IMG/VR virus record: IMGVR_UViG_3300042465_001021
Location: 1-61,316 of that record
DNA length: 61,316 bases
Source: a virus
Taxonomy: Duplodnaviria; Caudoviricetes
Strand: one strand, 5' to 3'
The translations under genes were made by a program, and so were the position numbers. Of this stretch, positions 1 to 61,316 are shown one piece after another (positions within the stretch are counted from its first letter, which is position 1; every line of letters starts with the position of its first letter). Under the pieces are notes generated by a model. The model did not search any database. It was not told the origin of the DNA and worked only from the letters and a program-made list of their open reading frames with translations.

Positions 1-230
1 GAGTCAATCTGCCGGACTCGGCTACCAAGATTGTCATTGACGGCCCCAACAACGAGATCGTGGCCGCTTGGAATTTTATGTTGGTATTGGAAGCCAATGA
101 CTATTTTGAGTTGGCTTGGGAGGCTGCTGACACTAACGTAGTCATCCCTTACGTAGCGGCAAGTGGCAATATTCCAGCCATCCCATCGATCATCCTGACT
201 GTCAACTGGGTATCGAATTACGAGGCCTAG
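1..230 (+). CDS. partial (5'-truncated) tail/virion protein, beta-rich C-terminal domain
   Basis: Open frame from nt 3 reading VNLPDSATKIVIDG...AAWNFMLVLEANDYFELAW...PAIPSIILTVNWVSNYEA* to TAG at 228-230; same orientation as the tail genes at the window end. Confidence 0.6.
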   Translation, partial: VNLPDSATKIVIDGPNNEIVAAWNFMLVLEANDYFELAWEAADTNVVIPYVAASGNIPAIPSIILTVNWVSNYEA

Positions 231-270
231 CAGTGATACTATTCGTAAAACTTGACCCCGTGGGGGAAGT

Positions 271-2040
271 ATGAATGTGAATTATCCTTCAGGCGGCATC
301 GCCTCCCTTCTCTCTTCCCAAGGTCGGAACGGGGACTCGATGCTTATCCACATGGCTCCCGAGGAAGTCCAAGGGTTGCAGAGCCTTGCTATGGCGGCTG
401 GTGGTAGCCTATCTATCAATCCCGAAACGGGACTATACGAAGCATCCTTCCTCAAGAAGTTGCTCCCGACGCTGCTCGGTATCGGCTTGTCATTTATTCC
501 CGGTGTTGGCCCCCTTGCGGCGGCTGGCCTTGTCGGTGCTGGCGAGACTATCCGTACGGGTGATCTTGGCAAGGGCTTGATGGCGGGTCTTGGCGCGTAC
601 GGCGGCGCGGGTCTGGCTGGCGGTCTTGCGGGTGCAGGCACTCTGGCTAAAGCCGGTGCGGACAAAATTGCATTGCAACAGACTTTGGGCGGTGAGGGTG
701 CCAAGGCTGCACTTACCGGCGCTGCGAAGCAGGCAGCAGAACAAGGAGTCAAGACCTACGGCTCCAACATTCTGGGCGGTGTTAAGGCACTTGGCGATGC
801 TGGCATCGGCGCTGCGGCGAAGGGTCTGGGGTCAACTCTCGGCACTACTGGCGTGGCTGGCCTTGGCATGGGTGTGGCTAACGCCATGACTCCTGAGTAC
901 AAACCGCCGAAGGGTTCGGATGAAGAGAACCTGTATTACATTTCTCAGGGATATGACCCGGAGAAGGGCTTCCTTGGCGGTGAGTACGTTAAGAAGTACC
1001 CCGGTCTGCCGGGTTATGCCGAGGGTGGCGATGTTGCTCCGCAGCCACAACAAGACCTAAAGAGCTACTATCAGAGCCTCTTGGCTCCCCCGCAGGCACC
1101 TCAACAGAACGCGGCGCTTCAGCAGTACATGACTGACCTGAACAAGTTTGTCGCTACGTCTGGGCCTAACGCGCCTAAGACTTCTCCGACTTACGTGGCT
1201 CCTCCGCCACCTCCTCCCAAGGATGAACCGAAGAAGGATGAGCCAAAGAAGGATGAACCCAAGAAGGACGAACCTAAGAGAGACGGTCCAAAACCCGGCT
1301 GGGATCAAGATATCGACTGGGACATGCTCAATCAGTTCAACATTAATAGAGAAGATGTTGAGAATGCGTTGCGTAATTACAACGGCGGCAATGCAGGCAT
1401 GGGTGCTAACCAGAACCAGAACTTCAACACCACTCGCATGGGCGGTGTAGCGAATCCGTTTGTTGAAGGGTACACGCCGGACTTTAACAATCTCGACTAC
1501 ACGCAGTTGCCGGGATACGGTGGTAACGCTGGGATGGATATTGGCGCACAGAGCGGTATCGGTGATATGCCGACCGGTAACCTGACCGATATCAATCAGT
1601 TTGCTGACCCAATGTACGACAACCCGTATCTGAGCATGACCGGTGGTATGGGCGGTATGGGCAACATGTCTAAATCAGGCATGGAAGACTACGGTATGCA
1701 GAACTACATGGAGAACTTTGGCGAGTTCAATAACATGTATTCTGGCGGCGGCTCGTTGGGTGGATACTCTGACGGCGGTCGTATGCTGCGTGGTCCGGGC
1801 GATGGCATGTCAGACAACATCCCTGCCGAGATTCGTGGCCGTAAAGGTCGTCAACCGGCTCGGTTAGCTGACGGCGAATTCGTCGTTCCTGCTGATGTTG
1901 TCTCGCACCTTGGCAACGGTTCGTCCGAAGCCGGTTCGCGCAAACTTTACAAAATGATGGATAATATTCGTAGGGCACGCACTGGGCGCACCAAACAAGC
2001 CCCGGCTGTTAAAGCAGAGCGATATCTCCCGAGGAAATAA
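271..2040 (+). CDS. internal virion/ejection protein with GPGDGxSD...GEFV C-terminal domain
   Basis: 589 aa; N-terminal GRNGDSMLIHM...INPETGL, Gly/Ala-rich hydrophobic segments, KDEPK repeats, C-terminal GPGDGMSDNIPA...LADGEFVVPADVV. Confidence 0.7.
   Translation: MNVNYPSGGIASLLSSQGRNGDSMLIHMAPEEVQGLQSLAMAAGGSLSINPETGLYEASFLKKLLPTLLGIGLSFIPGVGPLAAAGLVGAGETIRTGDLGKGLMAGLGAYGGAGLAGGLAGAGTLAKAGADKIALQQTLGGEGAKAALTGAAKQAAEQGVKTYGSNILGGVKALGDAGIGAAAKGLGSTLGTTGVAGLGMGVANAMTPEYKPPKGSDEENLYYISQGYDPEKGFLGGEYVKKYPGLPGYAEGGDVAPQPQQDLKSYYQSLLAPPQAPQQNAALQQYMTDLNKFVATSGPNAPKTSPTYVAPPPPPPKDEPKKDEPKKDEPKKDEPKRDGPKPGWDQDIDWDMLNQFNINREDVENALRNYNGGNAGMGANQNQNFNTTRMGGVANPFVEGYTPDFNNLDYTQLPGYGGNAGMDIGAQSGIGDMPTGNLTDINQFADPMYDNPYLSMTGGMGGMGNMSKSGMEDYGMQNYMENFGEFNNMYSGGGSLGGYSDGGRMLRGPGDGMSDNIPAEIRGRKGRQPARLADGEFVVPADVVSHLGNGSSEAGSRKLYKMMDNIRRARTGRTKQAPAVKAERYLPRK
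1219..1278 (+). repeat. 15-bp tandem repeat encoding (KDEPK)x4 linker
   Basis: AAGGATGAACCGAAG-like unit four times in frame after a poly-Pro run. Confidence 0.85.
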
Positions 2041-2042
2041 TC

Positions 2043-2879
2043 ATGAGTTCAGGCGGCGGCGCACCACTTACTGCTACACCAATCTATTCAACCGGCGCGA
2101 CCGGTGGCGGCAATCAAGTCAAAATCGACTCTCCTGCCTCGCAGCAGAACGGTTACGGCAGCGCACCTGCGCCGGGTGGAAAGGGGGGTTTTCCTTCCGC
2201 CCAAAATCCGTATCAACAGCAGCCGTCTGTTTATATGCCGCCTTCGCAGCCGTCGTTCTATCAGCAGGCGTTTACGCAGCCTCGCATGGAGTACGGGCTT
2301 GGTGGTATGCGTGGCGGCAATGCTTACGCTCGTCCGTATTCGCCGGGTTCGCCTATTGAGAGAGCACCGCCCGTAGATGAAATGCGGTATGTGTCTGGAC
2401 CTACTCCAATTCAGCAAAGGGTCATGCCTGATACGCCTCCTATGGCTCGCCCCGCTGTAATGCCGCGTAGAGAGTATCCGGTTGGTCCTATGCCGGATAT
2501 GCGAATAGGTGATATGGGAATGAGTGATATGCAGTTTCGGACGCCTAGTGAGTATCCTACTCGCGCTCCGCCCGTGAATTACTCTGATATGCGGATTGAT
2601 TCTTTCGGTCCACCCGTCGAAGCCACAAGAGCAGTCATGCCAGAACCCAATTACAGCGGTGGGCTTGGTAGTTTGATGGGTGGGATGAGTGGTTCCGTGC
2701 CTTATCCGTCGTCGCCATCTCCTAGTGGTTTTGGTCCACTACAACAGCAAAATCCTCAACTTCTTGCACAAATGGAAATGGCGAAAACGGCTGAAGCTCA
2801 AAGAGCGGCTCAACTGCAACAGATGAAACAAAATCCGTCTTCTTCGTATTCGTGGAATAACGGTCTCTGGAACGCTTGA
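2043..2879 (+). CDS. Pro/Met/Gln-rich low-complexity hypothetical virion protein
   Basis: 278-aa ORF tightly packed between neighbours; composition suggests disorder. Confidence 0.6.
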   Translation: MSSGGGAPLTATPIYSTGATGGGNQVKIDSPASQQNGYGSAPAPGGKGGFPSAQNPYQQQPSVYMPPSQPSFYQQAFTQPRMEYGLGGMRGGNAYARPYSPGSPIERAPPVDEMRYVSGPTPIQQRVMPDTPPMARPAVMPRREYPVGPMPDMRIGDMGMSDMQFRTPSEYPTRAPPVNYSDMRIDSFGPPVEATRAVMPEPNYSGGLGSLMGGMSGSVPYPSSPSPSGFGPLQQQNPQLLAQMEMAKTAEAQRAAQLQQMKQNPSSSYSWNNGLWNA

Positions 2880-3322
2880 TGAATCTCGACATCTCTTTAA
2901 TCCCATACGGTCAGATCAGTTACATGGTCGCGCCGTTGCTTCGATTCCTTCAGGAGTCTGAGAGTTGGACGAAGGGTCGTTCCAGCGTGGATGATATTGT
3001 CCGTTTTGTATTGACCGGGCAGATGCAGTTGTGGGTCGTGTTTGACCCTGACACTCAAGAAATTCACGGCTATGTGATTACGGAAATCAAACAGTATCCG
3101 CAGAGCAAGATGTTCGTCATCCAATACTGCGCGATGAATCCGAATCACATGAGATACGTGGAAGATTCCATGCACGAGAAGGCTGACCGGTTTGCCCGTG
3201 ATGCTGGCTGTGCAGGAATCGAGTTCTTTGGTCGCCCCGGCTGGGAGCCACATGTCAAAAAGCGTGGCTATGCGGTTAAGACCGTCGTGTTCGAAAAATT
3301 TTTTGACGAGGGTTCACTATGA
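2879..3322 (+). CDS. GNAT-fold acetyltransferase-like protein in ejection module
   Basis: QLWVVF...GYVITEIKQYP...FARDAGCAGIEFFGRPGW; typical position before ejection proteins. Confidence 0.6.
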   Translation: MNLDISLIPYGQISYMVAPLLRFLQESESWTKGRSSVDDIVRFVLTGQMQLWVVFDPDTQEIHGYVITEIKQYPQSKMFVIQYCAMNPNHMRYVEDSMHEKADRFARDAGCAGIEFFGRPGWEPHVKKRGYAVKTVVFEKFFDEGSL

Positions 3323-5019
3323 GCAGTGGTGGCGGCGGTAGTTCAGCACCTACCCAACAAACAATTACCCAAACCACGATACCGGATTGGGCGAAACCGT
3401 ATGCCACCCGTGTACTCGGTGAGGCAGAGAAGCTTACTTATGGCCAACCGTACCAAGAGTACGGCGGTCAGCGCATGGCGGGACTCAACCCGCTTCAGCA
3501 GCAAGCCTATCAAAACATCGGTGGAATGGGTCCAGCCAGTCAGATTGGTCAGGCTACAGGGTTTGCAGGACTTGCCGGGTTGCAGGCACAGCAGTTGGCC
3601 GGGTCGTACCAGCCGATGCAGGAGCGTCAGTTCTATCAGCCGATGGACTTGTCGTACACCACGACGCAGGCTCCGCAGTTGCAGCAGTTCCAGATGGCGC
3701 AGCCGCAGCAAGTTCAGGGTACAGGCTACGGTGAGTTGTCGATGCGTGGACCGGGGGCAGTCAGTGCTCCTGATTTGCAACAGTTTCAGATGGGCGGCCC
3801 GGAGCGAGTCGGCATTGGTGGGCTAGAACAGTACCAAATGGGTCCTGCGGAGCGGGTTCAGGCTGACAAGTTTGGCATTGGTCAGGCTCGTGAATACATG
3901 TCTCCCTACATGCAGGATGTGGTGGAGCAGCAGAAACAAGCCGCTGTCCAAGACTATGCTCGTCAGTTGCCCGGTATGGGTGCTGCGGCTGCTCGTGCGG
4001 GTGCTAAAGGTGGTACTCGTGAAGCGTTGCTTCAAGCTGAAGCCCGTCGTGGGTTGCAGGATCGCCTTGGAGATATCGAAGCCACAGGTCGTCAGCAAGC
4101 CTTCCAACAGGCACAGCAGCAGTTCGGTGCAGATCGTGCGGCTCTTATGCAGGCTCAGCAGCTTAATCAGGCTGCGGGTCTTACCACGGGTCAGCAGAAT
4201 CTGGCGGCTCGACTCGGCGTTCAGCAGTTAGGCACTCAAGCGGGTCTTCAGGCTGCGTTGGCTAACCAGCAAGCGGGACTTACTACGGGTCAACAGAACT
4301 TGGCTGCTCAGTTGCAGACTCAGGGTCTTGGCGCACAACAAGCGATGCAGGCTGCCCTCGCTAATCAGCAGATGGGCTTCAACGTCGGTCAGCAGAATCT
4401 CGCTGCGGAACAGGCTCGTCGTCAGTTCATCGCTCAGCAGGGTATGCAGTCGCAGCTTGCCAATCAGCAGGCAGGACTTACTTCAGGTCAGGCGAATCTC
4501 CAAGCGTTGCTTGGTACGCAGCAGTTGGGTGCCCAGACAGGCTTGCAATCTCAGCAGCTTAATCAGGCCGCACAACTTCAGGCTCAGCAGCAGGCTCTTG
4601 GTCAGCGTGGCCAGATGGCGCAGTTTGGCTTGCAAGGAGCGCAGCTTGCGGATCAGTCTCGCCAGTTCGGTGCGAACCTTGGCTTGCAGGGTATTCAGCA
4701 ACAGTTGGCTGCGGCAGGTGCTCTTGGTCAGTTGGGTCAGACTCAGTTTGGCCAGCAGCAGGCAGTCAATCAGGCGCAGATGGGTGCGGGTGCTCAACTT
4801 CAGGCTCTGGAGCAACAGCGTCTGGAGCAGCAGTACCAAGACTTTATGGCTCGTCAGCGTTACCCGTACGCACAGCTTGGCTTCATGTCGGATATCCTGC
4901 GTGGTACCCCGGCACAGGGCGCGATATCATCGCTATACCAAGCCCCGCCAAGCGCGATGGGTCAGTTGATCGGTGCTGGCACCGGCCTCGCCGGTATTTA
5001 TGGCGCAATGAAGGGTTAA
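3319..5019 (+). CDS. Gln-rich internal virion/DNA pilot-like ejection protein
   Basis: 566 aa; MSSGGGG start, IPDWAKPY, YMSPY motif, about 31-aa Gln/Ala/Gly repeats, hydrophobic Gly-rich C-terminus. Confidence 0.7.
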   Translation: MSSGGGGSSAPTQQTITQTTIPDWAKPYATRVLGEAEKLTYGQPYQEYGGQRMAGLNPLQQQAYQNIGGMGPASQIGQATGFAGLAGLQAQQLAGSYQPMQERQFYQPMDLSYTTTQAPQLQQFQMAQPQQVQGTGYGELSMRGPGAVSAPDLQQFQMGGPERVGIGGLEQYQMGPAERVQADKFGIGQAREYMSPYMQDVVEQQKQAAVQDYARQLPGMGAAAARAGAKGGTREALLQAEARRGLQDRLGDIEATGRQQAFQQAQQQFGADRAALMQAQQLNQAAGLTTGQQNLAARLGVQQLGTQAGLQAALANQQAGLTTGQQNLAAQLQTQGLGAQQAMQAALANQQMGFNVGQQNLAAEQARRQFIAQQGMQSQLANQQAGLTSGQANLQALLGTQQLGAQTGLQSQQLNQAAQLQAQQQALGQRGQMAQFGLQGAQLADQSRQFGANLGLQGIQQQLAAAGALGQLGQTQFGQQQAVNQAQMGAGAQLQALEQQRLEQQYQDFMARQRYPYAQLGFMSDILRGTPAQGAISSLYQAPPSAMGQLIGAGTGLAGIYGAMKG

Positions 5020-5025
5020 GCCATC

Positions 5026-6561
5026 ATGGATATTTCAGGTCTGAATGCACTCGATCCTCGTGTTGCAGCCACGGAAAAGTTCATCTCGGAGAAGAAGATC
5101 CCTCCCGAGCAGGTGCCGCAGTTCCTGATGTCGATGGGGGCAGATCCCCGCCTTGCTGGTCTGGTCATGAAGTATCAGCGCCTCAAGAGCGCAGGTCAGC
5201 AAGGGGGCAACGCTCAGCCTCCGCAGTCCACGGTGGCCCAAGATATCGATGCTCAGTCCCGTCAAGGTATTGCTGCGCCTATGGCTCCGCCGCCGAATCG
5301 TGAGCAGGGTATTGCCAATCTACCGGCTCCTGTCATGGAGCGTGCTCAGTTTGCAGAGGGCGGCATCGTTGCGTTCCAAGAGGGCGGCACTCCGATTGAG
5401 GCTGCTAAGAAACAACTTCTTGAACTTATCAGCGAAGCAGAACAATCAGGCGACTTTAACAAAGCTACGATTCTGCGCGGCCAACTTCGACGCATGGTGA
5501 CAGGTAACGAGCAAAGCATGGCTCCTCCTGAACCACGAGATATTGGCGCGATGATGCGAGCCAGTGTAGAAAAAAGCCGTCCGCATCTTGGTAAATCTGC
5601 GCCTGCTCCGGACACAGTTCCCGCTGCCGCTGCTGCTTCAGTAAACCCGGCTGCCGCTGCCGCTGCATCAAAGGGACCGCCAAAAAGAGGTGGGCCAAGA
5701 ACCCCCGCAGAGGATAGAAATTTTATTTCATTAGCTGGAATGTTTGGAGATCAGCAAGGCGCTCGTATGCCCGGTGCTGGTATGAGTCTCGCCACGGCCA
5801 ACGAGGGCGTTAAGTTGCTTGAGCAGCAAGTCAAAGAACTTCGTGACGCTAAGCCTGAAGATCGTGAGGCTCGTTACCGTGCCGCTGGCATTGAGGACAT
5901 GACTCCGACTCAGTTGAAGAAGATTCAAGAGCGAATTGATGGTCTATCTGGCGACAAGAAGCGCGATGCTTACCTTGCTCTGGCGCAGGCTGGATTCAAG
6001 ATGGCTGCTGCTGCGTCTCGTCCGGGCGCTACTTTCTTGGGTGCTTTGGCTGAAGGCGCTGGTGAAGGCGGCAAGATGCTGGGCGATATCAACAAGGAAT
6101 ATCGTGCCCTTCAGAATGATCTGGAAGATAAAGTCATGTCCTTGCAGCGTTATCAGCAGCAGCGTCGTGAAGGTCAGATCGACCGTGACATCGACTTTGA
6201 ACGTGAAACTAGAAAAGAAATTCGCGGCATAGAAAGTAAGATTGCCGACACCAAGACGGAAGCCGAACGGTTTGGTGTTACTACGCAGCTACAACGTGAG
6301 CAGATTGCTGCCAGCAGTGATCGTGGCGGCAGAGTTGAGGAAGACCTCAAGAAGAGGATTGTATTTGCCAAAACGAAAAAAGAACGCGATGCAGCTATGA
6401 AACTTCTGGCTGACATACGTGGTATCGATGTGCGTATACTGGAAGCGGAACTAGAGGCAAAATACAAAGCCCAATCTGAAGCTGCTAAAAACCCGTTTGG
6501 TATGTTTGGCGGTGCAGCACAAGGCGACGAAGGACGCTGGGGCAATTTGGAAATTAAGTAA
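5026..6561 (+). CDS. internal virion/ejection protein (coiled-coil)
   Basis: 511 aa; FAEGGIVAFQEGG motif, amphipathic ALAQAGFKMAAA...FLGALAEG segment, coiled-coil C-terminus. Confidence 0.65.
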   Translation: MDISGLNALDPRVAATEKFISEKKIPPEQVPQFLMSMGADPRLAGLVMKYQRLKSAGQQGGNAQPPQSTVAQDIDAQSRQGIAAPMAPPPNREQGIANLPAPVMERAQFAEGGIVAFQEGGTPIEAAKKQLLELISEAEQSGDFNKATILRGQLRRMVTGNEQSMAPPEPRDIGAMMRASVEKSRPHLGKSAPAPDTVPAAAAASVNPAAAAAASKGPPKRGGPRTPAEDRNFISLAGMFGDQQGARMPGAGMSLATANEGVKLLEQQVKELRDAKPEDREARYRAAGIEDMTPTQLKKIQERIDGLSGDKKRDAYLALAQAGFKMAAAASRPGATFLGALAEGAGEGGKMLGDINKEYRALQNDLEDKVMSLQRYQQQRREGQIDRDIDFERETRKEIRGIESKIADTKTEAERFGVTTQLQREQIAASSDRGGRVEEDLKKRIVFAKTKKERDAAMKLLADIRGIDVRILEAELEAKYKAQSEAAKNPFGMFGGAAQGDEGRWGNLEIK

Positions 6562-6563
6562 AA

Positions 6564-9500
6564 ATGCCTACTTACCAGATTACTGGACCAGACGGTAGAA
6601 CTTACAGTATCGATGGTCCGGCAGGGGCTACTCGTGAGCAAGTTATTGCTGCTATTCGTAGACAACTTGCTCTTCGGCAGGGAGTAGGCGGCAAACAGCA
6701 GGCTGGCTTTGTCGAGTCCGTGAAGGAATCCGCTGCCACTCTTGGTGCTGCGCCTGCTGCGGCTAGATTTGCTGCGGCCAAAACTCCTGAAGAAAAGGCT
6801 GCGGCTCGTAAAGAACTGCTTGAAGTGGCTGGTGGAGACGAACTCGCCAAGACTTCATTTGCTGACATCCAAGACCTTCCGTCTGCGATTGACTGGGCTA
6901 AGCAAGTTGCTGGCTCTTCTGTCGGTGCGTTGGTTGCGCCGGGTGCCGCTGCGTTGGCCACGGGTCCGGTCGGTGGCGTTGCCACACTTGGTACGCAGTA
7001 CACAACTTCGAATCTTATTCGGCAGGCAGAGGAGCAAGAACGTGCTCTGGCCGAGGGTCGTCAGGCTGAAGAAACTTCTGTTGGCAAGGCTGTCGCCGCT
7101 GCCGGTGCATCAACTGCACTCGACGTTGTTGGGTTTAAGTTCTTCCAGCCACTGTTCAAATCCTTCCCGTTAGTTGGAAAACTATTTGGAGAGGGCGGTG
7201 AGAAAGCGGCCAAGGAAGCTGAAGGCAGACTTGCTGAAGCCATACAGAACAAGACTCTTACCTTCAAGGGCGGCATTGCTCGTGGCATAGCCAAGGGTGT
7301 TGCGTTTGAGGTTCCGCAAGAAATCGCGCAGACCGCTGTTGAGCGTTGGCAGGCTGGCCTGTCTCTGACCGATGCTGAAGCCAAGTCTGAATACATCGAA
7401 GCCGGTGCTGGTGCCGTACTGCTTGGCGGTGGCCTTGGTGGTGCTTCAGGTTTTGTTAGCACTCGTGATCAAAAGCGTCGTGCAGAAGAAGCCATCCGCG
7501 AGAAACGTTTTGCTGAAGAGAAGGCAAAGAAAGAAGCCGCTGAGAAACTTGCTGCCGAGAAGGGCGAGGAAACCCCGGCTGAAAAACTTGAGAAGGAACT
7601 GCGCCCTGCCGCAGCCGTCTCTGATGAACTGTTAATGAATGCTGAACGCGCCATCCGTGAGGTAGGCGACGAAGTTAAAGTCAGCGATCACGTAAACAAA
7701 CTCGTTGAGGATCTGGGCGTGTCCGTCAAGGAAGCCAAGGTCTTGATGAAGAAACTACGTGAGAATAAAGTTGTTTCGTCGAAAGACGGCAAGTTCAAAG
7801 TCAATCCGCCTGAAGTAGACGTTCTTCCTTACGTCGGTAAAGAAGGCGAGACTGATCTTGTCGAGACCACAGAACCTACGGTTACTCAAGTTGCAGCGGC
7901 GCAGGCACAACAAGCCCAAGCAGCCGATGCTGCTGCCGCCCCTCAAGTCACTGCTCCTAGCACCGTTGAAACAACGGCTGCGACCCCCACTACTACTCCT
8001 ACCGAAGGAGAAATCGCAGATGAATCTGTTGCAGGAATCAGTACTGAGCCGGTTGACACTGGAGCAGTTACAGGAGGCGCTGGTGTGCCTCCATCAGGAC
8101 TCACTACCGCAGGACCCGACCTTACAGACACTGAACGTGCAGGACTGGGGGGTGCTCCACTTCCTCCTGATGAGTCTGTTGCAGGAGAAGAAGCAGGCCA
8201 GCCTCCACTAAAGAAAGAAACACGCAAGACTAGATTAGCTGCTGTCAAGGCGGAGGTTGCTGAGCGCAAAGAGCAGCGTCGTGTACAACTGAATGAAGTC
8301 ACGGCCAATCTGAACAATCTTCGCACCATGCTGCCTGAACAGGTTGACGAAGATACCGTTACTGACCTACTTAATTTAACGACTAAATTAGAGCGTACAT
8401 ATGAGGCGCTTGACAAACTACCAGCAAACAAAACTAAAAATTACCTAAAGAAAGAAGCTAATCTTGACGCTAAAATAGTTTCTTTACGGAACAAACTTAA
8501 CTTTCTTTCTACGCTGACTGAACAGCAAACTCAGCCGTTCAAGAGCAAAGAAGAAATTGATGCGGAGTTGGAAGGCACAGAAGCCGAGGCTCAGCGCCGC
8601 GCTGCCCGTGAAGATGCGGGTGGCTTGACTGCGGAAGAAAAAGTACAGCCTGTTACTGCACAGTTTGAATCCGCACTGCGTAAAGGTATCAATAACGTAA
8701 TTGACTTCTTGGGTGTATCCGCTGCCGAAGGTGCGCGTGAGCTTCAGGCTCAGCCGGGACAAGAAGTACTTAGAACGCAAAGGGCTGCACCGGAGCAGGC
8801 GGAAGACCAACTTCAGGAAGAAATTGCTGATGAGATAGTTAGCAGGAAGCAAGCTGAAGCCAAGGGTAAGCCGACCATCGGCATGGGGCGCGTAGATAAG
8901 GATGAAAAGCGTCGTGCCAATATCGCTGCCTATGAAGTGCTGTCGGGCCTGACGGAGACACTTGGTCGTATCAGCTTTGCAGATTCTGCCGTACAGATCG
9001 AAGGCGATAACAACGCGGACCCGAACGTATTTACCCGTCTTCGCCAAGAAAACAAACTGGCGGAGTATGACCCGCAGACCAACACGTTCTACTTTACCCG
9101 TGACGGACTTTCCAAAAAGATTGTTCTACACGAGGCAGTACACGCAGCCACCGTCAAAGTACTTCGTGCATACGAGACGCAGCCTGACAGCCTGACTGAA
9201 ACGCAGCGAGATGCTGCGGATCAGATGATAAAGATCTTTACCGAGGCCAAGAAGCGTCTTGGCGGTCGCTATCGCAACGACTTTGAAAACGTCTACGAGT
9301 TCGTTAGCGGCGTGGCTACGAACAAAGATCTGCAACGCGAACTGTCCAAGATCTCGCGGCCTAACCTTGGCAAGTACACCAAGCGGGTAACTAGTCTGTG
9401 GAACCAATTCACAGAAGCCCTTGCTCGGATGTTCGGTATTGACTCGCGCAAAGGCACGAAAGCGCGGATGCTGGATGAAACTGCCCAAGTCCCCGGCATG

Positions 9501-12500
9501 AGCCGTATGCTTCCGGGTGAGGCTGGCTACCAAGGCAACCTTCTGCTTGAGGCATCGCAGGCGCTTCAGTACATCCTCTCGACTCCTGAGAAGGGTATTG
9601 ATGTGGCTCCTTTGCCTGCCCGTAAAGGTCGTGCTCGTGGGGCAGTAATAGTCGCTCCAACCACGCAAATGACTGCGGATGAAGCTTATCGAAAGTCCGC
9701 AGAGCGCGATGCAGAAAAGTACGACAAGCCTAGCACCGTAAAGAAACTGGCCAACTTCATGAGTGGTCAAGACGGCTACGAGTGGCTGGCACGTAAATTC
9801 CAGAACGACCGTCGCCCGTTGGTGTGGCTGCAAGAACAGTTGCGCCGTGCAGGGTTGATTCGTTACGACGGCGAGAACGCCAACAACATCTATGACTTGA
9901 TTGCCCTGTCGTCTGGTAAGGCTTTCCACAACATGACGCAGTATATGCAGCGTCATTACGACGACGTTCACAAGTCAATCAGAAACTATGCCGACGCCAA
10001 GGGTATCAATGTCGATCAGGCGTTAGGCCGCTTGAATATGTATCTGACCGCGCTGCACGAGCCAGAGCGTAGGCATGTGAAGTATCTGATGAACGTGCCG
10101 CTGAACAACACGACTAAAGTTAAAAGCGCCGTGCTTGGTGTTGAAGGCACCCCTGCGATGCTCCGCGAGTTCATCCTGCGTGAGTTACATAAATCAAAGG
10201 ATCTGGTCAGCAACGGTAAGGCCAAACAGTACCGCGATGTATTAGAACAACTTGTAGCCAAGTACAAAGACCGTAACGGGGCCAGCACCGTAAAAGTTAA
10301 GCCGGGTACGATGTCTCTTGATGAGAACGCCCCGGAGTACAACGTCATCGGTACGATGAATAAGACTCTCATCGACGACATCAAGAAGGACTTTGACGCT
10401 GACTCCAACAACCCGGCTACGGCTCAGCCGCTGCAAGAAATGCTGGCCGCGATGGAGCAGATTAAAGAAAACTCCAAGATGCTGGATCGGCAGGCAAACT
10501 ACTGGTCGCAGCCGGTGGATAACATCGTCGATTTCTACGGCTATCAGCATTACGTGCCGTTCAAGGGTAAGCCGCCCAAGGAAACTGACGTTAGCGAGGG
10601 TGACGAGCGATTTGAACTCGGTGGTCGCCGTCTGGGTGGAGAGTTGTCGGAAGCCGCCCAAGCGTTTGAAGGCCGTGAATCTGACTCCGATAACGTCGTT
10701 TTGCAGTTGCTGGCAGATGGCACCAAGTCTGCGATGCGGGCCGGGCGTAGCGGTGTTACGCAGGCCATTAAGAATCTCATTGACAAGAAGTACATTCGCG
10801 GCAGCAAGAATCCCAAGGTCATCAAGTTCGAGGATCGATATAAGGGTTTCGATCCTTCTGAGTACCGTGGCGAAAACAAGATCTTCCACTACACGAAGGA
10901 AGGTAACATCGAGGTCTACTCGATCAACGACAAGGTAATGCGCGATGCTATTCGCCGTGCCTACCAGACGCCAAGCCCGTTCATCGAGTTTGCCAACAAG
11001 ATCACAAGCGGCATCGGCCACTTCCACACTCGGTACAACCCGGCGTTCTACCCGTACAACTTCGTCCGCGATGCGCTAACCAATGCTTTCACGATGGGCG
11101 CAGAAATGGGTCCGAAAGCTGCGTTCGATTACATCGGCGCGGTGGCTGTGCAGATCGGCAAGATGGGTATGGCCAAGACGGGTCGCATCGCAAAGATGTA
11201 TGCCGAGGGCCGGGTCGATGAAATTGAAGCTTTGGCCAAGAAAGACCAAGACGTACGCAACATCTACGAGTACCTGCAAGAGGGTGGCCGGGTGTCGTAC
11301 GTACAAGGTCTGGCTCTGCAAGGTCAGAAGGAAGAGTTGGCCAAGAGCATCGGCAACCAGAAGTACGCCCGTACGTCCGACCAGATCAACAAGTGGGTCG
11401 ATATCTGGGCAGACTCGTTTGAGTTCACTAGCCGCGCTGCCGCTTACTCTGTGGCCAAGAGCAATGCTCTGGCACGAGGACTGACTGAACCTCAAGCTCG
11501 TCAGGAAGCCGCTGCCTATGCCAAGAACCTAGCCAACTTCGAACAGGTTGGTGAGTACGGTAAGCAGGCAGGTGCGCTGTTCATGTTCTTCCGTCCCGCT
11601 GCGACGGGTGCTGTCCGTGCGTTTGACTCAATCGCTCCGCTGTTCCAGAGGCTAGAGAACCTTGAGGCACGGCTCCCGCCGTCAATCCGTGACAACCCGG
11701 AGGCTATGGCGCAGTACCGCGAGAACTTTATTAAGCAGCGAGACATGGCCAAGGGGATGATGTATGGCCTGATGGGTGCAGGGGCGACTCTGTATCTTAT
11801 GGCATACATGGCGTCCGACGATGACGAGTTCGGTCGCAACAAGGTCGAGACTGATGACATGGCCTTGTGGACTCGCAACCTGCGCCTGCCGCTGAACATC
11901 ATCGGTAAGGAAGGGTACATGCAGTTGCCGTGGGGCTTCGGTCTGGGTGCGTTCGGCGCTGCCGGTGCACAGGTAGCAGGCACAGCCTTCGGCAAGACAT
12001 CGGTCAAGGACATGGCCGTGAACATGACCAACATCGCTATGGACTCGTTCATGCCGCTGCCGGTGTCGCGTATCGACCCCACGGAGAACTTCCCGGCGTG
12101 GATCGTGGACTCCATTGTGCCTTCGGCTGCGCGTCCGTTTGTTGAGTTCGCCATGAACGTGGACGGCCTTGGCCGTGAGATCTACAACAATCGAGCCACG
12201 AAGTACGGTGAGGCTTTCACTGGTGGCAAGAACGTGCCTGAACTCTACAAGACGATGGCTGAAGGCATCTTCAGGTTCACGAACGGTGAGCAGCAGGTTC
12301 AGCCCAACACTCTGTACTTCTGGACTAATAATTACTTAGACGGTATTTCAAGAATTGCTCATAGTGCCTACGGCATCGGACTTACGGCTTCTGGCCAGAA
12401 AGACTTTGACGCCAAGGCAGATCTCGTCCTGTTCAGTAGCTTCGTGGGTCGTAAGTCGAACTATGACGCCCGTGAGTTTGCACAGGTAGAGAGCAAGATC

Positions 12501-12797
12501 AAGGACAAGGCCGACGCCCTGCGCTCGTTGGAGAACCTTGCCAAACTAAATGGTGACGTAGCACCGCTACGTCGTTACATGGAACGCAACCCGAACGACA
12601 AGGCAATCATCTATATCTACAACAAGCAGATCAACAATCGGCTGCGTGATCTACGTTCGTTCCGTAACGCTGTGCAGAGTAATACCGAGTACACGCCGAA
12701 ACAGAAACGAGACATCATCGATCAGATCGACTTGGAGCAGAACTACATCAAGCGAGGCATGATCGAGACGTTCCGTCAGTACGGCGTGAACCCCTAG
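6564..12797 (+). CDS. giant ejection protein / large polyvalent protein (HExxH motif; LPD38-like C-terminus)
   Basis: 2077 aa; HEAVH motif near nt 9129; C-terminal LPWGFGLG...PFVEFAMNVDGLGREIY resembles LPD38; last gene of the structural transcript. Confidence 0.7.
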   Translation: MPTYQITGPDGRTYSIDGPAGATREQVIAAIRRQLALRQGVGGKQQAGFVESVKESAATLGAAPAAARFAAAKTPEEKAAARKELLEVAGGDELAKTSFADIQDLPSAIDWAKQVAGSSVGALVAPGAAALATGPVGGVATLGTQYTTSNLIRQAEEQERALAEGRQAEETSVGKAVAAAGASTALDVVGFKFFQPLFKSFPLVGKLFGEGGEKAAKEAEGRLAEAIQNKTLTFKGGIARGIAKGVAFEVPQEIAQTAVERWQAGLSLTDAEAKSEYIEAGAGAVLLGGGLGGASGFVSTRDQKRRAEEAIREKRFAEEKAKKEAAEKLAAEKGEETPAEKLEKELRPAAAVSDELLMNAERAIREVGDEVKVSDHVNKLVEDLGVSVKEAKVLMKKLRENKVVSSKDGKFKVNPPEVDVLPYVGKEGETDLVETTEPTVTQVAAAQAQQAQAADAAAAPQVTAPSTVETTAATPTTTPTEGEIADESVAGISTEPVDTGAVTGGAGVPPSGLTTAGPDLTDTERAGLGGAPLPPDESVAGEEAGQPPLKKETRKTRLAAVKAEVAERKEQRRVQLNEVTANLNNLRTMLPEQVDEDTVTDLLNLTTKLERTYEALDKLPANKTKNYLKKEANLDAKIVSLRNKLNFLSTLTEQQTQPFKSKEEIDAELEGTEAEAQRRAAREDAGGLTAEEKVQPVTAQFESALRKGINNVIDFLGVSAAEGARELQAQPGQEVLRTQRAAPEQAEDQLQEEIADEIVSRKQAEAKGKPTIGMGRVDKDEKRRANIAAYEVLSGLTETLGRISFADSAVQIEGDNNADPNVFTRLRQENKLAEYDPQTNTFYFTRDGLSKKIVLHEAVHAATVKVLRAYETQPDSLTETQRDAADQMIKIFTEAKKRLGGRYRNDFENVYEFVSGVATNKDLQRELSKISRPNLGKYTKRVTSLWNQFTEALARMFGIDSRKGTKARMLDETAQVPGMSRMLPGEAGYQGNLLLEASQALQYILSTPEKGIDVAPLPARKGRARGAVIVAPTTQMTADEAYRKSAERDAEKYDKPSTVKKLANFMSGQDGYEWLARKFQNDRRPLVWLQEQLRRAGLIRYDGENANNIYDLIALSSGKAFHNMTQYMQRHYDDVHKSIRNYADAKGINVDQALGRLNMYLTALHEPERRHVKYLMNVPLNNTTKVKSAVLGVEGTPAMLREFILRELHKSKDLVSNGKAKQYRDVLEQLVAKYKDRNGASTVKVKPGTMSLDENAPEYNVIGTMNKTLIDDIKKDFDADSNNPATAQPLQEMLAAMEQIKENSKMLDRQANYWSQPVDNIVDFYGYQHYVPFKGKPPKETDVSEGDERFELGGRRLGGELSEAAQAFEGRESDSDNVVLQLLADGTKSAMRAGRSGVTQAIKNLIDKKYIRGSKNPKVIKFEDRYKGFDPSEYRGENKIFHYTKEGNIEVYSINDKVMRDAIRRAYQTPSPFIEFANKITSGIGHFHTRYNPAFYPYNFVRDALTNAFTMGAEMGPKAAFDYIGAVAVQIGKMGMAKTGRIAKMYAEGRVDEIEALAKKDQDVRNIYEYLQEGGRVSYVQGLALQGQKEELAKSIGNQKYARTSDQINKWVDIWADSFEFTSRAAAYSVAKSNALARGLTEPQARQEAAAYAKNLANFEQVGEYGKQAGALFMFFRPAATGAVRAFDSIAPLFQRLENLEARLPPSIRDNPEAMAQYRENFIKQRDMAKGMMYGLMGAGATLYLMAYMASDDDEFGRNKVETDDMALWTRNLRLPLNIIGKEGYMQLPWGFGLGAFGAAGAQVAGTAFGKTSVKDMAVNMTNIAMDSFMPLPVSRIDPTENFPAWIVDSIVPSAARPFVEFAMNVDGLGREIYNNRATKYGEAFTGGKNVPELYKTMAEGIFRFTNGEQQVQPNTLYFWTNNYLDGISRIAHSAYGIGLTASGQKDFDAKADLVLFSSFVGRKSNYDAREFAQVESKIKDKADALRSLENLAKLNGDVAPLRRYMERNPNDKAIIYIYNKQINNRLRDLRSFRNAVQSNTEYTPKQKRDIIDQIDLEQNYIKRGMIETFRQYGVNP

Positions 12798-13000
12798 GTT
12801 ACTCTCCAGACCCGGACACCAAGACACCCGTCCTTTGCAGACGGGTACACCTTGACTCTGATCTTGGCTTTCTTTGCCGACGTATCTACTTTGTAGATCA
12901 TCTCGGCTGGCTTGAGAGTAGGCACGAAGAAACTGTCCCCAATCTGCATGAAGTCAAACGGGAACAGCCACTCCGGTTCCTCAAGCCTTTGTAAGTTCAT
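12794..13000 (-). CDS. small conserved phage hypothetical protein
   Basis: 68 aa; FPFDFMQIGDSFFVP...GVRVWRV; overlaps the primase stop. Confidence 0.65.
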   Translation of the reverse strand: MNLQRLEEPEWLFPFDFMQIGDSFFVPTLKPAEMIYKVDTSAKKAKIRVKVYPSAKDGCLGVRVWRVT

Positions 13001-15794
13001 TCACCAGATTCTCTACATTCTCATCCTTGAACGAGTATACCCACACCGGATGGAAACTTGAGCCGCCCTTCCACCCTGCACCAAGACGCTTCTTCTCGGT
13101 GTTGACCAGAAGTCCCTGCGTGGTCATAACGTGTTCAAACTTACGTACGCTGATGCCACGGGTAGACAAGAACTTCTTAAACTCCGTACGGGATACGTAA
13201 TACATTTTAGTATCCGACTCGATGCGGCCAAGTAACTGCCTCGGGTCGTACTGGTTGACCAAACGATCACCGTCGAAGATCAAGAAGGTGGACTGATTCA
13301 GGTTGCAGAACTCACCAAGCAAAGTCTTGTAGTCGCTCGGATCGATCTTCACCGCGTTGTCGCGGATGTCCATGATGTCAGTTAAGACTTTCTGGTAGAT
13401 GTGATCCAGATCAAGGTTGGTGATCCCGGCTTCGTTGGCGATCTCGCCGCCTGCGAAAGCAGCAGCAACTAGACTCTCGTAGAAGCGATGGCTAACGTCG
13501 TCGCCAAAGTCAGCACGGAATCGGTACTGCCAAGCTTCGATCTTTCTCTTGATCTGCTCCTCGCCAATCTTATACAAGTACTTGATGAATTCCGGGCCTG
13601 CGTGCCCATAGTTAAAGCGGAATGGGTTAAACATCTGCATACCCAACTCGCGGGTTAGGGCATGGGGCCGCTTCACATCGAACTCAACGATACGAGCCAC
13701 CTCACCGTCCGGGCTTGCCTTCAGTTGCTGCAACTTGTCGTAGAGCGGCGAGTTAGTCGTGAAGATTCCAATCAGCGAGGCAGTCATCTCCAAGTCTCGT
13801 TCGGCGTTGACCGAGGACTGCATACGCAACTTGGCCTTACCTTGCGAGATGCGGTGAGCCAGACGGGAGATTGCTTCAGGGTCTGCGTTGGATGCTTCGT
13901 CGATACCAAGCGGCAGGTTCTTCAGATTCAGCAACCGACCAACAAACGCATTATCCGTCGCGTTGCCATCCAGTACGCTGAGTTCTCTCGGGTCACCCCA
14001 GACAGAAAGTGCAGAGTACATGGCGCTCGTCTTACCCGTGCCTGATTCCGCGCTTGCAAAAGAGACGCACACACCCGCCGTTGGGGTCAGGTACATCAAG
14101 GGTGAGCCAAACCCGCACAGCAAACCAAAGGCATGAAGTTCAAACCCCGGAGCATTCATCGCATTCGCAGACTGCTTCCACAAGTCATACTCGCCAGTGG
14201 GTCGAAGTAGTTTAGAAATGTTACGAACCAAAGGACTCGCGGATGCTTTGACAACCTCGCCGCTAGGAGTTACCTCAGTTCCACCGATAACGAAAGCGTC
14301 ACGGTTTTCTGTCCATCCCATCTGCATACGCATGATTTCCGCCTTGTGTTTACTCATCAAGTATTGATCCCACTTGATGATGTAGTTTTGTAAGTGAGTG
14401 ATATGAGTCGGCAAGAAAGTAACGCTGTGGCTACTCAATACCTTCCTAAACAAATCCAGTGCATACACCGAACTCATCGGTAGGATGAATTCTCGCATAG
14501 GATCGTGCTGCATCAAGTGTCGCATCAAAAGACATTCGCCGTCTGCGGTGCTGTACATTCTTTTTACCGGGAATAAATCATTCACCGATAAGCACACCGG
14601 GTCGTCCTGAATCTTGACTCCTTCCTCATCCACCTTTGGTGGCGGCACAAAATAAACGCCGCCGTTCTTGCCACGGGTGTAGGGCTTCAGGAAGGCAGGG
14701 AATGTTGGAACCTCTTCGGGATTCTCCGTGATCCGAACTGTGTCCTCCTCGGACACTTCTTGTGTCGGGGCTTCAAGGAGCCGCTTTCCGATAGCAAGTG
14801 GGTTTGTAACCTTTCCTCGTAGTGGGCAACCGTCACAGCCACCGGGGTTGAGTTGGTCGAACTTGTCGCAGGAGAAGGGCTTGCCAAATGCCTGATTAGC
14901 CTTTTTAACAGTTGTTTCATAGTTGTAACCGGGGTGATCCTCTGACATCAAATGGATAGCACTTTCCCAATCGGTGCAGTGCCGTGCGATTGATAACCCC
15001 GCATACCACAGTGGTTCTTCCAACGTGGCAGCATTGACGAGAATGTGCTTGATCTGAGCGCAGCCCTCATCGCCCAGACTCTTCTCAGCAATGTTTTGGA
15101 ACGTCGTCTCGTAGTTATCCAGACGAGCAATCTTCTTGGTGTCCTCGTCGAGACCTTTCGGAAACATATCCAAAAGACTTGTAGTATCCGGCGCAATAAC
15201 ACCCAGAAAGTCCTTGAAGTCTTCAAAACTGTACTGCCCAAAATCGTGATCCAGCAGCTTAGTTTCGATTGGCTCGTTCTTGTAATTAACTGTTTGGGGA
15301 CAGCGCAAGATACGTGCAGCATCGGCCGTTACTGCCGGGTCAATCTTGATGTGGTCTAAGCACAGTTGCTTGAACTTCAGTGCATACGGCTTCCACTCCT
15401 CGGTAGGAATGTCTCGGTCAAAAAGCCAATACGCATGGACGCCACCGCCTGAATCCACCTTGACTGGTGGAGGCAGTCCGACCATATCAACAAAGTCATT
15501 CAGCGCAGCAAGAGCCTCGTCCTTGCTACGGTACTTCTTTGCGTTGTCGCCTACGTCCAGATCGATAAAGAACGACCGGCAGTAGATGGCATTTTCGGCA
15601 CGACGGCTATAGCCGTTGAACGTGTTTAACGCGACGAATACATTTTGGTTTTCCTCTTTTAGTCCTTCTACCAAGTCCAACAAATCGCTGAGTGTCTCTG
15701 CAAACCGATTGGTAATCTTCCCTTCTTTGTCGATACCTGCGGCACAGTAAACACCCTGCGACGGTAATGCTTTCTCGTAAAATTCTTTTATCAT
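12981..15794 (-). CDS. primase-helicase (N-terminal AEP/RepB-type primase, Cys cluster, DUF927-like P-loop helicase)
   Basis: 937 aa; FIDLD, SGGGVHAYW, ARILRCP primase motifs; C..C..C cluster; Walker A ESGTGKT; Walker B LGIDE. Confidence 0.8.
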   Translation of the reverse strand: MIKEFYEKALPSQGVYCAAGIDKEGKITNRFAETLSDLLDLVEGLKEENQNVFVALNTFNGYSRRAENAIYCRSFFIDLDVGDNAKKYRSKDEALAALNDFVDMVGLPPPVKVDSGGGVHAYWLFDRDIPTEEWKPYALKFKQLCLDHIKIDPAVTADAARILRCPQTVNYKNEPIETKLLDHDFGQYSFEDFKDFLGVIAPDTTSLLDMFPKGLDEDTKKIARLDNYETTFQNIAEKSLGDEGCAQIKHILVNAATLEEPLWYAGLSIARHCTDWESAIHLMSEDHPGYNYETTVKKANQAFGKPFSCDKFDQLNPGGCDGCPLRGKVTNPLAIGKRLLEAPTQEVSEEDTVRITENPEEVPTFPAFLKPYTRGKNGGVYFVPPPKVDEEGVKIQDDPVCLSVNDLFPVKRMYSTADGECLLMRHLMQHDPMREFILPMSSVYALDLFRKVLSSHSVTFLPTHITHLQNYIIKWDQYLMSKHKAEIMRMQMGWTENRDAFVIGGTEVTPSGEVVKASASPLVRNISKLLRPTGEYDLWKQSANAMNAPGFELHAFGLLCGFGSPLMYLTPTAGVCVSFASAESGTGKTSAMYSALSVWGDPRELSVLDGNATDNAFVGRLLNLKNLPLGIDEASNADPEAISRLAHRISQGKAKLRMQSSVNAERDLEMTASLIGIFTTNSPLYDKLQQLKASPDGEVARIVEFDVKRPHALTRELGMQMFNPFRFNYGHAGPEFIKYLYKIGEEQIKRKIEAWQYRFRADFGDDVSHRFYESLVAAAFAGGEIANEAGITNLDLDHIYQKVLTDIMDIRDNAVKIDPSDYKTLLGEFCNLNQSTFLIFDGDRLVNQYDPRQLLGRIESDTKMYYVSRTEFKKFLSTRGISVRKFEHVMTTQGLLVNTEKKRLGAGWKGGSSFHPVWVYSFKDENVENLVNELTKA

Positions 15795-15808
15795 GACCGC
15801 TCACAGAT

Positions 15809-15836
15809 AAAAAAGGCGGGGTGGCAGTCCCCCGCC
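15809..15836 (-). terminator. Rho-independent terminator-like hairpin
   Basis: Minus strand GGCGGGG-GACTGCCA-CCCCGCC followed by TTTTTT. Confidence 0.7.
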
Positions 15837-15860
15837 AACACCAATGACTAACTACTCAGA

Positions 15861-16172
15861 TCAAATCTGACCTCCAACCATATCCTCGATGTAGAGTTTG
15901 GCATCGATCATGTTGGGGGCAGGAAGCCTACCTGACTCCATGTCTTTCTCCACAATGGTCATAAAGGCTTCAACAACCTTACGCTTCTCCTCACGGATAC
16001 CTTGGCCACGGAACCACGCATAGACAGTCATGCGTGAGATCTTCAATGCTTTGGCCACGTATGTCGCGGGGAGATTAGCCTCGACACACAGCCTCCCAAG
16101 TTTCACTCCCAAACGAGTAGGATCTGCGTCCTTCAGGCCGAGCAGAAATTCGTAACTGTATGAACGAGGCAT
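15861..16172 (-). CDS. Cro/CI-like HTH protein
   Basis: 103 aa; ATYVAKALKISRMTVYAWFRG helix-turn-helix signature. Confidence 0.7.
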   Translation of the reverse strand: MPRSYSYEFLLGLKDADPTRLGVKLGRLCVEANLPATYVAKALKISRMTVYAWFRGQGIREEKRKVVEAFMTIVEKDMESGRLPAPNMIDAKLYIEDMVGGQI

Positions 16173-16181
16173 GACGGCTCC

Positions 16182-17021
16182 TTACTTCTTCGCCCACTTC
16201 TTGACGACTTCCGCTGCATCAGCGTTGACGACTTCGGGCTTCTTCGCGGCCTCACGCAACTTCGGCTCATCGCCAGACTGCGCGACTTCCGCTGCGTCAC
16301 CTTCATCTGCCTGATACACGGTCAACTTGATAGCAGTCTCAGCAGCCGCCGAATCACGCTGCTTCAGGATGGCGTCGTAGTCTTCCTGCGGAACCGGAGC
16401 CACAGGCGAGAACAACAACTTCGGCACAGGCGACTTCGTGTCGAACTGCATCTTCGTAACCACACGACCTGCCGAGATATTGTTGTTAGCCAACATCTGA
16501 ATGTACGGGCGGAACGGGAACTTGCCGCTGTCCTCCTTACCAAAGCAAGACGTAGCCGGAAGAACCAACTGCATCACATCGCCTGCCGGGTCATGCGGCA
16601 GAACAACAGCAGTACGCCACGACAAACGGCAAGCAGCGCCGCTACCGCCTTGGCCAGAACCCTTCACAGAGAACTGACACTTGTCGCAAGCAGAAGCCTG
16701 CGGAGTCTTAACGTCGGCATCCGGAGCCTTACCGTCAGACGACCAGCACGTAGGAGCAGACTTCTCGCCTTCCTTGTACGTGCCAGAGTAGTAGGTACGG
16801 GCAGCGTTGTGCGCCATCTTCACAAAGATCACGTTCATGTGGCGATCTTCGATCGTGCCTACTTCCTTGCCACCGGCCATCTTACGGAACACGCCGCCTT
16901 TGATGGAGATGCGCTTGGTACCGCCGTTAGCACCGCCTGCGACTGCAAGAGTGTCAGCGTCCAACCCACCCTGAATCTGGGAGAGTTGATTCTTCAAATT
17001 AGCAATGATGTCGTTAGCCAT
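16182..17021 (-). CDS. conserved replication-module protein, probable ssDNA-binding/annealing protein
   Basis: 279 aa; RISIKGGVFR, PTCWSSDG, C-x2-C...C motif, acidic C-terminal region; location among replication genes. Confidence 0.55.
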   Translation of the reverse strand: MANDIIANLKNQLSQIQGGLDADTLAVAGGANGGTKRISIKGGVFRKMAGGKEVGTIEDRHMNVIFVKMAHNAARTYYSGTYKEGEKSAPTCWSSDGKAPDADVKTPQASACDKCQFSVKGSGQGGSGAACRLSWRTAVVLPHDPAGDVMQLVLPATSCFGKEDSGKFPFRPYIQMLANNNISAGRVVTKMQFDTKSPVPKLLFSPVAPVPQEDYDAILKQRDSAAAETAIKLTVYQADEGDAAEVAQSGDEPKLREAAKKPEVVNADAAEVVKKWAKK

Positions 17022-17037
17022 ATAGACCTCTATTTAA

Positions 17038-17445
17038 TTACTTGCCAGTTGCTTTTCGTACAGACACGCCATACTCACGCATGACGTTCACACCCGGAGG
17101 AAGTCCATCTCCCTCGTTATCGTTCAGGAATTGTTTGAAATTACCCTGACTGATACGACGCTCTAACAGGTGCGGAGCTTCGTTGTCCAGAACAAACTTG
17201 TAAAAGTTATCCCAGTCCGTGCAGTAGTACTTTTCATTCAACTTCCGCATCACAGTACCATGACTAGTCTTGATGCTATCAGCGCTGACCGAGTTACAAA
17301 TATCCAATAAAACAGACTCGATCTTCTTTGCCTCGTCCAACAGAATCTTGTCAGCCGTCTCGTACTGACGCAGGATGCTTTCTCGCTCCCTACGTATGTT
17401 CAGATACGCACTAACCAAATCTTCGGTATTCAACATATCGTCCAT
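17038..17445 (-). CDS. conserved phage protein (Gam-like coiled coil)
   Basis: Start moved to ATG 17445 (GAGGTG upstream); SIKTSHGTV...DWDNFY...LLERRISQ...PPGV. Confidence 0.6.
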   Translation of the reverse strand: MDDMLNTEDLVSAYLNIRRERESILRQYETADKILLDEAKKIESVLLDICNSVSADSIKTSHGTVMRKLNEKYYCTDWDNFYKFVLDNEAPHLLERRISQGNFKQFLNDNEGDGLPPGVNVMREYGVSVRKATGK

Positions 17446-17446
17446 A

Positions 17447-19033
17447 TCACACCTCGTCCAGTTCCTGTTTATACAAATCGACAATCTTTTGATGACTGTC
17501 TACCTTTCCTTGCAGCATCGCGTACATCTTTCTCTCAACATCCGAACCTTGCAGATGAACCACCGTCATCTTGTTTTTCTGTCCAACTCGCTCGATACGC
17601 CCGATGCACTGCAAGTAGGTCTCGACAGACATCACAGGCGACCAAAAAACAATCGTGTCAGCAGCAGTCAGTGTGATTCCGTGCGATGCAGATTGAGGCT
17701 GAATTACTAGCACTCTCGGATCGGCACTCGTCTGGAATTGGTTGACGATCTCCGATCTATTCTGGGCACTGACAGAACCTTGTATGACGGCGACTGACTC
17801 TCCTTGCTTTCTCAGATACTCCACAACAATCTCGATGGTGTGGATGTATGGAACGAATATTACTACCTTGTTGGACGTTTCATCAAGTGTTTCTTGCAGG
17901 GCATTTAGCCGAGGCGAAACATCAAACTCCACCACATCTCGCTTGTCGGTGTAAACAGCCCCGCCTGAAATTTGTAACAGTTTATTTAGGGCAGCCGCTG
18001 CGTTGACTGCGCTGATCTGCTCCCCCGCTGCCTCGATAAGAAGTTGTTGCTTCAGTGACTTGTAGTACTGTGCTACTTGAGTAGTCAACGGTATGTCTCT
18101 TGTCTGGTACACCAAGTCGGGCAGATCAAGACAGTCCTTCTTGCAGTATCTAATTGCAGGTTGCAGTGCCTTGTAGACCTCAACCTGTGACGTTGGCTTC
18201 GGCATCCACTTGAATCGCGTCACGGGATACATTACCCGGTCACGCCATGCCATTGTGAACTTGGGGACTCTATAAGGAGATACCAGTTTTGCGATGCCGA
18301 ACGCATCGACAGGAGACTGCGATGCCGGTGTGCCGGTCATCATCCATAGCCACGTATGCGGCTGAATCAGTTTGGCAAGCGTCTTCCACCGCCGTGTCGA
18401 TGTCGTCTTGTATGCGTTGGCTTCGTCCACGATGATCAGATCGTAGTTAGCCTCAAGCAATTCTTTGAACACGACGAACGTACCATCGTAATTAATGATC
18501 GTGAAGTCAGACTCTTCGTCGATCAGATTCTTTCGTTTGGTAGCCGAGCCGTGTGCGATGGCGCAGCGACGGTGCATTGCTGTCTTAAAGATGTCTGCCT
18601 GCCACGCTGAATACATAATCGACAACGGACAGATCACAAGCACCTTCTTGATCACGCCGATGTTCATCAAATAGTCAGCAGCCCAGATCGCCGCAGATGT
18701 CTTGCCTGTGCCTGCCTCGTTGAAGCAGAACGCTCGTGGCCTTACCGAGAGAAACGACGCCGTATCTTTCTGATGTTCAAACGGTGTGTGGAATCCCGGC
18801 CAGTTGTAGTCACGCAGGATCGGTGAGGGAATCTTTGGCAGCGACGGATCAGGTTGTTCAACGTCAATGATCGACGCCAACTTCATCGCTTCCTCTTGTC
18901 CCCAGTACACCAACACTTCTTTACTTTCTTCGCCTGACTTCAGAATCTCGCACTTCTCAATGCGCGAATAGGCTTCATCCGCTAGTTGCGGATTCACCTG
19001 AAACTGAAGTGCTGTGTTCTCTATTACTTGCAT
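17447..19033 (-). CDS. SNF2-family DNA helicase
   Basis: 528 aa; NEAGTGKT, IIVDEA, MTGTP, HGITLT, QCIGRIERVGQ helicase motifs. Confidence 0.9.
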   Translation of the reverse strand: MQVIENTALQFQVNPQLADEAYSRIEKCEILKSGEESKEVLVYWGQEEAMKLASIIDVEQPDPSLPKIPSPILRDYNWPGFHTPFEHQKDTASFLSVRPRAFCFNEAGTGKTSAAIWAADYLMNIGVIKKVLVICPLSIMYSAWQADIFKTAMHRRCAIAHGSATKRKNLIDEESDFTIINYDGTFVVFKELLEANYDLIIVDEANAYKTTSTRRWKTLAKLIQPHTWLWMMTGTPASQSPVDAFGIAKLVSPYRVPKFTMAWRDRVMYPVTRFKWMPKPTSQVEVYKALQPAIRYCKKDCLDLPDLVYQTRDIPLTTQVAQYYKSLKQQLLIEAAGEQISAVNAAAALNKLLQISGGAVYTDKRDVVEFDVSPRLNALQETLDETSNKVVIFVPYIHTIEIVVEYLRKQGESVAVIQGSVSAQNRSEIVNQFQTSADPRVLVIQPQSASHGITLTAADTIVFWSPVMSVETYLQCIGRIERVGQKNKMTVVHLQGSDVERKMYAMLQGKVDSHQKIVDLYKQELDEV

Positions 19034-19066
19034 TATATAAACCTAACTATACACCACTGGTGAATT

Positions 19067-19220
19067 AAAAAGCCCGTAACGTGGGCCAATCGTCTGAAGC
19101 ATGGGAGAAAGTGTAAGACCATCTTCAGATGACGCAGTTAATGTGTTGGGTGGACTAAACCCTGTGGGAGAGGTATGAAATCCCACGCCGTCGTAGTCAC
19201 TTGCGCCTTGACTGAACGGT
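19067..19220 (-). ncRNA. candidate ~155-nt structured small RNA with own promoter and terminator
   Basis: Intergenic; four hairpins plus terminal GCCC-ACGTTAC-GGGC-TTTTT; promoter immediately upstream. Confidence 0.55.
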
Positions 19221-19226
19221 ATTCAA

Positions 19227-19255
19227 TTTATAAGGACTCCCGTACAAGCAGTCAA
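19227..19255 (-). promoter_or_regulatory. sigma70-type promoter
   Basis: Minus strand TTGACT-N17-TATAAA. Confidence 0.65.
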
Positions 19256-19259
19256 GCCC

Positions 19260-19514
19260 CTATTTCATCGACCCATCCGACTTTCTACGGAACGAGCGGT
19301 TCTTGCTAGGCGGCTCTAACCGTGTGCCAGTCTTGTTACTGCCGCCCTTCGACAAGGCTTTCACATGGGCAACGTCCTTGCCCTTTCTGCTAATACCTTT
19401 CTTGTCGTAAGAACGACGCGCCCGTTGGCGCTCCATGCGGTTCTCGTGTTCGCCACGCTCAACCTGCTGCTCGTATTCCTTCTTGTACGGCCTCGCCTTG
19501 TTCACGTACGGCAT
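19260..19514 (-). CDS. small HNH-like protein
   Basis: 84 aa, basic; KDVAHVKALSKGGSN...NRSF resembles an HNH core. Confidence 0.6.
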   Translation of the reverse strand: MPYVNKARPYKKEYEQQVERGEHENRMERQRARRSYDKKGISRKGKDVAHVKALSKGGSNKTGTRLEPPSKNRSFRRKSDGSMK

Positions 19515-20171
19515 CTATCTGCCTCCATAAAATTTGCACGATTCAACTGGGCAATGCTTGCGGCACAGCCCGGTCGGGTTAGGCGGCCATACTGCGTTGT
19601 CGAATGCAATACTCAACCTGCCTAGTTCTACTTCAAAGACCTTCCACATTCCCTCAATGTCATCCCTGACATACTCTTCCGTAATGAAGATGTTGTGCAA
19701 AAGAAACATTAGCCCAGACTTTATGTTCTGTACCGCCGGGAAATGTGCAAAGACCATCAATCCCATCAACTTCAACTGGTTCGGGTCGGCATAGGTCGGC
19801 TTGCCTGTCTTGTAATCGACGATGTAGGCGGTGTCCCCGTCTACGATCAGCAAGTCGGCTATGCCCCGTACCCAGTAATCCTCCCCGCCAAACTCACACG
19901 GCTCCTTGGCTGCATTCAGTGCCATCTCGTGTTCGCAATACTTGGTTCCCGGTATCTCAAGGAGCGGGTCAACCATCTTGCTAAACGGCTCATAGAACTT
20001 CGGCAGCGCAACGCCGTCCCTCACATAATCTTCTAGTGCCTTGTGAACCTCTTTACCGTACCGGGCATCATCACCCTCTCGGGATATGAAGTTCTTGGCG
20101 ACACGGATCTCATAGTACTGCTTCGGACAAGTCTTGTACTGTTTGAGACTGCTGTAACTCCACTTGACCAT
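19515..20171 (-). CDS. PD-(D/E)XK (RecB/Cas4-like) exonuclease
   Basis: WSYSSLKQYKTCP, RGIADLLI, IVDYKTGK, QLKLMG, C-terminal CxxxCxxxxC. Confidence 0.85.
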   Translation of the reverse strand: MVKWSYSSLKQYKTCPKQYYEIRVAKNFISREGDDARYGKEVHKALEDYVRDGVALPKFYEPFSKMVDPLLEIPGTKYCEHEMALNAAKEPCEFGGEDYWVRGIADLLIVDGDTAYIVDYKTGKPTYADPNQLKLMGLMVFAHFPAVQNIKSGLMFLLHNIFITEEYVRDDIEGMWKVFEVELGRLSIAFDNAVWPPNPTGLCRKHCPVESCKFYGGR

Positions 20172-22027
20172 TAACAATCCCCATAGGACTCTCCGTATTT
20201 AGCTTCACAAGCGACGGGTAGTCCGGTTGCCCAATCTGGTGGAGTAGACATTACTTTAGTTATGAACGCAAGTGCTTCATCTATCTCAGGTTTTGGAACC
20301 ACAATTACGGCAGCGTCATGCACCGTCAGCACCGGACGGTATTTTTCCCGGATCTTTAACATCTGTTCCCCGACGATGATCCGGGCGAGTGCCTGCACCA
20401 CGTTCTCCACGACAGCGCCGCCCCATATCGTGACCTTGCCCTTGCGAGAATCGTACGTAGCCTTATTGTCTTCGTATCGTAGGTTGGGGTAATTAATCTT
20501 TAGACCATTCGGCAGGAATATGCCTTTGTTAGACGCACGTACGACTGCGTGTTCCCCAAGCATGTATCCGTACCTTTCACCCTCCAACACGATCATATCC
20601 TTCAAAGCCTGATCACATTCACGCCACAACTCGACGATCCTGTAGTTAGATTCTCGGTACAGATCGACAATCGCTTTGCACTGCTTCTCAGTCAGATCAG
20701 CACCGGGCGGTTGCGTCTTCAGTGTGTGCTGCAACTTGGCCGCGCCTGTGCCGTAACCCAATCCCAAGATACAAGTCTTACCGACGAATCGTTCGACCGG
20801 ATCAGCCTTGCTGATGTGCCGCTTGTAAATCTTCGATGCAAAGATCGAATACACATCCTCGCCCTTGCGGAACTGACTCGTTACGTCAGACTGTCCTGCC
20901 AACCATGCAAGTACACGGGCTTCTATTTGCGACGAGTCGCAGTTGATAATGAAATGACCCTGCGGAGCGACCACCGAATTCTTGAGTGCCTTCTTTTTCT
21001 TGTCTCGTGAAGGAAGGTTTTGTAGGTTGACGGAATCCATGCCCGACCAACGGCCTGTGTGAGCGCCGTAATACTTGAGCGGGATAGGTAGCCGACCGCG
21101 ATTCCTAGCACCAATATGTATAAAGCGTTCAATTCTTGACTCCTCTAGTGTTGATTTAGTCCCAAGTCTGACTGCACACAACTGCTGCACGAACGGATCT
21201 TCATGCTCCGTCAACGCGATGAATCCCGTATCATTCTTAGCAAGTGCGAATGTTTCCTTGCCAGTCGCAGGGCTAATCTTCATCGGCACAGAAATGTTCA
21301 GACCTTGCAAGATGGCAGCAAACTGTGGGTTGCTTGCCAACTTCTTTCTCACATCTTCTTCAGTCTCACACTTCAACTGTTCTTTCAGTTCGGACAGGAT
21401 GGTGTGCTTCTCTTTCTTGACTTCTTCAAGTCGTGTGACAAGTAACGCATCGTCCACCATCAATACCGGCTCCGTGTACATACGGAGCGTCATGTCGATC
21501 AAGTCTAGTTCTGGTTCCGGAAACGTAACAACCAACCTACTAAAAAGATCATAGGTAAGATCAACATCGTTGCAGCAATAACCAGCATACTTATCAAGAT
21601 CTCCAGAACTAAAATCCAACCTCTTCTTACCCAGTGCATTGATTACCTCCGTTCCTTTCTCCCCCAAGTTATATCGTTTTGCAAGCGCAGCGAGGGAGCC
21701 ACCCGCATCTACGCCGTGAGTTGCTCTGGCCATGCAGAGCGTGTCGAATAGATACGCAGGCTTGATGTCGAACACCCACGACAGGATTGCCCCATCAAAC
21801 TGAGTGTTGTGACACAGGAGCGCAGACGTATTCCAGTCCACTTGGTTTAGCCAAGCCTTGATCTCTTCGTGAGTACCGCTGAACCACTCGGTCTCGTTGT
21901 TGTCGATCTTCATAGCCACGCCGATAACTTCAAACCTCGGGTCGCGGATGTACTCCTCGGTCGTCAGTTTGGTTAGGCTATAGTCCTTGGCGTAATACGT
22001 TTCAAAGTCGAGCGTTATGAAACTCAT
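20171..22027 (-). CDS. polA: family A DNA polymerase with 3'-5' exonuclease
   Basis: Start ATG 22027 (MSFITLDFETY, ExoI); HNTQFD, HTGRWSG, DSSQIEAR (motif A), KTCILGLGYG (motif B), TVHDA (motif C). Confidence 0.9.
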   Translation of the reverse strand: MSFITLDFETYYAKDYSLTKLTTEEYIRDPRFEVIGVAMKIDNNETEWFSGTHEEIKAWLNQVDWNTSALLCHNTQFDGAILSWVFDIKPAYLFDTLCMARATHGVDAGGSLAALAKRYNLGEKGTEVINALGKKRLDFSSGDLDKYAGYCCNDVDLTYDLFSRLVVTFPEPELDLIDMTLRMYTEPVLMVDDALLVTRLEEVKKEKHTILSELKEQLKCETEEDVRKKLASNPQFAAILQGLNISVPMKISPATGKETFALAKNDTGFIALTEHEDPFVQQLCAVRLGTKSTLEESRIERFIHIGARNRGRLPIPLKYYGAHTGRWSGMDSVNLQNLPSRDKKKKALKNSVVAPQGHFIINCDSSQIEARVLAWLAGQSDVTSQFRKGEDVYSIFASKIYKRHISKADPVERFVGKTCILGLGYGTGAAKLQHTLKTQPPGADLTEKQCKAIVDLYRESNYRIVELWRECDQALKDMIVLEGERYGYMLGEHAVVRASNKGIFLPNGLKINYPNLRYEDNKATYDSRKGKVTIWGGAVVENVVQALARIIVGEQMLKIREKYRPVLTVHDAAVIVVPKPEIDEALAFITKVMSTPPDWATGLPVACEAKYGESYGDC

Positions 22028-22203
22028 GACGCCCTCGCAACAACAAGTTTCCAACCTTTTCCGGTCTCAACAAATCCTGCCGCTGCCAATGCCTCAACTG
22101 ATCGGCAACCACCAAACTTGTATCGATGTGAATGAAACGCGCCTGCCGTAGCAAACTTGCGCTTACACTCAGTACACCTTCTTTCTTGCTTTACGACGCT
22201 CAC
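22024..22203 (-). CDS. small zinc-finger protein (not in ORF track)
   Basis: 59 aa MSVVKQERRCTECKRKFATAGAFHSHRYKFGGC...; CxxC...HxH...C; stop overlaps the polA ATG (ATGA). Confidence 0.6.
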   Translation of the reverse strand: MSVVKQERRCTECKRKFATAGAFHSHRYKFGGCRSVEALAAAGFVETGKGWKLVVARAS

Positions 22204-22366
22204 TTTTCAACCTCTCTATTTCAGTCCGTAGATACTTAATCTCGTGGTGACACTGCCACAGCACACTACCCACCGTCAAAAACTTCATCTCAGTTGTGGT
22301 AGATGCGTCATTGATCTCGTTGGGTAACGCACGTATCAAGTCCAATATATCGTCCTCAATCTCCAC
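22169..22366 (-). CDS. hypothetical protein
   Basis: 65-aa ORF in a packed minus-strand operon. Confidence 0.55.
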   Translation of the reverse strand: MEIEDDILDLIRALPNEINDASTTTEMKFLTVGSVLWQCHHEIKYLRTEIERLKSERRKARKKVY

Positions 22367-22736
22367 TTTTCTTTCTCCTCTTACGCATCGCTTTCCGTGT
22401 TAAATCCCAGTGCAGTATCCGATGACAGTTGGAGCAGAGCGGTATGCACTTCTCTTCTGCCTCTTTGATTGCCTCGGCTATGTTTCTCTGTCTCACAGCC
22501 AAATAATTGACAGATCGCTTACCTTCTTTGATCACATGATGAAAGTCAATGATTGCCGGATGTTTTTTTCGGCAATGACTACATCGCTGCTTCGACTTGT
22601 ATGCGACCCACTCTGTTCTGTTTTTATCTCTACCCTTCCTCGCTCTCTTAATAACCTCTTGTCTGTTACCTTCGTACCACTTCCGTGCGTACACCTTTTG
22701 TTTGGCCTTACGTACGGCCTCGTCCTTGAACGGCAT
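22356..22736 (-). CDS. HNH endonuclease
   Basis: CSHC...IDFHH...KCIPLCSNCHRILH. Confidence 0.8.
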   Translation of the reverse strand: MPFKDEAVRKAKQKVYARKWYEGNRQEVIKRARKGRDKNRTEWVAYKSKQRCSHCRKKHPAIIDFHHVIKEGKRSVNYLAVRQRNIAEAIKEAEEKCIPLCSNCHRILHWDLTRKAMRKRRKKSGD

Positions 22737-22744
22737 CGAACCCC

Positions 22745-23170
22745 CTACAACCTCTTACGCCAGTACAACGCTCTTGCGAACGAGTACAGAATCTTGGGGG
22801 TGTAGAGTCTGAAGCCGCACGAGATCAGGTTGTTGGCACTTGGTATGTTGTCGGTGGTATCCGACACAGCCCATCTATACCCATGCCTCCTAGCCCACTG
22901 AACTCGTATCCGGATCATCTGCCGCTGAATGCCGTACCCCCTGTAAGCACTCAGCACACCGCAGCGTCCTAAATAAATCCCATCCTCCATCTGCTGTGAT
23001 GGCGACAAGCAACTAAATCCAACCGGGGCAGTCTTGTGGTACGCCATCCACCACACCCCATCTTCCGGGAAATAAAGATCATCTGCCGGAAGACAAGCCT
23101 TTTGCAGTACCTTCAACTGCCGCTTGATCCCCAGATCTGAAGCATCTACTTGGCCGTAAGTAATCTTCAT
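22745..23170 (-). CDS. GNAT family acetyltransferase
   Basis: GVLSAYRGYGIQRQMI (acetyl-CoA motif A), NIPSANNLISCGF (motif B). Confidence 0.85.
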   Translation of the reverse strand: MKITYGQVDASDLGIKRQLKVLQKACLPADDLYFPEDGVWWMAYHKTAPVGFSCLSPSQQMEDGIYLGRCGVLSAYRGYGIQRQMIRIRVQWARRHGYRWAVSDTTDNIPSANNLISCGFRLYTPKILYSFARALYWRKRL

Positions 23171-23181
23171 ACGGCACAATT

Positions 23182-23427
23182 TTACCTGATGTTTTTACCC
23201 CTCTGATACTCCAGTTCATTCATCAAAGTAAGCAGTTCTAATGAAATCACTGTAGCCTCGTCGGATAGCCCCGCCCTGCGAATGTTCTGTAAGGCTCGGT
23301 CTACTTGACTCTGCTGAGTTTGGCCGTACCCCCAAGGTGCAGCCTTCATTTCGTCTTTCCACGCGCCGGGCGGTGATTGATTGTCTATAGTCACGGCTCC
23401 GACGCTCGGCTTTAATTCTGTCGTCAT
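23182..23427 (-). CDS. hypothetical protein
   Basis: 81-aa ORF; start uncertain, overlaps the upstream ORF. Confidence 0.45.
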   Translation of the reverse strand: MTTELKPSVGAVTIDNQSPPGAWKDEMKAAPWGYGQTQQSQVDRALQNIRRAGLSDEATVISLELLTLMNELEYQRGKNIR

Positions 23428-23617
23428 ATTGTTTTATCCCTCGATAAACCGCACCTGCCATGTGGTATTGCTTGATACCCCATAGCTCCACTAGGTCTTT
23501 GTATTTCACGCGCTCGTCTAATTCTCGTGCCTTACGTTTGCGTTCCAACAAAAACTTGTACTGCTCAAACGAAAGTGCCACGTTATATCTAGTTGGCTTT
23601 TTGTCATTCGTTTCCAT
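23216..23617 (-). CDS. hypothetical protein, possible DNA-binding N-terminal half
   Basis: GAGATGTGAC-ATG start; C-terminal half overlaps 23182-23427 and may be an extension. Confidence 0.45.
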   Translation of the reverse strand: METNDKKPTRYNVALSFEQYKFLLERKRKARELDERVKYKDLVELWGIKQYHMAGAVYRGIKQYDDRIKAERRSRDYRQSITARRVERRNEGCTLGVRPNSAESSRPSLTEHSQGGAIRRGYSDFIRTAYFDE

Positions 23618-23618
23618 G

Positions 23619-24290
23619 TCACATCTCTTTGGCTACCGCCAACCATTCGTCGCCGTACTCCACATCGCCCCAATCTTCGAACCACGGGCCACCTCTAGTG
23701 AAGTGGACAGCCACGGGATTCGGGCAGACGTTCTTCGTATGCCACCCTTCCAAGTAGTTGTAGGCAATCGGCAACTCACCAATGTTCTCTTCTAGCGTCC
23801 ACCGGAATTGATGCAAGTACATCCCAGTCCCGATGTTCACGCCCGTCAGAGTCAAGTTTTGCTTTACGTCCGGATGCTCACAGTTCAGCAGCATCAGGCT
23901 CGACCAATTCTTCTTTGGATACTTGTGCTGTGCATGGCCGTCCATCTTCGTCGTTTCTTTCGGCTTGTACTTGTGCTTCACGCACAGTACCGAATACTTC
24001 GGGTCGGCGTAGTCCATGACTCCTGCCACATCTCCTCGCCAGAGAAAGTCACAGTCCATGAACAACGCCCACCCTTTGTATCCAACTAGATACGGTGTCA
24101 GGAAACGAGTGAACGAAAACTCGGTAGAAGATAGAGGGTCATGCTCTCGCCAGTACCGATGCTGTTCTCGTAACTCGTCTTGCTTGATCGGTTGGATGTC
24201 GAGCGGTACAGATGTATATCGGAGCAATGATTCCTTGCACACCTGATACGCAATGTCTTCACGACTGTCCCAACCAATAAAAATCTTCAC
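23619..24290 (-). CDS. GT-A fold glycosyltransferase (GT8-like)
   Basis: IFIGWDSRE, STEFSFTRFL, DxD motif in FMDCDFL, NWSSLML, HFTRGGPWF. Confidence 0.8.
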   Translation of the reverse strand: MKIFIGWDSREDIAYQVCKESLLRYTSVPLDIQPIKQDELREQHRYWREHDPLSSTEFSFTRFLTPYLVGYKGWALFMDCDFLWRGDVAGVMDYADPKYSVLCVKHKYKPKETTKMDGHAQHKYPKKNWSSLMLLNCEHPDVKQNLTLTGVNIGTGMYLHQFRWTLEENIGELPIAYNYLEGWHTKNVCPNPVAVHFTRGGPWFEDWGDVEYGDEWLAVAKEM

Positions 24291-24544
24291 GCACCACACT
24301 CCTTCTTCGTCTTGTCTCGCACCAACACCAATAACTTACAGATCACATGGCTCTCGGTCTTCTGCTCCCCTGCCTTGTGCAAGAGATCAAACTGATGAGC
24401 CAAGTTCTCGATCATGTCCCAATCGATGTACTCCAACTCTAGGTTGTCGCCAATCGTCGCCCAGACTTTTTCCTGCGGCGGGATCGGGATCATGTTCTCG
24501 GGCTTAACGTCCAGATAGGACACATCGTCATCAGAATGTTCCAT
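24287..24544 (-). CDS. hypothetical acidic protein
   Basis: 85-aa ORF coupled to neighbours. Confidence 0.5.
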   Translation of the reverse strand: MEHSDDDVSYLDVKPENMIPIPPQEKVWATIGDNLELEYIDWDMIENLAHQFDLLHKAGEQKTESHVICKLLVLVRDKTKKECGA

Positions 24545-25712
24545 CGTAGTCACGCTTGATCTCCTCAATTAGTTCCTTAACCTGTTTGTCCCACGGAGCA
24601 ACCACGCTGTCACGGGGGAATAGTTTTACTTCCGGATAGAACAGACTATTACGCCCGATCTTGTGGTTCCAATACCAAAGTTTGTTGGCATCAAGTACGT
24701 ATGTAGGTTTGCCCATCGCCCCTGCGATATGCACGTTGGCGTTACTGACAGACACCACCACATCGCACTGCGCCATCACTGCGGCTACGCCTTCCAAGTC
24801 AAAGAAGTTGCCGACCGTCGTCTGCCAAATTTTCTTGCCAGTCTTTTCTTCAAACGGCTCGATGTCGTGATCGGGTTTGCCGTACTGAAGATTGACGATC
24901 TTGGCATTCGGGATGTCCCACAGCCCGACCAACTCTTCCAACTTGATACTCTTGTGCTTGTCTATACGAGGTGCAGTGCTTGCCCACGACAGCCCAATAA
25001 CAAAGTCCTTGTCAGGGAAACCCAGTTCTTGCTGTATCTGTTCAATACGCTTCGGGTCAGGCTCGATGTATCGAGGAGCAGCAAATATCCCTATGTCCTC
25101 TCTCGACTTAATGAAATATCTACCGATACTACCAAGCGGTATCTGCGAGTCGTACTCAGAATTGTTCACCTTGGCGCTGTGCGGAATAAAAGTAATGTGC
25201 CGATTCGCTCGTTGCAGCAAACCAATCAACCGCACATCAATCATCACCGTGACTTTCTCAGTCTGACTCTTCAGTGCATCAATTAAACTTCCATACAACA
25301 ACTGATCGCCAATACCTTGCTCACACCATACAAGCACAGACTTGTAGGCACGGTATGGTCGCCACTCGGGGAGTCGTGTTTTAAGTTTGGGTGAGGCAAA
25401 CGACGGACTGTTCCAACGCTCGTCATACAACTCCCACCCACGCTTGAAGTCGCCAAACTGCATCGCCATCAAGCCCATCGTCCACTTGGCATCAGCGGCT
25501 TCGTGGTCGTGGTGTAATGCTTTCTCAAAGTCTGCCTTCGCCAAGTCCCAACGCTTCATCTCCCAGTGCGCTCGGCCACGCTGAATGTATGAAGCAATAA
25601 TCAGCGGGTGCATATCGATGAGTTTCGTGAACCCCGGTATGCACTCGTCGAACTTGTCCTGATCCAACATCTCCAACGATTCCTTGAAGATGTCCTGTAT
25701 TGATTTATTCAC
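24531..25712 (-). CDS. TPR-repeat + GT-B (GT9-like) glycosyltransferase
   Basis: N-terminal TPR-like helices; GWELYDERW, WCEQGIGDQL, IGLSW, LQYG, DVVVSVSNANVHIAGAMGKP. Confidence 0.8.
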   Translation of the reverse strand: MNKSIQDIFKESLEMLDQDKFDECIPGFTKLIDMHPLIIASYIQRGRAHWEMKRWDLAKADFEKALHHDHEAADAKWTMGLMAMQFGDFKRGWELYDERWNSPSFASPKLKTRLPEWRPYRAYKSVLVWCEQGIGDQLLYGSLIDALKSQTEKVTVMIDVRLIGLLQRANRHITFIPHSAKVNNSEYDSQIPLGSIGRYFIKSREDIGIFAAPRYIEPDPKRIEQIQQELGFPDKDFVIGLSWASTAPRIDKHKSIKLEELVGLWDIPNAKIVNLQYGKPDHDIEPFEEKTGKKIWQTTVGNFFDLEGVAAVMAQCDVVVSVSNANVHIAGAMGKPTYVLDANKLWYWNHKIGRNSLFYPEVKLFPRDSVVAPWDKQVKELIEEIKRDYDGTF

Positions 25713-25981
25713 ATCATTGCCCTCGGGCTACGCTTGCCTGCCTCTGATCGACGTAGGATTCTGGATCGACCATCTCGTGTCATGCACAAAGCGGTCAACT
25801 TGTGATAATCCAAATCCAACATATCGCAGATCCAACGCATCGAACCTACGTTAGATCGTCTGGAGTACACCCAGTTGATAGCAGGTGATTCGCCGTAGTC
25901 CACATCTTTGATTGCCTGATACAGAACAGCAGCCCACAAGCGGCGGCAACCTGCATCGTCCAGTTTGTCCCATTCATTCAT
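25709..25981 (-). CDS. hypothetical protein
   Basis: 90 aa; LWAAVLYQAIKD...WICDMLDLD, a common phage motif. Confidence 0.6.
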   Translation of the reverse strand: MNEWDKLDDAGCRRLWAAVLYQAIKDVDYGESPAINWVYSRRSNVGSMRWICDMLDLDYHKLTALCMTRDGRSRILRRSEAGKRSPRAMM

Positions 25982-25983
25982 GG

Positions 25984-26628
25984 TTAATCTCTCTCGTCGT
26001 TTATGTTTACCAACAAGTCTTCCATGATCTTTCCAATGTTGGTTTCTTTACTAACATGGGCTTGCAATTTTCTAATTGCCTTATGCTCCAACTGTCGTAC
26101 GCGCTCTTGTGATACGCCTAAATCTAAACCGATATCCTCAAGAGACCTCACTTCTCCGTTCAGGCCGAACCTCTCGCTCAATATCATTCTTTCTCGCGGA
26201 GTCAGTACCGCAGCCATAGCCTTGTTCAGTACGTTCTCCGTTTCTTCCTGTGCGATCTCACGAATCCCTGCATTGTCACGCATATCTTCAAGACGGTCGT
26301 TCCAGAGTTCGCCACCGGCAAGACCTACAAGTTCAGACTCGGTAACGTCTTTGGTTCCCGTCGATGTGGTCAATACAAGTACCTTCTGACGTTCACTGAA
26401 CAGATCATTAGGCAACGCATACAACGCATCGCACAACTGCAACACACACTTTCTCCACTCACCCTTCTGGTTAAGCGGAGATGCTTTCATGTTTATGAGA
26501 TCGAACGTAGCGCCGATTGGTAAGTTCTTTTCTCTGCACATCTGAAGTACAGACGGATACCCCGCAGCCTCCATCGCTCGACGTATTCGTGCGTTCGATA
26601 CGGATATCTTTACTCTGTAGTCGCTCAC
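25984..26628 (-). CDS. HTH + sigma70 region 4 fusion protein
   Basis: Likely GTG start 26628; C-terminal LTPRERMILSERFGL...SLEDIGLDLGVSQERVRQLEHKAIRKL is sigma70 region 4; N-terminal Cro-like segment; no region 2. Confidence 0.75.
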   Translation of the reverse strand: MSDYRVKISVSNARIRRAMEAAGYPSVLQMCREKNLPIGATFDLINMKASPLNQKGEWRKCVLQLCDALYALPNDLFSERQKVLVLTTSTGTKDVTESELVGLAGGELWNDRLEDMRDNAGIREIAQEETENVLNKAMAAVLTPRERMILSERFGLNGEVRSLEDIGLDLGVSQERVRQLEHKAIRKLQAHVSKETNIGKIMEDLLVNINDERD

Positions 26629-26741
26629 CAGTATTCCCTCCCTCCACGCTTCGCTCCCCATGCAGGTGGAGGCACGTGCGCCCACTCACGCTTACGAAAG
26701 TCCTCGCGTCTCTTGAAGAAACCTAATAGCCAACGGATCAT
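26625..26741 (-). CDS. small hypothetical peptide (38 aa, not in ORF track)
   Basis: MIRWLLGFFKRREDFRKREWAHVPPPAWGAKRGGREYW*; GGAGGT upstream; ATGA/GTGA coupling at both ends. Confidence 0.5.
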   Translation of the reverse strand: MIRWLLGFFKRREDFRKREWAHVPPPAWGAKRGGREYW

Positions 26742-27043
26742 GGTTCTACCTCCCATCGAATACCGTCTTTCTTTAACACGTTGTCAGAACGAGTTAATGA
26801 TTCTGCCAATTCGTTAACATGACCCCTCTCACGGATGGCGGCGGCTACGTTGAACACATCCTCGTCCTCAATATCAAAATTACTTAGTAGTACTTCTATA
26901 CATTTCTCCCGCTCGGCTGCGGCAACGAGGGCGGCAAATCGTAAAAAATTTTCTTCCTGCATCCTTATGCTCATCAACGGTTTGGAATAAATGCCGTGCC
27001 ATCCAGCCTCTCGCGCCAGTCGAATAACCTCTTCTCTATTCAT
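26738..27043 (-). CDS. hypothetical protein
   Basis: MNREEVIRLAREAG...RFAALVAAAEREKC...AAAIRERG, a common phage family. Confidence 0.65.
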   Translation of the reverse strand: MNREEVIRLAREAGWHGIYSKPLMSIRMQEENFLRFAALVAAAEREKCIEVLLSNFDIEDEDVFNVAAAIRERGHVNELAESLTRSDNVLKKDGIRWEVEP

Positions 27044-27564
27044 GCGTTCTTCCTCGCATCAATCTCACGCTGCAAGTACCACGCTGCTTTCTCCAAGTCC
27101 TGAATCGGATCGGAGTCTTTCTTTCCCGCTCGGCTCACGTACTTCACGACGTTGCCCAGTCGGTAGTTCAAATCTTTAGCCTCGATGAAGTCGATAGTCT
27201 CGATGCCACCGGCCTTGTAGTGCGGGGGGTGATTGACGAGATCGGCTTGATAATTCTCATACGCACGGTCGAACCAATCGTTTACAAGATCGTTCGTCTT
27301 TTCTACTTCCTTAATCTTGTCCAACTCATCCAACACCTTCTTCATCTCTGTTACTTCTTCAGTGATCCTCGACTGCTTCTTCAGCCGCGCTTTTGTAAAC
27401 ACCTTGTCTACAAACGCAGAGTTCTTCTTCGCGTGCCACTTCACTTGATGCACGAGATTCGGAGTGACCTTTAATCGATCTGCGATTTCTCTCGCAGTCA
27501 ACTCTGGATTCGACGCCAGAAGTGCAGTGATACGCTGAGTCTTGTTACGCTTTTTATTAGCCAT
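27040..27564 (-). CDS. HTH + DUF3310 (SaV-like) protein
   Basis: VNHPPHY..GGIETIDFI...GNVVKYVSRAGKK...DLEKAAWYL; N-terminal HTH. Confidence 0.8.
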   Translation of the reverse strand: MANKKRNKTQRITALLASNPELTAREIADRLKVTPNLVHQVKWHAKKNSAFVDKVFTKARLKKQSRITEEVTEMKKVLDELDKIKEVEKTNDLVNDWFDRAYENYQADLVNHPPHYKAGGIETIDFIEAKDLNYRLGNVVKYVSRAGKKDSDPIQDLEKAAWYLQREIDARKNA

Positions 27565-27841
27565 GATTAAGTTCCTTTCTCAAGTTTTCGATATTGGTTT
27601 CGTCAACAATTAGTGCTATGCCACCCGCTGCGCGAATGGCTTTCATGTGTGCGTGTTGTAGTGCCGTTGGTTTACCTCCATTTGCCTTACACTCTATAGC
27701 ATAGAACAATCCACCTTTACAAATCAAAAAATCGGGAACCCCTGAGTTACCGTAGCCTCCTGTAACTGGCATCGCGTAGTACGCCCCCATATCCTCCAAG
27801 ATCTTCTTAACCTTAGACTTAACCTTCGCCTCGGGTGTCAT
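27557..27841 (-). CDS. VRR-NUC domain nuclease
   Basis: TPEAKVK...GVPDFL...AIECKA...PTALQ. Confidence 0.85.
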   Translation of the reverse strand: MTPEAKVKSKVKKILEDMGAYYAMPVTGGYGNSGVPDFLICKGGLFYAIECKANGGKPTALQHAHMKAIRAAGGIALIVDETNIENLRKELNHG

Positions 27842-28250
27842 TGCTCTTGCTCTCCTTAACTATCGGTTCACCTCGGAGTGAAACCATGATTGAAGACGGT
27901 GTGACCACGCAGTAATAGTTTTCATTAACACGCCAACCAAAGTCGGGGTGTGGATAACCTTCCAAGTCTCTCGGCGGGAATGTCACCATGTTCATGTACG
28001 CATCTTTCTTTTCAAAGTCTATGCCTTCGGCAGAAAACCAACCCTTGTCACCACGCGCAGCGATGATAGCCAGACGTTCTCTGAAGAAGTCTGGTAACGT
28101 CTGATTTGTGTAATAGTTAACTCTGCCGGGATCAATGAACAACTTGTATTCATTCCCATCGGTGGTACTTGTTACTTTGATAGGTACACGCCACGCATCT
28201 CTAACGATGTCCTGAAACGCACACAGTTCGTTGTGCAGTCCCACGGTCAA
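27819..28250 (-). CDS. hypothetical protein
   Basis: 143-aa ORF in packed operon. Confidence 0.55.
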   Translation of the reverse strand: MTVGLHNELCAFQDIVRDAWRVPIKVTSTTDGNEYKLFIDPGRVNYYTNQTLPDFFRERLAIIAARGDKGWFSAEGIDFEKKDAYMNMVTFPPRDLEGYPHPDFGWRVNENYYCVVTPSSIMVSLRGEPIVKESKSNDTRGEG

Positions 28251-29239
28251 ACCTCGATCAGGTATGCAGGACAGTCAGCCCAGTAAGCACGGACGACAGA
28301 CCCTGCCGCAGGCCATACCGTCGTAGCCGTATCACGCACAGGCAGCAACTCGCTACTCCCCGTGTGAACTTTTAACATCATCAGCGATGGCATCAGTTGT
28401 GCCTTCAGATCCTCGGGCAGATTGTCGAGGGACTTGTGCCACGCTGCACCATGTATCTCAAAGTGATCGCGGTTGGAGTGCCTTTTACTTACACAGTAAG
28501 TCTCAATTTCTTTCAGCAAAGCATCACGACCCACACGGCCAATGATGTAACCGTCGAGAATGTCTTTGACGATGATCCACTTGTCACCAAGCACAAACGA
28601 TCTCGCTTGTCTCGCGGCTTCTTCGCGCTTCTCAAGTTGCCGCATATATTCTTTATGCCGAATCTCGCATACACGGTAGGAGTCAGGACTCATCGACGCA
28701 CGATCAATCTCGCCCATCGCCAGTCTGATGAGTTCGATACGAGTGTCACCATCTAATGACTCAACACTCGGTGTTTCAAACAATGCCCTATAACCTTCAT
28801 ACATGGCAGACGAGATCAACTCTCTGATCAGATGACTCAACTTGGTGCGCCCGGCCACAGTCCAGTCCTTGATCTGGTTGGAGTGCTTCTTCAAGTTTGC
28901 TGCGATGTATTTGATGTTGGTACTACGCAGCACAGCGTCCGTCGTGTATTCGTTCAATCGCAGGCCAGAAGCAAAAGAATTATTGATGTAGTCAAACAGC
29001 CAGTACTTTGTAGACGACTTCGGATGCTTGGCCAGTCCGATGCACGCGACCGGCACACCTTCCTTCGTCGTGAACACCATGTGTTTATTTTCTACCTCAT
29101 AGTTCACACCCCCGATCACCCACTCACCCTCGGTGATGTTGTAGAGTTGTGCGTACACGCTCCAGTAGTCAGAGCGCATGATGGCTGCTTGCTCATACTG
29201 CGGGAACTTGTTGGCCAGAAAGAATTTTGATAAGTCCAT
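28247..29239 (-). CDS. hypothetical protein
   Basis: About 330-aa ORF; GAGGTG before ATG 29239. Confidence 0.6.
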   Translation of the reverse strand: MDLSKFFLANKFPQYEQAAIMRSDYWSVYAQLYNITEGEWVIGGVNYEVENKHMVFTTKEGVPVACIGLAKHPKSSTKYWLFDYINNSFASGLRLNEYTTDAVLRSTNIKYIAANLKKHSNQIKDWTVAGRTKLSHLIRELISSAMYEGYRALFETPSVESLDGDTRIELIRLAMGEIDRASMSPDSYRVCEIRHKEYMRQLEKREEAARQARSFVLGDKWIIVKDILDGYIIGRVGRDALLKEIETYCVSKRHSNRDHFEIHGAAWHKSLDNLPEDLKAQLMPSLMMLKVHTGSSELLPVRDTATTVWPAAGSVVRAYWADCPAYLIEV

Positions 29240-29240
29240 G

Positions 29241-29462
29241 TCACACCTCACTTTCAAAGATAGTTGCGTCTAACACAGGTTGATCCGTTGCCTTAAGCAA
29301 ACGGTTAGCGATCTGCCGAATCTCGTCGATGTTGTCGCCCACCATGCACACGGTTGAATATCCTTCAGGTTTGTCATCGTCGTCGTAGAACACCTCGGCA
29401 AAGGTGTAATACTCATCGCCCCACGCATCGATGTGGCGTAATACTCTGTGATTCCAAGTCAT
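29241..29462 (-). CDS. hypothetical protein
   Basis: MTWNHRVL...EVFYDDDDKP, a common phage family. Confidence 0.65.
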   Translation of the reverse strand: MTWNHRVLRHIDAWGDEYYTFAEVFYDDDDKPEGYSTVCMVGDNIDEIRQIANRLLKATDQPVLDATIFESEV

Positions 29463-29467
29463 ATCAT

Positions 29468-29710
29468 TTAATCCTCGTAGCCGTCGATGTACGCCTTCAC
29501 TCGCTCCAAGGCATGTTTTCCCTCAAACTTAATAAACTTAAGCGGTGACGTTAGTATTTCTGCCTTGGTCAAAAACTTTACTGTCTTTTCCTGTCGCATT
29601 CTTCCAAGCAACGTCAACGAGTCATACGTTAGATCTATGCGGTGCTTCTTGTACTTCACGACCCGCGAGACCTCTTTTAATACGTACCCTTCCACTCCTG
29701 ATACTTGCAT
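29468..29710 (-). CDS. hypothetical protein
   Basis: GGAGGTG before ATG 29710. Confidence 0.55.
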   Translation of the reverse strand: MQVSGVEGYVLKEVSRVVKYKKHRIDLTYDSLTLLGRMRQEKTVKFLTKAEILTSPLKFIKFEGKHALERVKAYIDGYED

Positions 29711-29711
29711 C

Positions 29712-30878
29712 TCACACCTCCTTATCCATTCGGATCGCAGTCCCTGATACCGGCTTGAATCCAATCTTGCGAGTCACGACCCACAGTGTCGGTATCTTTG
29801 TGTCCCACTTCACGTTGTCCTCGATGTAGCCGTCAGTGAACATCACCAAGCAGTCAGCACTCATCGACTTCTTGGTTAAGAATTCACTTACACATGAAGC
29901 GATAGTTCCACCACCTCCCTGCGGCTTCAGCATATGAGCGATGCCGTCGTAGTTACCTTCGAACACCTGCTCACCGTGCACCTGCGTATCCCACCACAAC
30001 ACACGCACCTTCTCGGGACTCACTGTGTCGCAGATGGCTACGATCTCGGATGCAAACTCAGTCAACTGTGCGGAGTCGATGCTGCCCGACGTATCGATGG
30101 CGATGATCAACTCACCCACACGCTCACTGATCGTAGATGGCAAGTAAATATCATCAGCCAAGCGACGACGATTCAACTTACGCCACGTGTAGTCCTCTGC
30201 ACCACGACAAGCGGATGACACAAAGTCTCTCAGCACATCACGCCACGACAACTTTGGCTCCATCAACTCTTGAATGACACGAGGAACTTTGACACCGAAC
30301 TTGCCTGCCAACATCCCACCTTGTTGAATGGCCTCGTTGATCTTGTCAGACAGACCCTTCAACTCCTCGGGACTCGCGCCCTCGACGCCATCCATGTCAT
30401 GCTCGTCAAGCGGTTTCATTCGCCCGCCTCCGCCACCATTCTTCTCGTCGTTCTTCAGATCGTTGTACACCTCACGCACCGACCAGTTGTGATACTTGGG
30501 GTCATACAACCCACCTTTCGGCAGACGCAGCAAACCTGCATCCTTCTTGCCGATCTCAACGATGATGTCATTCACCACAAAGTCCATAGCGATGTTGGCG
30601 AGCTTGGCGTTCTCCTTCATCAAGTCCTTGTGTCGTGGGAGATGCTTCAACATCACGTGCAGATTCTCGTGAAGCACCAGCGCAGCGATCTCCTCGACAG
30701 TCAGTGACTCCATGAACTTGCGACCGTATCGCTTGTTGAACCCATCCGTATACGCAGTGGGTACGTTGTCCTCGACAGTTGACTCGCCAAGCAACATCAC
30801 ACCTGCATACAGACAAGTCTCGGGGTGTCTCATCAATCGGATGTGAGACTTCTTCAAGACAGTTTCCATGTTGTTCAT
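29712..30878 (-). CDS. HExxH metallopeptidase + VWA domain protein (DUF2201-like)
   Basis: TAYTDG, LHENLH (HExxH), NIAMDFVVN, IDTSGSI (MIDAS), GGGGT, FTDGY. Confidence 0.85.
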   Translation of the reverse strand: MNNMETVLKKSHIRLMRHPETCLYAGVMLLGESTVEDNVPTAYTDGFNKRYGRKFMESLTVEEIAALVLHENLHVMLKHLPRHKDLMKENAKLANIAMDFVVNDIIVEIGKKDAGLLRLPKGGLYDPKYHNWSVREVYNDLKNDEKNGGGGGRMKPLDEHDMDGVEGASPEELKGLSDKINEAIQQGGMLAGKFGVKVPRVIQELMEPKLSWRDVLRDFVSSACRGAEDYTWRKLNRRRLADDIYLPSTISERVGELIIAIDTSGSIDSAQLTEFASEIVAICDTVSPEKVRVLWWDTQVHGEQVFEGNYDGIAHMLKPQGGGGTIASCVSEFLTKKSMSADCLVMFTDGYIEDNVKWDTKIPTLWVVTRKIGFKPVSGTAIRMDKEV

Positions 30879-31054
30879 ACTTCCACTACCTCTTGCTTCA
30901 CTTCCACGTGAACTCCTATTTCTTTTATGCGCTTCAGATGTCCGATATCAAACGTCATGCGACCCATGAGATTGGCGAATCGTTGCGCGGTTATGTCAAC
31001 AGGGTAGAACCGTATCGTCCCGTAATGTTCTTTCTTCTCAACTACCATGTTCAT
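30875..31054 (-). CDS. small hypothetical protein (59 aa, not in ORF track)
   Basis: MNMVVEKKEHYGTIRFYPVD...; GAGGTG RBS; ATGA overlap with the next gene. Confidence 0.6.
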   Translation of the reverse strand: MNMVVEKKEHYGTIRFYPVDITAQRFANLMGRMTFDIGHLKRIKEIGVHVEVKQEVVEV

Positions 31055-31062
31055 ACATCACC

Positions 31063-32148
31063 TCAGATCAGCAACTCAAAGTTAGTCTTTGCCCACGCAC
31101 TCACTTGGTCGTTACCTCGTGCGATCCGCATGGTGCGCTTGTTCTGCAACAGCATCGTGAAGAAAACTGCCTGCACCTCGGATGACTTCAGTCGGTTCAC
31201 GAACTTCATGAACTTACTCAGATCGTCCTGTGTCTCCAAAGTATCGATGGCGTTGAACATCATCATGAAGAGCGCGGCAGGTTTCTCAGGGATCGCCACA
31301 CCTTCAGGATCAGCCAACACTTGCTTAACCGATACCAACTCCCGCTCCAATGTCAGGAACGCAGCCATCGACTCAGCCGCAGCAGCACCGATAGTCCCGG
31401 CCAGTGCAGAGTGAGTCAGTTTGTCGCCCAACTTTGTACGGTTCCGAACAATCGGATCACACTTGGCCAACGAGCGCGGAGATACGAAAGACAACACACG
31501 CTTGGACGGATTGAAGATGAATGGATTCTCTTCTTGCCCACCATCCAAGTAACTCGCCAATGCACGCTCGTTCATCGCAACCCATGCTCTAACAGTTGCA
31601 GCGATGTTGTTCTCGGTAGCCCACGGCAGCCATGTGTGTGCAGTTGATTTGGACACCGGCACGATGGTCAGTCGATTGCCACCATGCGCGAGGATCGCAT
31701 CGCCCACACCATCAGAGAAGTTATTAGTCGTTGCAAAGATGATCGAGTCCTCGGGCAGTGCATAGTCACCCGCCACATGATCCAGAATTAGACGCATCGC
31801 CATCTTCTGCATCAGTTTGTCACCCTTGCCGATCTCGTCGATCATGATGATCTTCGGCTTGTTCGACTTGAACTTGAACAGGGACGATGGATAGAACTCC
31901 AACTCACCAGTCTCCCGATTCGGAGCGCGGATGAACAGGTCGCCCATGTCCGTCGTTGACCAGTCGAGATAGATGTGGTCGTACCTGTCGGTGGGGTAGT
32001 CCTCGTCGTTCTTGAACCGTTGCAGGATGGATGACTTGCCGATACCCGGCTCACCCACGAACAGGATCGTGTTCGTCCTGCCCAGAGTCTTGGCCAGTGT
32101 GTATGCCTCGTCGATGTTGACGGGATTGGTAAACAAATTAGTAGCCAT
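31063..32148 (-). CDS. MoxR-like AAA+ ATPase
   Basis: Walker A GEPGIGKS, Walker B IMIDE, ATTN, SPRS; adjacent to the VWA-peptidase. Confidence 0.85.
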   Translation of the reverse strand: MATNLFTNPVNIDEAYTLAKTLGRTNTILFVGEPGIGKSSILQRFKNDEDYPTDRYDHIYLDWSTTDMGDLFIRAPNRETGELEFYPSSLFKFKSNKPKIIMIDEIGKGDKLMQKMAMRLILDHVAGDYALPEDSIIFATTNNFSDGVGDAILAHGGNRLTIVPVSKSTAHTWLPWATENNIAATVRAWVAMNERALASYLDGGQEENPFIFNPSKRVLSFVSPRSLAKCDPIVRNRTKLGDKLTHSALAGTIGAAAAESMAAFLTLERELVSVKQVLADPEGVAIPEKPAALFMMMFNAIDTLETQDDLSKFMKFVNRLKSSEVQAVFFTMLLQNKRTMRIARGNDQVSAWAKTNFELLI

Positions 32149-32172
32149 GTCACTTTCCTCGTAGTTGTTTAA

Positions 32173-33093
32173 TTAAAGTCCAAACTTCGACAGGATGTCA
32201 TCGACACCCTCTTTCACCACGACACGCTTGGTGTCGCTCTCACGCAGTTGATCAATCGTCACCCCGTCGAGGATGCGTAGCAGGTTAGTCCTCGCTTCCT
32301 CCAGAGATGAATCCCTAGTTAAGTTGAACTCAGCGAATGTGTTACATAATTCAACCGCTCGTTGTAGCGTTGTGTCGTATAACTTTCTCCGCTTAACTTT
32401 GATCTCTCCGTTCTCACCCACGACAGTCTCAGTCTCGCAGCAGTGGGACAGCGACTGCATCACCTCGATCAGTTGTGCCTTCTGCTTGTTGAGAATGTCA
32501 TCGACCAGACCACGCGCTTGTCGCTCGTAGTGAACTTGCAAGTCTGTGGCTAGGTCGTTTGCAATCCGACAACGGAAGTCACCAGTCGGAACCTCTGCCG
32601 TGTAGATATCGATAGAGAACTTCTTGAACACCTCGTTGATGGTCGGGTAGTCCTCTCGCTTGAACATATCTCCCTGCACGAACGCCATGTTCGACACGAT
32701 GGTGGGATATGCCTTAATAAAGTCATCGACGAGACGAGTGAACTCTGCCTTGTGTTGATTCATCTCCGCCATGAACCGTGGCAACTCGACCACGGGCAGT
32801 ATGCGTTGACTTCCAGCCCAGTCGTACGTACGTCGTTGCATCCAGTTGTATACGGTCTGGCGATAATTCAACACGCGCTTGTGCTCGTTGTTCTTGGCCA
32901 GTAGATGCTTGACGAACTTGCCTGAGTCCCGATCCGCTTTCTTGGCAGCAGTCACCTCGTCGCTGATCTCGCTGTCCTGCATGGTCGCAGTCCATACCCG
33001 CACATCCACGTTGACCAGAACGCACGACGTTGCAAGCGATACGATGTGATCCGGCTTCGACAAAAACTGTGTATTACCGTTATTACCATCCAT
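32173..33093 (-). CDS. conserved phage protein (DUF3150-like coiled coil)
   Basis: 306 aa; VWTA..D...KHLL...TYDW...RILP...YP; AGGAG RBS; promoter upstream. Confidence 0.6.
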   Translation of the reverse strand: MDGNNGNTQFLSKPDHIVSLATSCVLVNVDVRVWTATMQDSEISDEVTAAKKADRDSGKFVKHLLAKNNEHKRVLNYRQTVYNWMQRRTYDWAGSQRILPVVELPRFMAEMNQHKAEFTRLVDDFIKAYPTIVSNMAFVQGDMFKREDYPTINEVFKKFSIDIYTAEVPTGDFRCRIANDLATDLQVHYERQARGLVDDILNKQKAQLIEVMQSLSHCCETETVVGENGEIKVKRRKLYDTTLQRAVELCNTFAEFNLTRDSSLEEARTNLLRILDGVTIDQLRESDTKRVVVKEGVDDILSKFGL

Positions 33094-33171
33094 AACTTTC
33101 TCTCCTGTTGTGATTCACTTCGTGGTGAAGTCTTAAATAACGTTGTGTATCTGTCGCTCTACCATTTTCAA

Positions 33172-33225
33172 TATTATAACAAAGGTTTACATATAAAGCA
33201 AGGGGTTTGAGCAAAAAAGTTATCT
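33172..33225 (-). promoter_or_regulatory. sigma70 early promoter copy 1 with UP-like element
   Basis: Minus strand CTTTTTTGCTCAAACCCC-TTGCTT-N17-TATAAT. Confidence 0.8.
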
Positions 33226-33226
33226 A

Positions 33227-33355
33227 TTAGAAAGCCCCCTCTGTGACTTCCCATGTTGATAGCCCCTCCTTCAACTCCTCACGCTCCATCCATTCAAGTT
33301 CTAACTCACGCTGGTATGCAGCGGCTTCGTCTGCGGCTAGTTGTTCGTCTTCCAT
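33227..33355 (-). CDS. small acidic peptide (42 aa, not in ORF track)
   Basis: MEDEQLAADEAAAYQRELELEWMEREELKEG...; GGGGAG RBS. Confidence 0.5.
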   Translation of the reverse strand: MEDEQLAADEAAAYQRELELEWMEREELKEGLSTWEVTEGAF

Positions 33356-33357
33356 AG

Positions 33358-33558
33358 TCACTCCCCATCCAACGCAGTCCAATTCAGAACCAACGGTCTG
33401 ATCCGGTAGTCACTCAGATCACCGCCGAAATAGGGCGCGTCATTTAGATACGCTCTCACCGCTTCCTTCGCCAACTCTGGGTCGGTATGGATAGATAAGA
33501 GTGTCGGCGCGTCATCGACCAACCACTCAACCACATGAACCACTCTCTTCTCACTCAT
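33358..33558 (-). CDS. hypothetical early protein
   Basis: 66-aa ORF with coupled start. Confidence 0.55.
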   Translation of the reverse strand: MSEKRVVHVVEWLVDDAPTLLSIHTDPELAKEAVRAYLNDAPYFGGDLSDYRIRPLVLNWTALDGE

Positions 33559-33764
33559 CGCACTAGTCCTCCCTTGTTGTTAAATCCCACGATCTCCTCA
33601 CGGTTCGCAGGCACTTGGTAGTTGCTCTTGTGCATGGGCAGCACACAAAACTTCCTCTCACTTGCCTGCTTCTCGCCACACGGCATACAGGACAAATAGC
33701 CAAGCACAACCCGCTCGTCCTCGACGAACTCTCCGTAACATCGGTTACACAACTTCTTGATCAT
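33555..33764 (-). CDS. small Zn-binding early protein
   Basis: CNRC...CMPCG...PMHKSNY. Confidence 0.65.
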   Translation of the reverse strand: MIKKLCNRCYGEFVEDERVVLGYLSCMPCGEKQASERKFCVLPMHKSNYQVPANREEIVGFNNKGGLVR

Positions 33765-34108
33765 GCTGCTTTCTCCATCACGGTTGCCTCGACCCCGCTG
33801 TCTATAATTTGTCTCAGCGTTGCCGTGTCTACCTCGACGCAGGACTCATGCGGATGGCAAAGACCCTTGTGTTTGGACGTTGTGAGTGAGTACCTGTCCT
33901 TGTTGGCAAACCAACGGTTCACCTCATAACTGAACACATACATGGGGAAGTGATGCCCGTATGAGTAGACGACGTAAGTCGTGAGTGATGAACCCCGCCG
34001 AGTCCGTCCGGGCATGAACGTGGCTTGGATGTTGTTTGCTTCAAATGGCTTGTGTGCCTTCACGTAGTCCCGCGCTTCCCGGTTCGTAATTCTGTCTGGC
34101 TTGGTCAT
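33761..34108 (-). CDS. hypothetical early protein
   Basis: AAGGAG RBS; YVVYSYGHHFP...YSLTTSKH conserved phage motif. Confidence 0.65.
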   Translation of the reverse strand: MTKPDRITNREARDYVKAHKPFEANNIQATFMPGRTRRGSSLTTYVVYSYGHHFPMYVFSYEVNRWFANKDRYSLTTSKHKGLCHPHESCVEVDTATLRQIIDSGVEATVMEKAA

Positions 34109-34186
34109 GTCGTTCTCCTTTCTGCGATTCATGTCTGGGTGAAGTCTTAATTAGCGTCGCTCTTCATGCCTTCCTCGATTTTCTAT

Positions 34187-34239
34187 AGTATAACAAACAT
34201 TTACGAATAAATCAAGGGGTTTGAGCAAAAAAGATATCT
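34187..34239 (-). promoter_or_regulatory. sigma70 early promoter copy 2
   Basis: Minus strand CTTTTTTGCTCAAACCCC-TTGATT-N17-TATACT; near-identical to copy 1. Confidence 0.8.
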
Positions 34240-34270
34240 GGCGAAGTGTGTCCGGTAGGTGGATAAAATC

Positions 34271-34623
34271 TGTTCCACTTGTTCCAACTTGTTCCAATTT
34301 TGAAACTTAGCTAATGGAACAGAACGCGATTTGGGTGAAGTTGTAAGTTATTGTTTTTTATAGATTTAGTAGTAGTAGTAGTAGTTAAAAAATGTATGTT
34401 GTTCCATTGTTCCATGAATTTTAGATAGGAAGGATATAACCCCCTGTTGCTTTACTCTCCGCGCAAAAGACTTTGCCGACTCGGTTCCGACCCTGCTGTT
34501 CCAGTCCCTACCTAAAAAACTTGGAACATTGGAACAGAATTTGACTTTTCTTAATAAAAACAATGACTTAGCGATTTTGAACTTGGAACAAAACTTGGAA
34601 CAAGTTGGAACAGACTTGGAACA
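34271..34623. repeat. inverted array of TGGAACA/TGTTCCA repeats, candidate replication origin
   Basis: 13 copies of the 7-mer, mostly TGTTCCA on the left and TGGAACA on the right; 15-bp inverted repeat TAAGT(T/C)ATTGTTTTT; (TAG)n run; AT-rich. Confidence 0.7.
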
Positions 34624-34804
34624 ACAGGGTGCGTGAGTTTTTTTCGTAATTAACCACGCTTGAACTTGATTCACTTCGAGGTGAAGTCTTATTTAGTGGA
34701 ACTACCTGCGTGGTCTGGACGTTGTTTTGGCCATGCCTCTCCCCGCGCAAACGCGACACGCGCGCACAAACAAGGAACTGGCTTCAATCCTGCTTCGCGC
34801 AGGC

Positions 34805-34837
34805 AAAAAAATACCCGGTGACCTTGCGGCCACCGGG
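34805..34837 (-). terminator. Rho-independent terminator
   Basis: Minus strand CCCGGTGGCC-GCAA-GGTCACCGGG-TATTTTTTT just after the 34853-35482 stop. Confidence 0.85.
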
Positions 34838-34852
34838 CGAAGTTGGGAAGTG

Positions 34853-35482
34853 TTACGCCTTGTTGATCACGTGGGTTAGCATCTTGATCAAGTCAGCCTT
34901 GTCTTTCGGTGCGGTCGGGTCGCTGTTCTTTCTGGCCGTTGCTGCACGTTTCAGCATCGCCTGAACCACGCCTTTCTGATTGTCGGCAATCCAGTCTAGG
35001 TATGACTTGTTAGCGTCACGTGTCCGGCCTGTCTTGTTAGCGACTATCGCCTTGATTGCAGTCATGAGAGAGTTCATGCGATTCGACTTGTACTTGTTAA
35101 CAGCGTCGCGCCACTTTGCAACCATTTCATATTGCGCCGGGTCTTTCGTTTTCAGTTGACCGAATTCGTACGCGGTCAATCCCGATGCATAGTGCACGGT
35201 GAGGCTGAATATAGCGTCGTCGTCTGAGACTTCCTTAGGCGATTCGATGGCCGTGTATTCGCTGCCCTTGTGGACGAAATAGGCCGTGCCCATCAATTCA
35301 GCCTTGCGGCCGATCATGCCCTTTTCCAATTCAGCCTTAGCCTCGTCGGACAATGTGCCGCCCGGATAACGGCGCACCAATTCACGTGCGATAGTTTCAA
35401 CGGTGTCCTGCTGTGAGGCGACCGCGTAACCGATTGACTCAAGATTGGCCGATGCGATTTTCTGCAAGTTAAGAGATTGCAT
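34853..35482 (-). CDS. first leftward (immediate-early) hypothetical protein
   Basis: 209 aa; AAAGGA RBS; own terminator; putative promoter TTTACT-N17-TATAAC near 35535-35563. Confidence 0.7.
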   Translation of the reverse strand: MQSLNLQKIASANLESIGYAVASQQDTVETIARELVRRYPGGTLSDEAKAELEKGMIGRKAELMGTAYFVHKGSEYTAIESPKEVSDDDAIFSLTVHYASGLTAYEFGQLKTKDPAQYEMVAKWRDAVNKYKSNRMNSLMTAIKAIVANKTGRTRDANKSYLDWIADNQKGVVQAMLKRAATARKNSDPTAPKDKADLIKMLTHVINKA

Positions 35483-35785
35483 AGCGATTTTCCTTTCTCT
35501 GATTGCGTCACGCGGAATTGCGTGGCGTGTAATAGTTATATATCAAGTGAATCGATAAGTAAAGTTTCACCTAGAAATGAATCACTATTCAGCCCCCACC
35601 TACCCGGCACCCCCCCAAATCCGCTTTGGAGTCCCGCGCTCCCCCCACACCCCTGAATCCACACAAATAACGTCGCATTTTTCAAAACTTGGCTACCCCA
35701 CCCCCTTCATATAGAAAACCCCCCCGTCATCAATTTGGTACCATGCTCTTTGCTTTTATATATTTTGTTTGTACTATCCACAGAC

Positions 35786-36355
35786 ATGGAAGCTCACCCG
35801 CTAACCCAACCGCTTGTCCCCGACATCGATGACAACATTCCGCTCCCGGCTAACGCTCGGGAAGCTTTCCCTGAACTGTCCGTGCCTGAAGAAATTGATA
35901 TGCGGGCAAGGACAATTAAGTTGATCTCGGACATCACGCAGACGCCAATCATCCCGACAGACGAGGATGCCGATGCCGCCAAAAGTTTGGCGCGTGAAAT
36001 GGTGGAGAACCCCGAGAAGAAGCCTGACTTCAGTATCTATCCGAACGAAGTCATCGCTATGTACGCTGGGATTGCTGCAAGGTACAACCACATGATCGTC
36101 AAAGATTTGGCGGAGCTAAAACTCTATGTGGTTAATAAGTTATTTGAGACAGTCGAAGCAGCCGATGACCCCAAGACTCGCGTCTCTGCGCTAAAAGCAC
36201 TGGGCGAAGTGGACGGAATTGACGCCTTTAAACGCCGTACAGAAACAACACACATCATCAAGCCCATTGAAGAAGTCGAGAAGGAGCTTCTCTCGGTGCT
36301 AGAAGGCATTGAGTACAAGGTTATCGAAGAGAAAAGTGGGCCTAGCAATGGGTGA
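35786..36355 (+). CDS. terS: probable terminase small subunit
   Basis: First rightward gene upstream of terL; RVSALKALGEVDGIDAF helical motif; ATG 35786. Confidence 0.5.
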   Translation: MEAHPLTQPLVPDIDDNIPLPANAREAFPELSVPEEIDMRARTIKLISDITQTPIIPTDEDADAAKSLAREMVENPEKKPDFSIYPNEVIAMYAGIAARYNHMIVKDLAELKLYVVNKLFETVEAADDPKTRVSALKALGEVDGIDAFKRRTETTHIIKPIEEVEKELLSVLEGIEYKVIEEKSGPSNG

Positions 36356-36566
36356 TATCGTCAAATTTAAGGGCAAGAAGGGTAAAAAAGCGGTCGAGGC
36401 GCAGGAAGAAGTCACCATCGTGGCTTGTGGGAACTGTGAAGAGCCGGTTTTCTTCCTATCAGTAGACGGAAGAGTGTTTTGCGAAGTGTGTTTGCACCCC
36501 GTTGCCGCACTTTGGGTGCCGACAGACGAAGAACTTAACCCAGATCCGCCTAATCCCGCCGCATGA
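36348..36566 (+). CDS. small zinc-ribbon protein
   Basis: CGNC...CEVC. Confidence 0.6.
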   Translation: MGDIVKFKGKKGKKAVEAQEEVTIVACGNCEEPVFFLSVDGRVFCEVCLHPVAALWVPTDEELNPDPPNPAA

Positions 36567-38077
36567 GCCTGCAATTAACGCCTGACAAGCTGCAAAAACT
36601 CAAAGCAGCACTGCCGATGATGCCCGACAAGGAGAAACGTCGGGTTGCTGAGCTATTAAAGAACTACCAGCAGCAGATTACGCAGGCAAAAGGGAAGGAT
36701 TCTTTCCTCGACTTCATCGGACACGTGTACCCCGGCTATAAAGTTGGCCCTCATCACAAAAAACTAGCAAGAATCTTCGAGGAAATTGCTGAAGGCAAGA
36801 AGAAACGGGTGATTGTGAACATCGCCCCGCGTCACGGCAAGTCGGAGATGATCAGTTACCTCGCCCCGGCGTGGTTTCTAGGCAAGTTTCCGCAGAAGAA
36901 GGTCATCATGGCGTCCCACACCGCAGACTTGGCGGTGAATTTCGGTCGCAGAGTCAGAAACTTGGTGGGATCGGAGAGCTACCGTGACATCTTTCCTACT
37001 GTCGAGCTTCAAGCAGATAGCAAAAGTGCTTCTCGCTGGGGTACAAACTTTAATGGTGAGTATTTTGCTATTGGCGTTGGTGGTGCCTTGGCTGGTCGGG
37101 GTGCTGATCTATTCATTATTGATGATCCTCATTCTGAACAGGAAGCCAAGCAAGGAAGAGCTGACGTATTTGAACCCGCTTGGGAATGGTTTCAGTCTGG
37201 ACCTGTTCAAAGATTGATGCCGGGTGGCGCGATCATCGTGGTGATGACCCGATGGAGCAAGATGGACTTGACCGGCAAGATCGTGGATCACATGACCCGC
37301 GAAGACGGGGCAGATCAGTGGGAAGTGGTTGAGTTCCCTGCCATTTTGAACGAGAAACCCCTATGGCCTGAGTTCTGGGGGATTGACGAGCTTCTAGCGA
37401 AGAAAGCCTCGATGGATGTGCGGTATTGGCAAGCCCAGTACATGCAGCAGCCGACCTCGGAGGAAGGCGCACTCCTCAAGCGTGAGTGGTGGCAGGTATG
37501 GGAGGCGGATAACCCACCCCCGTGCGAACACATCATAATGAGCCTCGACGCCGCGCAGGAGAAAACCAACCGGTCGGACTTCAACGCCCTGACCACGTGG
37601 GGGGTCTTCTTTAACGAGGAGACCAAGAACTACAACATCATCCTGCTCAACTCCATAAAACAAAGACTGGAGTTCCCAGAGCTAAAGGCGATGGTGTTGG
37701 AGGAGTACAAGGAGTGGAACCCGGACACGTTCATCGTGGAGAAGAAGTCCAACGGCGCAGCCCTGTATCAGGAGTTCCGCAGGATGGGTGTGCCCATCTC
37801 GGAGTTCACGCCGGGTAAGGGTCAGGACAAGATTTCCCGAGTTAATGCGGTGTCAGACTTGTTTTCTTCAGGTATAGTCTGGTGTACTGACCACAGGTGG
37901 GCCAGAGAAGTAGTCGAAGAGTGTAACGATTTCCCAAGTGGAACACATGATGACTTGGTTGACTCGACAACTCTAGCACTTCTTCGTTTCCGCCAAGGTG
38001 GATTTATTCGCCTGCCAACTGACGAGCCAGAGCCAACTAAGTGGTTCAAGAGCAACAGGCGCGAAGGGTATTACTAG
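36563..38077 (+). CDS. terL: terminase large subunit
   Basis: APRHGKS Walker A, IIDDP Walker B, VMTRW coupling motif, SLDAA and HDDLVDS nuclease motifs. Confidence 0.95.
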   Translation: MSLQLTPDKLQKLKAALPMMPDKEKRRVAELLKNYQQQITQAKGKDSFLDFIGHVYPGYKVGPHHKKLARIFEEIAEGKKKRVIVNIAPRHGKSEMISYLAPAWFLGKFPQKKVIMASHTADLAVNFGRRVRNLVGSESYRDIFPTVELQADSKSASRWGTNFNGEYFAIGVGGALAGRGADLFIIDDPHSEQEAKQGRADVFEPAWEWFQSGPVQRLMPGGAIIVVMTRWSKMDLTGKIVDHMTREDGADQWEVVEFPAILNEKPLWPEFWGIDELLAKKASMDVRYWQAQYMQQPTSEEGALLKREWWQVWEADNPPPCEHIIMSLDAAQEKTNRSDFNALTTWGVFFNEETKNYNIILLNSIKQRLEFPELKAMVLEEYKEWNPDTFIVEKKSNGAALYQEFRRMGVPISEFTPGKGQDKISRVNAVSDLFSSGIVWCTDHRWAREVVEECNDFPSGTHDDLVDSTTLALLRFRQGGFIRLPTDEPEPTKWFKSNRREGYY

Positions 38078-38087
38078 GAGAATTTAG

Positions 38088-40628
38088 ATGGCCGTCGATA
38101 GAAGTTTGATGCAGGCTCCGATGGGTCTTGAAGCTATGGCTGCCGAGATGGAGCCGATTGAGATCGAGATCGTGGACCCAGAGGCGGTTCGCATCGGCAT
38201 CGATGGGATGGAGATTAGCCTTGAAAAAGAGGCACCCAGAGCAGAAGATTTCGACGCAAACCTTGCAGAATTTATCGATGAGCAAGAACTTCAACTCCTA
38301 GCGTCTGAACTGCTGGGAGACTACGAGCAGGATTTAAGTTCAAGAAAGGATTGGCTCGACACGTATGTAAAAGGACTAAAGATCCTCGGCATTCGCTACG
38401 AGGAAAGAACAGAGCCGTGGCCGGGTGCGTGTGGCGTGTTCCACCCGCTCTTGATGGAGTCGGCTGTTAAGTTCCAGTCCGAGACGATCATGGAGACCTT
38501 CCCAGCGATGGGTCCGGTCAAGACCAAGATTATCGGCAAGGAGACCCCGGAGAAGAAGGACTCGGCTATTCGTGTCGCTGATGACATGAACTACAAGCTG
38601 ACCGAGGAAATGAAGGAGTATCGCCCGGAGCATGAGCGTCTCCTGCTTTCGCTGGCTCTGTCGGGCAACGCATTTAAGAAGGTGTACTTTGACCCGTCAC
38701 TAAACCGTCAGACGGCTGTCTATATCCCGGCTGAAGATATCGTGGTGCCATACGGCGCTGCCAACATTGAATCGGCTGAGCGTGTTACGCACCGGATGCG
38801 TAAGACCAAGAACGAGGTCAAGAAGCTTCAGTACGCAGGGTTTTATCGTGACGTTGATCTGGGTGATCCGGTTCGCGTCATGGACGAGGTGGAGAAGCAG
38901 AAGGCAGAGGATCAAGGCTTCTCGGCAAGCATGGACGACCGGTTCCAGTTGCTTGAGATGCACGTGAACCTTGACCTGAAAGATTATCCAGACGTTGACG
39001 ATGACAATAGTGAGACGGGGATCGCACTGCCATACGTGGTGACGATTGAGAAGGGAACAGGAACAGTCCTAGCCATACGCAGGAACTGGAAAGAAGACGA
39101 TGAACTCAAAGCCAAGCGACAGCACTTTGTTCATTATGGTTACATCCCCGGCTTCGGGTTCTACTACTTTGGTCTCATCCACCTTATCGGCGGACACTCT
39201 AAGGCAGCTACATCACTTCTTCGCCAGCTTATCGACGCAGGAACACTCAGCAACCTTCCGGGTGGTCTCAAGTCGCGCGGGTTGCGAATTAAGGGAGACG
39301 ATACGCCTATTGCTCCGGGAGAATTCCGAGACGTAGACGTACCAAGTGGCGCGATCAAGGACAACATCCTCCCGCTGCCATACAAGGAACCCTCGCAGAC
39401 TCTTGCTCAGTTGATGGATCGAGTGGTCGAGGAAGGCCGCCGCTTCGCTGCTGTGTCGGATCTGAAAGTCAGCGATATGTCGTCGCAGGCTCCGGTCGGT
39501 ACGACGTTGGCTATTTTGGAGCGTGTTCTCAAGGTGATGTCGGCTGTTCAGGCTCGCATCCACTACACGATGAAGCAGGAGTTCAAGCTCCTCGCTGCGA
39601 TCATCCGAGACTATACGCCAGAGGAGTACAGCTACGAGCCAGAAGTCGGCGGTCGCAAGGCCAAGAAGTCCGACTACGACAACGTGGACATCCTCCCGGT
39701 GTCCGACCCGAACGCGGCAACCATGTCGCAGAAGGTGGTGCAGTACCAAGCTGTGCTGCAACTCTCGCAGTCGGCTCCTCAGATTTACGATTTACCCTAT
39801 CTTCATCGGCAGATGATTGAGACCTTGGGCATCAGGAATGCCAACAAGATTATCCCCGCTGCTGATGATCAAAAGCCTGTAGACCCGGTGACGGAGAACA
39901 TGAATCTCTTGAACGGCAAACCCGTCAAGGCGTTCTACTACCAAGATCACGAGGCGCATCTACAGGTTCACATGATGGCCATGCAAGATCCGAAAATCAT
40001 GCAGATTGTGGGTCAGAACCCGCAGGCTCAGTCCATCATGGCCGCTGGCGCTGCTCACATCATGGAGCACGTGGCGTTTCAGTACCGCAAGGAAATCGAG
40101 AAGCAGTTGGGAGCGAATCTCCCGCCGATGCCCGATGCGGAGAAAGACGAGAACTTCCTGCCAGAAGCAGCCGAGGTTCAGATATCTCAACTTGCCGCCG
40201 CAGCCGCTGCCAAGTTGTTGCAGAAGGATCAAGCCGAGGCCCAAGCCGCCCAAGCGCAGCAACAGGCGCAAGACCCTGTTATCCAGATGCAGCAGATGGA
40301 GCTTCAACTTCGTCAACAAGAGTTGCAGATCCAGCAGCAGAAGTTGCAGATCGATGCTCAGGTCAAAATGGCCGAGCAGCAGCGTAAAGAGAAGGAGTTG
40401 CAGATCGACGCGGCGCTCAAAGCCGATGAGATCGAACTTCGTCAGCTTGAGATATCGAACCGTCAGCAGATCGAAGCCGCCAAGATGGGCGCAGACATCC
40501 AGAAACACAAAGCTAGCTTGGCTGCGAAACAGCAGGCAGACGGAGTGCGGATGGGCATCGATATTGCCAAGGCAAAAGAATCCGCTGATCTTCAGCGTAA
40601 CCGCCCCCAAAAGGGCAAGAAGGAGTAA
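38088..40628 (+). CDS. portal protein (P22-like, long coiled-coil C-terminus)
   Basis: 846 aa after terL; PWPGACGVFHPLL, GNAFKKVYFD, APGEFRDVD, Gln-rich barrel-like tail. Confidence 0.85.
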   Translation: MAVDRSLMQAPMGLEAMAAEMEPIEIEIVDPEAVRIGIDGMEISLEKEAPRAEDFDANLAEFIDEQELQLLASELLGDYEQDLSSRKDWLDTYVKGLKILGIRYEERTEPWPGACGVFHPLLMESAVKFQSETIMETFPAMGPVKTKIIGKETPEKKDSAIRVADDMNYKLTEEMKEYRPEHERLLLSLALSGNAFKKVYFDPSLNRQTAVYIPAEDIVVPYGAANIESAERVTHRMRKTKNEVKKLQYAGFYRDVDLGDPVRVMDEVEKQKAEDQGFSASMDDRFQLLEMHVNLDLKDYPDVDDDNSETGIALPYVVTIEKGTGTVLAIRRNWKEDDELKAKRQHFVHYGYIPGFGFYYFGLIHLIGGHSKAATSLLRQLIDAGTLSNLPGGLKSRGLRIKGDDTPIAPGEFRDVDVPSGAIKDNILPLPYKEPSQTLAQLMDRVVEEGRRFAAVSDLKVSDMSSQAPVGTTLAILERVLKVMSAVQARIHYTMKQEFKLLAAIIRDYTPEEYSYEPEVGGRKAKKSDYDNVDILPVSDPNAATMSQKVVQYQAVLQLSQSAPQIYDLPYLHRQMIETLGIRNANKIIPAADDQKPVDPVTENMNLLNGKPVKAFYYQDHEAHLQVHMMAMQDPKIMQIVGQNPQAQSIMAAGAAHIMEHVAFQYRKEIEKQLGANLPPMPDAEKDENFLPEAAEVQISQLAAAAAAKLLQKDQAEAQAAQAQQQAQDPVIQMQQMELQLRQQELQIQQQKLQIDAQVKMAEQQRKEKELQIDAALKADEIELRQLEISNRQQIEAAKMGADIQKHKASLAAKQQADGVRMGIDIAKAKESADLQRNRPQKGKKE

Positions 40629-40826
40629 ATGAGTTATACGACAGCACTCGACTACCTCAAATCAAAACTTGAGGACGAGCGTTCCAACATCGTGTCTTTT
40701 CTGTCTCAAGGCACTTTGAAGGACATCGAAGAGTATCGAAGATTGTGCGGCATCATCCAAGGTCTTGATGCAGCCAAAGTTTTGATTTCAGACCTTGAAA
40801 AACGGATGGAGACAGACGATGAGTAA
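40629..40826 (+). CDS. small conserved head-module protein
   Basis: EEYRRLCGIIQGL motif between portal and the GroES-like gene. Confidence 0.65.
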   Translation: MSYTTALDYLKSKLEDERSNIVSFLSQGTLKDIEEYRRLCGIIQGLDAAKVLISDLEKRMETDDE

Positions 40827-41196
40827 TATTGATATTGAGAAAACACAGGAAGAGGCCAAGAAAGCCTCGTTGCTCCCAGCGCCGAGAGGGTATCGGTTGC
40901 TGTGCGCGGTTCCTCATGTAGAAGAGGAATTTGAAGGCGGCATCGTCAAGGCCGAGGACACCAAGCGTACGGAGGAACTGACTACGGTCGTTCTCTTTGT
41001 CGTGAAGGTGGGTGACATGGCCTACAAGGATAAGGATCGGTTTCCGACTGGTCCGTGGTGCAAGGAAGGGGACTTTGTTCTGACCCGTCCGTACGCAGGC
41101 ACCCGCGTGGTCATTCATGGCCGCGAGTTCCGAATCATCAACGACGACAGTGTGGAAGCGGTGGTCGATGACCCCCGTGGTATCCGCCGCGCATAA
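40819..41196 (+). CDS. groES: GroES/Cpn10-like co-chaperonin
   Basis: PRGYRLL, mobile loop EGGIVK, VVKVG, KEGDFVL..YAGT....GREFRIINDDSVEAVV. Confidence 0.8.
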   Translation: MSNIDIEKTQEEAKKASLLPAPRGYRLLCAVPHVEEEFEGGIVKAEDTKRTEELTTVVLFVVKVGDMAYKDKDRFPTGPWCKEGDFVLTRPYAGTRVVIHGREFRIINDDSVEAVVDDPRGIRRA

Positions 41197-41206
41197 GGAG
41201 TAAATC

Positions 41207-42181
41207 ATGGCAGATCTTGAAGAATACAAATTCCCCGACGAAGTAGAGGCTGAAAACAAAGCCAAAGACACGGCGGGTGAAGACGATTTCAGTATTGAAA
41301 TTGTGGACGATATGCCTCCAGAGGATCGGCAGCATTCTCGCCCGATGCCCGAGGAAATCGTTAAGAAGCTGGAAAAGGACGAGTTGGATGAGTATTCCGA
41401 CGACGTAAAAGAACGCTTCCGCCAGATGAAAAAGGTCTGGAATGACGAGCGTCGTGCCAAGGAATCAGCAGCCCGTGAGCGTGAGGAAGCCCTCAAGTTC
41501 GCTCAATCTCAGATGGAAGAGAACAAGCGTCTCAAGCAGCGCCTTGGCGTTGGTGAGCGAGTCTTTATCCAAGAGGTCACTAAGGCTGCAAACAACGAGC
41601 TTTTGACCGCTAAAGAAAAGCTAAAGCAAGCTTACGAATCAGGCGATGCCGAAAACATTGCTCTGGCTCAAGAGGCGATGACTGACGCGAAGCTTAAACT
41701 GAAACAGTACGAAGGCTTCCGTCCCTCTTTACAATCAGAAGAGGAAAGTGTACAACCGCCTCAACAGGTAACGACGCCACAAGCGCCTGCTCCAGCAATC
41801 GACCCAAAAGCCGATGCTTGGAAACGGAACAACACTTGGTTCGGCGTGGACGAGGAGATGACCGCCCTCGCACTCGGCCTGCACGAAAAACTGGTCAGGT
41901 CTGGAGTCGATCCGCGTAGTGACGAGTACTACCAAAAGATCGATGCAACGATGAGGAAGCGGTTTCCTGAGACGTTCGACGACGTTGAAGAAGCCAAACC
42001 TCAAAAGGAAGAACCCAAACCTTCTTCTAAGTCAAAGCCATCCACAAACGTGGCCCCTGTAACGCGGGGAACCGCACCTCGTCAAATTCGTTTGACGGCT
42101 ACGCAAGTTGCTCTGGCTAAAAAACTTGGCTTGAGTAATGAACAGTACGCACGTGAATTGATGAAACTGGAGGCTAACTAA
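41207..42181 (+). CDS. capsid scaffolding protein
   Basis: Acidic coiled coil, C-terminal LTATQVALAKKLGLSNEQYA helix. Confidence 0.7.
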   Translation: MADLEEYKFPDEVEAENKAKDTAGEDDFSIEIVDDMPPEDRQHSRPMPEEIVKKLEKDELDEYSDDVKERFRQMKKVWNDERRAKESAAREREEALKFAQSQMEENKRLKQRLGVGERVFIQEVTKAANNELLTAKEKLKQAYESGDAENIALAQEAMTDAKLKLKQYEGFRPSLQSEEESVQPPQQVTTPQAPAPAIDPKADAWKRNNTWFGVDEEMTALALGLHEKLVRSGVDPRSDEYYQKIDATMRKRFPETFDDVEEAKPQKEEPKPSSKSKPSTNVAPVTRGTAPRQIRLTATQVALAKKLGLSNEQYARELMKLEAN

Positions 42182-42182
42182 A

Positions 42183-42632
42183 ATGGCTGAGAATCGTTTG
42201 CAACGAGAAGTTGAGAGTAGAGACGCCGCGCAGCGAAAGATGTCGTGGGCACCGCCCCAAACGCTCCCCGAACCGGAGCCGCAGGAAGGTTGGGTGTTCC
42301 GCTGGATTCGGACCAGTATTATGGGTCAAGCAGATCCCTCTAATACGTCTGCAAAGTTTCGGGAAGGCTGGGAGCCTGTGAAGGCTTCTGAACAACCCAA
42401 GCTGATGATGCAAGCTGATCCCAATGGACGTTTTAAAGACAACATTGAGATTGGTGGGTTGTTGCTCTGCAAGGCTCCAAAGGAGTTGATGGACCAGCGT
42501 GATAGCTATTACGCGAAACAGGCCCAAGCTCAGTTGCAGTCAGTGGACAACAACTTTATGAGGCTGAACGACGAACGTATGCCCCTCTTCACTGAGAAGA
42601 AAACTACGGTCTCGTTTGGCAAGGGTAAATAA
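42183..42632 (+). CDS. conserved head-module protein
   Basis: FRWIR...REGWEPV...GGLLLCK. Confidence 0.65.
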   Translation: MAENRLQREVESRDAAQRKMSWAPPQTLPEPEPQEGWVFRWIRTSIMGQADPSNTSAKFREGWEPVKASEQPKLMMQADPNGRFKDNIEIGGLLLCKAPKELMDQRDSYYAKQAQAQLQSVDNNFMRLNDERMPLFTEKKTTVSFGKGK

Positions 42633-42650
42633 CTTATTTTGGAGTAACAA

Positions 42651-43310
42651 ATGGCTTATCCTACCGTTGACAAGCCTTATGGCTTGAAGCCGATCAACTT
42701 GATCGGTGGGCAGGTGTTTGCCGGTGCAACTCGTCAGCGTCGTATCGCTTCTGGTGCTGCTAGCATCGGTTACGGTGACCCGCTGCAATTTGCTTCGGAC
42801 GGCACTGTTGAAGTAACGACCTCGACGACGACGGCCCCTGTCGCTGGCTTTGCTGGCGTGTTCTTGGGCTGTAACTTCGTATCCTCTGTGACGGGTCAGC
42901 CGACCTACTCGCAGTCTTGGATTTCGGGTACTGCGGTCAAGGCTGGTACGTACATTGTTGCGTACGTGGTTGACGACCCGGACACTCTGTTCAAGGCTGT
43001 TGGTGTGACGGCTTCGCTGGTGGTTTCGACCACGGGCGGTTTCGAGTACACGAGCATTGGTTTGAACGTGGCTCTCGTGGCGAACACGCTGAACACGACG
43101 ACGAACGATTCGCAACAGGGTCTGTTGGTTGGCTCGGCTGCCACTACTCGTGCGTTGCCGATGCGTATCATCGACGTTGTTGAAGACACGGCGTTCGTGT
43201 CGAGCGGTACCGTTTACTACCCTGAAGTTATCGTCAAGTTTAACGCTCCGTACGTAACTTCTGGCGTGGTTGAGGGCGGTCACGCTTACAACAACCCGCT
43301 GGGTATTTAA
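42651..43310 (+). CDS. probable capsid decoration protein
   Basis: Beta-rich Thr/Ala/Gly/Val protein just before the MCP; GVFLGC, DDPD motifs. Confidence 0.6.
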   Translation: MAYPTVDKPYGLKPINLIGGQVFAGATRQRRIASGAASIGYGDPLQFASDGTVEVTTSTTTAPVAGFAGVFLGCNFVSSVTGQPTYSQSWISGTAVKAGTYIVAYVVDDPDTLFKAVGVTASLVVSTTGGFEYTSIGLNVALVANTLNTTTNDSQQGLLVGSAATTRALPMRIIDVVEDTAFVSSGTVYYPEVIVKFNAPYVTSGVVEGGHAYNNPLGI

Positions 43311-43325
43311 TAGGAGTTCTGAAAA

Positions 43326-44234
43326 ATGGCTATTTCACGTGCACAATTACTCAAAGAACTCCTTCCGGGTTTGAACGCCCTGTTTGGTCTTGAGTACAAG
43401 TCCTATGGTGAGGAGCACAAGGAGATCTACGATACCGAGACCTCCGAGCGTTCCTTTGAAGAAGAGACGAAGCTGAGCGGATTCTCCGCTGCCCCCGTGA
43501 AGAACGAGGGTCAGGCCATTGCGTACGACAACGCGCAGGAAGCTTGGACGGCTCGTTACAACCACGAGACGATTGCTCTCGGCTTCTCCATCACGGAAGA
43601 GGCGGTTGAGGACAACCTGTACGACTCGCTCAGCAAGCGTTATACAAAGGCTCTTGCTCGCGCTATGGCGTACACGAAGCAGGTCAAGGCGGCGTCGGTT
43701 CTGAACAATGGCTTCTCTTCGTCCTACGTGGGCGGTGACGGCCAGCCGTTGTTCTCGGCCTCGCATCCGCTTGTTTCGGGTGGCACCAACAGCAACCGTT
43801 TGACGGCCTCGGATCTCAACGAAACTTCGTTGGAAGCTGCGGTTATTCAGATTGCTGGTTGGACCGACGAACGTGGTCTCTTGATCGCGGCGAAGCCCAA
43901 CAAGCTCATCGTGCCCCCGTCATTGATGTTCACTGCCAAGCGACTCCTCGATACGGAACTCCGTGTTGCGACCGCTGACAACGACATCAACGCGTTAAAG
44001 GCGATGGGTTCGATTCCGGGCGGTTACACCGTGAACCACTTCTTGACCGACACGAATGCTTGGTTCTTGACGACCGACGTTCCGAACGGCATGAAGCACT
44101 TCGTTCGTACCCCGCTGCAAAACAGCATGGATGGCGATTTCGACACCGGCAACGTCCGGTACAAGAGCCGCGAGCGTTATAGCTTCGGCTGGTCGGACCC
44201 GCTGGGCATGTTCGCTTCGCCGGGCGCGTCCTGA
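43326..44234 (+). CDS. major capsid protein
   Basis: MAISRAQLLKELLPGLNALFG...GDFDTGNVRYKSRERYSFGWSDP; strong RBS; terminator downstream. Confidence 0.9.
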   Translation: MAISRAQLLKELLPGLNALFGLEYKSYGEEHKEIYDTETSERSFEEETKLSGFSAAPVKNEGQAIAYDNAQEAWTARYNHETIALGFSITEEAVEDNLYDSLSKRYTKALARAMAYTKQVKAASVLNNGFSSSYVGGDGQPLFSASHPLVSGGTNSNRLTASDLNETSLEAAVIQIAGWTDERGLLIAAKPNKLIVPPSLMFTAKRLLDTELRVATADNDINALKAMGSIPGGYTVNHFLTDTNAWFLTTDVPNGMKHFVRTPLQNSMDGDFDTGNVRYKSRERYSFGWSDPLGMFASPGAS

Positions 44235-44260
44235 GTTTGATTGAGTCCTAGAGAGATTGG

Positions 44261-44298
44261 GGGGTTACAAGTAGAAATGCTTGTAGCCCCTCTTTTTT
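44261..44298 (+). terminator. Rho-independent terminator after MCP
   Basis: GGGGTTACAAGTA-GAAA-TGCTTGTAGCCCC then TCTTTTTT. Confidence 0.85.
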
Positions 44299-44309
44299 AG
44301 TGATATACA

Positions 44310-44397
44310 GTCGTTATCGGGAAAAAACCGTTTACCAGACAGCCCCGACTGACGACATGCAGACTGGTAAACATTTACTCGCATGTGAGGAATTGAA
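44310..44397 (+). ncRNA. candidate structured cis-regulatory RNA (double pseudoknot) in the 5' leader
   Basis: 9-bp stem GTTTACCAG/CTGGTAAAC; its loop pairs with upstream TCGGG and with downstream GCATGT next to the RBS; promoter TTGTAG-N17-TATACA with extended TG upstream. Confidence 0.55.
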
Positions 44398-44616
44398 ATG
44401 GCACGTACTACGTTTTCGGGTCCGGTTAAGTCGGACAATGGCTTTGAGGGCGATATCGTTGGTGGTGTTGTATCCGCTTCGACCCTTGTGATCGGTACGA
44501 CGACTGTCACTGCTGGTGTCGCCACGGGTTCGGTTTCGGCTCAAGCCGGTTATATCCCGGTCAAAATTGGATCGACCGTTAAGTACATCGCGCTGTATTC
44601 CAGCCTGACTCCGTAA
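44398..44616 (+). CDS. small structural protein (possible head fibre/decoration)
   Basis: MARTTFSGPVKSDNGF N-terminus; followed by a GGGGGC-GCAA-GCCCCC hairpin at 44627-44642. Confidence 0.7.
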   Translation: MARTTFSGPVKSDNGFEGDIVGGVVSASTLVIGTTTVTAGVATGSVSAQAGYIPVKIGSTVKYIALYSSLTP

Positions 44617-44665
44617 GATTTCGTAGGGGGGCGCAAGCCCCCTTCATCCATTACAGGAGATCCAG

Positions 44666-44971
44666 ATGGGTATGCAAACAGATGTCTTAGCCAGTCAACC
44701 CCGTACTGATGCGGGGCAACTGCTGGACCAGAATAGCCTTGTTATTGGCCGTTCGCGTGTGAAAGCGATTTACATCATCCCGACCTCTTCGGCTGGTCAA
44801 GTCGTGTTCCGCGATGGCGGATCGGGCGGTCCGGTCAAGATCACCGTGAACACCCTTGCTAGTTCCAGCGCACCGGATTACGTCCTGCTGCCGGGTGAAG
44901 GTCTTCTCTTCCAAGAGAACGTCTACATTGCCCCGTCAGCCGTAGTCTCGACGATGGTGATCTATGGCTAA
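44666..44971 (+). CDS. structural protein (beta-rich)
   Basis: MQTDV...RVKAIY...PGEGLLF...VIYG. Confidence 0.65.
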   Translation: MGMQTDVLASQPRTDAGQLLDQNSLVIGRSRVKAIYIIPTSSAGQVVFRDGGSGGPVKITVNTLASSSAPDYVLLPGEGLLFQENVYIAPSAVVSTMVIYG

Positions 44972-45218
44972 GTCTCCGGCTTGGCAGCGCAAGGAAGGGA
45001 AGAACCCGAAGGGCGGCTTGAATGCCAAAGGTCGGGCTTCTTACAACCGAGCTAATCCCGGTAAACCCGGCCTGAAGGCACCGCAGCCTGAAGGCGGACC
45101 TCGTAAGAAATCATTCTGTGCGAGGATGTCGGGAATGAAGAAAAAGCTGACAAGCGCGAAGACGGCCAATGATCCCAACAGTCGTATCAACAAGTCCCTC
45201 AGAGCATGGAACTGCTGA
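44964..45218 (+). CDS. small basic protein (DUF6321-like)
   Basis: AWQRKEGKNPKGGLNAKGRAS...RKKSFCARM...SRINKSLRAWNC. Confidence 0.7.
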   Translation: MAKSPAWQRKEGKNPKGGLNAKGRASYNRANPGKPGLKAPQPEGGPRKKSFCARMSGMKKKLTSAKTANDPNSRINKSLRAWNC

Positions 45219-45219
45219 T

Positions 45220-45456
45220 ATGGAGATGGTCGTCTGGAACATGGTTCTTACGGGAATCGTGGCCATTTTGGGCTTTATCTTGAAAGAGAAGTTTGAAGAA
45301 CTCAAACGACTTGGCATCCTGCTCAACAGGACACGCGAAGAAGTAGCCCGTGACCACGTGACTCGTGCAGAAGTACGAGCAGATAACGAACAACTTTTGG
45401 CCCGACTTGACCGGTTGGAACAGAAAATTGACAGGCTGGTAGAAAATGCCAAGTAA
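45220..45456 (+). CDS. single-TM coiled-coil protein
   Basis: N-terminal hydrophobic helix, then LLNRTREEVAR...RLDRLEQKID. Confidence 0.6.
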   Translation: MEMVVWNMVLTGIVAILGFILKEKFEELKRLGILLNRTREEVARDHVTRAEVRADNEQLLARLDRLEQKIDRLVENAK

Positions 45457-45589
45457 ATCTGGCAAGCAACATCGTTTAATGGCCTTGGTTGCGAATGACC
45501 CGAAAGCAGCCAAACGTCTTGGAGTCCCCCAAAAGGTTGGGAAGGAATTCATGAAGGCTGACAAGGGTCGCAAGTTCAAGAGGAAATAA
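45446..45589 (+). CDS. small basic peptide (47 aa, not in ORF track)
   Basis: MPSKSGKQHRLMALVANDPKAAKRLGVPQKVGKEFMKADKGRKFKRK*. Confidence 0.65.
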   Translation: MPSKSGKQHRLMALVANDPKAAKRLGVPQKVGKEFMKADKGRKFKRK

Positions 45590-45591
45590 TC

Positions 45592-45807
45592 ATGGGAATG
45601 TCTCGTAAAGCGATTGATATGGCGAAAGCTGGCCGTGCTATGAAGCAGCCGACTCCTGACATGATGGGTCGTGCTATGGCTCCCGGCATGAAGAAGGGCG
45701 GCAAGGTAAAGTCTGGAAGCTCAGCCTCCAAGCGTGCTGACGGCGTTGCTCACAAGGGCAAGACCAAGGGCAAGATGGTCAAGATGGCTTACGGCGGTAA
45801 GTGCTAA
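45592..45807 (+). CDS. small basic peptide with MKKGG / SASKRADG motif
   Basis: 71 aa; MKKGG...SASKRADGVAHKGKTKGKMV..MAYGG. Confidence 0.7.
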   Translation: MGMSRKAIDMAKAGRAMKQPTPDMMGRAMAPGMKKGGKVKSGSSASKRADGVAHKGKTKGKMVKMAYGGKC

Positions 45808-46034
45808 TGAGCAGCAAGAACAAACCCAAGATGCCCCCTCCGTCCCCTTCGGACGACTTGATCCCTCCGTCGATGCTTCCGGATAAGCCGGGAATTCCTC
45901 CGGGCAAAGGCTACGGCGACGACATCAAAAAGAAGCCCCCAGTGAAAAAGGCTGGCGGGGGTTCAATCGGCTCTGCTTCCAAGCGTGCTGATGGTTGCGC
46001 TATTCGCGGTAAAACCCGAGGGAAGTTTGTATGA
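45807..46034 (+). CDS. small Pro/Lys-rich peptide with SASKRADG motif
   Basis: KAGGGSIGSASKRADGCAIRGKTRGKFV C-terminus. Confidence 0.65.
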   Translation: MSSKNKPKMPPPSPSDDLIPPSMLPDKPGIPPGKGYGDDIKKKPPVKKAGGGSIGSASKRADGCAIRGKTRGKFV

Positions 46035-46621
46035 AAGGCTTCGGCAGTCGTGGCTACGGCGCTAAAAAGCGTATGCGTAAGTTTGAAGAGGGCGGCCCGA
46101 CTGATTATGCAGAGTCGGGAAGTGCTGGTAGCACCAACATCAGCTTCGGTGAGGCATTCAAGGCCGCACGTAAGCAGGGTCTGAAGACCTTTACTTGGCG
46201 TGGCAAGGAATACACCACTGAGACCAAGGAAGATAAGGCCAAGAAGTCACTTGACGAAGTGGAAGTTAAGAGCAAGCGTCCTGACTTCAAGGAAATCTAC
46301 GAGCGCGATACGGTGACGGATAAGGCTGGCATGGGTCAGCGCGGTTCGTCTATTCGTGGCGGTAAGCGCAACATGACCGTTGATCAGAAGATTGGCGAGT
46401 CGATCCGCGCTTCTACGAAAAGCATGAAGAACACTGATAGTGCTTATGAGCGCCTTGCTGCTACGGCTGGTTCACGTAAGCAGGAATCAGAGCGCAAAGC
46501 CAAGCGTGTCAACGAAGCCCGTGAGTCTATGAGCTACCGTAAAGGTGGTTCGGTTGGTTCGGCTTCCAAACGTGCTGACGGCATTGCTGTTCGTGGCAAG
46601 ACAAAGGGACGGATGGTCTGA
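46031..46621 (+). CDS. basic protein with SFGEAFKAARK domain and SASKRADG motif
   Basis: FEEGG; SFGEAFKAARKQGLKTFTWRGKEYTT; YRKGGSVGSASKRADGIAVRGKTKGRMV. Confidence 0.7.
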   Translation: MKGFGSRGYGAKKRMRKFEEGGPTDYAESGSAGSTNISFGEAFKAARKQGLKTFTWRGKEYTTETKEDKAKKSLDEVEVKSKRPDFKEIYERDTVTDKAGMGQRGSSIRGGKRNMTVDQKIGESIRASTKSMKNTDSAYERLAATAGSRKQESERKAKRVNEARESMSYRKGGSVGSASKRADGIAVRGKTKGRMV

Positions 46622-46917
46622 TGATGCCCTCCCGAGGCATGGGTGATATCAACCCCAAGAAGGTGCCGCGAGCAAAGCGGCGCGGGGATGACAAGCCTGT
46701 GATCGGGACGGGCAAGCCCATTCGTACTTTCAAGAAGGGCGGCGAGAGCAAGGTCAACGCAGCTGGTAACTATTCCAAGCCCGGTATGCGTAAAGCATTG
46801 TTCAACAGCATCAAGAATAGTGCGGTTCAAGGCACTGCGGCAGGTCAGTGGTCGGCTCGTAAGGCGCAGTTGTTGGCTAAGCGGTATAAGGAAAAAGGCG
46901 GCGGATATACGTCATGA
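46621..46917 (+). CDS. basic protein; C-terminus resembles the N-half of DUF5872-like proteins
   Basis: FKKGG; NYSKPGMRK...GQWSARKAQLLAKRYKEKGGGY. Confidence 0.65.
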   Translation: MMPSRGMGDINPKKVPRAKRRGDDKPVIGTGKPIRTFKKGGESKVNAAGNYSKPGMRKALFNSIKNSAVQGTAAGQWSARKAQLLAKRYKEKGGGYTS

Positions 46918-47159
46918 AAGCCCCGCAGCAATCCTTGAAGGCATGGACTGCCCAGAAATGGAGAACTAAAAGTGGTAAACGATCTTCTGACACGGGTGAA
47001 AGGTATTTACCAGAGGCTGCTATTAAAGCTCTCAGCCCCGCTGAATACGCCCGAACCACTGCCGCCAAGCGCCGAGGAAAAGCCCAAGGCAAGCAGTTCG
47101 TCGCGCAGCCCAAAGGCATCTCGCAGAAAACCCGTGCGTATCGTCAAAGGGGCAAGTAA
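46914..47159 (+). CDS. basic protein resembling the C-half of DUF5872-like proteins
   Basis: QQSLKAWTAQKWRTKSG...ERYLPEAAIKALSPAEY...KQFVAQP. Confidence 0.65.
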   Translation: MKAPQQSLKAWTAQKWRTKSGKRSSDTGERYLPEAAIKALSPAEYARTTAAKRRGKAQGKQFVAQPKGISQKTRAYRQRGK

Positions 47160-47162
47160 GAA

Positions 47163-47420
47163 GTGAACATGCAGAAGATTGTGGATATGTTGTTTCCGGT
47201 GCTTCTGGCCGCTGTGGGCTGGTTGTTGGCGGAGATCGCATCATTCAACAATCGTCTGATTGCTATCGAGTCTAAAATCCCCATTCTCATTACCGAAGAT
47301 GGGGTACCTACCGATAGTCCTTTGAGCGCCGCCCGTCGTCAGGAACTTAAAGACGACATTATGGAAGACATCCACGACCTGCAAGTGCGGGTCAAGTTGA
47401 TGGAAGAACGAGGCAAGTAA
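47163..47420 (+). CDS. single-TM coiled-coil protein
   Basis: LFPVLLAAVGWLLAEI hydrophobic helix. Confidence 0.6.
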   Translation: MNMQKIVDMLFPVLLAAVGWLLAEIASFNNRLIAIESKIPILITEDGVPTDSPLSAARRQELKDDIMEDIHDLQVRVKLMEERGK

Positions 47421-48145
47421 TGGTAGACAAGACTACAGCTACTACAGACTTTAACCTCGACCTCAATACGATTATTGAGGAAGCCTTTGAGCGTTGCGGG
47501 GCTGAACTGCGTTCGGGATACGACTTCCGTACGGCCAAGCGTAGTCTGTCGTTGCTCCTGATGGACTGGGCTAACCGGGGCATTAACCTCTGGACGCTAG
47601 AGCAGGGTACGCACACTCTGACCTACAATGTCGGCACGTATGATCTGCCAGTGGATACGGTTGACCTGCTTGACCATGTGATCCGGACTGGCTCTGGCAC
47701 AAACCAGCAGGACATCAACATCAGCCGTATCTCGTCCAGCACTTACGTGTCGATCCCGAACAAGAACGCGACGGGTCGCCCGATTCAGATCTGGATCAAT
47801 CGGCGTACGGGTGCTACGGGCGCTGATAACGTCATTGTCTACCCGCAGTTCACGGTATGGCCAAAGCCTGATAACAGCACGACTTGGGTTCTGTACTACA
47901 CCCGCCTGCGTCGTATGTTTGATGTGGGTAACGGCGTCAACGGACAGGATATCCCGTTCCGGTTTTTGCCCTGCATGGTTGCTGGGCTGGCTTACATGCT
48001 GTCAATGAAGATTCCAAACGCTGATGCGCGTACTCCTATGTTGAAGGCCCAGTACGACGAAGCTTGGGATCTAGCGGCAGGCGAAGACCGCGAAAAAGCG
48101 GCGGTGCGGTTTGTCCCACGTGAGAGCTTCTTGGGTGGCTACTAA
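47420..48145 (+). CDS. head-tail adaptor / tail tubular protein A-like
   Basis: IIEEAFERCG...WANRGINLW...PNKNATGRP...WPKPD...LKAQYDEAW. Confidence 0.7.
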   Translation: MVDKTTATTDFNLDLNTIIEEAFERCGAELRSGYDFRTAKRSLSLLLMDWANRGINLWTLEQGTHTLTYNVGTYDLPVDTVDLLDHVIRTGSGTNQQDINISRISSSTYVSIPNKNATGRPIQIWINRRTGATGADNVIVYPQFTVWPKPDNSTTWVLYYTRLRRMFDVGNGVNGQDIPFRFLPCMVAGLAYMLSMKIPNADARTPMLKAQYDEAWDLAAGEDREKAAVRFVPRESFLGGY

Positions 48146-48522
48146 TGCCAAACAGGTTTGCAAGTGGCAAGAACGCAATCGCCATGTGCGACCGGTGCGG
48201 ATTTCAGTACAAACTGCGCCAGTTGAAGTCGATTGTGATCAAGACCAAGAACGTAAATATCTTGGTCTGTCCAGAGTGTTGGGAACCCGATCAGCCTCAG
48301 TTGTCGCTTGGTTTGTACCCAGTGGACGATCCGCAGGCACTTCGGAACCCAAGACCGGATACGAGTTATTTTGCGGTCGGTAATGACGGCGCTAATGGCA
48401 GTCGTCAGATACAATGGGGTTGGAACCCGGTCGGTGGGTCAAGAGCCTTCGATGCGGAGCTAACTCCGAACACACTGGCCCCGGCTGGTGAAGTAGGAAC
48501 GGTGACGGTCGTTACGACCTAG
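48145..48522 (+). CDS. Zn-binding virion-associated protein
   Basis: CDRCG...CPECWEPDQPQL...DPQALRNPRPD. Confidence 0.65.
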   Translation: MPNRFASGKNAIAMCDRCGFQYKLRQLKSIVIKTKNVNILVCPECWEPDQPQLSLGLYPVDDPQALRNPRPDTSYFAVGNDGANGSRQIQWGWNPVGGSRAFDAELTPNTLAPAGEVGTVTVVTT

Positions 48523-48531
48523 GAGATTGAG

Positions 48532-48714
48532 ATGGCGATGAGCAAACTTGAGAAACATGCGGCTCTTCCGGCGAGCAAGGCTCACGGTCCGGGTCGAGTG
48601 AAAAATATGCGTGCTGGTGGCAAGACCAACAGCGAGATGAAGAAGTACGGGCGCAACATGGCTAAGGTCATGAATCAGCGTAGCCCGGTTCGTAAGTCTT
48701 CTGGCCCGAAGTAA
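48532..48714 (+). CDS. small basic peptide with MRAGG motif
   Basis: AGGAG RBS; MRAGGKTNSEMKKYGRNMAKV. Confidence 0.65.
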   Translation: MAMSKLEKHAALPASKAHGPGRVKNMRAGGKTNSEMKKYGRNMAKVMNQRSPVRKSSGPK

Positions 48715-48719
48715 TTGCC

Positions 48720-48917
48720 ATGAAAGAATTAAATCCCGGCAAGATCAAGCCGAACACAGACTCGACGGGGCGTAATGGCTACCCGGAGAAGGATGTGAAC
48801 AAGGGTGTCACCCACATGGATATGAAGGGTGCTGGCGCTGCGACGAAGGGCAAGAAGTTCGTGTCGCAGATCAACCTTGAGAACAACGCCAAGTACAGGT
48901 CAGGCTGGTCGCCGTGA
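48720..48917 (+). CDS. small basic peptide
   Basis: MKGAGAATKGKKF motif. Confidence 0.6.
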   Translation: MKELNPGKIKPNTDSTGRNGYPEKDVNKGVTHMDMKGAGAATKGKKFVSQINLENNAKYRSGWSP

Positions 48918-49555
48918 ATTACACGCAGCTTTCTACACTGATTCAGCAATATTGTGAGTCTACGGAAACCTCTTTCGTAGCGAATATTCCTACGTTCGTG
49001 CAGTTAGCTGAAGAGCGGATTTATAACTCCGTTCAGATCCCGGCAATCCGTAAGAACTCGACTGCCACGATGTCGATTGGGAACAAGTACATGTCCCTGC
49101 CGTCTGACTGGCTCTCGACGTTCTCCTTGGCTGTATTTAACCCGGCAAATAATGAGTACACGTACCTGTTGAATAAGGATGTGAACTATATTCGTCAGGC
49201 GTACCCAGATGCGGACGATACCGGGTTGCCCAAGTACTATGCAATTTGGGATGACAACACGATGATTCTTGGCCCTGCGCCAGATCTCGCGTACACAGCC
49301 GAGTTGCATTATTACTATTACCCGGCTTCGATTGTGGACGTTGGTACGTCTTGGCTCGGTACTAACTTTGAAACTGTTCTGCTCTACGGTGCAATCCGTG
49401 AAGGTTATATCTACCTCAAGGGTGAACAAGACATGATGCAGTACTACGAGCAGAAGTATCAGGAAGCCTTACAACAGTTGATGAGACTGGGTGATGGCTT
49501 GAACCGTCAGGATGCGTATCGTTCGGGTCAGGTTAGAATTCCGGTGGCTTCGTGA
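48914..49555 (+). CDS. second adaptor / tail tubular A-like protein
   Basis: MNYTQL...FVQLAEERI...GLPKYYA...LGPAPD...LLYGAI. Confidence 0.7.
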   Translation: MNYTQLSTLIQQYCESTETSFVANIPTFVQLAEERIYNSVQIPAIRKNSTATMSIGNKYMSLPSDWLSTFSLAVFNPANNEYTYLLNKDVNYIRQAYPDADDTGLPKYYAIWDDNTMILGPAPDLAYTAELHYYYYPASIVDVGTSWLGTNFETVLLYGAIREGYIYLKGEQDMMQYYEQKYQEALQQLMRLGDGLNRQDAYRSGQVRIPVAS

Positions 49556-49800
49556 TGTTTAGCGCAGAAGTTCAAATTGGGCAGGTGCTTGTTCAGACAA
49601 CAGACCACCGTGGGCATACCGTAGAAGAGATTGCGGAGCGTGCGGCTAACCGCATTATTCGCGCAGATACGAAGGAAGCCCTGCATTATTGGCTGGTAAA
49701 ATATCTCACCGAAGCGCAAAAAGCTGAACGTGAGTCGATATGTAAGAAGTTAGATAAACAGGGCTATGCGGAAATCGCACACTTAATTGGAGACCTATAA
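49552..49800 (+). CDS. hypothetical protein
   Basis: VQTTDHRGHTVEEIAE motif; coupled ORF. Confidence 0.6.
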   Translation: MMFSAEVQIGQVLVQTTDHRGHTVEEIAERAANRIIRADTKEALHYWLVKYLTEAQKAERESICKKLDKQGYAEIAHLIGDL

Positions 49801-50255
49801 TGGCTATTTCTCAGGCAATGGTGACTTCGTTCAAGGTGGAAATCCTTGATGGGGTACACAACTTTGGTGTTGGCGTTGTTCGCGCTTCAACGGCTGCGGA
49901 TGTATTCAAGCTGGCGCTGTATACCTCGTCGGCAACTCTTGGCGCTGCAACCACGGCGTATACGACTTCGGATGAGGTTTCCTCGTCTGGAACGAATTAC
50001 CCGGCTGGCGGCTTGACGCTGACGATCTCGCAGGTTCCGACCTCGACGGGTACGACGGCGTTCTTGGACTTTGATGACCTGACGTTCCCCAGTGCTACCC
50101 TGACGGCTAACGGTGCGTTGATCTACAACGAAACCCAAAGCAACAAGGCTGTGGCGGTGCTGGCGTTCGGTGGAGATAAAACCTCTACCGCTGGTAACTT
50201 CACGATTCAGTTCCCTGCCGCTGCCGCTTCGACTGCGATCCTGCGTATTGCTTAA
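49800..50255 (+). CDS. tail-associated structural protein
   Basis: MAISQAMVTSFKVEIL...FKLALYTS...GALIYN...FGGDKTST.GNFTIQFP. Confidence 0.7.
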   Translation: MAISQAMVTSFKVEILDGVHNFGVGVVRASTAADVFKLALYTSSATLGAATTAYTTSDEVSSSGTNYPAGGLTLTISQVPTSTGTTAFLDFDDLTFPSATLTANGALIYNETQSNKAVAVLAFGGDKTSTAGNFTIQFPAAAASTAILRIA

Positions 50256-50267
50256 TCGGGGGTTTAT

Positions 50268-50714
50268 ATGGCCCTCGTACTTGCGGATCGCGTCCTAGAG
50301 ACGACGACTTCCACTGGGAGTGGGACGATTACTCTTGCTGGAGCGAAGCAGGGGTATCAGTCTTTTGCAGTGGTTGGGGATGGCAACCAGACCTACTACA
50401 CCATTGCCAGCCAGTCTGAGTGGGAAGTGGGTATTGGAACCTACACGGCTTCGGGTACTACGTTGTCCCGAGATACTGTGCTGTCGTCTAGCAACAGCGG
50501 TAGCAAAGTCACGTTCTCTGTCGGCACCAAGGACGTATTCGTAACGTACCCGTCTGAGAAGTCGGTTGTGAATAACGTGCTGACTAACGAAACGACCACA
50601 TCAGTCGGATACACGATTGATACAGGCACGAACGGATTGTCGGTTGGCCCAATTACGATCAGTCCGGGTAACTCCATCACGGTCAGTTCCGGTCAGCGTT
50701 GGGTGATCTTATGA
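50268..50714 (+). CDS. tail fibre anchor-like protein
   Basis: MALVLADRVLETTTSTGSG...WEVGIGT...VFVTYP; C-terminal SVGPITI...WVIL. Confidence 0.65.
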   Translation: MALVLADRVLETTTSTGSGTITLAGAKQGYQSFAVVGDGNQTYYTIASQSEWEVGIGTYTASGTTLSRDTVLSSSNSGSKVTFSVGTKDVFVTYPSEKSVVNNVLTNETTTSVGYTIDTGTNGLSVGPITISPGNSITVSSGQRWVIL

Positions 50715-51157
50715 GTGTTATTTTAGCCGGAACGACAATTACGAGCGGCCTTGTTCTGGAGTCTGACACCACTGGTAATTTGGTTATTAAGACCGGAGCC
50801 GGTAGTGGTACGACTGCCATGACGATTAACTCTTCGCAGGTCGTATCGTTTGTTAATCCGCCTACTGGAATAGCAGGTCTTCCTCCAGTCACTGTCACCG
50901 CGTCTACTTCGATCACGGCTGCCGCTGGTAACCACTACGTCTTGACCGCTGCTACGGCAGCGACGGTAACTCTTCCGGCTTCACCGACGATTAGTGATAC
51001 GGTTTGGGTAACAGTGGCAAATGGTTTGACGACAAATGTCGTGGCGCGTAACGGCAAGAACATTCAAGGTATTGCAGAAGACATGACTCTCAACGCTCCG
51101 TATGCCGCAGCGCAGATGCGCTTCTCCGATAACACGGAAGGATGGATTTTGATATGA
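50711..51157 (+). CDS. fibre adaptor, cassette 1
   Basis: GLVLESDTTGNLVIK N-terminal motif shared with 52637 and 54735; TVTLPASP domain. Confidence 0.6.
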   Translation: MSVILAGTTITSGLVLESDTTGNLVIKTGAGSGTTAMTINSSQVVSFVNPPTGIAGLPPVTVTASTSITAAAGNHYVLTAATAATVTLPASPTISDTVWVTVANGLTTNVVARNGKNIQGIAEDMTLNAPYAAAQMRFSDNTEGWILI

Positions 51158-52236
51158 GTGTGTTTACTCAGTTTACTGGTAGCGCAGAAAACTTCCCGCT
51201 AACCACAAAATATTACACAACATCCTCCACCATAATTGCCCCCGGTGGTTGGATAAATTTTGTTGTTATTGGCGCAGGCGGAAGTGGTGCATCAAATAGC
51301 CAGAGTAGTGTCCGAAGGAGAGCAAGAGGTGGCGCTGCTGGTGGACTTGTTATAGCCAAGCGTTATATCGCGGCTGGAACTTCTATCACTATTACTGTAG
51401 GTTCTGGTGGCACTGCTCGTACTACTTCTAACGGGGCACTCGCTGGAAATCCCGGTGGCAGTTCTTCAGTTGCAGCAACAGGAATGACGACTCTTACTGC
51501 TGGCGGTGGCGACGGCGGCACTGTTAGTAGCACCACAGGTTCAATGTCTGCTGTTATAGGCGGAACTGCTACCGGCGGTGATATTAATAATCAAGGTGGT
51601 AGTTCTGGTGATATTCAGTACATAACCAATCAAAATGACGTAACAGCAGCAACTGGCGGTGGAGCGGTCAATCTTTTTGGTTACCCATATTCTAGTGGGG
51701 CTTCTACTAGCACTACTGCCGCTGGACAAGAAAGAACAGTGGCAACTGGCGGAGCCGGAGTTGGCGGTTCTTCTGGTGATGTAACGATGACCGACCTCGC
51801 AAATGCCGGGGCTGGCGGCGGCTCCTATGGAGCAAGTGCAACTGATTCACTTACTGGCGGAGACAGTTTAAGTCTTGTTATTAGTGCTGTTGGGTTTAGC
51901 GATTTTTTTGGCCCCTCTATTGTAGGCTTTAATATTACGGCCATAGATGCAGGTGGGGGAGCGGGAGGCGAAGACGCTAACGGTGCTGCACCAACTTCCA
52001 CTAAGGGAGGTGGCGGCGGAGGTGGCGGCGCTGGTGGATTTAATAATCAAATTTCTGGCGGTGCCGGTCGTGCTTTTGCTGGCGGCGGAGCGGCTGCTGG
52101 AAGAAACATAGCAGATGCCACTGCTGGTGCTGGTGGGCTTGGCGCTGGTGGCGGTGGCGCTGCAAATAGAGGCACTAATGCTATAAGCGGTGCTGGTGGG
52201 AATGGCCTTGTAATTGTTCAGTTCTTGGGGCAGTAA
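51154..52236 (+). CDS. glycine-rich (polyglycine) adhesin/fibre 1
   Basis: VIGAGGSG...many GGGG runs...GAGGNGLVIV. Confidence 0.7.
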   Translation: MSVFTQFTGSAENFPLTTKYYTTSSTIIAPGGWINFVVIGAGGSGASNSQSSVRRRARGGAAGGLVIAKRYIAAGTSITITVGSGGTARTTSNGALAGNPGGSSSVAATGMTTLTAGGGDGGTVSSTTGSMSAVIGGTATGGDINNQGGSSGDIQYITNQNDVTAATGGGAVNLFGYPYSSGASTSTTAAGQERTVATGGAGVGGSSGDVTMTDLANAGAGGGSYGASATDSLTGGDSLSLVISAVGFSDFFGPSIVGFNITAIDAGGGAGGEDANGAAPTSTKGGGGGGGGAGGFNNQISGGAGRAFAGGGAAAGRNIADATAGAGGLGAGGGGAANRGTNAISGAGGNGLVIVQFLGQ

Positions 52237-52237
52237 A

Positions 52238-52627
52238 ATGATTTACCAAATCCTCAATGACGCTGGCGAAGTCACCAACACCATCATCGCTGATGAAGCG
52301 TTTGTGGAGAAGCACTACCCCGGCAATTACCGGTTGGTTGGGCCGGAACCGGCTCCACCTCTCCCACCTCCTTTGCCGCCGATCATTACCAAGTTGGCGT
52401 TTCGTTTCCGTCTAACCGATGCCGAGTATGTTGGCATTCTTGCTGCTGCCAAGACAGATGTGGAAGTCATGGCATGGGTCGAAACCTTCAACATGGTCAG
52501 TCAGATCAATTTTGATGACTCTCGCACGGTTTCTGGTCTTGAGATGATGGTGACAAAATCGTTGCTGACTGAAGAGCGTAAGACTGAAATTCTCACCGCG
52601 CCGGTACAAGATTCCGAGCGCCCGTAG
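52238..52627 (+). CDS. fibre assembly/chaperone-like protein, copy 1
   Basis: IITKLAFRFRLTDAEY...paralogue of 54294-54725. Confidence 0.6.
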   Translation: MIYQILNDAGEVTNTIIADEAFVEKHYPGNYRLVGPEPAPPLPPPLPPIITKLAFRFRLTDAEYVGILAAAKTDVEVMAWVETFNMVSQINFDDSRTVSGLEMMVTKSLLTEERKTEILTAPVQDSERP

Positions 52628-52636
52628 GAGTAGGCG

Positions 52637-52897
52637 ATGCCTAGCACAATCAATTCCGTACCTGATGGCATTATATTTACTGCCGATTCTACTGGCGCGT
52701 TGAATATTCAAGCTAACGGAATTAATGCCATTCAGATCGGTTCAAGTGGTAGTGCTGTCATAGGCAGTCTCGTTTTATCTTCAATCAACGCTGGCTCCGG
52801 AATTACAGTTACCAACAACGCAGGTTCAATCACTATTACCAACTCCAGCACTGGCGGTGCTCAAGATTTCATCGTCCAGTCGTACGGAATTGTTTGA
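52637..52897 (+). CDS. fibre adaptor, cassette 2
   Basis: MPSTINS...DSTGALNIQ; paralogue of the 54735 N-terminus. Confidence 0.6.
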   Translation: MPSTINSVPDGIIFTADSTGALNIQANGINAIQIGSSGSAVIGSLVLSSINAGSGITVTNNAGSITITNSSTGGAQDFIVQSYGIV

Positions 52898-52907
52898 GGG
52901 ATAAATC

Positions 52908-53291
52908 ATGGCTACTACAGCACAATACGCATCAACTGTTCGTACGGCGCAAGCCCAAGTATCTACCGCAAATACCAACCGAAATGGTACGGGTACGATT
53001 GTCACTGTGTTCACTGCTGGATCTAACGGGTCTCGCATTGACGATATCTACATTACGGCAACCGGAACCACGACGGCGGGTGTTGTTCGTTTGTTCTTAA
53101 ACGACGGAACGAATACATATCTTTTTGAAGAGATCCTTGTCACGGCAATTACGCCTAGCACTACCGTACAAGTATTTCAGTTCACGCAACTGAATCTCGG
53201 GTTAATTCTTGCAAACGGTTGGTCACTTCGCGCCAGCACTAACAACGCTGAGACGTTCAACATTCAGGTGACCCGCGCAGGAGACTTCTGA
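52908..53291 (+). CDS. beta-rich tail-associated protein
   Basis: STANTNRNGTGT...GSRIDDI...GVVRLF. Confidence 0.6.
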   Translation: MATTAQYASTVRTAQAQVSTANTNRNGTGTIVTVFTAGSNGSRIDDIYITATGTTTAGVVRLFLNDGTNTYLFEEILVTAITPSTTVQVFQFTQLNLGLILANGWSLRASTNNAETFNIQVTRAGDF

Positions 53292-54283
53292 TGAATCCGG
53301 GCACATTCCAAGGCGCAGGTACTGGCGCATTAGGAGGCAGTATCACTAAGTATTCGCAGACCCCTGTGATTACTACGTCTCAGGCCATTCCTGTCCCAAA
53401 TGGAGTTCAGCGCATCGAAGCTCTGCTCGTTGGCGGCGGTGGAGGCGGTGGTAATTCTACCGCGCCTAATACTTCAGGTATGAGCGGCGGCGGTGGTTTT
53501 GGTGGTGCTGCCGTTATTGAGATTCCTATAACCGGGTCTTCTCTTAATGTAGTTATTGGCGCTGGCGGCGCTGCCAGTACAGACGGATCGCCAACCTATA
53601 TTGAGTCTGCCGGAACTCGCTACGCTGAAGTTGGTGGTGGCGGAGCAGGAGGGGCACACAATGCTCGCGCTAGTATGGGACGTTCTGGCGGCGGTGGCGG
53701 TGGTGGAAGCGCTCAAAATAATGAAGGCGCTTCCGGTGGTATGGCGCCAATCGGAAACATTTTGTGGTCGCCTTACCCGCAGAGACCTGCAAATGATGCA
53801 GTGGAGTGGATAGATAATTACGGAACAACTTCTTTAAAGTTCGTACCTGCCACGGCTGGAGCACCCGGAGAGTATGGCGGGTATAACGGATCGCTAGGCG
53901 GTGGCGGTGCAGGCCACTACTACAACAGAAATGGCGCTACCTCTAATGGCGGCGGTGGCGGTGGCTGCACTAGTGCTGTTACCGGACGTCTTGGAAGTTT
54001 AGGTGGCGGCGGCGGTGCTAGTAACGGAACTACTTCCGGTGCTGGTGGTTCTCTAGCGTCTGTCACTATTTGGGGAATTACGGGTAAATCAGGTGGTACC
54101 GGCGGCAACTTTGGTGGTGCTGGAGGCGGCGGTTTCCTTACAGCCGGAGGAAACGGGGAAAGTCGTGGTACACAGACTGGTGGAGATGGTGGCCTCGGAG
54201 GTGGAGGTGGAGGCGGCGGTTGTGGCGGTGCCACTGGCGGTGCAGGTGGCGCTGGCTGCGCGGTTATTCGTTTTTACTTTTGA
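53291..54283 (+). CDS. glycine-rich (polyglycine) adhesin/fibre 2
   Basis: LVGGGGGGG...GAGGAGCAVIRF. Confidence 0.7.
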   Translation: MNPGTFQGAGTGALGGSITKYSQTPVITTSQAIPVPNGVQRIEALLVGGGGGGGNSTAPNTSGMSGGGGFGGAAVIEIPITGSSLNVVIGAGGAASTDGSPTYIESAGTRYAEVGGGGAGGAHNARASMGRSGGGGGGGSAQNNEGASGGMAPIGNILWSPYPQRPANDAVEWIDNYGTTSLKFVPATAGAPGEYGGYNGSLGGGGAGHYYNRNGATSNGGGGGGCTSAVTGRLGSLGGGGGASNGTTSGAGGSLASVTIWGITGKSGGTGGNFGGAGGGGFLTAGGNGESRGTQTGGDGGLGGGGGGGGCGGATGGAGGAGCAVIRFYF

Positions 54284-54293
54284 GGATTAAATA

Positions 54294-54725
54294 ATGTCAC
54301 TTTATGCAGTAATCAAAGGTGATGTTGTAGACGGCATCGCTGTCGCTGATGGCCCACTTGATACAAACAGTTTATGGGTTTGCGTTGACGGTATGAACCC
54401 TATGCCGGGTCCGCGCTGGACGTACGAAAACGGCGTATTTTCACCTCCAGTTGACCCTCCTCCAACCCCGCTTCCTAACATAATTACGAAAGTCGCATTT
54501 CGTTTTCGCATGACGGATGCCGAGTATGTTGGAGTTATTTCTGCTGCTAAGACCGATGTAGAAGTCGCAGCATGGGTCGAGACGTTCAATATGGTTTCCA
54601 AGATTGACCTTGATAATCAGCGCACAAAAGATGGCGTTGCAAATCTGGTTAGCAAGAATCTTTTAACTCAGGCTCGGGCTGACGAAATCTTGACTGCGCC
54701 AGTGCAGCCAAACGAGCGTCCGTAG
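54294..54725 (+). CDS. fibre assembly/chaperone-like protein, copy 2
   Basis: IITKVAFRFRMTDAEY...EILTAPVQPNERP. Confidence 0.6.
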   Translation: MSLYAVIKGDVVDGIAVADGPLDTNSLWVCVDGMNPMPGPRWTYENGVFSPPVDPPPTPLPNIITKVAFRFRMTDAEYVGVISAAKTDVEVAAWVETFNMVSKIDLDNQRTKDGVANLVSKNLLTQARADEILTAPVQPNERP

Positions 54726-54734
54726 GAGTAGGCA

Positions 54735-55292
54735 ATGCCTAGCACAATTAATTCAACTACCACTGGCGTAAAAATAACTTCCGATTCCTCGGGTGCATTG
54801 AACATCCAAGTTGGCGGGGTTAATGCCATTGAGATTGGCGCGAGTGCTAGCGTTGTTATTGGCAACTTGGCGCTGCCGACTAGTCTTACTCTGACGACGC
54901 TAAATGCAACGTCGGCTAGCATCACCACCCTTTCGGGAACAAGTTCTACGTTTACAACCGTATCAGACGGCGTGGGCAACGTCCGTAACATCCCATCAGC
55001 CGGTGCCGCTAAAACGTCTGAGTACACCCTCACGATTTCTGACATCGGTGAGTTCATTACGATTGGCACTAGCGGAAAGGTACTTGTTCCGAATAACACC
55101 TTCTCAACTGGTAACGCTGTCTCTGTCTACAACGATACGACTGGCAACGTCAGTATCAACATCAGTACCACTACTGGGTATGTCGTTGGAACCAATACCA
55201 ACCGTACTGGAGTAACGCTTGCGACCCGTGGCATTGCCAACATCCTTTTCATTAACCCGTCGTACTGCATCCTGTCCGGCAATCTGACATGA
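54735..55292 (+). CDS. fibre adaptor, cassette 3
   Basis: MPSTINS...DSSGALNIQ plus a C-terminal domain ending ILSGNLT. Confidence 0.6.
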   Translation: MPSTINSTTTGVKITSDSSGALNIQVGGVNAIEIGASASVVIGNLALPTSLTLTTLNATSASITTLSGTSSTFTTVSDGVGNVRNIPSAGAAKTSEYTLTISDIGEFITIGTSGKVLVPNNTFSTGNAVSVYNDTTGNVSINISTTTGYVVGTNTNRTGVTLATRGIANILFINPSYCILSGNLT

Positions 55293-56200
55293 GTGGTTTG
55301 CAGCAACTATTTGTTGGTGGGAGCTACGGACTTGCCGCTCCTTCAAGCGTGGAATATTTAGTTGTTGCTGGTGGCGGTGGCGGTGGATACGGAACTGTTT
55401 TTACTGCTTTTAATTCTTTCCACCAAGATTATTTTACTTATGCTTGGTTTGGCGGTGGCGGCGGTGCTGGCGGGTATCGCACCGGGACGGGGTTGGCTGT
55501 AAGTAAAGGCACTACATATACCGTGACAGTTGGAGGCGGCGGTGGTGTTGGCGCTAACGGTGGAAATTCCGTTTTTTCTAGTATTACTTCGACTGGCGGA
55601 GGCACTGGGCAGTACTACGGCATCGCTTCTGGAAATGGTGGCAGCGGTGGCGGCGCTACTGGCGCAAACGACAGCTACGGGAATGACGCCGGATATAACA
55701 GAGGGACTCCCGGTTCAGGCACCTCTGGGCAAGGCTACGGTGGGTCTTATCCGGGTGGAGACTGGGAAAACGGTCGAGGGGGCGGCGGCGGCGGTGCTGC
55801 TGAAGCCGGTGGAACTGACGGATTAAGTTTGGGCGGTGACGGGTTGACTTCTTCAATCAGTGGCTCTTCCGTAACCTATGCCGGAGGTGGTACGGGCGGT
55901 AACGGAACTCGTTATGACGGGTCGTTGCCCGGCGGTGACGGCGGTGGCGGTGCTGGCGGTAATGCTGGCGAAACAGCAGGCAGTGGCACTCCAAATTCAG
56001 GTGGCGGCGGCGGTGGTGGTGGCGCTAGTTTGTGGGCTGGAATTGGAGGTTCCGCAGCGTCTGGTGGATCTGGCGTTGTAATTATTAGATACGCAAATAG
56101 TTTTGCCGCTGCTTCTGCAACTACTGGTTCTCCGACATATACCGTCTCTGGCGGTTTTCGTATTTATCGTTTTACTGGCTCTGGCTCAATCACTTGGTGA
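55289..56200 (+). CDS. glycine-rich (polyglycine) adhesin/fibre 3
   Basis: VEYLVVAGGGGGG...GGSGVVIIRY...YRFTGSGSITW. Confidence 0.75.
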   Translation: MSGLQQLFVGGSYGLAAPSSVEYLVVAGGGGGGYGTVFTAFNSFHQDYFTYAWFGGGGGAGGYRTGTGLAVSKGTTYTVTVGGGGGVGANGGNSVFSSITSTGGGTGQYYGIASGNGGSGGGATGANDSYGNDAGYNRGTPGSGTSGQGYGGSYPGGDWENGRGGGGGGAAEAGGTDGLSLGGDGLTSSISGSSVTYAGGGTGGNGTRYDGSLPGGDGGGGAGGNAGETAGSGTPNSGGGGGGGGASLWAGIGGSAASGGSGVVIIRYANSFAAASATTGSPTYTVSGGFRIYRFTGSGSITW

Positions 56201-56203
56201 CGC

Positions 56204-56539
56204 ATGGCTCACTTTGCACAGCTTGATGAGAACAACGTCGTGCTTCAAGTCATCGTTGTAAATAACGAGGTTGTCCAAAACCTGCCATTCCCAGAGTCTG
56301 AATCTGTTGGCGTGGAATTTTGCCAGTCGTTGTATGGCGCAGACACAGTTTGGAAACAAACTTCGTATAACGCTAGGTTTAGATCAAGGTACGCTTTAAT
56401 AGGCGGAAAATACGACCCACTGAAAGATGAATTTTGTCCATTACCGGCGGCACAAGATGACCCAATTCAAGACCTTAAAGATAGGTTCGGCGTCTTGTTT
56501 GCTTATCCGCATAAACTTTCAGAGTCGGAGCTGCCGTAA
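56204..56539 (+). CDS. fibre-associated chaperone-like protein
   Basis: MAHFAQLDENNVV...WKQTSYN...YALIG; typically follows Gly-rich fibres. Confidence 0.65.
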   Translation: MAHFAQLDENNVVLQVIVVNNEVVQNLPFPESESVGVEFCQSLYGADTVWKQTSYNARFRSRYALIGGKYDPLKDEFCPLPAAQDDPIQDLKDRFGVLFAYPHKLSESELP

Positions 56540-57138
56540 TGGTTTTCCACAAAGCTACAAAGCAAGCATTTGTTTTTCCGCCTAAGACTGGAACAATTAC
56601 ATCAATTCATTTTTTAATTTCATGTGGGTGGAAGCGTTTGCCAAACCCTCATCAATACACAGCGGCGTTTGTTGAGGCTTATCCGAGTCTGAAAGACTAC
56701 TCGCTGTACGGGTTTTTTCGAGATCCATTGAAACGATTTGAAAGTTCTGTTTTGTTTTTAAAACAGGTTTCCACCTTAAAGTTGACTGAAAATTATTTTG
56801 AAAAGGTTATAGCGGAGGCAGGTTTTAATAAAACGAGAGAATCAATTTGCTATGACGAAGTTATTGATTTATTTCCTTTGTTACTCCGCAGATTTGATCG
56901 GTTTTTTTCGCCCCAGTCAACGTGGTTGGATTTCCCAAATGTAACGACGTTAGACTTTGAAAATCTTGAGTCGGAGTTGAAAAGAATTGCCGGGCATCAT
57001 GATAAGGCTGTAACTCGGTACAACGCTTCAACAGACTTTGGGCGTAGCGTTATTACTGACAAAGTGCGTAACTTTGTGCGTGATTATTACGCCGCCGATT
57101 ATGATTTTGCAAAGAATGTCCTAGGCAAGGAATACTAG
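56539..57138 (+). CDS. sulfotransferase (family 2-like)
   Basis: PKTGT (5'-PSB loop), FRDPLKRFES (3'-PB), F.PQ..W, VRDYYAADYDF. Confidence 0.7.
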   Translation: MVFHKATKQAFVFPPKTGTITSIHFLISCGWKRLPNPHQYTAAFVEAYPSLKDYSLYGFFRDPLKRFESSVLFLKQVSTLKLTENYFEKVIAEAGFNKTRESICYDEVIDLFPLLLRRFDRFFSPQSTWLDFPNVTTLDFENLESELKRIAGHHDKAVTRYNASTDFGRSVITDKVRNFVRDYYAADYDFAKNVLGKEY

Positions 57139-57141
57139 TAC

Positions 57142-58002
57142 ATGCTTGGCTTTAGCCCGTTTGCAGCGAATCCCTTTGCGGCAGTTATTGCCGGGGATCA
57201 GATTGTTGAAGTTACTGGGGTTGAAGCCACCGGTCAGGTAGGGTCTGTCCTTGTTGCGGCTGGTGCCACTGCGTTCATTACTGGCCTTGAGGCAACCGGC
57301 GAAGTCGGCACGGTTTTCGTCTCCACCCAGCAGAACTTGGCTGTTACGGGTGTTGAGGCTAACGGTCAGGTCGGCACGGTCGTTGTTAACGGCGAAGTCA
57401 TTGCGCTTGTAACCGGCGTTGAAGCCACTGGCGAGACTGGCGATGAAATTGTTGTTGGTACGGCTGTTGTCATTGAGGACGGTGTTGAAGGTACGGGCCA
57501 AGTCGGCACCGTAACCGCCTTCGGTCAGACTCTTGTACCCGTCACGGGTGTTGAAGCTACAGGTCAACTTGGTACCGTCACGGTTGTTGCCGAAGCCTAT
57601 ATCTTCCTTACGGGAGTATCTGCAACAGGCCAAGTCGGTACGGTTCAGACCGCTGCCAACGCTGATGTCTTTGCCGTTGGTGTTGAGGCCACGGGTCAGG
57701 TTGGTAACGTAAATGTTACTGCCGCAGCCAACGTCCCGGTCACTGGACTTCAGGCAAATGGTCAAGTCGGTACTGTAGCAGTCGGTATTTTCATAATAGT
57801 CCCTGTTACCGGGGTTTCTGCTACAGGTCAGGTTGGCTCGGTCACAACTTCGGCGGGTGCGACAGTCCTCGTTACGGGCGTATCCGGTACCGGAGTCATA
57901 GGTCAAGTGACGGTTTGGGGTAATATCGTGCCTGTCCCGACCGGGCCGTGGACACCGATTAATACAGGCGATACAGATATTTGGACGCCAATAGCGGCGT
58001 AG
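57142..58002 (+). CDS. tail protein with eleven 22-aa repeats
   Basis: VTGVEATGQVGTV-type unit with 22-residue period. Confidence 0.75.
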   Translation: MLGFSPFAANPFAAVIAGDQIVEVTGVEATGQVGSVLVAAGATAFITGLEATGEVGTVFVSTQQNLAVTGVEANGQVGTVVVNGEVIALVTGVEATGETGDEIVVGTAVVIEDGVEGTGQVGTVTAFGQTLVPVTGVEATGQLGTVTVVAEAYIFLTGVSATGQVGTVQTAANADVFAVGVEATGQVGNVNVTAAANVPVTGLQANGQVGTVAVGIFIIVPVTGVSATGQVGSVTTSAGATVLVTGVSGTGVIGQVTVWGNIVPVPTGPWTPINTGDTDIWTPIAA

Positions 58003-58012
58003 AGGCTTAAAG

Positions 58013-59464
58013 ATGGCTACAAGTTATTCACCTAATCTTGCCTTGACTCTTCAGGGCACCAACGATAACCCCGGTACTTGGGGCGATATCACCAACACTA
58101 ACTTGGGAACCCTGCTTGAGCAGGCCATCAGTGGCTATGAGGTTCAGTCTCTAACCTCGGGAACGACGCTGACTCTGACTATCCCGAACGGCTCAAGCGG
58201 CGTGGCTCGTAACATGTATCTGGAGTTCACGGGTAACGGTAGCACGGTCATCGTCCCGGCTAACAAAAAACTCTACTTTGTCTATAACAACTGCTCGTCC
58301 GGTACGATCACGATGAAAGTCGCTGGTCAGACGGGTGTGACAGTTGCAAACGGCGAAAAGATGGCTTTGGTTTCTAACGGTACAGACATCGTTGAAGCCA
58401 TCACTGTTTCTGCTCTTGAAGGCATTACTACCGCAGCAACAACTGCGCTTGGCATTGATGCTGGCGATAGCGTGACCACTGGCACTAGTTCTGTATTCGT
58501 TGGTTATGAGGCTGGAACTTCTGTTACCACTGGTAACTTCACTACCGCAGTTGGTTATGGAGCCGCACGTTCAATAGTTTCTGCAAGTAGCACTACGGCT
58601 CTCGGTTATTTCGCTGGCTATAACCTAACTGGCAATTTTAACACCGCGATTGGACGCGGCGCGATGCAAGGCGGTGGAACTGCAACTGGAACAGAAAACA
58701 CCGCTGTTGGGATGCAAGCACTTAACGTGCTTTCAACCGGTGGAAATAACTCTTGTTTTGGGTTTCAAGCCGGTTATGACTTAACGACGGCGAACTGGAA
58801 CACTTTAATAGGCGCGTATGCTGGACAGAACGTCATTAGTGGCGCTGCCAATACGTTAGTTGGGTATCAAGCGGGAAATGGCATAACTACTGGCACAACT
58901 AATTCTGCTCTTGGTGATTCTGCTTATCTAACGGGTAATTACACCAATTCTACTTGTCTTGGCTATGACTCTGCTGTTACTGGAAATAGTCAGGTTCAAT
59001 TAGGCGCTTCTAATACCACCACCTATGCTTACGGCGCTGTCCAAGATCGTTCGGACGCTCGTGACAAGGCTGACATTCAAGATACTGATCTCGGCCTGAG
59101 TTTCATCATGGCATTGCAGCCGCGCAAGTTCCGCTGGGATATGCGTGACGATTATAAACCGCCCAAACCGGGTCCGGATGCGACACCCGAAGATTGGGCT
59201 GCATACGATGAAGCCTGTAAGTTGGATAACCTGACCCATGACGGTACGCACAAACGCAACCGTTTCCATCAAGGTCTGATTGCTCAAGAAGTCAAAGCCA
59301 CGATGGATGCGATGGGCGTGGATTTTGGTGGCTACCAAGATCACAAGATCAACGGCGGTCAGGATGTGCTGTCTATCGGTTACGAAGAGATGATTGCTCC
59401 GCTAATCAAAGCCATCCAAGAACTCAAAGCCGAGTTCGATGAGTACAAGAGGACGCATCCATGA
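58013..59464 (+). CDS. tail fibre with beta-roll repeats and C-terminal intramolecular chaperone (peptidase S74)
   Basis: GTWGDITNTNL anchor; NTA.G..A repeats; SDARDKADI...GLIAQEV...LIKAIQEL. Confidence 0.85.
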   Translation: MATSYSPNLALTLQGTNDNPGTWGDITNTNLGTLLEQAISGYEVQSLTSGTTLTLTIPNGSSGVARNMYLEFTGNGSTVIVPANKKLYFVYNNCSSGTITMKVAGQTGVTVANGEKMALVSNGTDIVEAITVSALEGITTAATTALGIDAGDSVTTGTSSVFVGYEAGTSVTTGNFTTAVGYGAARSIVSASSTTALGYFAGYNLTGNFNTAIGRGAMQGGGTATGTENTAVGMQALNVLSTGGNNSCFGFQAGYDLTTANWNTLIGAYAGQNVISGAANTLVGYQAGNGITTGTTNSALGDSAYLTGNYTNSTCLGYDSAVTGNSQVQLGASNTTTYAYGAVQDRSDARDKADIQDTDLGLSFIMALQPRKFRWDMRDDYKPPKPGPDATPEDWAAYDEACKLDNLTHDGTHKRNRFHQGLIAQEVKATMDAMGVDFGGYQDHKINGGQDVLSIGYEEMIAPLIKAIQELKAEFDEYKRTHP

Positions 59465-59946
59465 TGACGATGATCTCAACCTTCCTGTCGTTCCTCGCAG
59501 GTGGGCTGCCCAAGATCCTGCAAATCTTCCAAGACCGGCAGGATAAGAAACATGAGTTGGCTCTGGTTGCTGCCCAGAAGGAGCGTGAGTTGGCGCTGGC
59601 TGAGCGTGGGTTCATTGCTCAGGCTCGGGTCGAAGAGATCAAACTAGAGCAGATTCAGACACAGACCGCAGGCGAAGAACGCCAAGCCCTGTATCAGCAC
59701 GACATGGAAATCGGCAAGGGCGCGAGTCAGTGGATGATCAACCTCCGGGCTTCTGTCCGTCCGGTTGTGACTTACATCTTCGTGCTGGAGCTTGTCGCCA
59801 TCAACATTGCTGGTGTTTGGTACGCCTACAACACGGGTGTGCCGTTTGCCGCTGCGATGGCAGAAGTATTTTCGGATGACGAGATGTTAATCCTGTCTTC
59901 AATCATTGCCTTTTGGTTCGGCACACAGGCGTTTGGCAAAAAGTGA
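59461..59946 (+). CDS. probable holin
   Basis: Hydrophobic segments; RASVRPVVTY...IIAFWFG; directly before the lysozyme. Confidence 0.6.
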   Translation: MMTMISTFLSFLAGGLPKILQIFQDRQDKKHELALVAAQKERELALAERGFIAQARVEEIKLEQIQTQTAGEERQALYQHDMEIGKGASQWMINLRASVRPVVTYIFVLELVAINIAGVWYAYNTGVPFAAAMAEVFSDDEMLILSSIIAFWFGTQAFGKK

Positions 59947-60431
59947 AAGTCTCCAAGGCTGCCATCGACATGATCAAACATCACGAGGGGGTACGGACCA
60001 AGCCTTACCGCTGCCCTGCTCTCTTGTGGACTGTCGGTGTCGGCCATGTGATTGACCCAAAACACACCGCTACCCCATTTAATGAACGCAAAGATCTACC
60101 GATACCCGCAGGCTGGGACCGGGTTCTCACGATGGACGAGGTGGACTGGATACTTGCTCAAGACCTTGGTCGGTTTGAGCGTGGCGTGGTTCGACTTTGC
60201 CCTGCTTCTGTTGGCAATCAAGGAATCTTCGATTCTCTCGTCAGTTTTGCCTTCAACGTGGGTCTTGGCAATCTCCAGCGTTCTTCCCTTCGGATGAAGA
60301 CCAACCGGGGTGACTTTGAGGAAGCGGCTGACGAATTTCTGAAGTGGACAAAGGCGGGTGGTAGAGTGCTGCCGGGTCTGGTCAAACGGCGTAACGATGA
60401 ACGTGCGCTGTATCTATCTGGAGTTGCCTGA
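59943..60431 (+). CDS. GH24 lysozyme (endolysin)
   Basis: HEG....YRCP...WTVGVGH (E-x8-C-x5-T), FAFNVG, LPGLVKRRNDE. Confidence 0.9.
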   Translation: MKVSKAAIDMIKHHEGVRTKPYRCPALLWTVGVGHVIDPKHTATPFNERKDLPIPAGWDRVLTMDEVDWILAQDLGRFERGVVRLCPASVGNQGIFDSLVSFAFNVGLGNLQRSSLRMKTNRGDFEEAADEFLKWTKAGGRVLPGLVKRRNDERALYLSGVA

Positions 60432-61316
60432 TGGCACTGCAAAAACTTCAATTCCGCGCTGGCGTAAACCGCGAATCCACTAACTACGCCAACGAAGGCG
60501 GTTACTACAGCAGCGATAAGGTTCGCTTTCGTTCTGGCTATGCCCAGAAGATCGGTGGTTGGACTAACTCCTCTGACACTGGCGATACCTATGATGGTGT
60601 TGCCCGATACCTCTGGAACTACGTCACCACAGACGGACTGAATTTGATGTTCGTTGGGACCAACCAGAAGGTCTATGTAGAACTAGGCGGTGACTACAAC
60701 GACATCACTCCGGCCGCTTCAACTGCAAGTCTGACTGTTAATCCTTTTACTACAGAAGCAAATACTCGAAATATATTTGTCTCCAAAACAGCCCACGGGT
60801 TGTCGCTTGGCACGTATGTATCGTTCTCAGGTGCGACTACGCTGACTGTCGGTGGTCAGCCTCTGTACATAAATGGTCCGTATGAAGTTGTCTCTATACC
60901 TAGCGGCAACACATTCACGATCTTCTCACCATCTATCAACGTCTCTGCTGTTACGGGTGGAGGTTCGGCTGTAATTGCTACGTTTGATATCAACGCTGGC
61001 AACGCTGTATATACAACCGGTGTAGGTTGGGGCGGACCCCCGTGGGGCGCTGGTGGCTGGGGGTCAAATGTTCCAGAAGGCGTTCAACTTCGTATCTGGT
61101 CTGCGTTTAACTACGGTAACGACATTATCTTCGCTGAACGTGGCGGAGAAGTTTTCTATTGGGAACGTGACACGACGACTTGGGCACGGGCAGTTACGCT
61201 TTCAACCAAAGCCAACACGGTCGTTAAATTTTCAAGCGTTGGCGTAACTACATCTGGCGCAACAACCATCACTGTCTCTGATGCAACTGGTATCAATACT
61301 GGCTCGGTTGTAACCG
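60431..61316 (+). CDS. partial (3'-truncated) tail tubular B / nozzle-like protein
   Basis: ATG 60431 overlaps the lysozyme stop; MALQKLQFRAGVNRESTNYANEGG...DKVRFRSGYAQKIGGW; appears open to the window end. Confidence 0.7.
   Translation, partial: MALQKLQFRAGVNRESTNYANEGGYYSSDKVRFRSGYAQKIGGWTNSSDTGDTYDGVARYLWNYVTTDGLNLMFVGTNQKVYVELGGDYNDITPAASTASLTVNPFTTEANTRNIFVSKTAHGLSLGTYVSFSGATTLTVGGQPLYINGPYEVVSIPSGNTFTIFSPSINVSAVTGGGSAVIATFDINAGNAVYTTGVGWGGPPWGAGGWGSNVPEGVQLRIWSAFNYGNDIIFAERGGEVFYWERDTTTWARAVTLSTKANTVVKFSSVGVTTSGATTITVSDATGINTGSVVT

Follow-up and report, generated by a model that had tools for sequence, protein, structure and literature searches.

The eps-associated RNA (EAR) of the Bacillales is a processive antitermination element that contains a pseudoknot, is similar in size to the RNA described herein, and lies between two genes of a long operon with internal terminators. 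The put RNA of phage HK022 is an RNA-only processive antiterminator of ~70 nt, in which two stem-loops form a V shape with a triplex (PMC9378689). As described there, it acts in cis on the transcribing polymerase, either after a promoter or deeper in an operon and with no specific neighbor gene, binds the β′ zinc-binding domain, and suppresses downstream terminators. The autoregulatory pseudoknot of T4 gene 32, as outlined in the text of PMC10690425, is part of an mRNA leader and is tied to one binding protein. For uncultured viruses, the main text of the same 2023 survey reports 8,495 'DNAVirus_X' csRNAs predicted from IMG/VR, with lengths of 29–151 bases and a mean of 67 (PMC10690425).

The RNA analyzed here was found in a virus record of 61,316 b with an estimated completeness of 97%; this whole stretch is referred to as the window. 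The RNA belongs to a family of ~125–180 nt with a common pseudoknotted fold and a defined strand, which is restricted to phage contigs and sits between co-directional genes, in the replication genes of abundant uncultured phages of lakes and other aquatic habitats. Compensating mutations keep the fold in well over 100 related uncultured phages. No description of this RNA was found in the literature, and it is filed as a previously uncatalogued RNA family of a known general sort, the orphan structured phage RNAs. Judged from the aligned sequences, its covariation support is unusually strong for an RNA of this sort.

The locus and the fold of the RNA

A run of minus-strand genes extends through the window from ~35.5 kb down to 12.8 kb, and within the minus-strand block of ~12.8–33 kb, no other stretch free of ORFs is as large as the gap at 19034–19259 (both according to a greedy ORF map). 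The genes around this gap are, from upstream to downstream, as follows.

20171–22054, minus strand: family A DNA polymerase
19515–20177, minus strand: PD-(D/E)XK exonuclease
19260–19514, minus strand: basic ORF of 84 aa, directly upstream of the RNA (PHROG 4590, unknown function, 6.9e-08)
17447–19033, minus strand: SNF2-family helicase gene (Pfam SNF2-rel_dom 2.6e-17, Helicase_C 6.1e-18; PHROG 62)
between helicase and primase/helicase, minus strand: three small ORFs
15815–15836, minus strand: strong intrinsic terminator in the same gene block (terminator scan)
12981–15794, minus strand: DUF927 primase/helicase

For the 84-aa ORF, a further hint at the HNH/EndoVII superfamily is sub-threshold (GH-E, E = 0.17). 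Its stop codon lies 44 nt ahead of the first hairpin of the RNA, and the start codon of the helicase follows 38 nt past the last one. The primase/helicase gene starts (15794) 15 nt beyond the U-run of the terminator at 15815–15836, a space into which a promoter would not fit. tRNA or tmRNA genes were not detected in the window by ARAGORN.

A preliminary description of the gap, made from the sequence alone, had proposed a stand-alone antisense sRNA on the minus strand, consisting of a promoter, ~155 nt of consecutive hairpins, and a terminator, with two pyrimidine-rich loops opposing ribosome-binding sites and start codons; an attenuator for the SNF2 helicase was its fallback. Direct reading of the sequence confirms the promoter (19255–19227), the run of hairpins (~154 nt on the minus strand), and the terminator-like hairpin with five U, and the stem GUGGGA/UCCCAC at 19164–19186 with its loop UUUCAUACCUC is present as claimed. 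A hairpin also exists where a 14-bp stem had been drawn; however, it comprises 11 pairs with a bulged G, and covariation reassigns the bases of the three remaining pairs, which an unconstrained fold adds to the stem as well, to a pseudoknot that the preliminary description had missed. The elements of the RNA, in the direction of transcription, are listed below.

19250–19255, minus strand: −35 hexamer TTGACT, five of six consensus matches (direct sequence reading)
19227–19232, minus strand: −10 hexamer TATAAA, five of six consensus matches, spacer of 17 nt (direct sequence reading)
19068–19220, minus strand: whole RNA element (covariance model R1, 86.5 bits; sole match in the 61,316-b genome)
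19188–19219, minus strand: P1 hairpin, with outer pairs CCGU (19219–19216)/ACGG (19191–19188) and inner pairs AGUCA (19213–19209)/UGACU (19199–19195) (fold)
19202–19207, minus strand: pseudoknot 5′ strand GGCGCA within the P1 loop, pairing with 19136–19131
19164–19186, minus strand: P2 hairpin, GUGGGA (19186–19181)/UCCCAC (19169–19164), loop UUUCAUACCUC (sequence, fold)
19148–19162, minus strand: P2b, a small optional hairpin GGGU/ACCC present in some clades only (fold)
19131–19139, minus strand: invariant AAC (19139–19137) and pseudoknot 3′ strand UGCGUC (19136–19131) (alignments, pair counts)
19093–19129, minus strand: P3 hairpin of 7 + 4 pairs with a bulged G at 19100 (fold)
19088–19092, minus strand: P3–P4 junction CGAUU, CCGAYU in the family (nearly invariant alignment columns)
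19067–19087, minus strand: P4 hairpin GGCCC/GGGCU with loop ACGUUAC, then five U (sequence; terminator scan: five pairs, 7-nt loop)

A promoter scan demanding T at the final −10 position omits TTGACT–N17–TATAAA. From the position of the two hexamers, transcription is inferred to start near 19220, which is where the covariance-model match begins. A 90%-identical relative (L003) retains both hexamers and the 17-nt spacing, while the spacer sequence itself is altered. At the other end, the P4 hairpin occupies 19087–19071, and the U-run reaches down to 19067. By sequence, P4 with its five U looks like an intrinsic terminator in the window phage.

Taken on its own, the fold of this single sequence is modestly unusual (−46.8 kcal/mol, z = −2.42, equalled by two of 200 shuffles), and the terminator scan of the window overall is at chance level, with 14 terminators found versus 13.5 expected. 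Hence, it is the comparative evidence that decides on the reality of the element.

Comparative evidence for the family

From 598 confirmed relatives of the helicase in IMG/VR, 80 loci were kept for study. The 260 nt before each helicase start contain the same element in most of these loci, down to 62% protein identity. When 47 distinct copies were aligned, RNAalifold picked two helices unprompted: the pairing of the P1 loop with the stretch following the AAC, and the base of the long hairpin. Two-sided changes occur at 13 of the 17 predicted pairs. Folding with the pseudoknot bases blocked then yields, for every sequence, the same order of P1, P2, sometimes P2b, the pseudoknot 3′ strand, P3, the junction, and P4. 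In this alignment, 87.2% of the cells are paired versus 68.9% after shuffling, with none of 500 shuffles reaching 87.2%; sliding the partners against each other leaves 36–41% paired, or 26–43% when both alignments are taken together.

The covariance model R1 was built from the trimmed alignment (141 positions, 25 pairs). With 49–122 bits, it recognizes the element in the window and in 59 of the 80 helicase-anchored loci, a single time per locus and invariably on the helicase strand; one further locus (L073) matches weakly (17.6 bits), and 20 loci remain unmatched. All 100 sources of a second set are matched as well, 89 of which are distinct. In the alignment of these 89 copies, 87.2% of the cells pair compared with 70.1% after shuffling, again equalled by none of 500 shuffles. 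Because these sequences were fitted to the model at P1, P3, and P4, the count favors those helices, whereas the pseudoknot is absent from the model. The check for covariation in relatives that the preliminary description had suggested thus supports the fold.

The pseudoknot is, by pair counts, the best-supported helix of the RNA. Its pairing holds in 99.4% of the cells of the first alignment and in 99.8% of those of the second, and its family-wide form has seven pairs, four with two-sided changes and two more varying on one side. The P1 loop (AGGCGCAAG, 19208–19200) and its downstream partner make an H-type pseudoknot, for which covariation in itself fits an intramolecular or an intermolecular pairing equally well. 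The outer helix of P3 pairs in 97.9% of the cells, with two-sided changes at all seven pairs, and P4 in 90.1%. The P1 stem appears weaker, with 72.3% of cells paired and two-sided changes at five of seven pairs among the 89 distinct copies; as the register of P1 varies among clades, fixed columns undercount its pairing. P2 has a G-rich 5′ strand and a C-rich 3′ strand, and both the G-run and the C-run are enriched in the family. An all-against-all scan of the 89 sequences for further covarying pairs, such as tertiary contacts or a switch, found only the known helices above the relatedness background. A swap of strands between P2 and P4 as an antiterminator works in the window (GUGGG with CCCAC), but fails by eye in two relatives (L060 and L076) and was rejected.

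Several unpaired bases are conserved, namely the AAC (unchanged in 47 of 47 sequences), a GAGUG, the CCGAYU junction, and the P4 loop. Such conservation of unpaired bases is typical of ribozymes and aptamers. The loops named in the preliminary description fare differently from each other. The P2 loop, for which a match to start codons had been claimed, differs widely in sequence and length across the family, so that this claim is not upheld. The P3 loop (UCUUACACUUUCUC, 14 nt, 19118–19105) is pyrimidine-rich as described, and this feature recurs family-wide: CTCC or CCTC occurs in the apex of 63 of 89 copies, pyrimidine runs of at least six occur in 69 of 89, and UCUCC is found in 31 copies, with 4.8 expected.

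The minus strand, too, holds up as the RNA strand. One pseudoknot pair is G–U in 57 of the 89 sequences and would be a C–A mismatch on the opposite strand; hence, the strand of the RNA is that of the genes. Element lengths range over 122–179 nt and spread over all three residues modulo three (31/29/29), meaning that neither strand codes for protein here. Small ORFs, either the 44-aa one on the plus strand (19175–19309) that had been named as an alternative or one of 47 aa on the minus strand, are ruled out by these off-frame lengths and by the two-sided changes that preserve the helices. Translational recoding by a pseudoknot right after a stop codon was likewise rejected on account of the off-frame lengths and of the promoter that lies in between here.

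Outside this family, no relative was recognized. At gathering thresholds, none of the 4,227 models of Rfam 15 matched anywhere in the window, and with E up to 10 there were only three chance-level matches near the gap (E 3.2–8.8); for 12 diverse members, nothing overlapped the RNA. Mimicry of a CRISPR repeat by P4 was discarded, as no CRISPR-DR model overlaps the RNA.

A strict pattern of pseudoknot, junction, and P4 is found in at least 119 viral contigs, compared with one contig, a 7.4-kb MAG piece, in 185,579 bacterial species genomes; a second pattern of junction and P4 is found in 63 viral contigs and two short MAG contigs. The near-absence from bacterial genomes indicates a phage RNA rather than a host RNA. 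Each of three records checked holds one copy per genome. Among 50,697 phage records, no nucleotide match to the 1.3 kb around the gap was found, and the helicases of the nearest cultured phages are at most 41.3% identical. Near-identical DNA is present in the environment, as 15 DNA runs labelled lake water, one of them possibly the source sample, contain 86–99% of the sampled words. Four RNA-library runs contain small fractions of these words and gave five contigs of 151–164 nt at a depth of 2–8.7, from which starts, ends, strand, and level are not readable and which possibly derive from DNA. With this same reservation, they cover 18955–19105 and 19146–19289 (X16), 18933–19075 (X19), and 18909–19055 followed by presumed adapter sequence (X17).

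Genomic context and transcription

In most phages, the RNA appears to be part of a longer transcript. Most copies occupy the gap between two co-directional ORFs: in 75 of 88 copies, the upstream ORF ends with its stop codon −16 to +9 nt from P1, and in 81 of 85, the next ORF starts 1–38 nt past P4 (median 22). An own sigma-70-like promoter directly upstream is found in nine of 89 distinct copies by a simple rule, one of them doubtful. The P4 hairpin and its sequence are kept across the family, the U-run mostly not, with at least five U in the next 7 nt in 17 of 89 copies. Tight ORF spacing, few promoters, and few U-runs together suggest that the self-contained unit of the window is a lineage feature. 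The promoters occur in the lineage of the window and in several AT-rich lineages, and most place the start at P1 or a few bases from it; in two lineages (L044 and L054), the RNA begins further downstream of the predicted start. In RNA-less relatives, a promoter is found at the same place before the helicase. Hence, an own promoter together with a terminator-like end is seen in the window phage and its closest kin, not family-wide, and the stand-alone arrangement of the preliminary description is a feature of a few lineages but not of the family.

The placement of the RNA is largely, but not exclusively, ahead of the helicase. Among the matches listed, 80 pattern-found loci comprise 72 with the helicase downstream, two on contigs that are too short, and six with another context. 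Another 83 loci comprise 69 with the helicase adjacent, five on contigs that are too short, and nine that are otherwise arranged. The copies in odd contexts were confirmed by the covariance model, and their arrangements are diverse. In four loci (L005, L094, L130, and L219), an ORF is inserted between RNA and helicase. In L093 and L162, the RNA heads a gene run of zinc-ribbon protein, DUF3310, VRR-NUC-like protein, and PolA, ~4.5 kb upstream of the helicase; in L162, the 84-aa ORF and the helicase are immediate neighbors, and the RNA does not separate them. In L209 and L237, the RNA is located after PolA. In phages of the L085 type, the stop codon of a hydrophobic ORF of 53 aa overlaps the RNA, and no ORF directly follows; instead, the RNA is succeeded by a promoter-like TGTTAGAAT, then in four of five loci scanned by a tRNA-Met, and by the genes of an Sf6-type small terminase and the large terminase. 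The genes downstream of the RNA are thus mutually unrelated, comprising helicase, zinc-ribbon protein, VRR-NUC, a 105-aa ORF, tRNA, and terminase. In L073, L210, L228, and L242, the model match is limited to the 3′ half (P3, junction, and P4). Even these copies retain the CCGAYU junction, and a smaller loop-to-downstream pairing is retained, by eye, in L228, L242, L209, and L237.

The odd-context phages and the window have PolA (51–64% identity), VRR-NUC, and further genes in common, and one of these phages (G001) shares distant structural genes with the window. They are hence regarded as one broad phage group within which the position of the RNA has shifted. G001 is a complete genome of 53.9 kb with terminal repeats, in which the RNA is present once but homologues of the 84-aa ORF and the helicase are missing. 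Conversely, three loci among close kin (L035, L039, and L041) have both proteins and lack the RNA. Thus, the RNA is not coupled to its neighbors in the window, they do not require it, and it is dispensable. A search for a partner protein common to the RNA-bearing phages (blastp of their ORFs) returned only replication and structural genes and a weak match of a 101-aa ORF (E ~1e-5).

Possible functions and relation to known RNA classes

The reading ranked first, which is held tentatively and with somewhat less than even confidence, is that of a gene-agnostic cis element of the operon, akin to an attenuator or antiterminator. The RNA would then work on its own transcript, whatever the neighboring gene, as an operon-level checkpoint that sets the flow of expression from upstream into downstream genes. 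In the window phage, transcription of the RNA would begin at P1 from the sigma-70-like promoter, and a share of the transcripts would terminate at P4 with its five U, ~35 nt ahead of the helicase gene. Polymerase, ribosome, or another factor might read the pseudoknot domain, and this reading would either let transcription pass P4 and the pre-primase terminator or stop it. Such a role is consistent with the constant orientation of the RNA along with its neighbors, its embedding in transcripts, its gene-agnostic placement (L162/L093, L209/L237, L085-type phages, and G001), the terminator-like P4 of the window, and the strong pre-primase terminator that leaves no room for a promoter. Among loci with enough sequence, 46 of 54 that bear the RNA have an equivalent pre-primase terminator versus five of 19 that lack it, as counted by a rule of our own with duplicates included and without correction for relatedness. 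Other observations speak against it. P4 keeps its sequence, which a terminator in an expression platform typically would not, and is followed by at least five U in a minority of copies; no conserved alternative pairing for a switch was seen, either by eye or in the all-against-all scan. L162 carries the RNA but has no gap, and hence no terminator, before the primase; in the late operon that follows the RNA in G001, a strong internal terminator on the strand of the RNA was not found; and in the L085 type, only the promoter-like sequence follows directly. The absence of the RNA from some close kin and the copies recognized by their 3′ half alone also count against a checkpoint. The attenuator fallback of the preliminary description matches the local layout better than the stand-alone sRNA does, but its link to SNF2 does not hold, since G001 has the RNA without the helicase.

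Alternatively, the RNA may be an autonomous, stable noncoding RNA that acts in trans, using its conserved unpaired bases to bind a partner from the host or the phage; it would be transcribed from its own promoter here and, in most relatives, excised from a polycistronic transcript in the manner of phage tRNAs. This is possible but doubtful. The entire RNA including P4 is conserved wherever it is located, in one copy per genome; its position moves within the replication module and to the side of a tRNA-Met; it is dispensable; and the window phage provides both the promoter and the hairpin with five U. One version, originally put forward in the preliminary description, has the pyrimidine-rich P3 apex pair with purine-rich ribosome-binding sites, and the enrichment of this apex suits it. 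The pyrimidine apex is also found in L085-type copies that have no ribosome-binding site just downstream, so that sequestering the Shine–Dalgarno sequence of the next gene is an insufficient account of it. However, a generic anti-Shine–Dalgarno loop would strike the phage's own genes too, own promoters and good U-runs are rare in the family, the supposed anti-start-codon loop of P2 is unconserved, and contigs from the RNA libraries span RNA, P4, and helicase gene (at a depth of 2–2.5 and possibly from DNA). A self-cleaving ribozyme, or a site at which RNase processing cuts the polycistronic mRNA and leaves protective folded ends, is unlikely. It would agree with an intergenic, co-transcribed, neighbor-independent, and dispensable element, and with a compact pseudoknot rich in conserved unpaired bases. 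Yet Rfam ribozymes match neither the window nor the 12 diverse members at E up to 10, copies of which only the 3′ half matches the model would not be tolerable for a single catalytic fold, and the RNA-library contigs (depth 2–8.7, possibly DNA) have no common end.

The context data argue against both a riboswitch and a helicase-specific operator. That the pseudoknot domain binds a small molecule with P4 as expression platform is quite improbable, even if the position upstream of genes, the terminator-like P4 of the window phage, and a pseudoknot with conserved junction bases would fit. A riboswitch should have a variable platform, mutually exclusive pairings, and coherent downstream genes, none of which the sequences suggest: P4 is conserved rather than variable and mostly lacks the U-run, no conserved alternative pairing stood out, and the downstream genes are unrelated; nor does any Rfam riboswitch family match. 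Feedback control through a translational operator to which the SNF2 helicase or the basic 84-aa protein binds, by analogy with T4 gene 32, is the least probable of these accounts and would come as a considerable surprise. It could build on the prevalence of the helicase next to the RNA (72 of the 80 pattern-found loci among the matches listed and 69 of the 83 further ones) and on the basic ORF just upstream. It is contradicted by the complete genome G001, which has the RNA and neither protein, by L162, where the 84-aa ORF abuts the helicase with the RNA ~4.5 kb off, and by the three loci with both proteins and no RNA.

With a limited but real probability, the family could represent a new class of functional RNA in aquatic phages that is sufficient by itself and as conserved as ribozymes or as RNAs to which polymerase or ribosome binds. 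Its pseudoknot core with the invariant unpaired bases would carry an activity independent of its flanks: the RNA might cleave itself, antiterminate without a protein, or capture a host factor. Such an activity, if true, would account for the occurrence of the same fold at varied sites of the replication module and beside packaging genes. In any case, a large and strongly conserved family that is missing from Rfam resides in the replication genes of abundant uncultured aquatic phages, and its near-perfect pseudoknot and many invariant unpaired bases make it a good candidate for biochemistry and structure determination. Were it an RNA-only control point of transcription or processing, it would join the very few such elements of phages as the second or third example and would explain the expression of the primase gene directly behind a strong terminator. 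Were it simply a stabilizing structure, it would be an ordinary addition to the long list of orphan phage RNAs.

Compared with the known systems, EAR belongs to another host group and operon, and, apart from the chance-level matches near the gap, no Rfam model matches the window or the 12 members at E up to 10. The csRNAs of the 2023 survey are likewise covariation-supported, intergenic RNAs of uncultured phages from IMG/VR without an assigned function, but are shorter (PMC10690425). The main text of that survey, on whose description this comparison is based, does not mention helicase or SNF2, and a partial listing of the present RNA among its predictions is possible. The T4 gene 32 element, too, is a pseudoknot of a phage that immediately precedes a replication gene, as the same text describes it (PMC10690425); unlike it, the present RNA occurs without its neighbor proteins (G001) and at several positions. 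The mode of action of put, as described in PMC9378689, is the one ranked first for the present RNA. In structure, the two differ: the present RNA measures 122–179 nt and combines a pseudoknot with three or four hairpins and a terminal hairpin, whereas the word pseudoknot is absent from the main text of the put paper (PMC9378689). By size and by fold as described, it is hence not a put-type member; by analogy, it could work similarly.

Coding context and transcription

The gene upstream of the RNA and one further ORF in the window are

19260-19514, minus strand: 84-aa ORF, widespread and very basic
25984-26685, minus strand: 233-aa ORF with a hit (5.7e-15) to a PHROG whose annotation is RNA polymerase sigma factor

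The 84-aa ORF is found in RNA-bearing as well as RNA-less phages and matches PHROG 4590, a family without assigned function. An arginine-rich stretch in it is conserved, and one motif, judged by eye, looks HNH-like; the sole hint from Pfam is a sub-threshold hit to GH-E (HNH/EndoVII; E = 0.17). The match of the 233-aa ORF suggests that the phage may redirect the host polymerase to promoters that are invisible to a sigma-70 consensus scan.

Another transcription signal lies ahead of the primase/helicase gene (DUF927, 937 aa; start codon at 15794, minus strand):

15815-15836, minus strand: strong intrinsic terminator, seven G-C pairs followed by six T

Because the start codon lies only 15 nt downstream of this terminator, which leaves too little space for a promoter, the primase would have to be expressed by read-through. 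In most relatives, an equivalent terminator is located about 3.2 kb past the helicase start.

Matches in bacterial genomes

Pattern searches of 185,579 bacterial species genomes returned only L201, L205, and L206, short contigs (4.9-11.7 kb) from MAG bins that bear the labels Chitinophagaceae, Planktophila, and Legionella. Since L206 carries this phage's array of exonuclease, 84-aa ORF, RNA, and helicase, at least this one has the appearance of a phage contig that ended up in a bacterial bin. The three MAG labels are no indication of the phage host.

Variants of the element and its surroundings

In the L085-type relatives, with the RNA ahead of tRNA-Met and terminase genes, approximately 300-500 nt separate the RNA from the tRNA-Met gene, which lies upstream of the small terminase gene (565-1058 in L141; also in L085 and L091). 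This stretch holds no convincing ORF; the frames of predicted small ORFs differ among relatives, so that it may contain a further non-coding element.

A reduced relative of the RNA occurs in the contig L073 (782-876; covariance-model score 17.6 bits), with a strong promoter (TTGACA-N17-TATAAAAT). Herein, P1, the pseudoknot, and P2 are all absent; what is present is a single hairpin, CU-rich on its 3' side, then the conserved junction and a P4-like hairpin, whose loop is identical to that of P4 and which is followed by five U. The 3' half of the element may be a functional module by itself.

Follow-up and report, generated by a model that had tools for sequence, protein, structure and literature searches.

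In a lake phage we found a structured leader RNA of about 75 bases (about 44316-44391, plus strand, as are all features below unless noted), which lies directly 5' of a cement-protein-like gene. The window, by which we mean the whole stretch of phage DNA that was analysed, comprises 61,316 nucleotides. By comparing related viral contigs we could show that the leader has five helices and is strand specific, that it is present once per genome at a fixed place beside the Shine-Dalgarno (SD) sequence, and that it is linked to one gene family. As the fold reaches the ribosome-binding site, the amount of cement protein is probably under its control.

Architecture of the leader and comparative support

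A preliminary description of this DNA had proposed a double pseudoknot of three helices, and a direct check of the sequence found all of its elements at the positions given there. P1 pairs the 5' arm TCGGG (44317-44321), which is at or adjoins the probable 5' end of the RNA, with CCCGA (44344-44348), P2 is formed by GTTTACCAG (44330-44338) and CTGGTAAAC (44364-44372), and P3 joins ACATGC (44355-44360) with GCATGT (44381-44386). To these we add two mini-hairpins and the overlap between the fold and the SD. The first of them, Px (44340-44351), consists of CAG (44340-44342) and CTG (44349-44351) around a 6-nt loop (44343-44348), the last five bases of which are the 3' arm of P1. The second, Py (44378-44389), consists of CTC (44378-44380) and GAG (44387-44389), and its 6-nt loop is the 3' arm of P3. 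The 5' arm of P3 is located in the internal loop on the 3' side of the P2-Px stem, and the first three bases of the SD GAGGA (44387-44391) form the 3' strand of Py. Several unpaired bases are conserved among the 67 rows of our fitted alignment: A44339 at the P2-Px joint (A in 59 rows), the Px-P3 junction ACG (44352-44354; A in 67, C in 62 and G in 48 rows), with A44352 invariant and C44353 nearly so, and the P3-P2 junction AGA (44361-44363; A in 52, G in 61 and A in 65 rows), where G44362 and A44363 are kept. The conservation of these unpaired bases suggests a specific tertiary fold or a surface for binding.

Support for the predicted structure is comparative and does not come from the single sequence, in which the leader folds no better than chance. 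A 100-nt stretch gave -20.4 kcal/mol with z = -1.02, 34 of 200 shuffles folding equally well, and the z = -3.3 of a longer stretch is due to the terminator upstream; the minimum-energy fold of 44316-44391 does include P2 and Py. A permissive three-helix descriptor (a-b-a'-c-b'-c') was run on the window and on unrelated 300-nt flanks. Nearly all flanks gave chance solutions with scores of 17-26, and the best solution in the window (24) was spurious and located within a coding region, so that the descriptor did not discriminate and was dropped as a statistic.

For the comparison we used an unfitted MAFFT alignment of 61 sequences, with slid pairing partners as control, and a model-fitted alignment of 67 distinct rows. 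In the former 80.5% of the cells were paired compared to 26-42% with slid partners, the covariation score was 0.498 compared to at most 0.165, and 18 of the 20 pairs had changed on both sides; RNAalifold predicted Px from this alignment unprompted. The fitted alignment, which leans towards P2 and Px because it was fitted to these two helices, gave 87.7% paired cells (control at most 43.2%) and a covariation score of 0.652 (control at most 0.123). All three helices of the originally proposed double pseudoknot are thus confirmed by compensatory changes in homologous loci of related viral contigs. In the fitted alignment P2 was paired in 95-96% of the cells with both-side changes in all nine pairs, and Px was paired in 100%, its middle pair being A-U in 29, U-A in 29 and C-G in 9 rows and its inner pair G-C in 59, C-G in 5, A-U in 2 and U-A in 1. 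Further variants of Px are CGG/CCG, CCC/GGG, CTAG/CTAG and CCAG/CTGG. G.U pairs outnumber A.C mismatches by 33 to 3 in P2 and Px, showing that this pairing works only on the plus-strand transcript.

P1 and P3 were 72-85% paired in the model alignments, the 'unpaired' cells being largely register shifts of 1-2 nt between sequence classes, which model R2 (the one including P1 and P3) had not re-registered. Therefore, both helices were judged by a position-free test, in which a first cross-sequence control was confounded, as many sequences share helix types, and was replaced by a cross-type control. The 5' tail contained an exact 5-bp Watson-Crick complement of the sequence's own P1 3' arm in 61 of 67 sequences, compared to 112 of 3690 combinations across the 14 arm types. 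For P3, exact pairing with the own 3' arm was found in 62 of 67 sequences, compared to 13 of 3830 across 21 arm types, and all six pairs showed changes on both sides. Among 118 distinct class-i instances of Py the middle pair was always T-A and the outer pair C-G in 107, and the inner pair, which involves an SD base, covaried (C-G 64, T-A 49, T.G 4, A-G 1, C-A 0). If P1 is to form on Px and P3 on Py, a 6-nt loop closed by 3 bp would in each case have to be almost fully paired. Covariation is blind to the difference between coexisting and alternating helices; that all helices form simultaneously is what we infer.

The same comparison disfavours an alternative helix suggested earlier for read-through transcripts, GTCGTTA (44310-44316) with TGACGAC (44350-44356). 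It is present in the window and not kept in the relatives: GTCGT precedes P1 in 4 of 130 distinct instances carrying ...ACGAC, all of them nearest relatives of the window, and we reject it as a conserved feature.

In every sequence listed the SD lies directly 3' of the 3' arm of P3 or overlaps the fold. The overlap with Py amounts to 3 nt in classes i and ii, and in class iii the SD is outside the fold. In other classes it lies within P3 (TTGAGG, GCATGAGG), whose 5' arm then contributes CCTC or CTTC to the pairing with GAGG in the SD, or it is found 2-3 nt downstream of Py. The latter holds for the class with TAGTAG/CTACTA and with GTG/CAC as Py, so masking of the SD is not universal, and as Py has only 3 bp any masking may be weak.

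Promoter, downstream gene and distribution

Upstream of the leader the major capsid protein gene ends in an intrinsic terminator (44259-44298), which had been noticed before and is real: a stem-loop (44259-44292) with 15 pairs, 7 of them G-C, and a loop of 4 is followed by a T-run. A G+C-rich hairpin with a T-run is also found 3' of the capsid gene among the relatives listed. The proposal that a promoter overlaps this terminator is plausible. The putative promoter (44281-44309) has its -35-like box TTGTAG (44281-44286) inside the 3' arm of the terminator, followed by a 17-nt spacer with TG at 44301-44302 and by TATACA at 44304-44309; a -10-like box is kept in 58 of 66 distinct upstream regions, and many relatives have TTG at a distance of 17 nt within the 3' half of the terminator. 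On the other hand, a strict sigma-70 scan of 40000-50000 found no promoter, not even this one, and TTGTAG matches TTGACA at only three of six positions, which leaves the extended -10 to carry the promoter of the window. A -35 box matching at five or more of six positions is present in 13 of the 58 regions with a -10-like box, and full TTGACA-type promoters occur where the element is not directly 3' of the terminator.

The -10-like box ends 8-9 nt before P1 in 36 of the 58 regions, suggesting that the RNA begins at the fold. From the comparison of upstream regions the start would be 0-3 nt before P1, in the window probably near A44316. Contigs from public RNA runs cover small shares of the stretch and reveal no starts, ends or levels. 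One of them, a 238-nt contig from an RNA library, is 100% identical to 44158-44395 and crosses the terminator, which means that read-through transcripts or DNA carry-over exist. Apart from the capsid terminator, the scan of 40000-50000 listed two weak terminator-like sites on the plus strand, both upstream within earlier genes.

The gene behind the leader (44398-44616) encodes a cement/decoration-protein-like protein of 72 amino acids (MARTTFSGPV...), whose N-terminus is conserved while the rest varies. It matches phrog_36974 (E = 1.8e-6), with no match in Pfam or PDB, and homologues are annotated as 'cement protein' in Phage DSL-LC04 and as 'minor capsid protein' in Pag-Yong1. The family typically starts with M-A-x-T-T-F-S-G-P-V, and in 79 of 83 further copies of the motif the next ORF (57-236 aa) starts with M-x-x-T-T-F-x-G-P-V. 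Between subfamilies the N-terminus varies (MGFATHLGPW, MALSTTQSIW) while the RNA core is unchanged, which makes the cement protein less likely as a partner of the RNA. The capsid protein is 85-100% identical across the loci with the leader. Where homing-endonuclease genes are inserted 3' of the capsid gene, the motif, together with a promoter of its own, is found downstream of the insert, beside the cement-like ORF. Of the location first given for the leader, between the capsid terminator and the next gene, the tie to the cement-like ORF thus holds, whereas the tie to the terminator does not. Positioned immediately 3' of the putative promoter, the leader heads a long run of structural genes on the same strand.

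The motif occurs once per locus and always on the plus strand, model R1 finding it in 70 and model R2 in 74 of 82 sources, and the 61-kb phage record has a single copy. All 79 tested viral contigs that were found with a 16-nt core pattern are also model matches. In lake phages the leader is abundant, with at least 120 stretches found by the pattern scan and at least 600 by a capsid-based scan. A scan of 596 Gb of genome sequence for possible hosts gave at least 120 pattern matches, which by a rough estimate is about the number expected by chance. Among the 80 of these loci that were listed, four are model matches (L146, L162, L095 and L101), all on MAG contigs, one of which (58 kb) is probably a binned phage, and no host could be assigned from these 80 of at least 120 loci.

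Relation to known RNA families

The leader matches no named family in Rfam 15, in agreement with the preliminary description. For 43900-44800 we obtained four weak matches at E up to 10, none near threshold, and the only one located in the leader was mir-456 on the minus strand (14.1 bits compared to 58); 20 relatives (116 kb) gave no match at gathering thresholds. In both searches neither the twister, pistol and hatchet ribozymes nor the preQ1-II and SAM-II models were matched. A limited literature word search, which covered PMC10690425 without its supplements, found no description of the element. In that work Fremin et al. (2023) reported 8495 unnamed structured-RNA candidates from IMG/VR, conserved and covarying structures at most 25 nt upstream of phage genes, five of them upstream of a major capsid protein family (PMC10690425). 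These are the same kind of object from the same data source, and our leader may already be listed there anonymously. The pipeline used there reports nested structures, and the pseudoknots of the leader are therefore probably new.

Among well-known RNAs the leader of T4 gene 32 is similar in being a phage 5' pseudoknot near the mRNA 5' end, which controls the translation of an abundantly made protein. Its one H-type pseudoknot leads into a long unstructured stretch, along which gp32 spreads to the ribosome-binding site, whereas here five helices overlap the SD directly, in front of an unrelated gene and with no relation in sequence. An operator of the gene 32 type was rejected, as the gene is cement-protein-like instead of encoding a single-strand DNA-binding protein and no spacer precedes the SD. 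The leaders of the E. coli alpha-operon (S4) and of rpsO (S15) are also multi-helix pseudoknots that include the ribosome-binding region, and when they fold with their protein bound, the 30S subunit is trapped or blocked. They precede ribosomal protein genes and reach the start codon or the first codons, whereas the fold described here ends at the SD, lies where the transcript probably starts and is followed by a capsid gene.

In the preQ1-II and SAM-II riboswitches the SD is carried by the 3' strand of a pseudoknot or adjoins it, an arrangement that in our leader varies between classes as described above, and conserved unpaired bases in a compact junction are found in both; here, a metabolic gene context is lacking and the topology is that of two docked hairpin loops of 6 nt. 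A likeness in fold only is seen to the exoribonuclease-resistant RNAs (xrRNA) of flaviviruses, compact RNAs of 70-80 nt whose 5' segment and 3' tail are both anchored by pseudoknots, at a three-way junction and at a hairpin loop. The roles are mirrored, since in our leader it is the apical loop that pairs with the 5' tail and the junction strand that pairs with the loop of the 3' hairpin, and the leader is bacterial, begins at the putative transcription start and has no match in Rfam.

Proposed function and alternative explanations

With covariation, pairing on the sense strand only, a fixed position and a constant ORF family behind it (79 of 83 copies), the element is conserved and placed like a structured cis-regulatory 5' leader. 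The preliminary description had offered a riboswitch-like, protein-binding or catalytic RNA, a set of three options that is too broad. We propose more specifically that it acts in cis on the cement-protein mRNA, gating the access of the ribosome and capping the 5' end, and we assign this reading a probability of about 45%. P2 (9 bp) would stack beneath Px (3 bp), the 5' tail of the RNA would pair with the Px loop as P1 (5 bp), and a 6-nt stretch of the Px-P2 internal loop would pair with the loop of Py as P3 (6 bp), while the conserved bases, mostly purines (A44339, A44352-C44353 and G44362-A44363), would line the P2/Px/P3 junction. Both ends of the leader would thereby be tied into one tertiary unit, in which the 5' end of the transcript is held by P1 and the first SD bases by Py or, depending on the class, by P3. 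In the folded state the ribosome-binding site would be partly masked and the 5' end shielded from 5'-end-dependent decay. As the 30S subunit would have to open Py or P3 for initiation, the stability of the fold could set the output of cement protein. A partner acting in trans, at a first guess a phage head protein in feedback, probably adjusts this stability.

It is possible, if on the unlikely side, that the leader is instead a constitutive 5' stabiliser and translation enhancer without any regulation, whose mechanically robust 5' fold keeps off RNases that depend on the 5' end and whose 3' edge presents the SD for a high yield. 5'-terminal hairpins stabilise bacterial mRNAs, as in the ompA leader, and the putative start 0-3 nt before P1 and the free SD of class iii would fit, as would the product, since an annotated capsid cement protein should be needed in amounts like those of the capsid protein. 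For such a task, however, a simple hairpin would be enough, whereas here five helices covary and the unpaired bases of the junction are nearly invariant. Moreover, selection keeps the pair with the first SD base, and GAGG itself is paired in other classes, which is unexpected for a pure enhancer.

The SD overlap, the compact fold and the conserved junction purines would also suit an autogenous translational operator, to which free cement protein or another head protein, for example the major capsid protein, binds at the junction and locks Py and P3, so that translation is repressed until capsids absorb the free protein. Precedents for autoregulation are the leaders of the ribosomal proteins S4 and S15 and the scaffolding protein of P22. 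The constant linkage to a gene with a conserved N-terminal arm and the high identity of the capsid protein across the loci argue for it as well, and so does the T4 gene 32 pseudoknot, a precedent mentioned in PMC10690425. We nevertheless consider this operator unlikely, as Pfam and PDB revealed no RNA-binding domain in the 72-aa protein and its N-terminus changes from one subfamily to another, the RNA core staying the same.

Quite unlikely is a new aptamer class, in which the junction binds a small molecule, an ion or the surface of an assembling capsid and thereby switches Py and P3, or a bacterial counterpart of the xrRNA. A small-molecule or ion riboswitch, with the three-way junction as pocket and a ligand that stabilises P3 and Py over the SD, is in our view very unlikely. 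Its topology would be like that of the SD-sequestering pseudoknots named above, and unpaired yet conserved junction bases and a 3' edge overlapping the SD are what one would expect. Against it, no riboswitch model of Rfam was matched in 43900-44800 or the 20 relatives, the controlled gene encodes a structural capsid protein without metabolic logic, and the local alternative hairpin, a possible switch, is missing from the CTAGG and CTGGG classes.

A self-cleaving ribozyme or processing element that parts the cement mRNA from read-through capsid transcripts is extremely improbable. Phage intergenic regions often contain self-cleaving ribozymes, the RNA-library contig does cross the terminator and CUGACGA of class i resembles the hammerhead core CUGANGA; however, this motif is replaced by CAGACG, CAGACU or CAGAUG in other classes, so that the invariant U of that core is missing there, a GAAA behind a stem II is absent, Rfam gave no ribozyme match, and with a promoter at the 5' edge 5' processing would be unnecessary. 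The hammerhead was rejected as a candidate on the core CUGANGA ... GAAA, which in that family is flanked by stems I, II and III. Just as improbable is an RNA acting on the transcribing polymerase for terminator read-through in the late operon, similar to the put RNA of HK022, which would fit the position behind a promoter and ahead of the structural genes, but put RNA consists of two plain stem-loops, a polymerase-modifying RNA does not require the abutment to the SD seen in every copy listed, and the two weak terminator-like sites besides that of the capsid gene both lie upstream.

In summary, the leader represents a well-supported RNA family without a match in Rfam, which is abundant in lake phages and has an unusual architecture: in both of its 3-bp hairpins the 6-nt loop docks onto a distal strand, and in this way the 5' end of the mRNA is united with the ribosome-binding site. 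If the proposed gating is true, it would show how a phage matches its decoration protein to capsid production, and it would provide a small, portable 5' control module with a putative promoter of the sigma-70 type and an ordinary SD. Were the junction to bind a ligand, the RNA would represent a new class of sensor, and as an aptamer it would allow the lake phage to time the synthesis of its cement protein.

Conserved helices of the leader

The preliminary description had proposed a double-pseudoknot RNA leader downstream of the capsid terminator, composed of P1 (44317–44321 with 44344–44348), P2 (44330–44338 with 44364–44372) and P3 (44355–44360 with 44381–44386) and ending at the Shine–Dalgarno sequence (SD) GAGGA (44387–44391); all its motifs and coordinates are exact in the window. 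As a single sequence the leader is not beyond chance: its fold has a z-score of −1.0 with 34 of 200 shuffles being equally stable, and its minimum-energy fold uses a helix proposed earlier as an alternative, without pseudoknot. When the a-b-a'-c-b'-c' topology was searched for permissively, nearly all 300-nt flanks yielded chance solutions, and a spurious one within the coding region was favoured in the window. For the promoter-started RNA (44316–44391) the minimum-energy fold includes P2 and a helix named Py, described below. Thus, the case rests on the relatives.

A capsid-protein scan of IMG/VR gave at least 600 stretches, the best 80 loci of which (85–100% identity) were used, and flanks inspected among them carry the same helices in differing sequences. 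An nhmmer profile matched 68 of 83 sequences, once each and on the + strand throughout. We aligned 61 sequences with MAFFT, not fitted to any helix and leaving out L003 (identical to the window, which was used instead), L006 (identical to L005), L041 and L068 (truncated at the ends of contigs) and three matches with E > 0.01. In this alignment 80.5% of the P1, P2 and P3 cells are paired compared to 26–42% with slid partners, covariation is 0.498 compared to at most 0.165, and 18 of 20 pairs have changed on both sides; neither the observed pairing nor the covariation was matched by any of 500 shuffles. The three proposed helices are thus conserved with compensatory changes. RNAalifold predicted P3 unprompted from the same alignment, together with an additional helix, Px (44340–44342 with 44349–44351, + strand), closing a loop of 6 nt, of which the last five form the 3' arm of P1. 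The bases flanking this arm covary (CAG/CTG, CTG/CAG, CCG/CGG, CCA/TGG, CTC/GAG and CCCT/AGGG, with CGG/CCG, CCC/GGG, CTAG/CTAG and CCAG/CTGG as further variants).

With a covariance model of P2 and Px exactly one match was obtained in the window (75.6 bits); 70 of 82 sources likewise had a single match, always on the + strand. The resulting alignment of 67 distinct rows is fitted to P2 and Px and hence biased towards both; in it, P2 is paired in 95–96% of cells with 9/9 pairs changed on both sides, and Px in 100%, its middle pair being A–U in 29, U–A in 29 and C–G in 9 rows. The second added helix, Py, is formed by CTC (44378–44380) and GAG (44387–44389) on the + strand and flanks the 3' arm of P3. 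Among 118 distinct copies of class i, one of several sequence classes, its inner pair is C–G in 64, T–A in 49, T·G in four, A–G in one and C–A in none, the purine being the first SD base.

P1 and P3 exist in several sequence classes with registers 1–2 nt apart, so that their fixed-column pairing of 72–85% is too low a count. A second covariance model adding both helices failed to re-register the classes and a position-free test was used. The own 3' arm of P1 has an exact 5-bp Watson–Crick complement in the 5' tail in 61 of 67 sequences, compared to 112 of 3690 cases with arms swapped between the 14 types. For P3, with 21 types, the figures are 62 of 67 and 13 of 3830, of which only the latter, cross-type one is informative, the own arm having been chosen as best duplex. 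In L051 (3998–4084) and L075 (4000–4086) P1 has an internal mismatch (CTAGGG vs GCCCAG) and looks like an intermediate of the CTAGG/CCTAG and CTGGG/CCCAG types.

In P2 and Px there are 33 G·U pairs vs three A·C mismatches, showing that the pairing functions on the + strand transcript and neither on the complement nor as a symmetric DNA site. From 5' to 3' the element consists of a tail with the 5' arm of P1, a linker of 5–9 nt, the 5' arm of P2, a single A, Px with the 3' arm of P1 in its loop, the junction AC(G), the 5' arm of P3, the junction (A)GA, the 3' arm of P2, a linker of 3–13 nt, Py with the 3' arm of P3 as loop, and the SD. About 52 of its 75 nt are paired; conserved unpaired bases are A44339 (59/67), A44352 (67/67), C44353 (62/67), G44362 (61/67) and A44363 (65/67). 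Hairpin loops of 6 nt can be fully paired in kissing complexes, and the covariation would fit simultaneous or alternating formation of Px with P1, and of Py with P3, alike. In the CCGGG, TCGGG, CCAGG and CTCGG classes (44318–44330 in the window; L025, L056 and L040 types) a 3–5-nt complement of the P1 5' arm lies in the P1–P2 linker, so a local hairpin could form in competition with P1 and the outermost pairs of P2; the CTAGG and CTGGG classes lack it, which rules it out as a conserved switch. The read-through alternative fold suggested before is not a conserved feature either, with GTCGT upstream of P1 in only 4 of 130 distinct instances.

Genomic setting, distribution and transcription

The record is 97% complete (CheckV), and much of it is present in lake-water metagenome runs. 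Its nearest named relatives are Phage DSL-LC04 and Planktothrix phage Pag-Yong1 (blastn, 65–70% identity across the capsid gene). The major capsid protein gene (43326–44234, +; phrog_371) is followed by a strong intrinsic terminator with a T-run (44259–44292, +), the leader and a cement-protein-like ORF of 72 aa (44398–44616, +; starting MARTTFSGPV), whose counterpart is annotated as 'cement protein' in DSL-LC04 and 'minor capsid protein' in Pag-Yong1. Covariance-model searches found one copy of the element in DSL-LC04 and none in Pag-Yong1 (73% capsid identity).

A 16-nt core pattern has at least 120 matches in IMG/VR, and 79 of 79 tested loci are model matches (E < 1e-14); among 80 tested pattern matches from prokaryotic genomes (596 Gb) four are real, all on MAG contigs. 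An ORF of 57–236 aa starting M-x-x-[ST]-[ST]-[FYH]-x-G-P follows 79 of 83 such copies. A second capsid-based scan, with 45 loci chosen by eye from 80 as coming from contigs not previously seen, added 38 matches and new helix variants. Only the first 10–20 residues of the cement-protein-like ORF are kept among homologues (M-A-x-T-T-F-S-G-P-V-x-S-x-N-G-F), the remainder varying in sequence and length; together with the promoter and the leader, this N-terminal arm behaves like a single conserved module placed before the variable C-terminal part.

Further downstream, an 84-aa ORF (44964–45218) matches solely the C-terminal ~80 residues of several far longer PHROG families (positions 849–928 of 928 in phrog_3477, E = 2.6e-40) and seems to be a copy of a widespread C-terminal domain that here stands alone. 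Three small basic ORFs in a row (45592–45807, 45801–46034 and 46031–46621), two of which have no Pfam match, share near-identical ends of ~20 aa ([GS]SASKRADG-x-A-x-[KR]GKT[KR]G[KR]-x-V), which may serve internal virion proteins as a common C-terminal signal.

Of 66 distinct upstream regions, 58 have a −10-like box ahead of the element, ending chiefly 8–9 nt before P1 (36/58), a placement suggesting that the transcript probably starts 0–3 nt before P1. A −35 matching TTGACA in at least 5/6 positions occurs in 13 regions, mainly in copies not directly after a terminator; in those directly after one, the −10 is often preceded at 17 nt by a TTG from the hairpin loop or 3' arm, as in the arrangement described earlier for the window. 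The −35 of the window itself matches only 3/6, and no promoter emerged at its leader in a strict scan. Parts of the window occur in four metatranscriptome runs, as contigs only; a 238-nt RNA-library contig, 100% identical to 44158–44395, runs from the capsid gene end through the terminator into the leader and shows presence only.

In many relatives an additional gene separates the capsid terminator from the leader promoter. As the element and its own promoter lie 3' of such inserts, the element goes with the downstream gene and not with the terminator. Inserted genes encode GIY-YIG and NUMOD3 domains (Pfam; L009, 2225–2812; L012, 4041–5003) or a product HNH-like by eye (DH...N...N; L008, 2520–3167; no Pfam match for this type at E up to 0.01), and the site seems to be a preferred target for homing-endonuclease insertion. 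The unrelated inserted ORFs of L008 and L012 share the end ...ESSGKIR[LI]PDSPD* (L008, 3131–3167; L012, 4967–5003). Both extend across the initial half of the leader, presumably crossing the promoter directly ahead of it as well, and terminate at the TGA in the conserved CTGAC after Px; their common tail is thus translated leader and not protein homology.

Known RNA families

No family of Rfam 15 matches positions 43900–44800 of the window or 20 relatives, in agreement with the earlier impression that the leader belongs to no named family. A sub-threshold match (44603–44668, +; 15.7 bits with the gathering threshold at 49; E = 1.2) to Mu-gpT-DE, an RNA located 3' of the major head gene in Mu, spans the cement gene end and the next intergenic gap and is probably due to chance. 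Other classes do not retain the hammerhead-like CUGACGA of class i. Word searches within one library of papers returned no description of the element. According to Fremin et al. 2023 (PMC10690425), 8495 unnamed structured-RNA candidates were predicted from IMG/VR intergenic regions, and so abundant a leader motif may already be listed anonymously among them.

Ribosome-binding site and possible function

In classes i and ii Py includes the first three SD bases, and in several classes the pairing partner of the 5' arm of P3, which then contains CCTC or CTTC, is the SD itself, through its GAGG (L020, L054, L049, L077, L080, L328, L036, L073, L370, L335, L369 and L393). In class iii (TAGTAG/CTACTA) the SD follows 2–3 nt past Py. 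The 3' edge of the predicted fold is always at or inside the SD.

The main rival to a gating function is a constitutive stabiliser or enhancer. The free SD of class iii and the mere 3 bp of Py call for caution on gating, but the conservation of the junction bases and the retention of pairing to bases of the SD point to more than a plain stabilising hairpin, and we consider this rival rather unlikely. An operator for feedback from a head protein would be attractive but is more doubtful still, since the protein N-terminus differs between subfamilies and the RNA core is constant. A riboswitch is improbable, and a ribozyme or a polymerase-modifying RNA even more so, all three being without positive support. 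We tentatively favour, with a probability of about 0.45, a cis-acting leader that would gate ribosome access and cap the 5' end.
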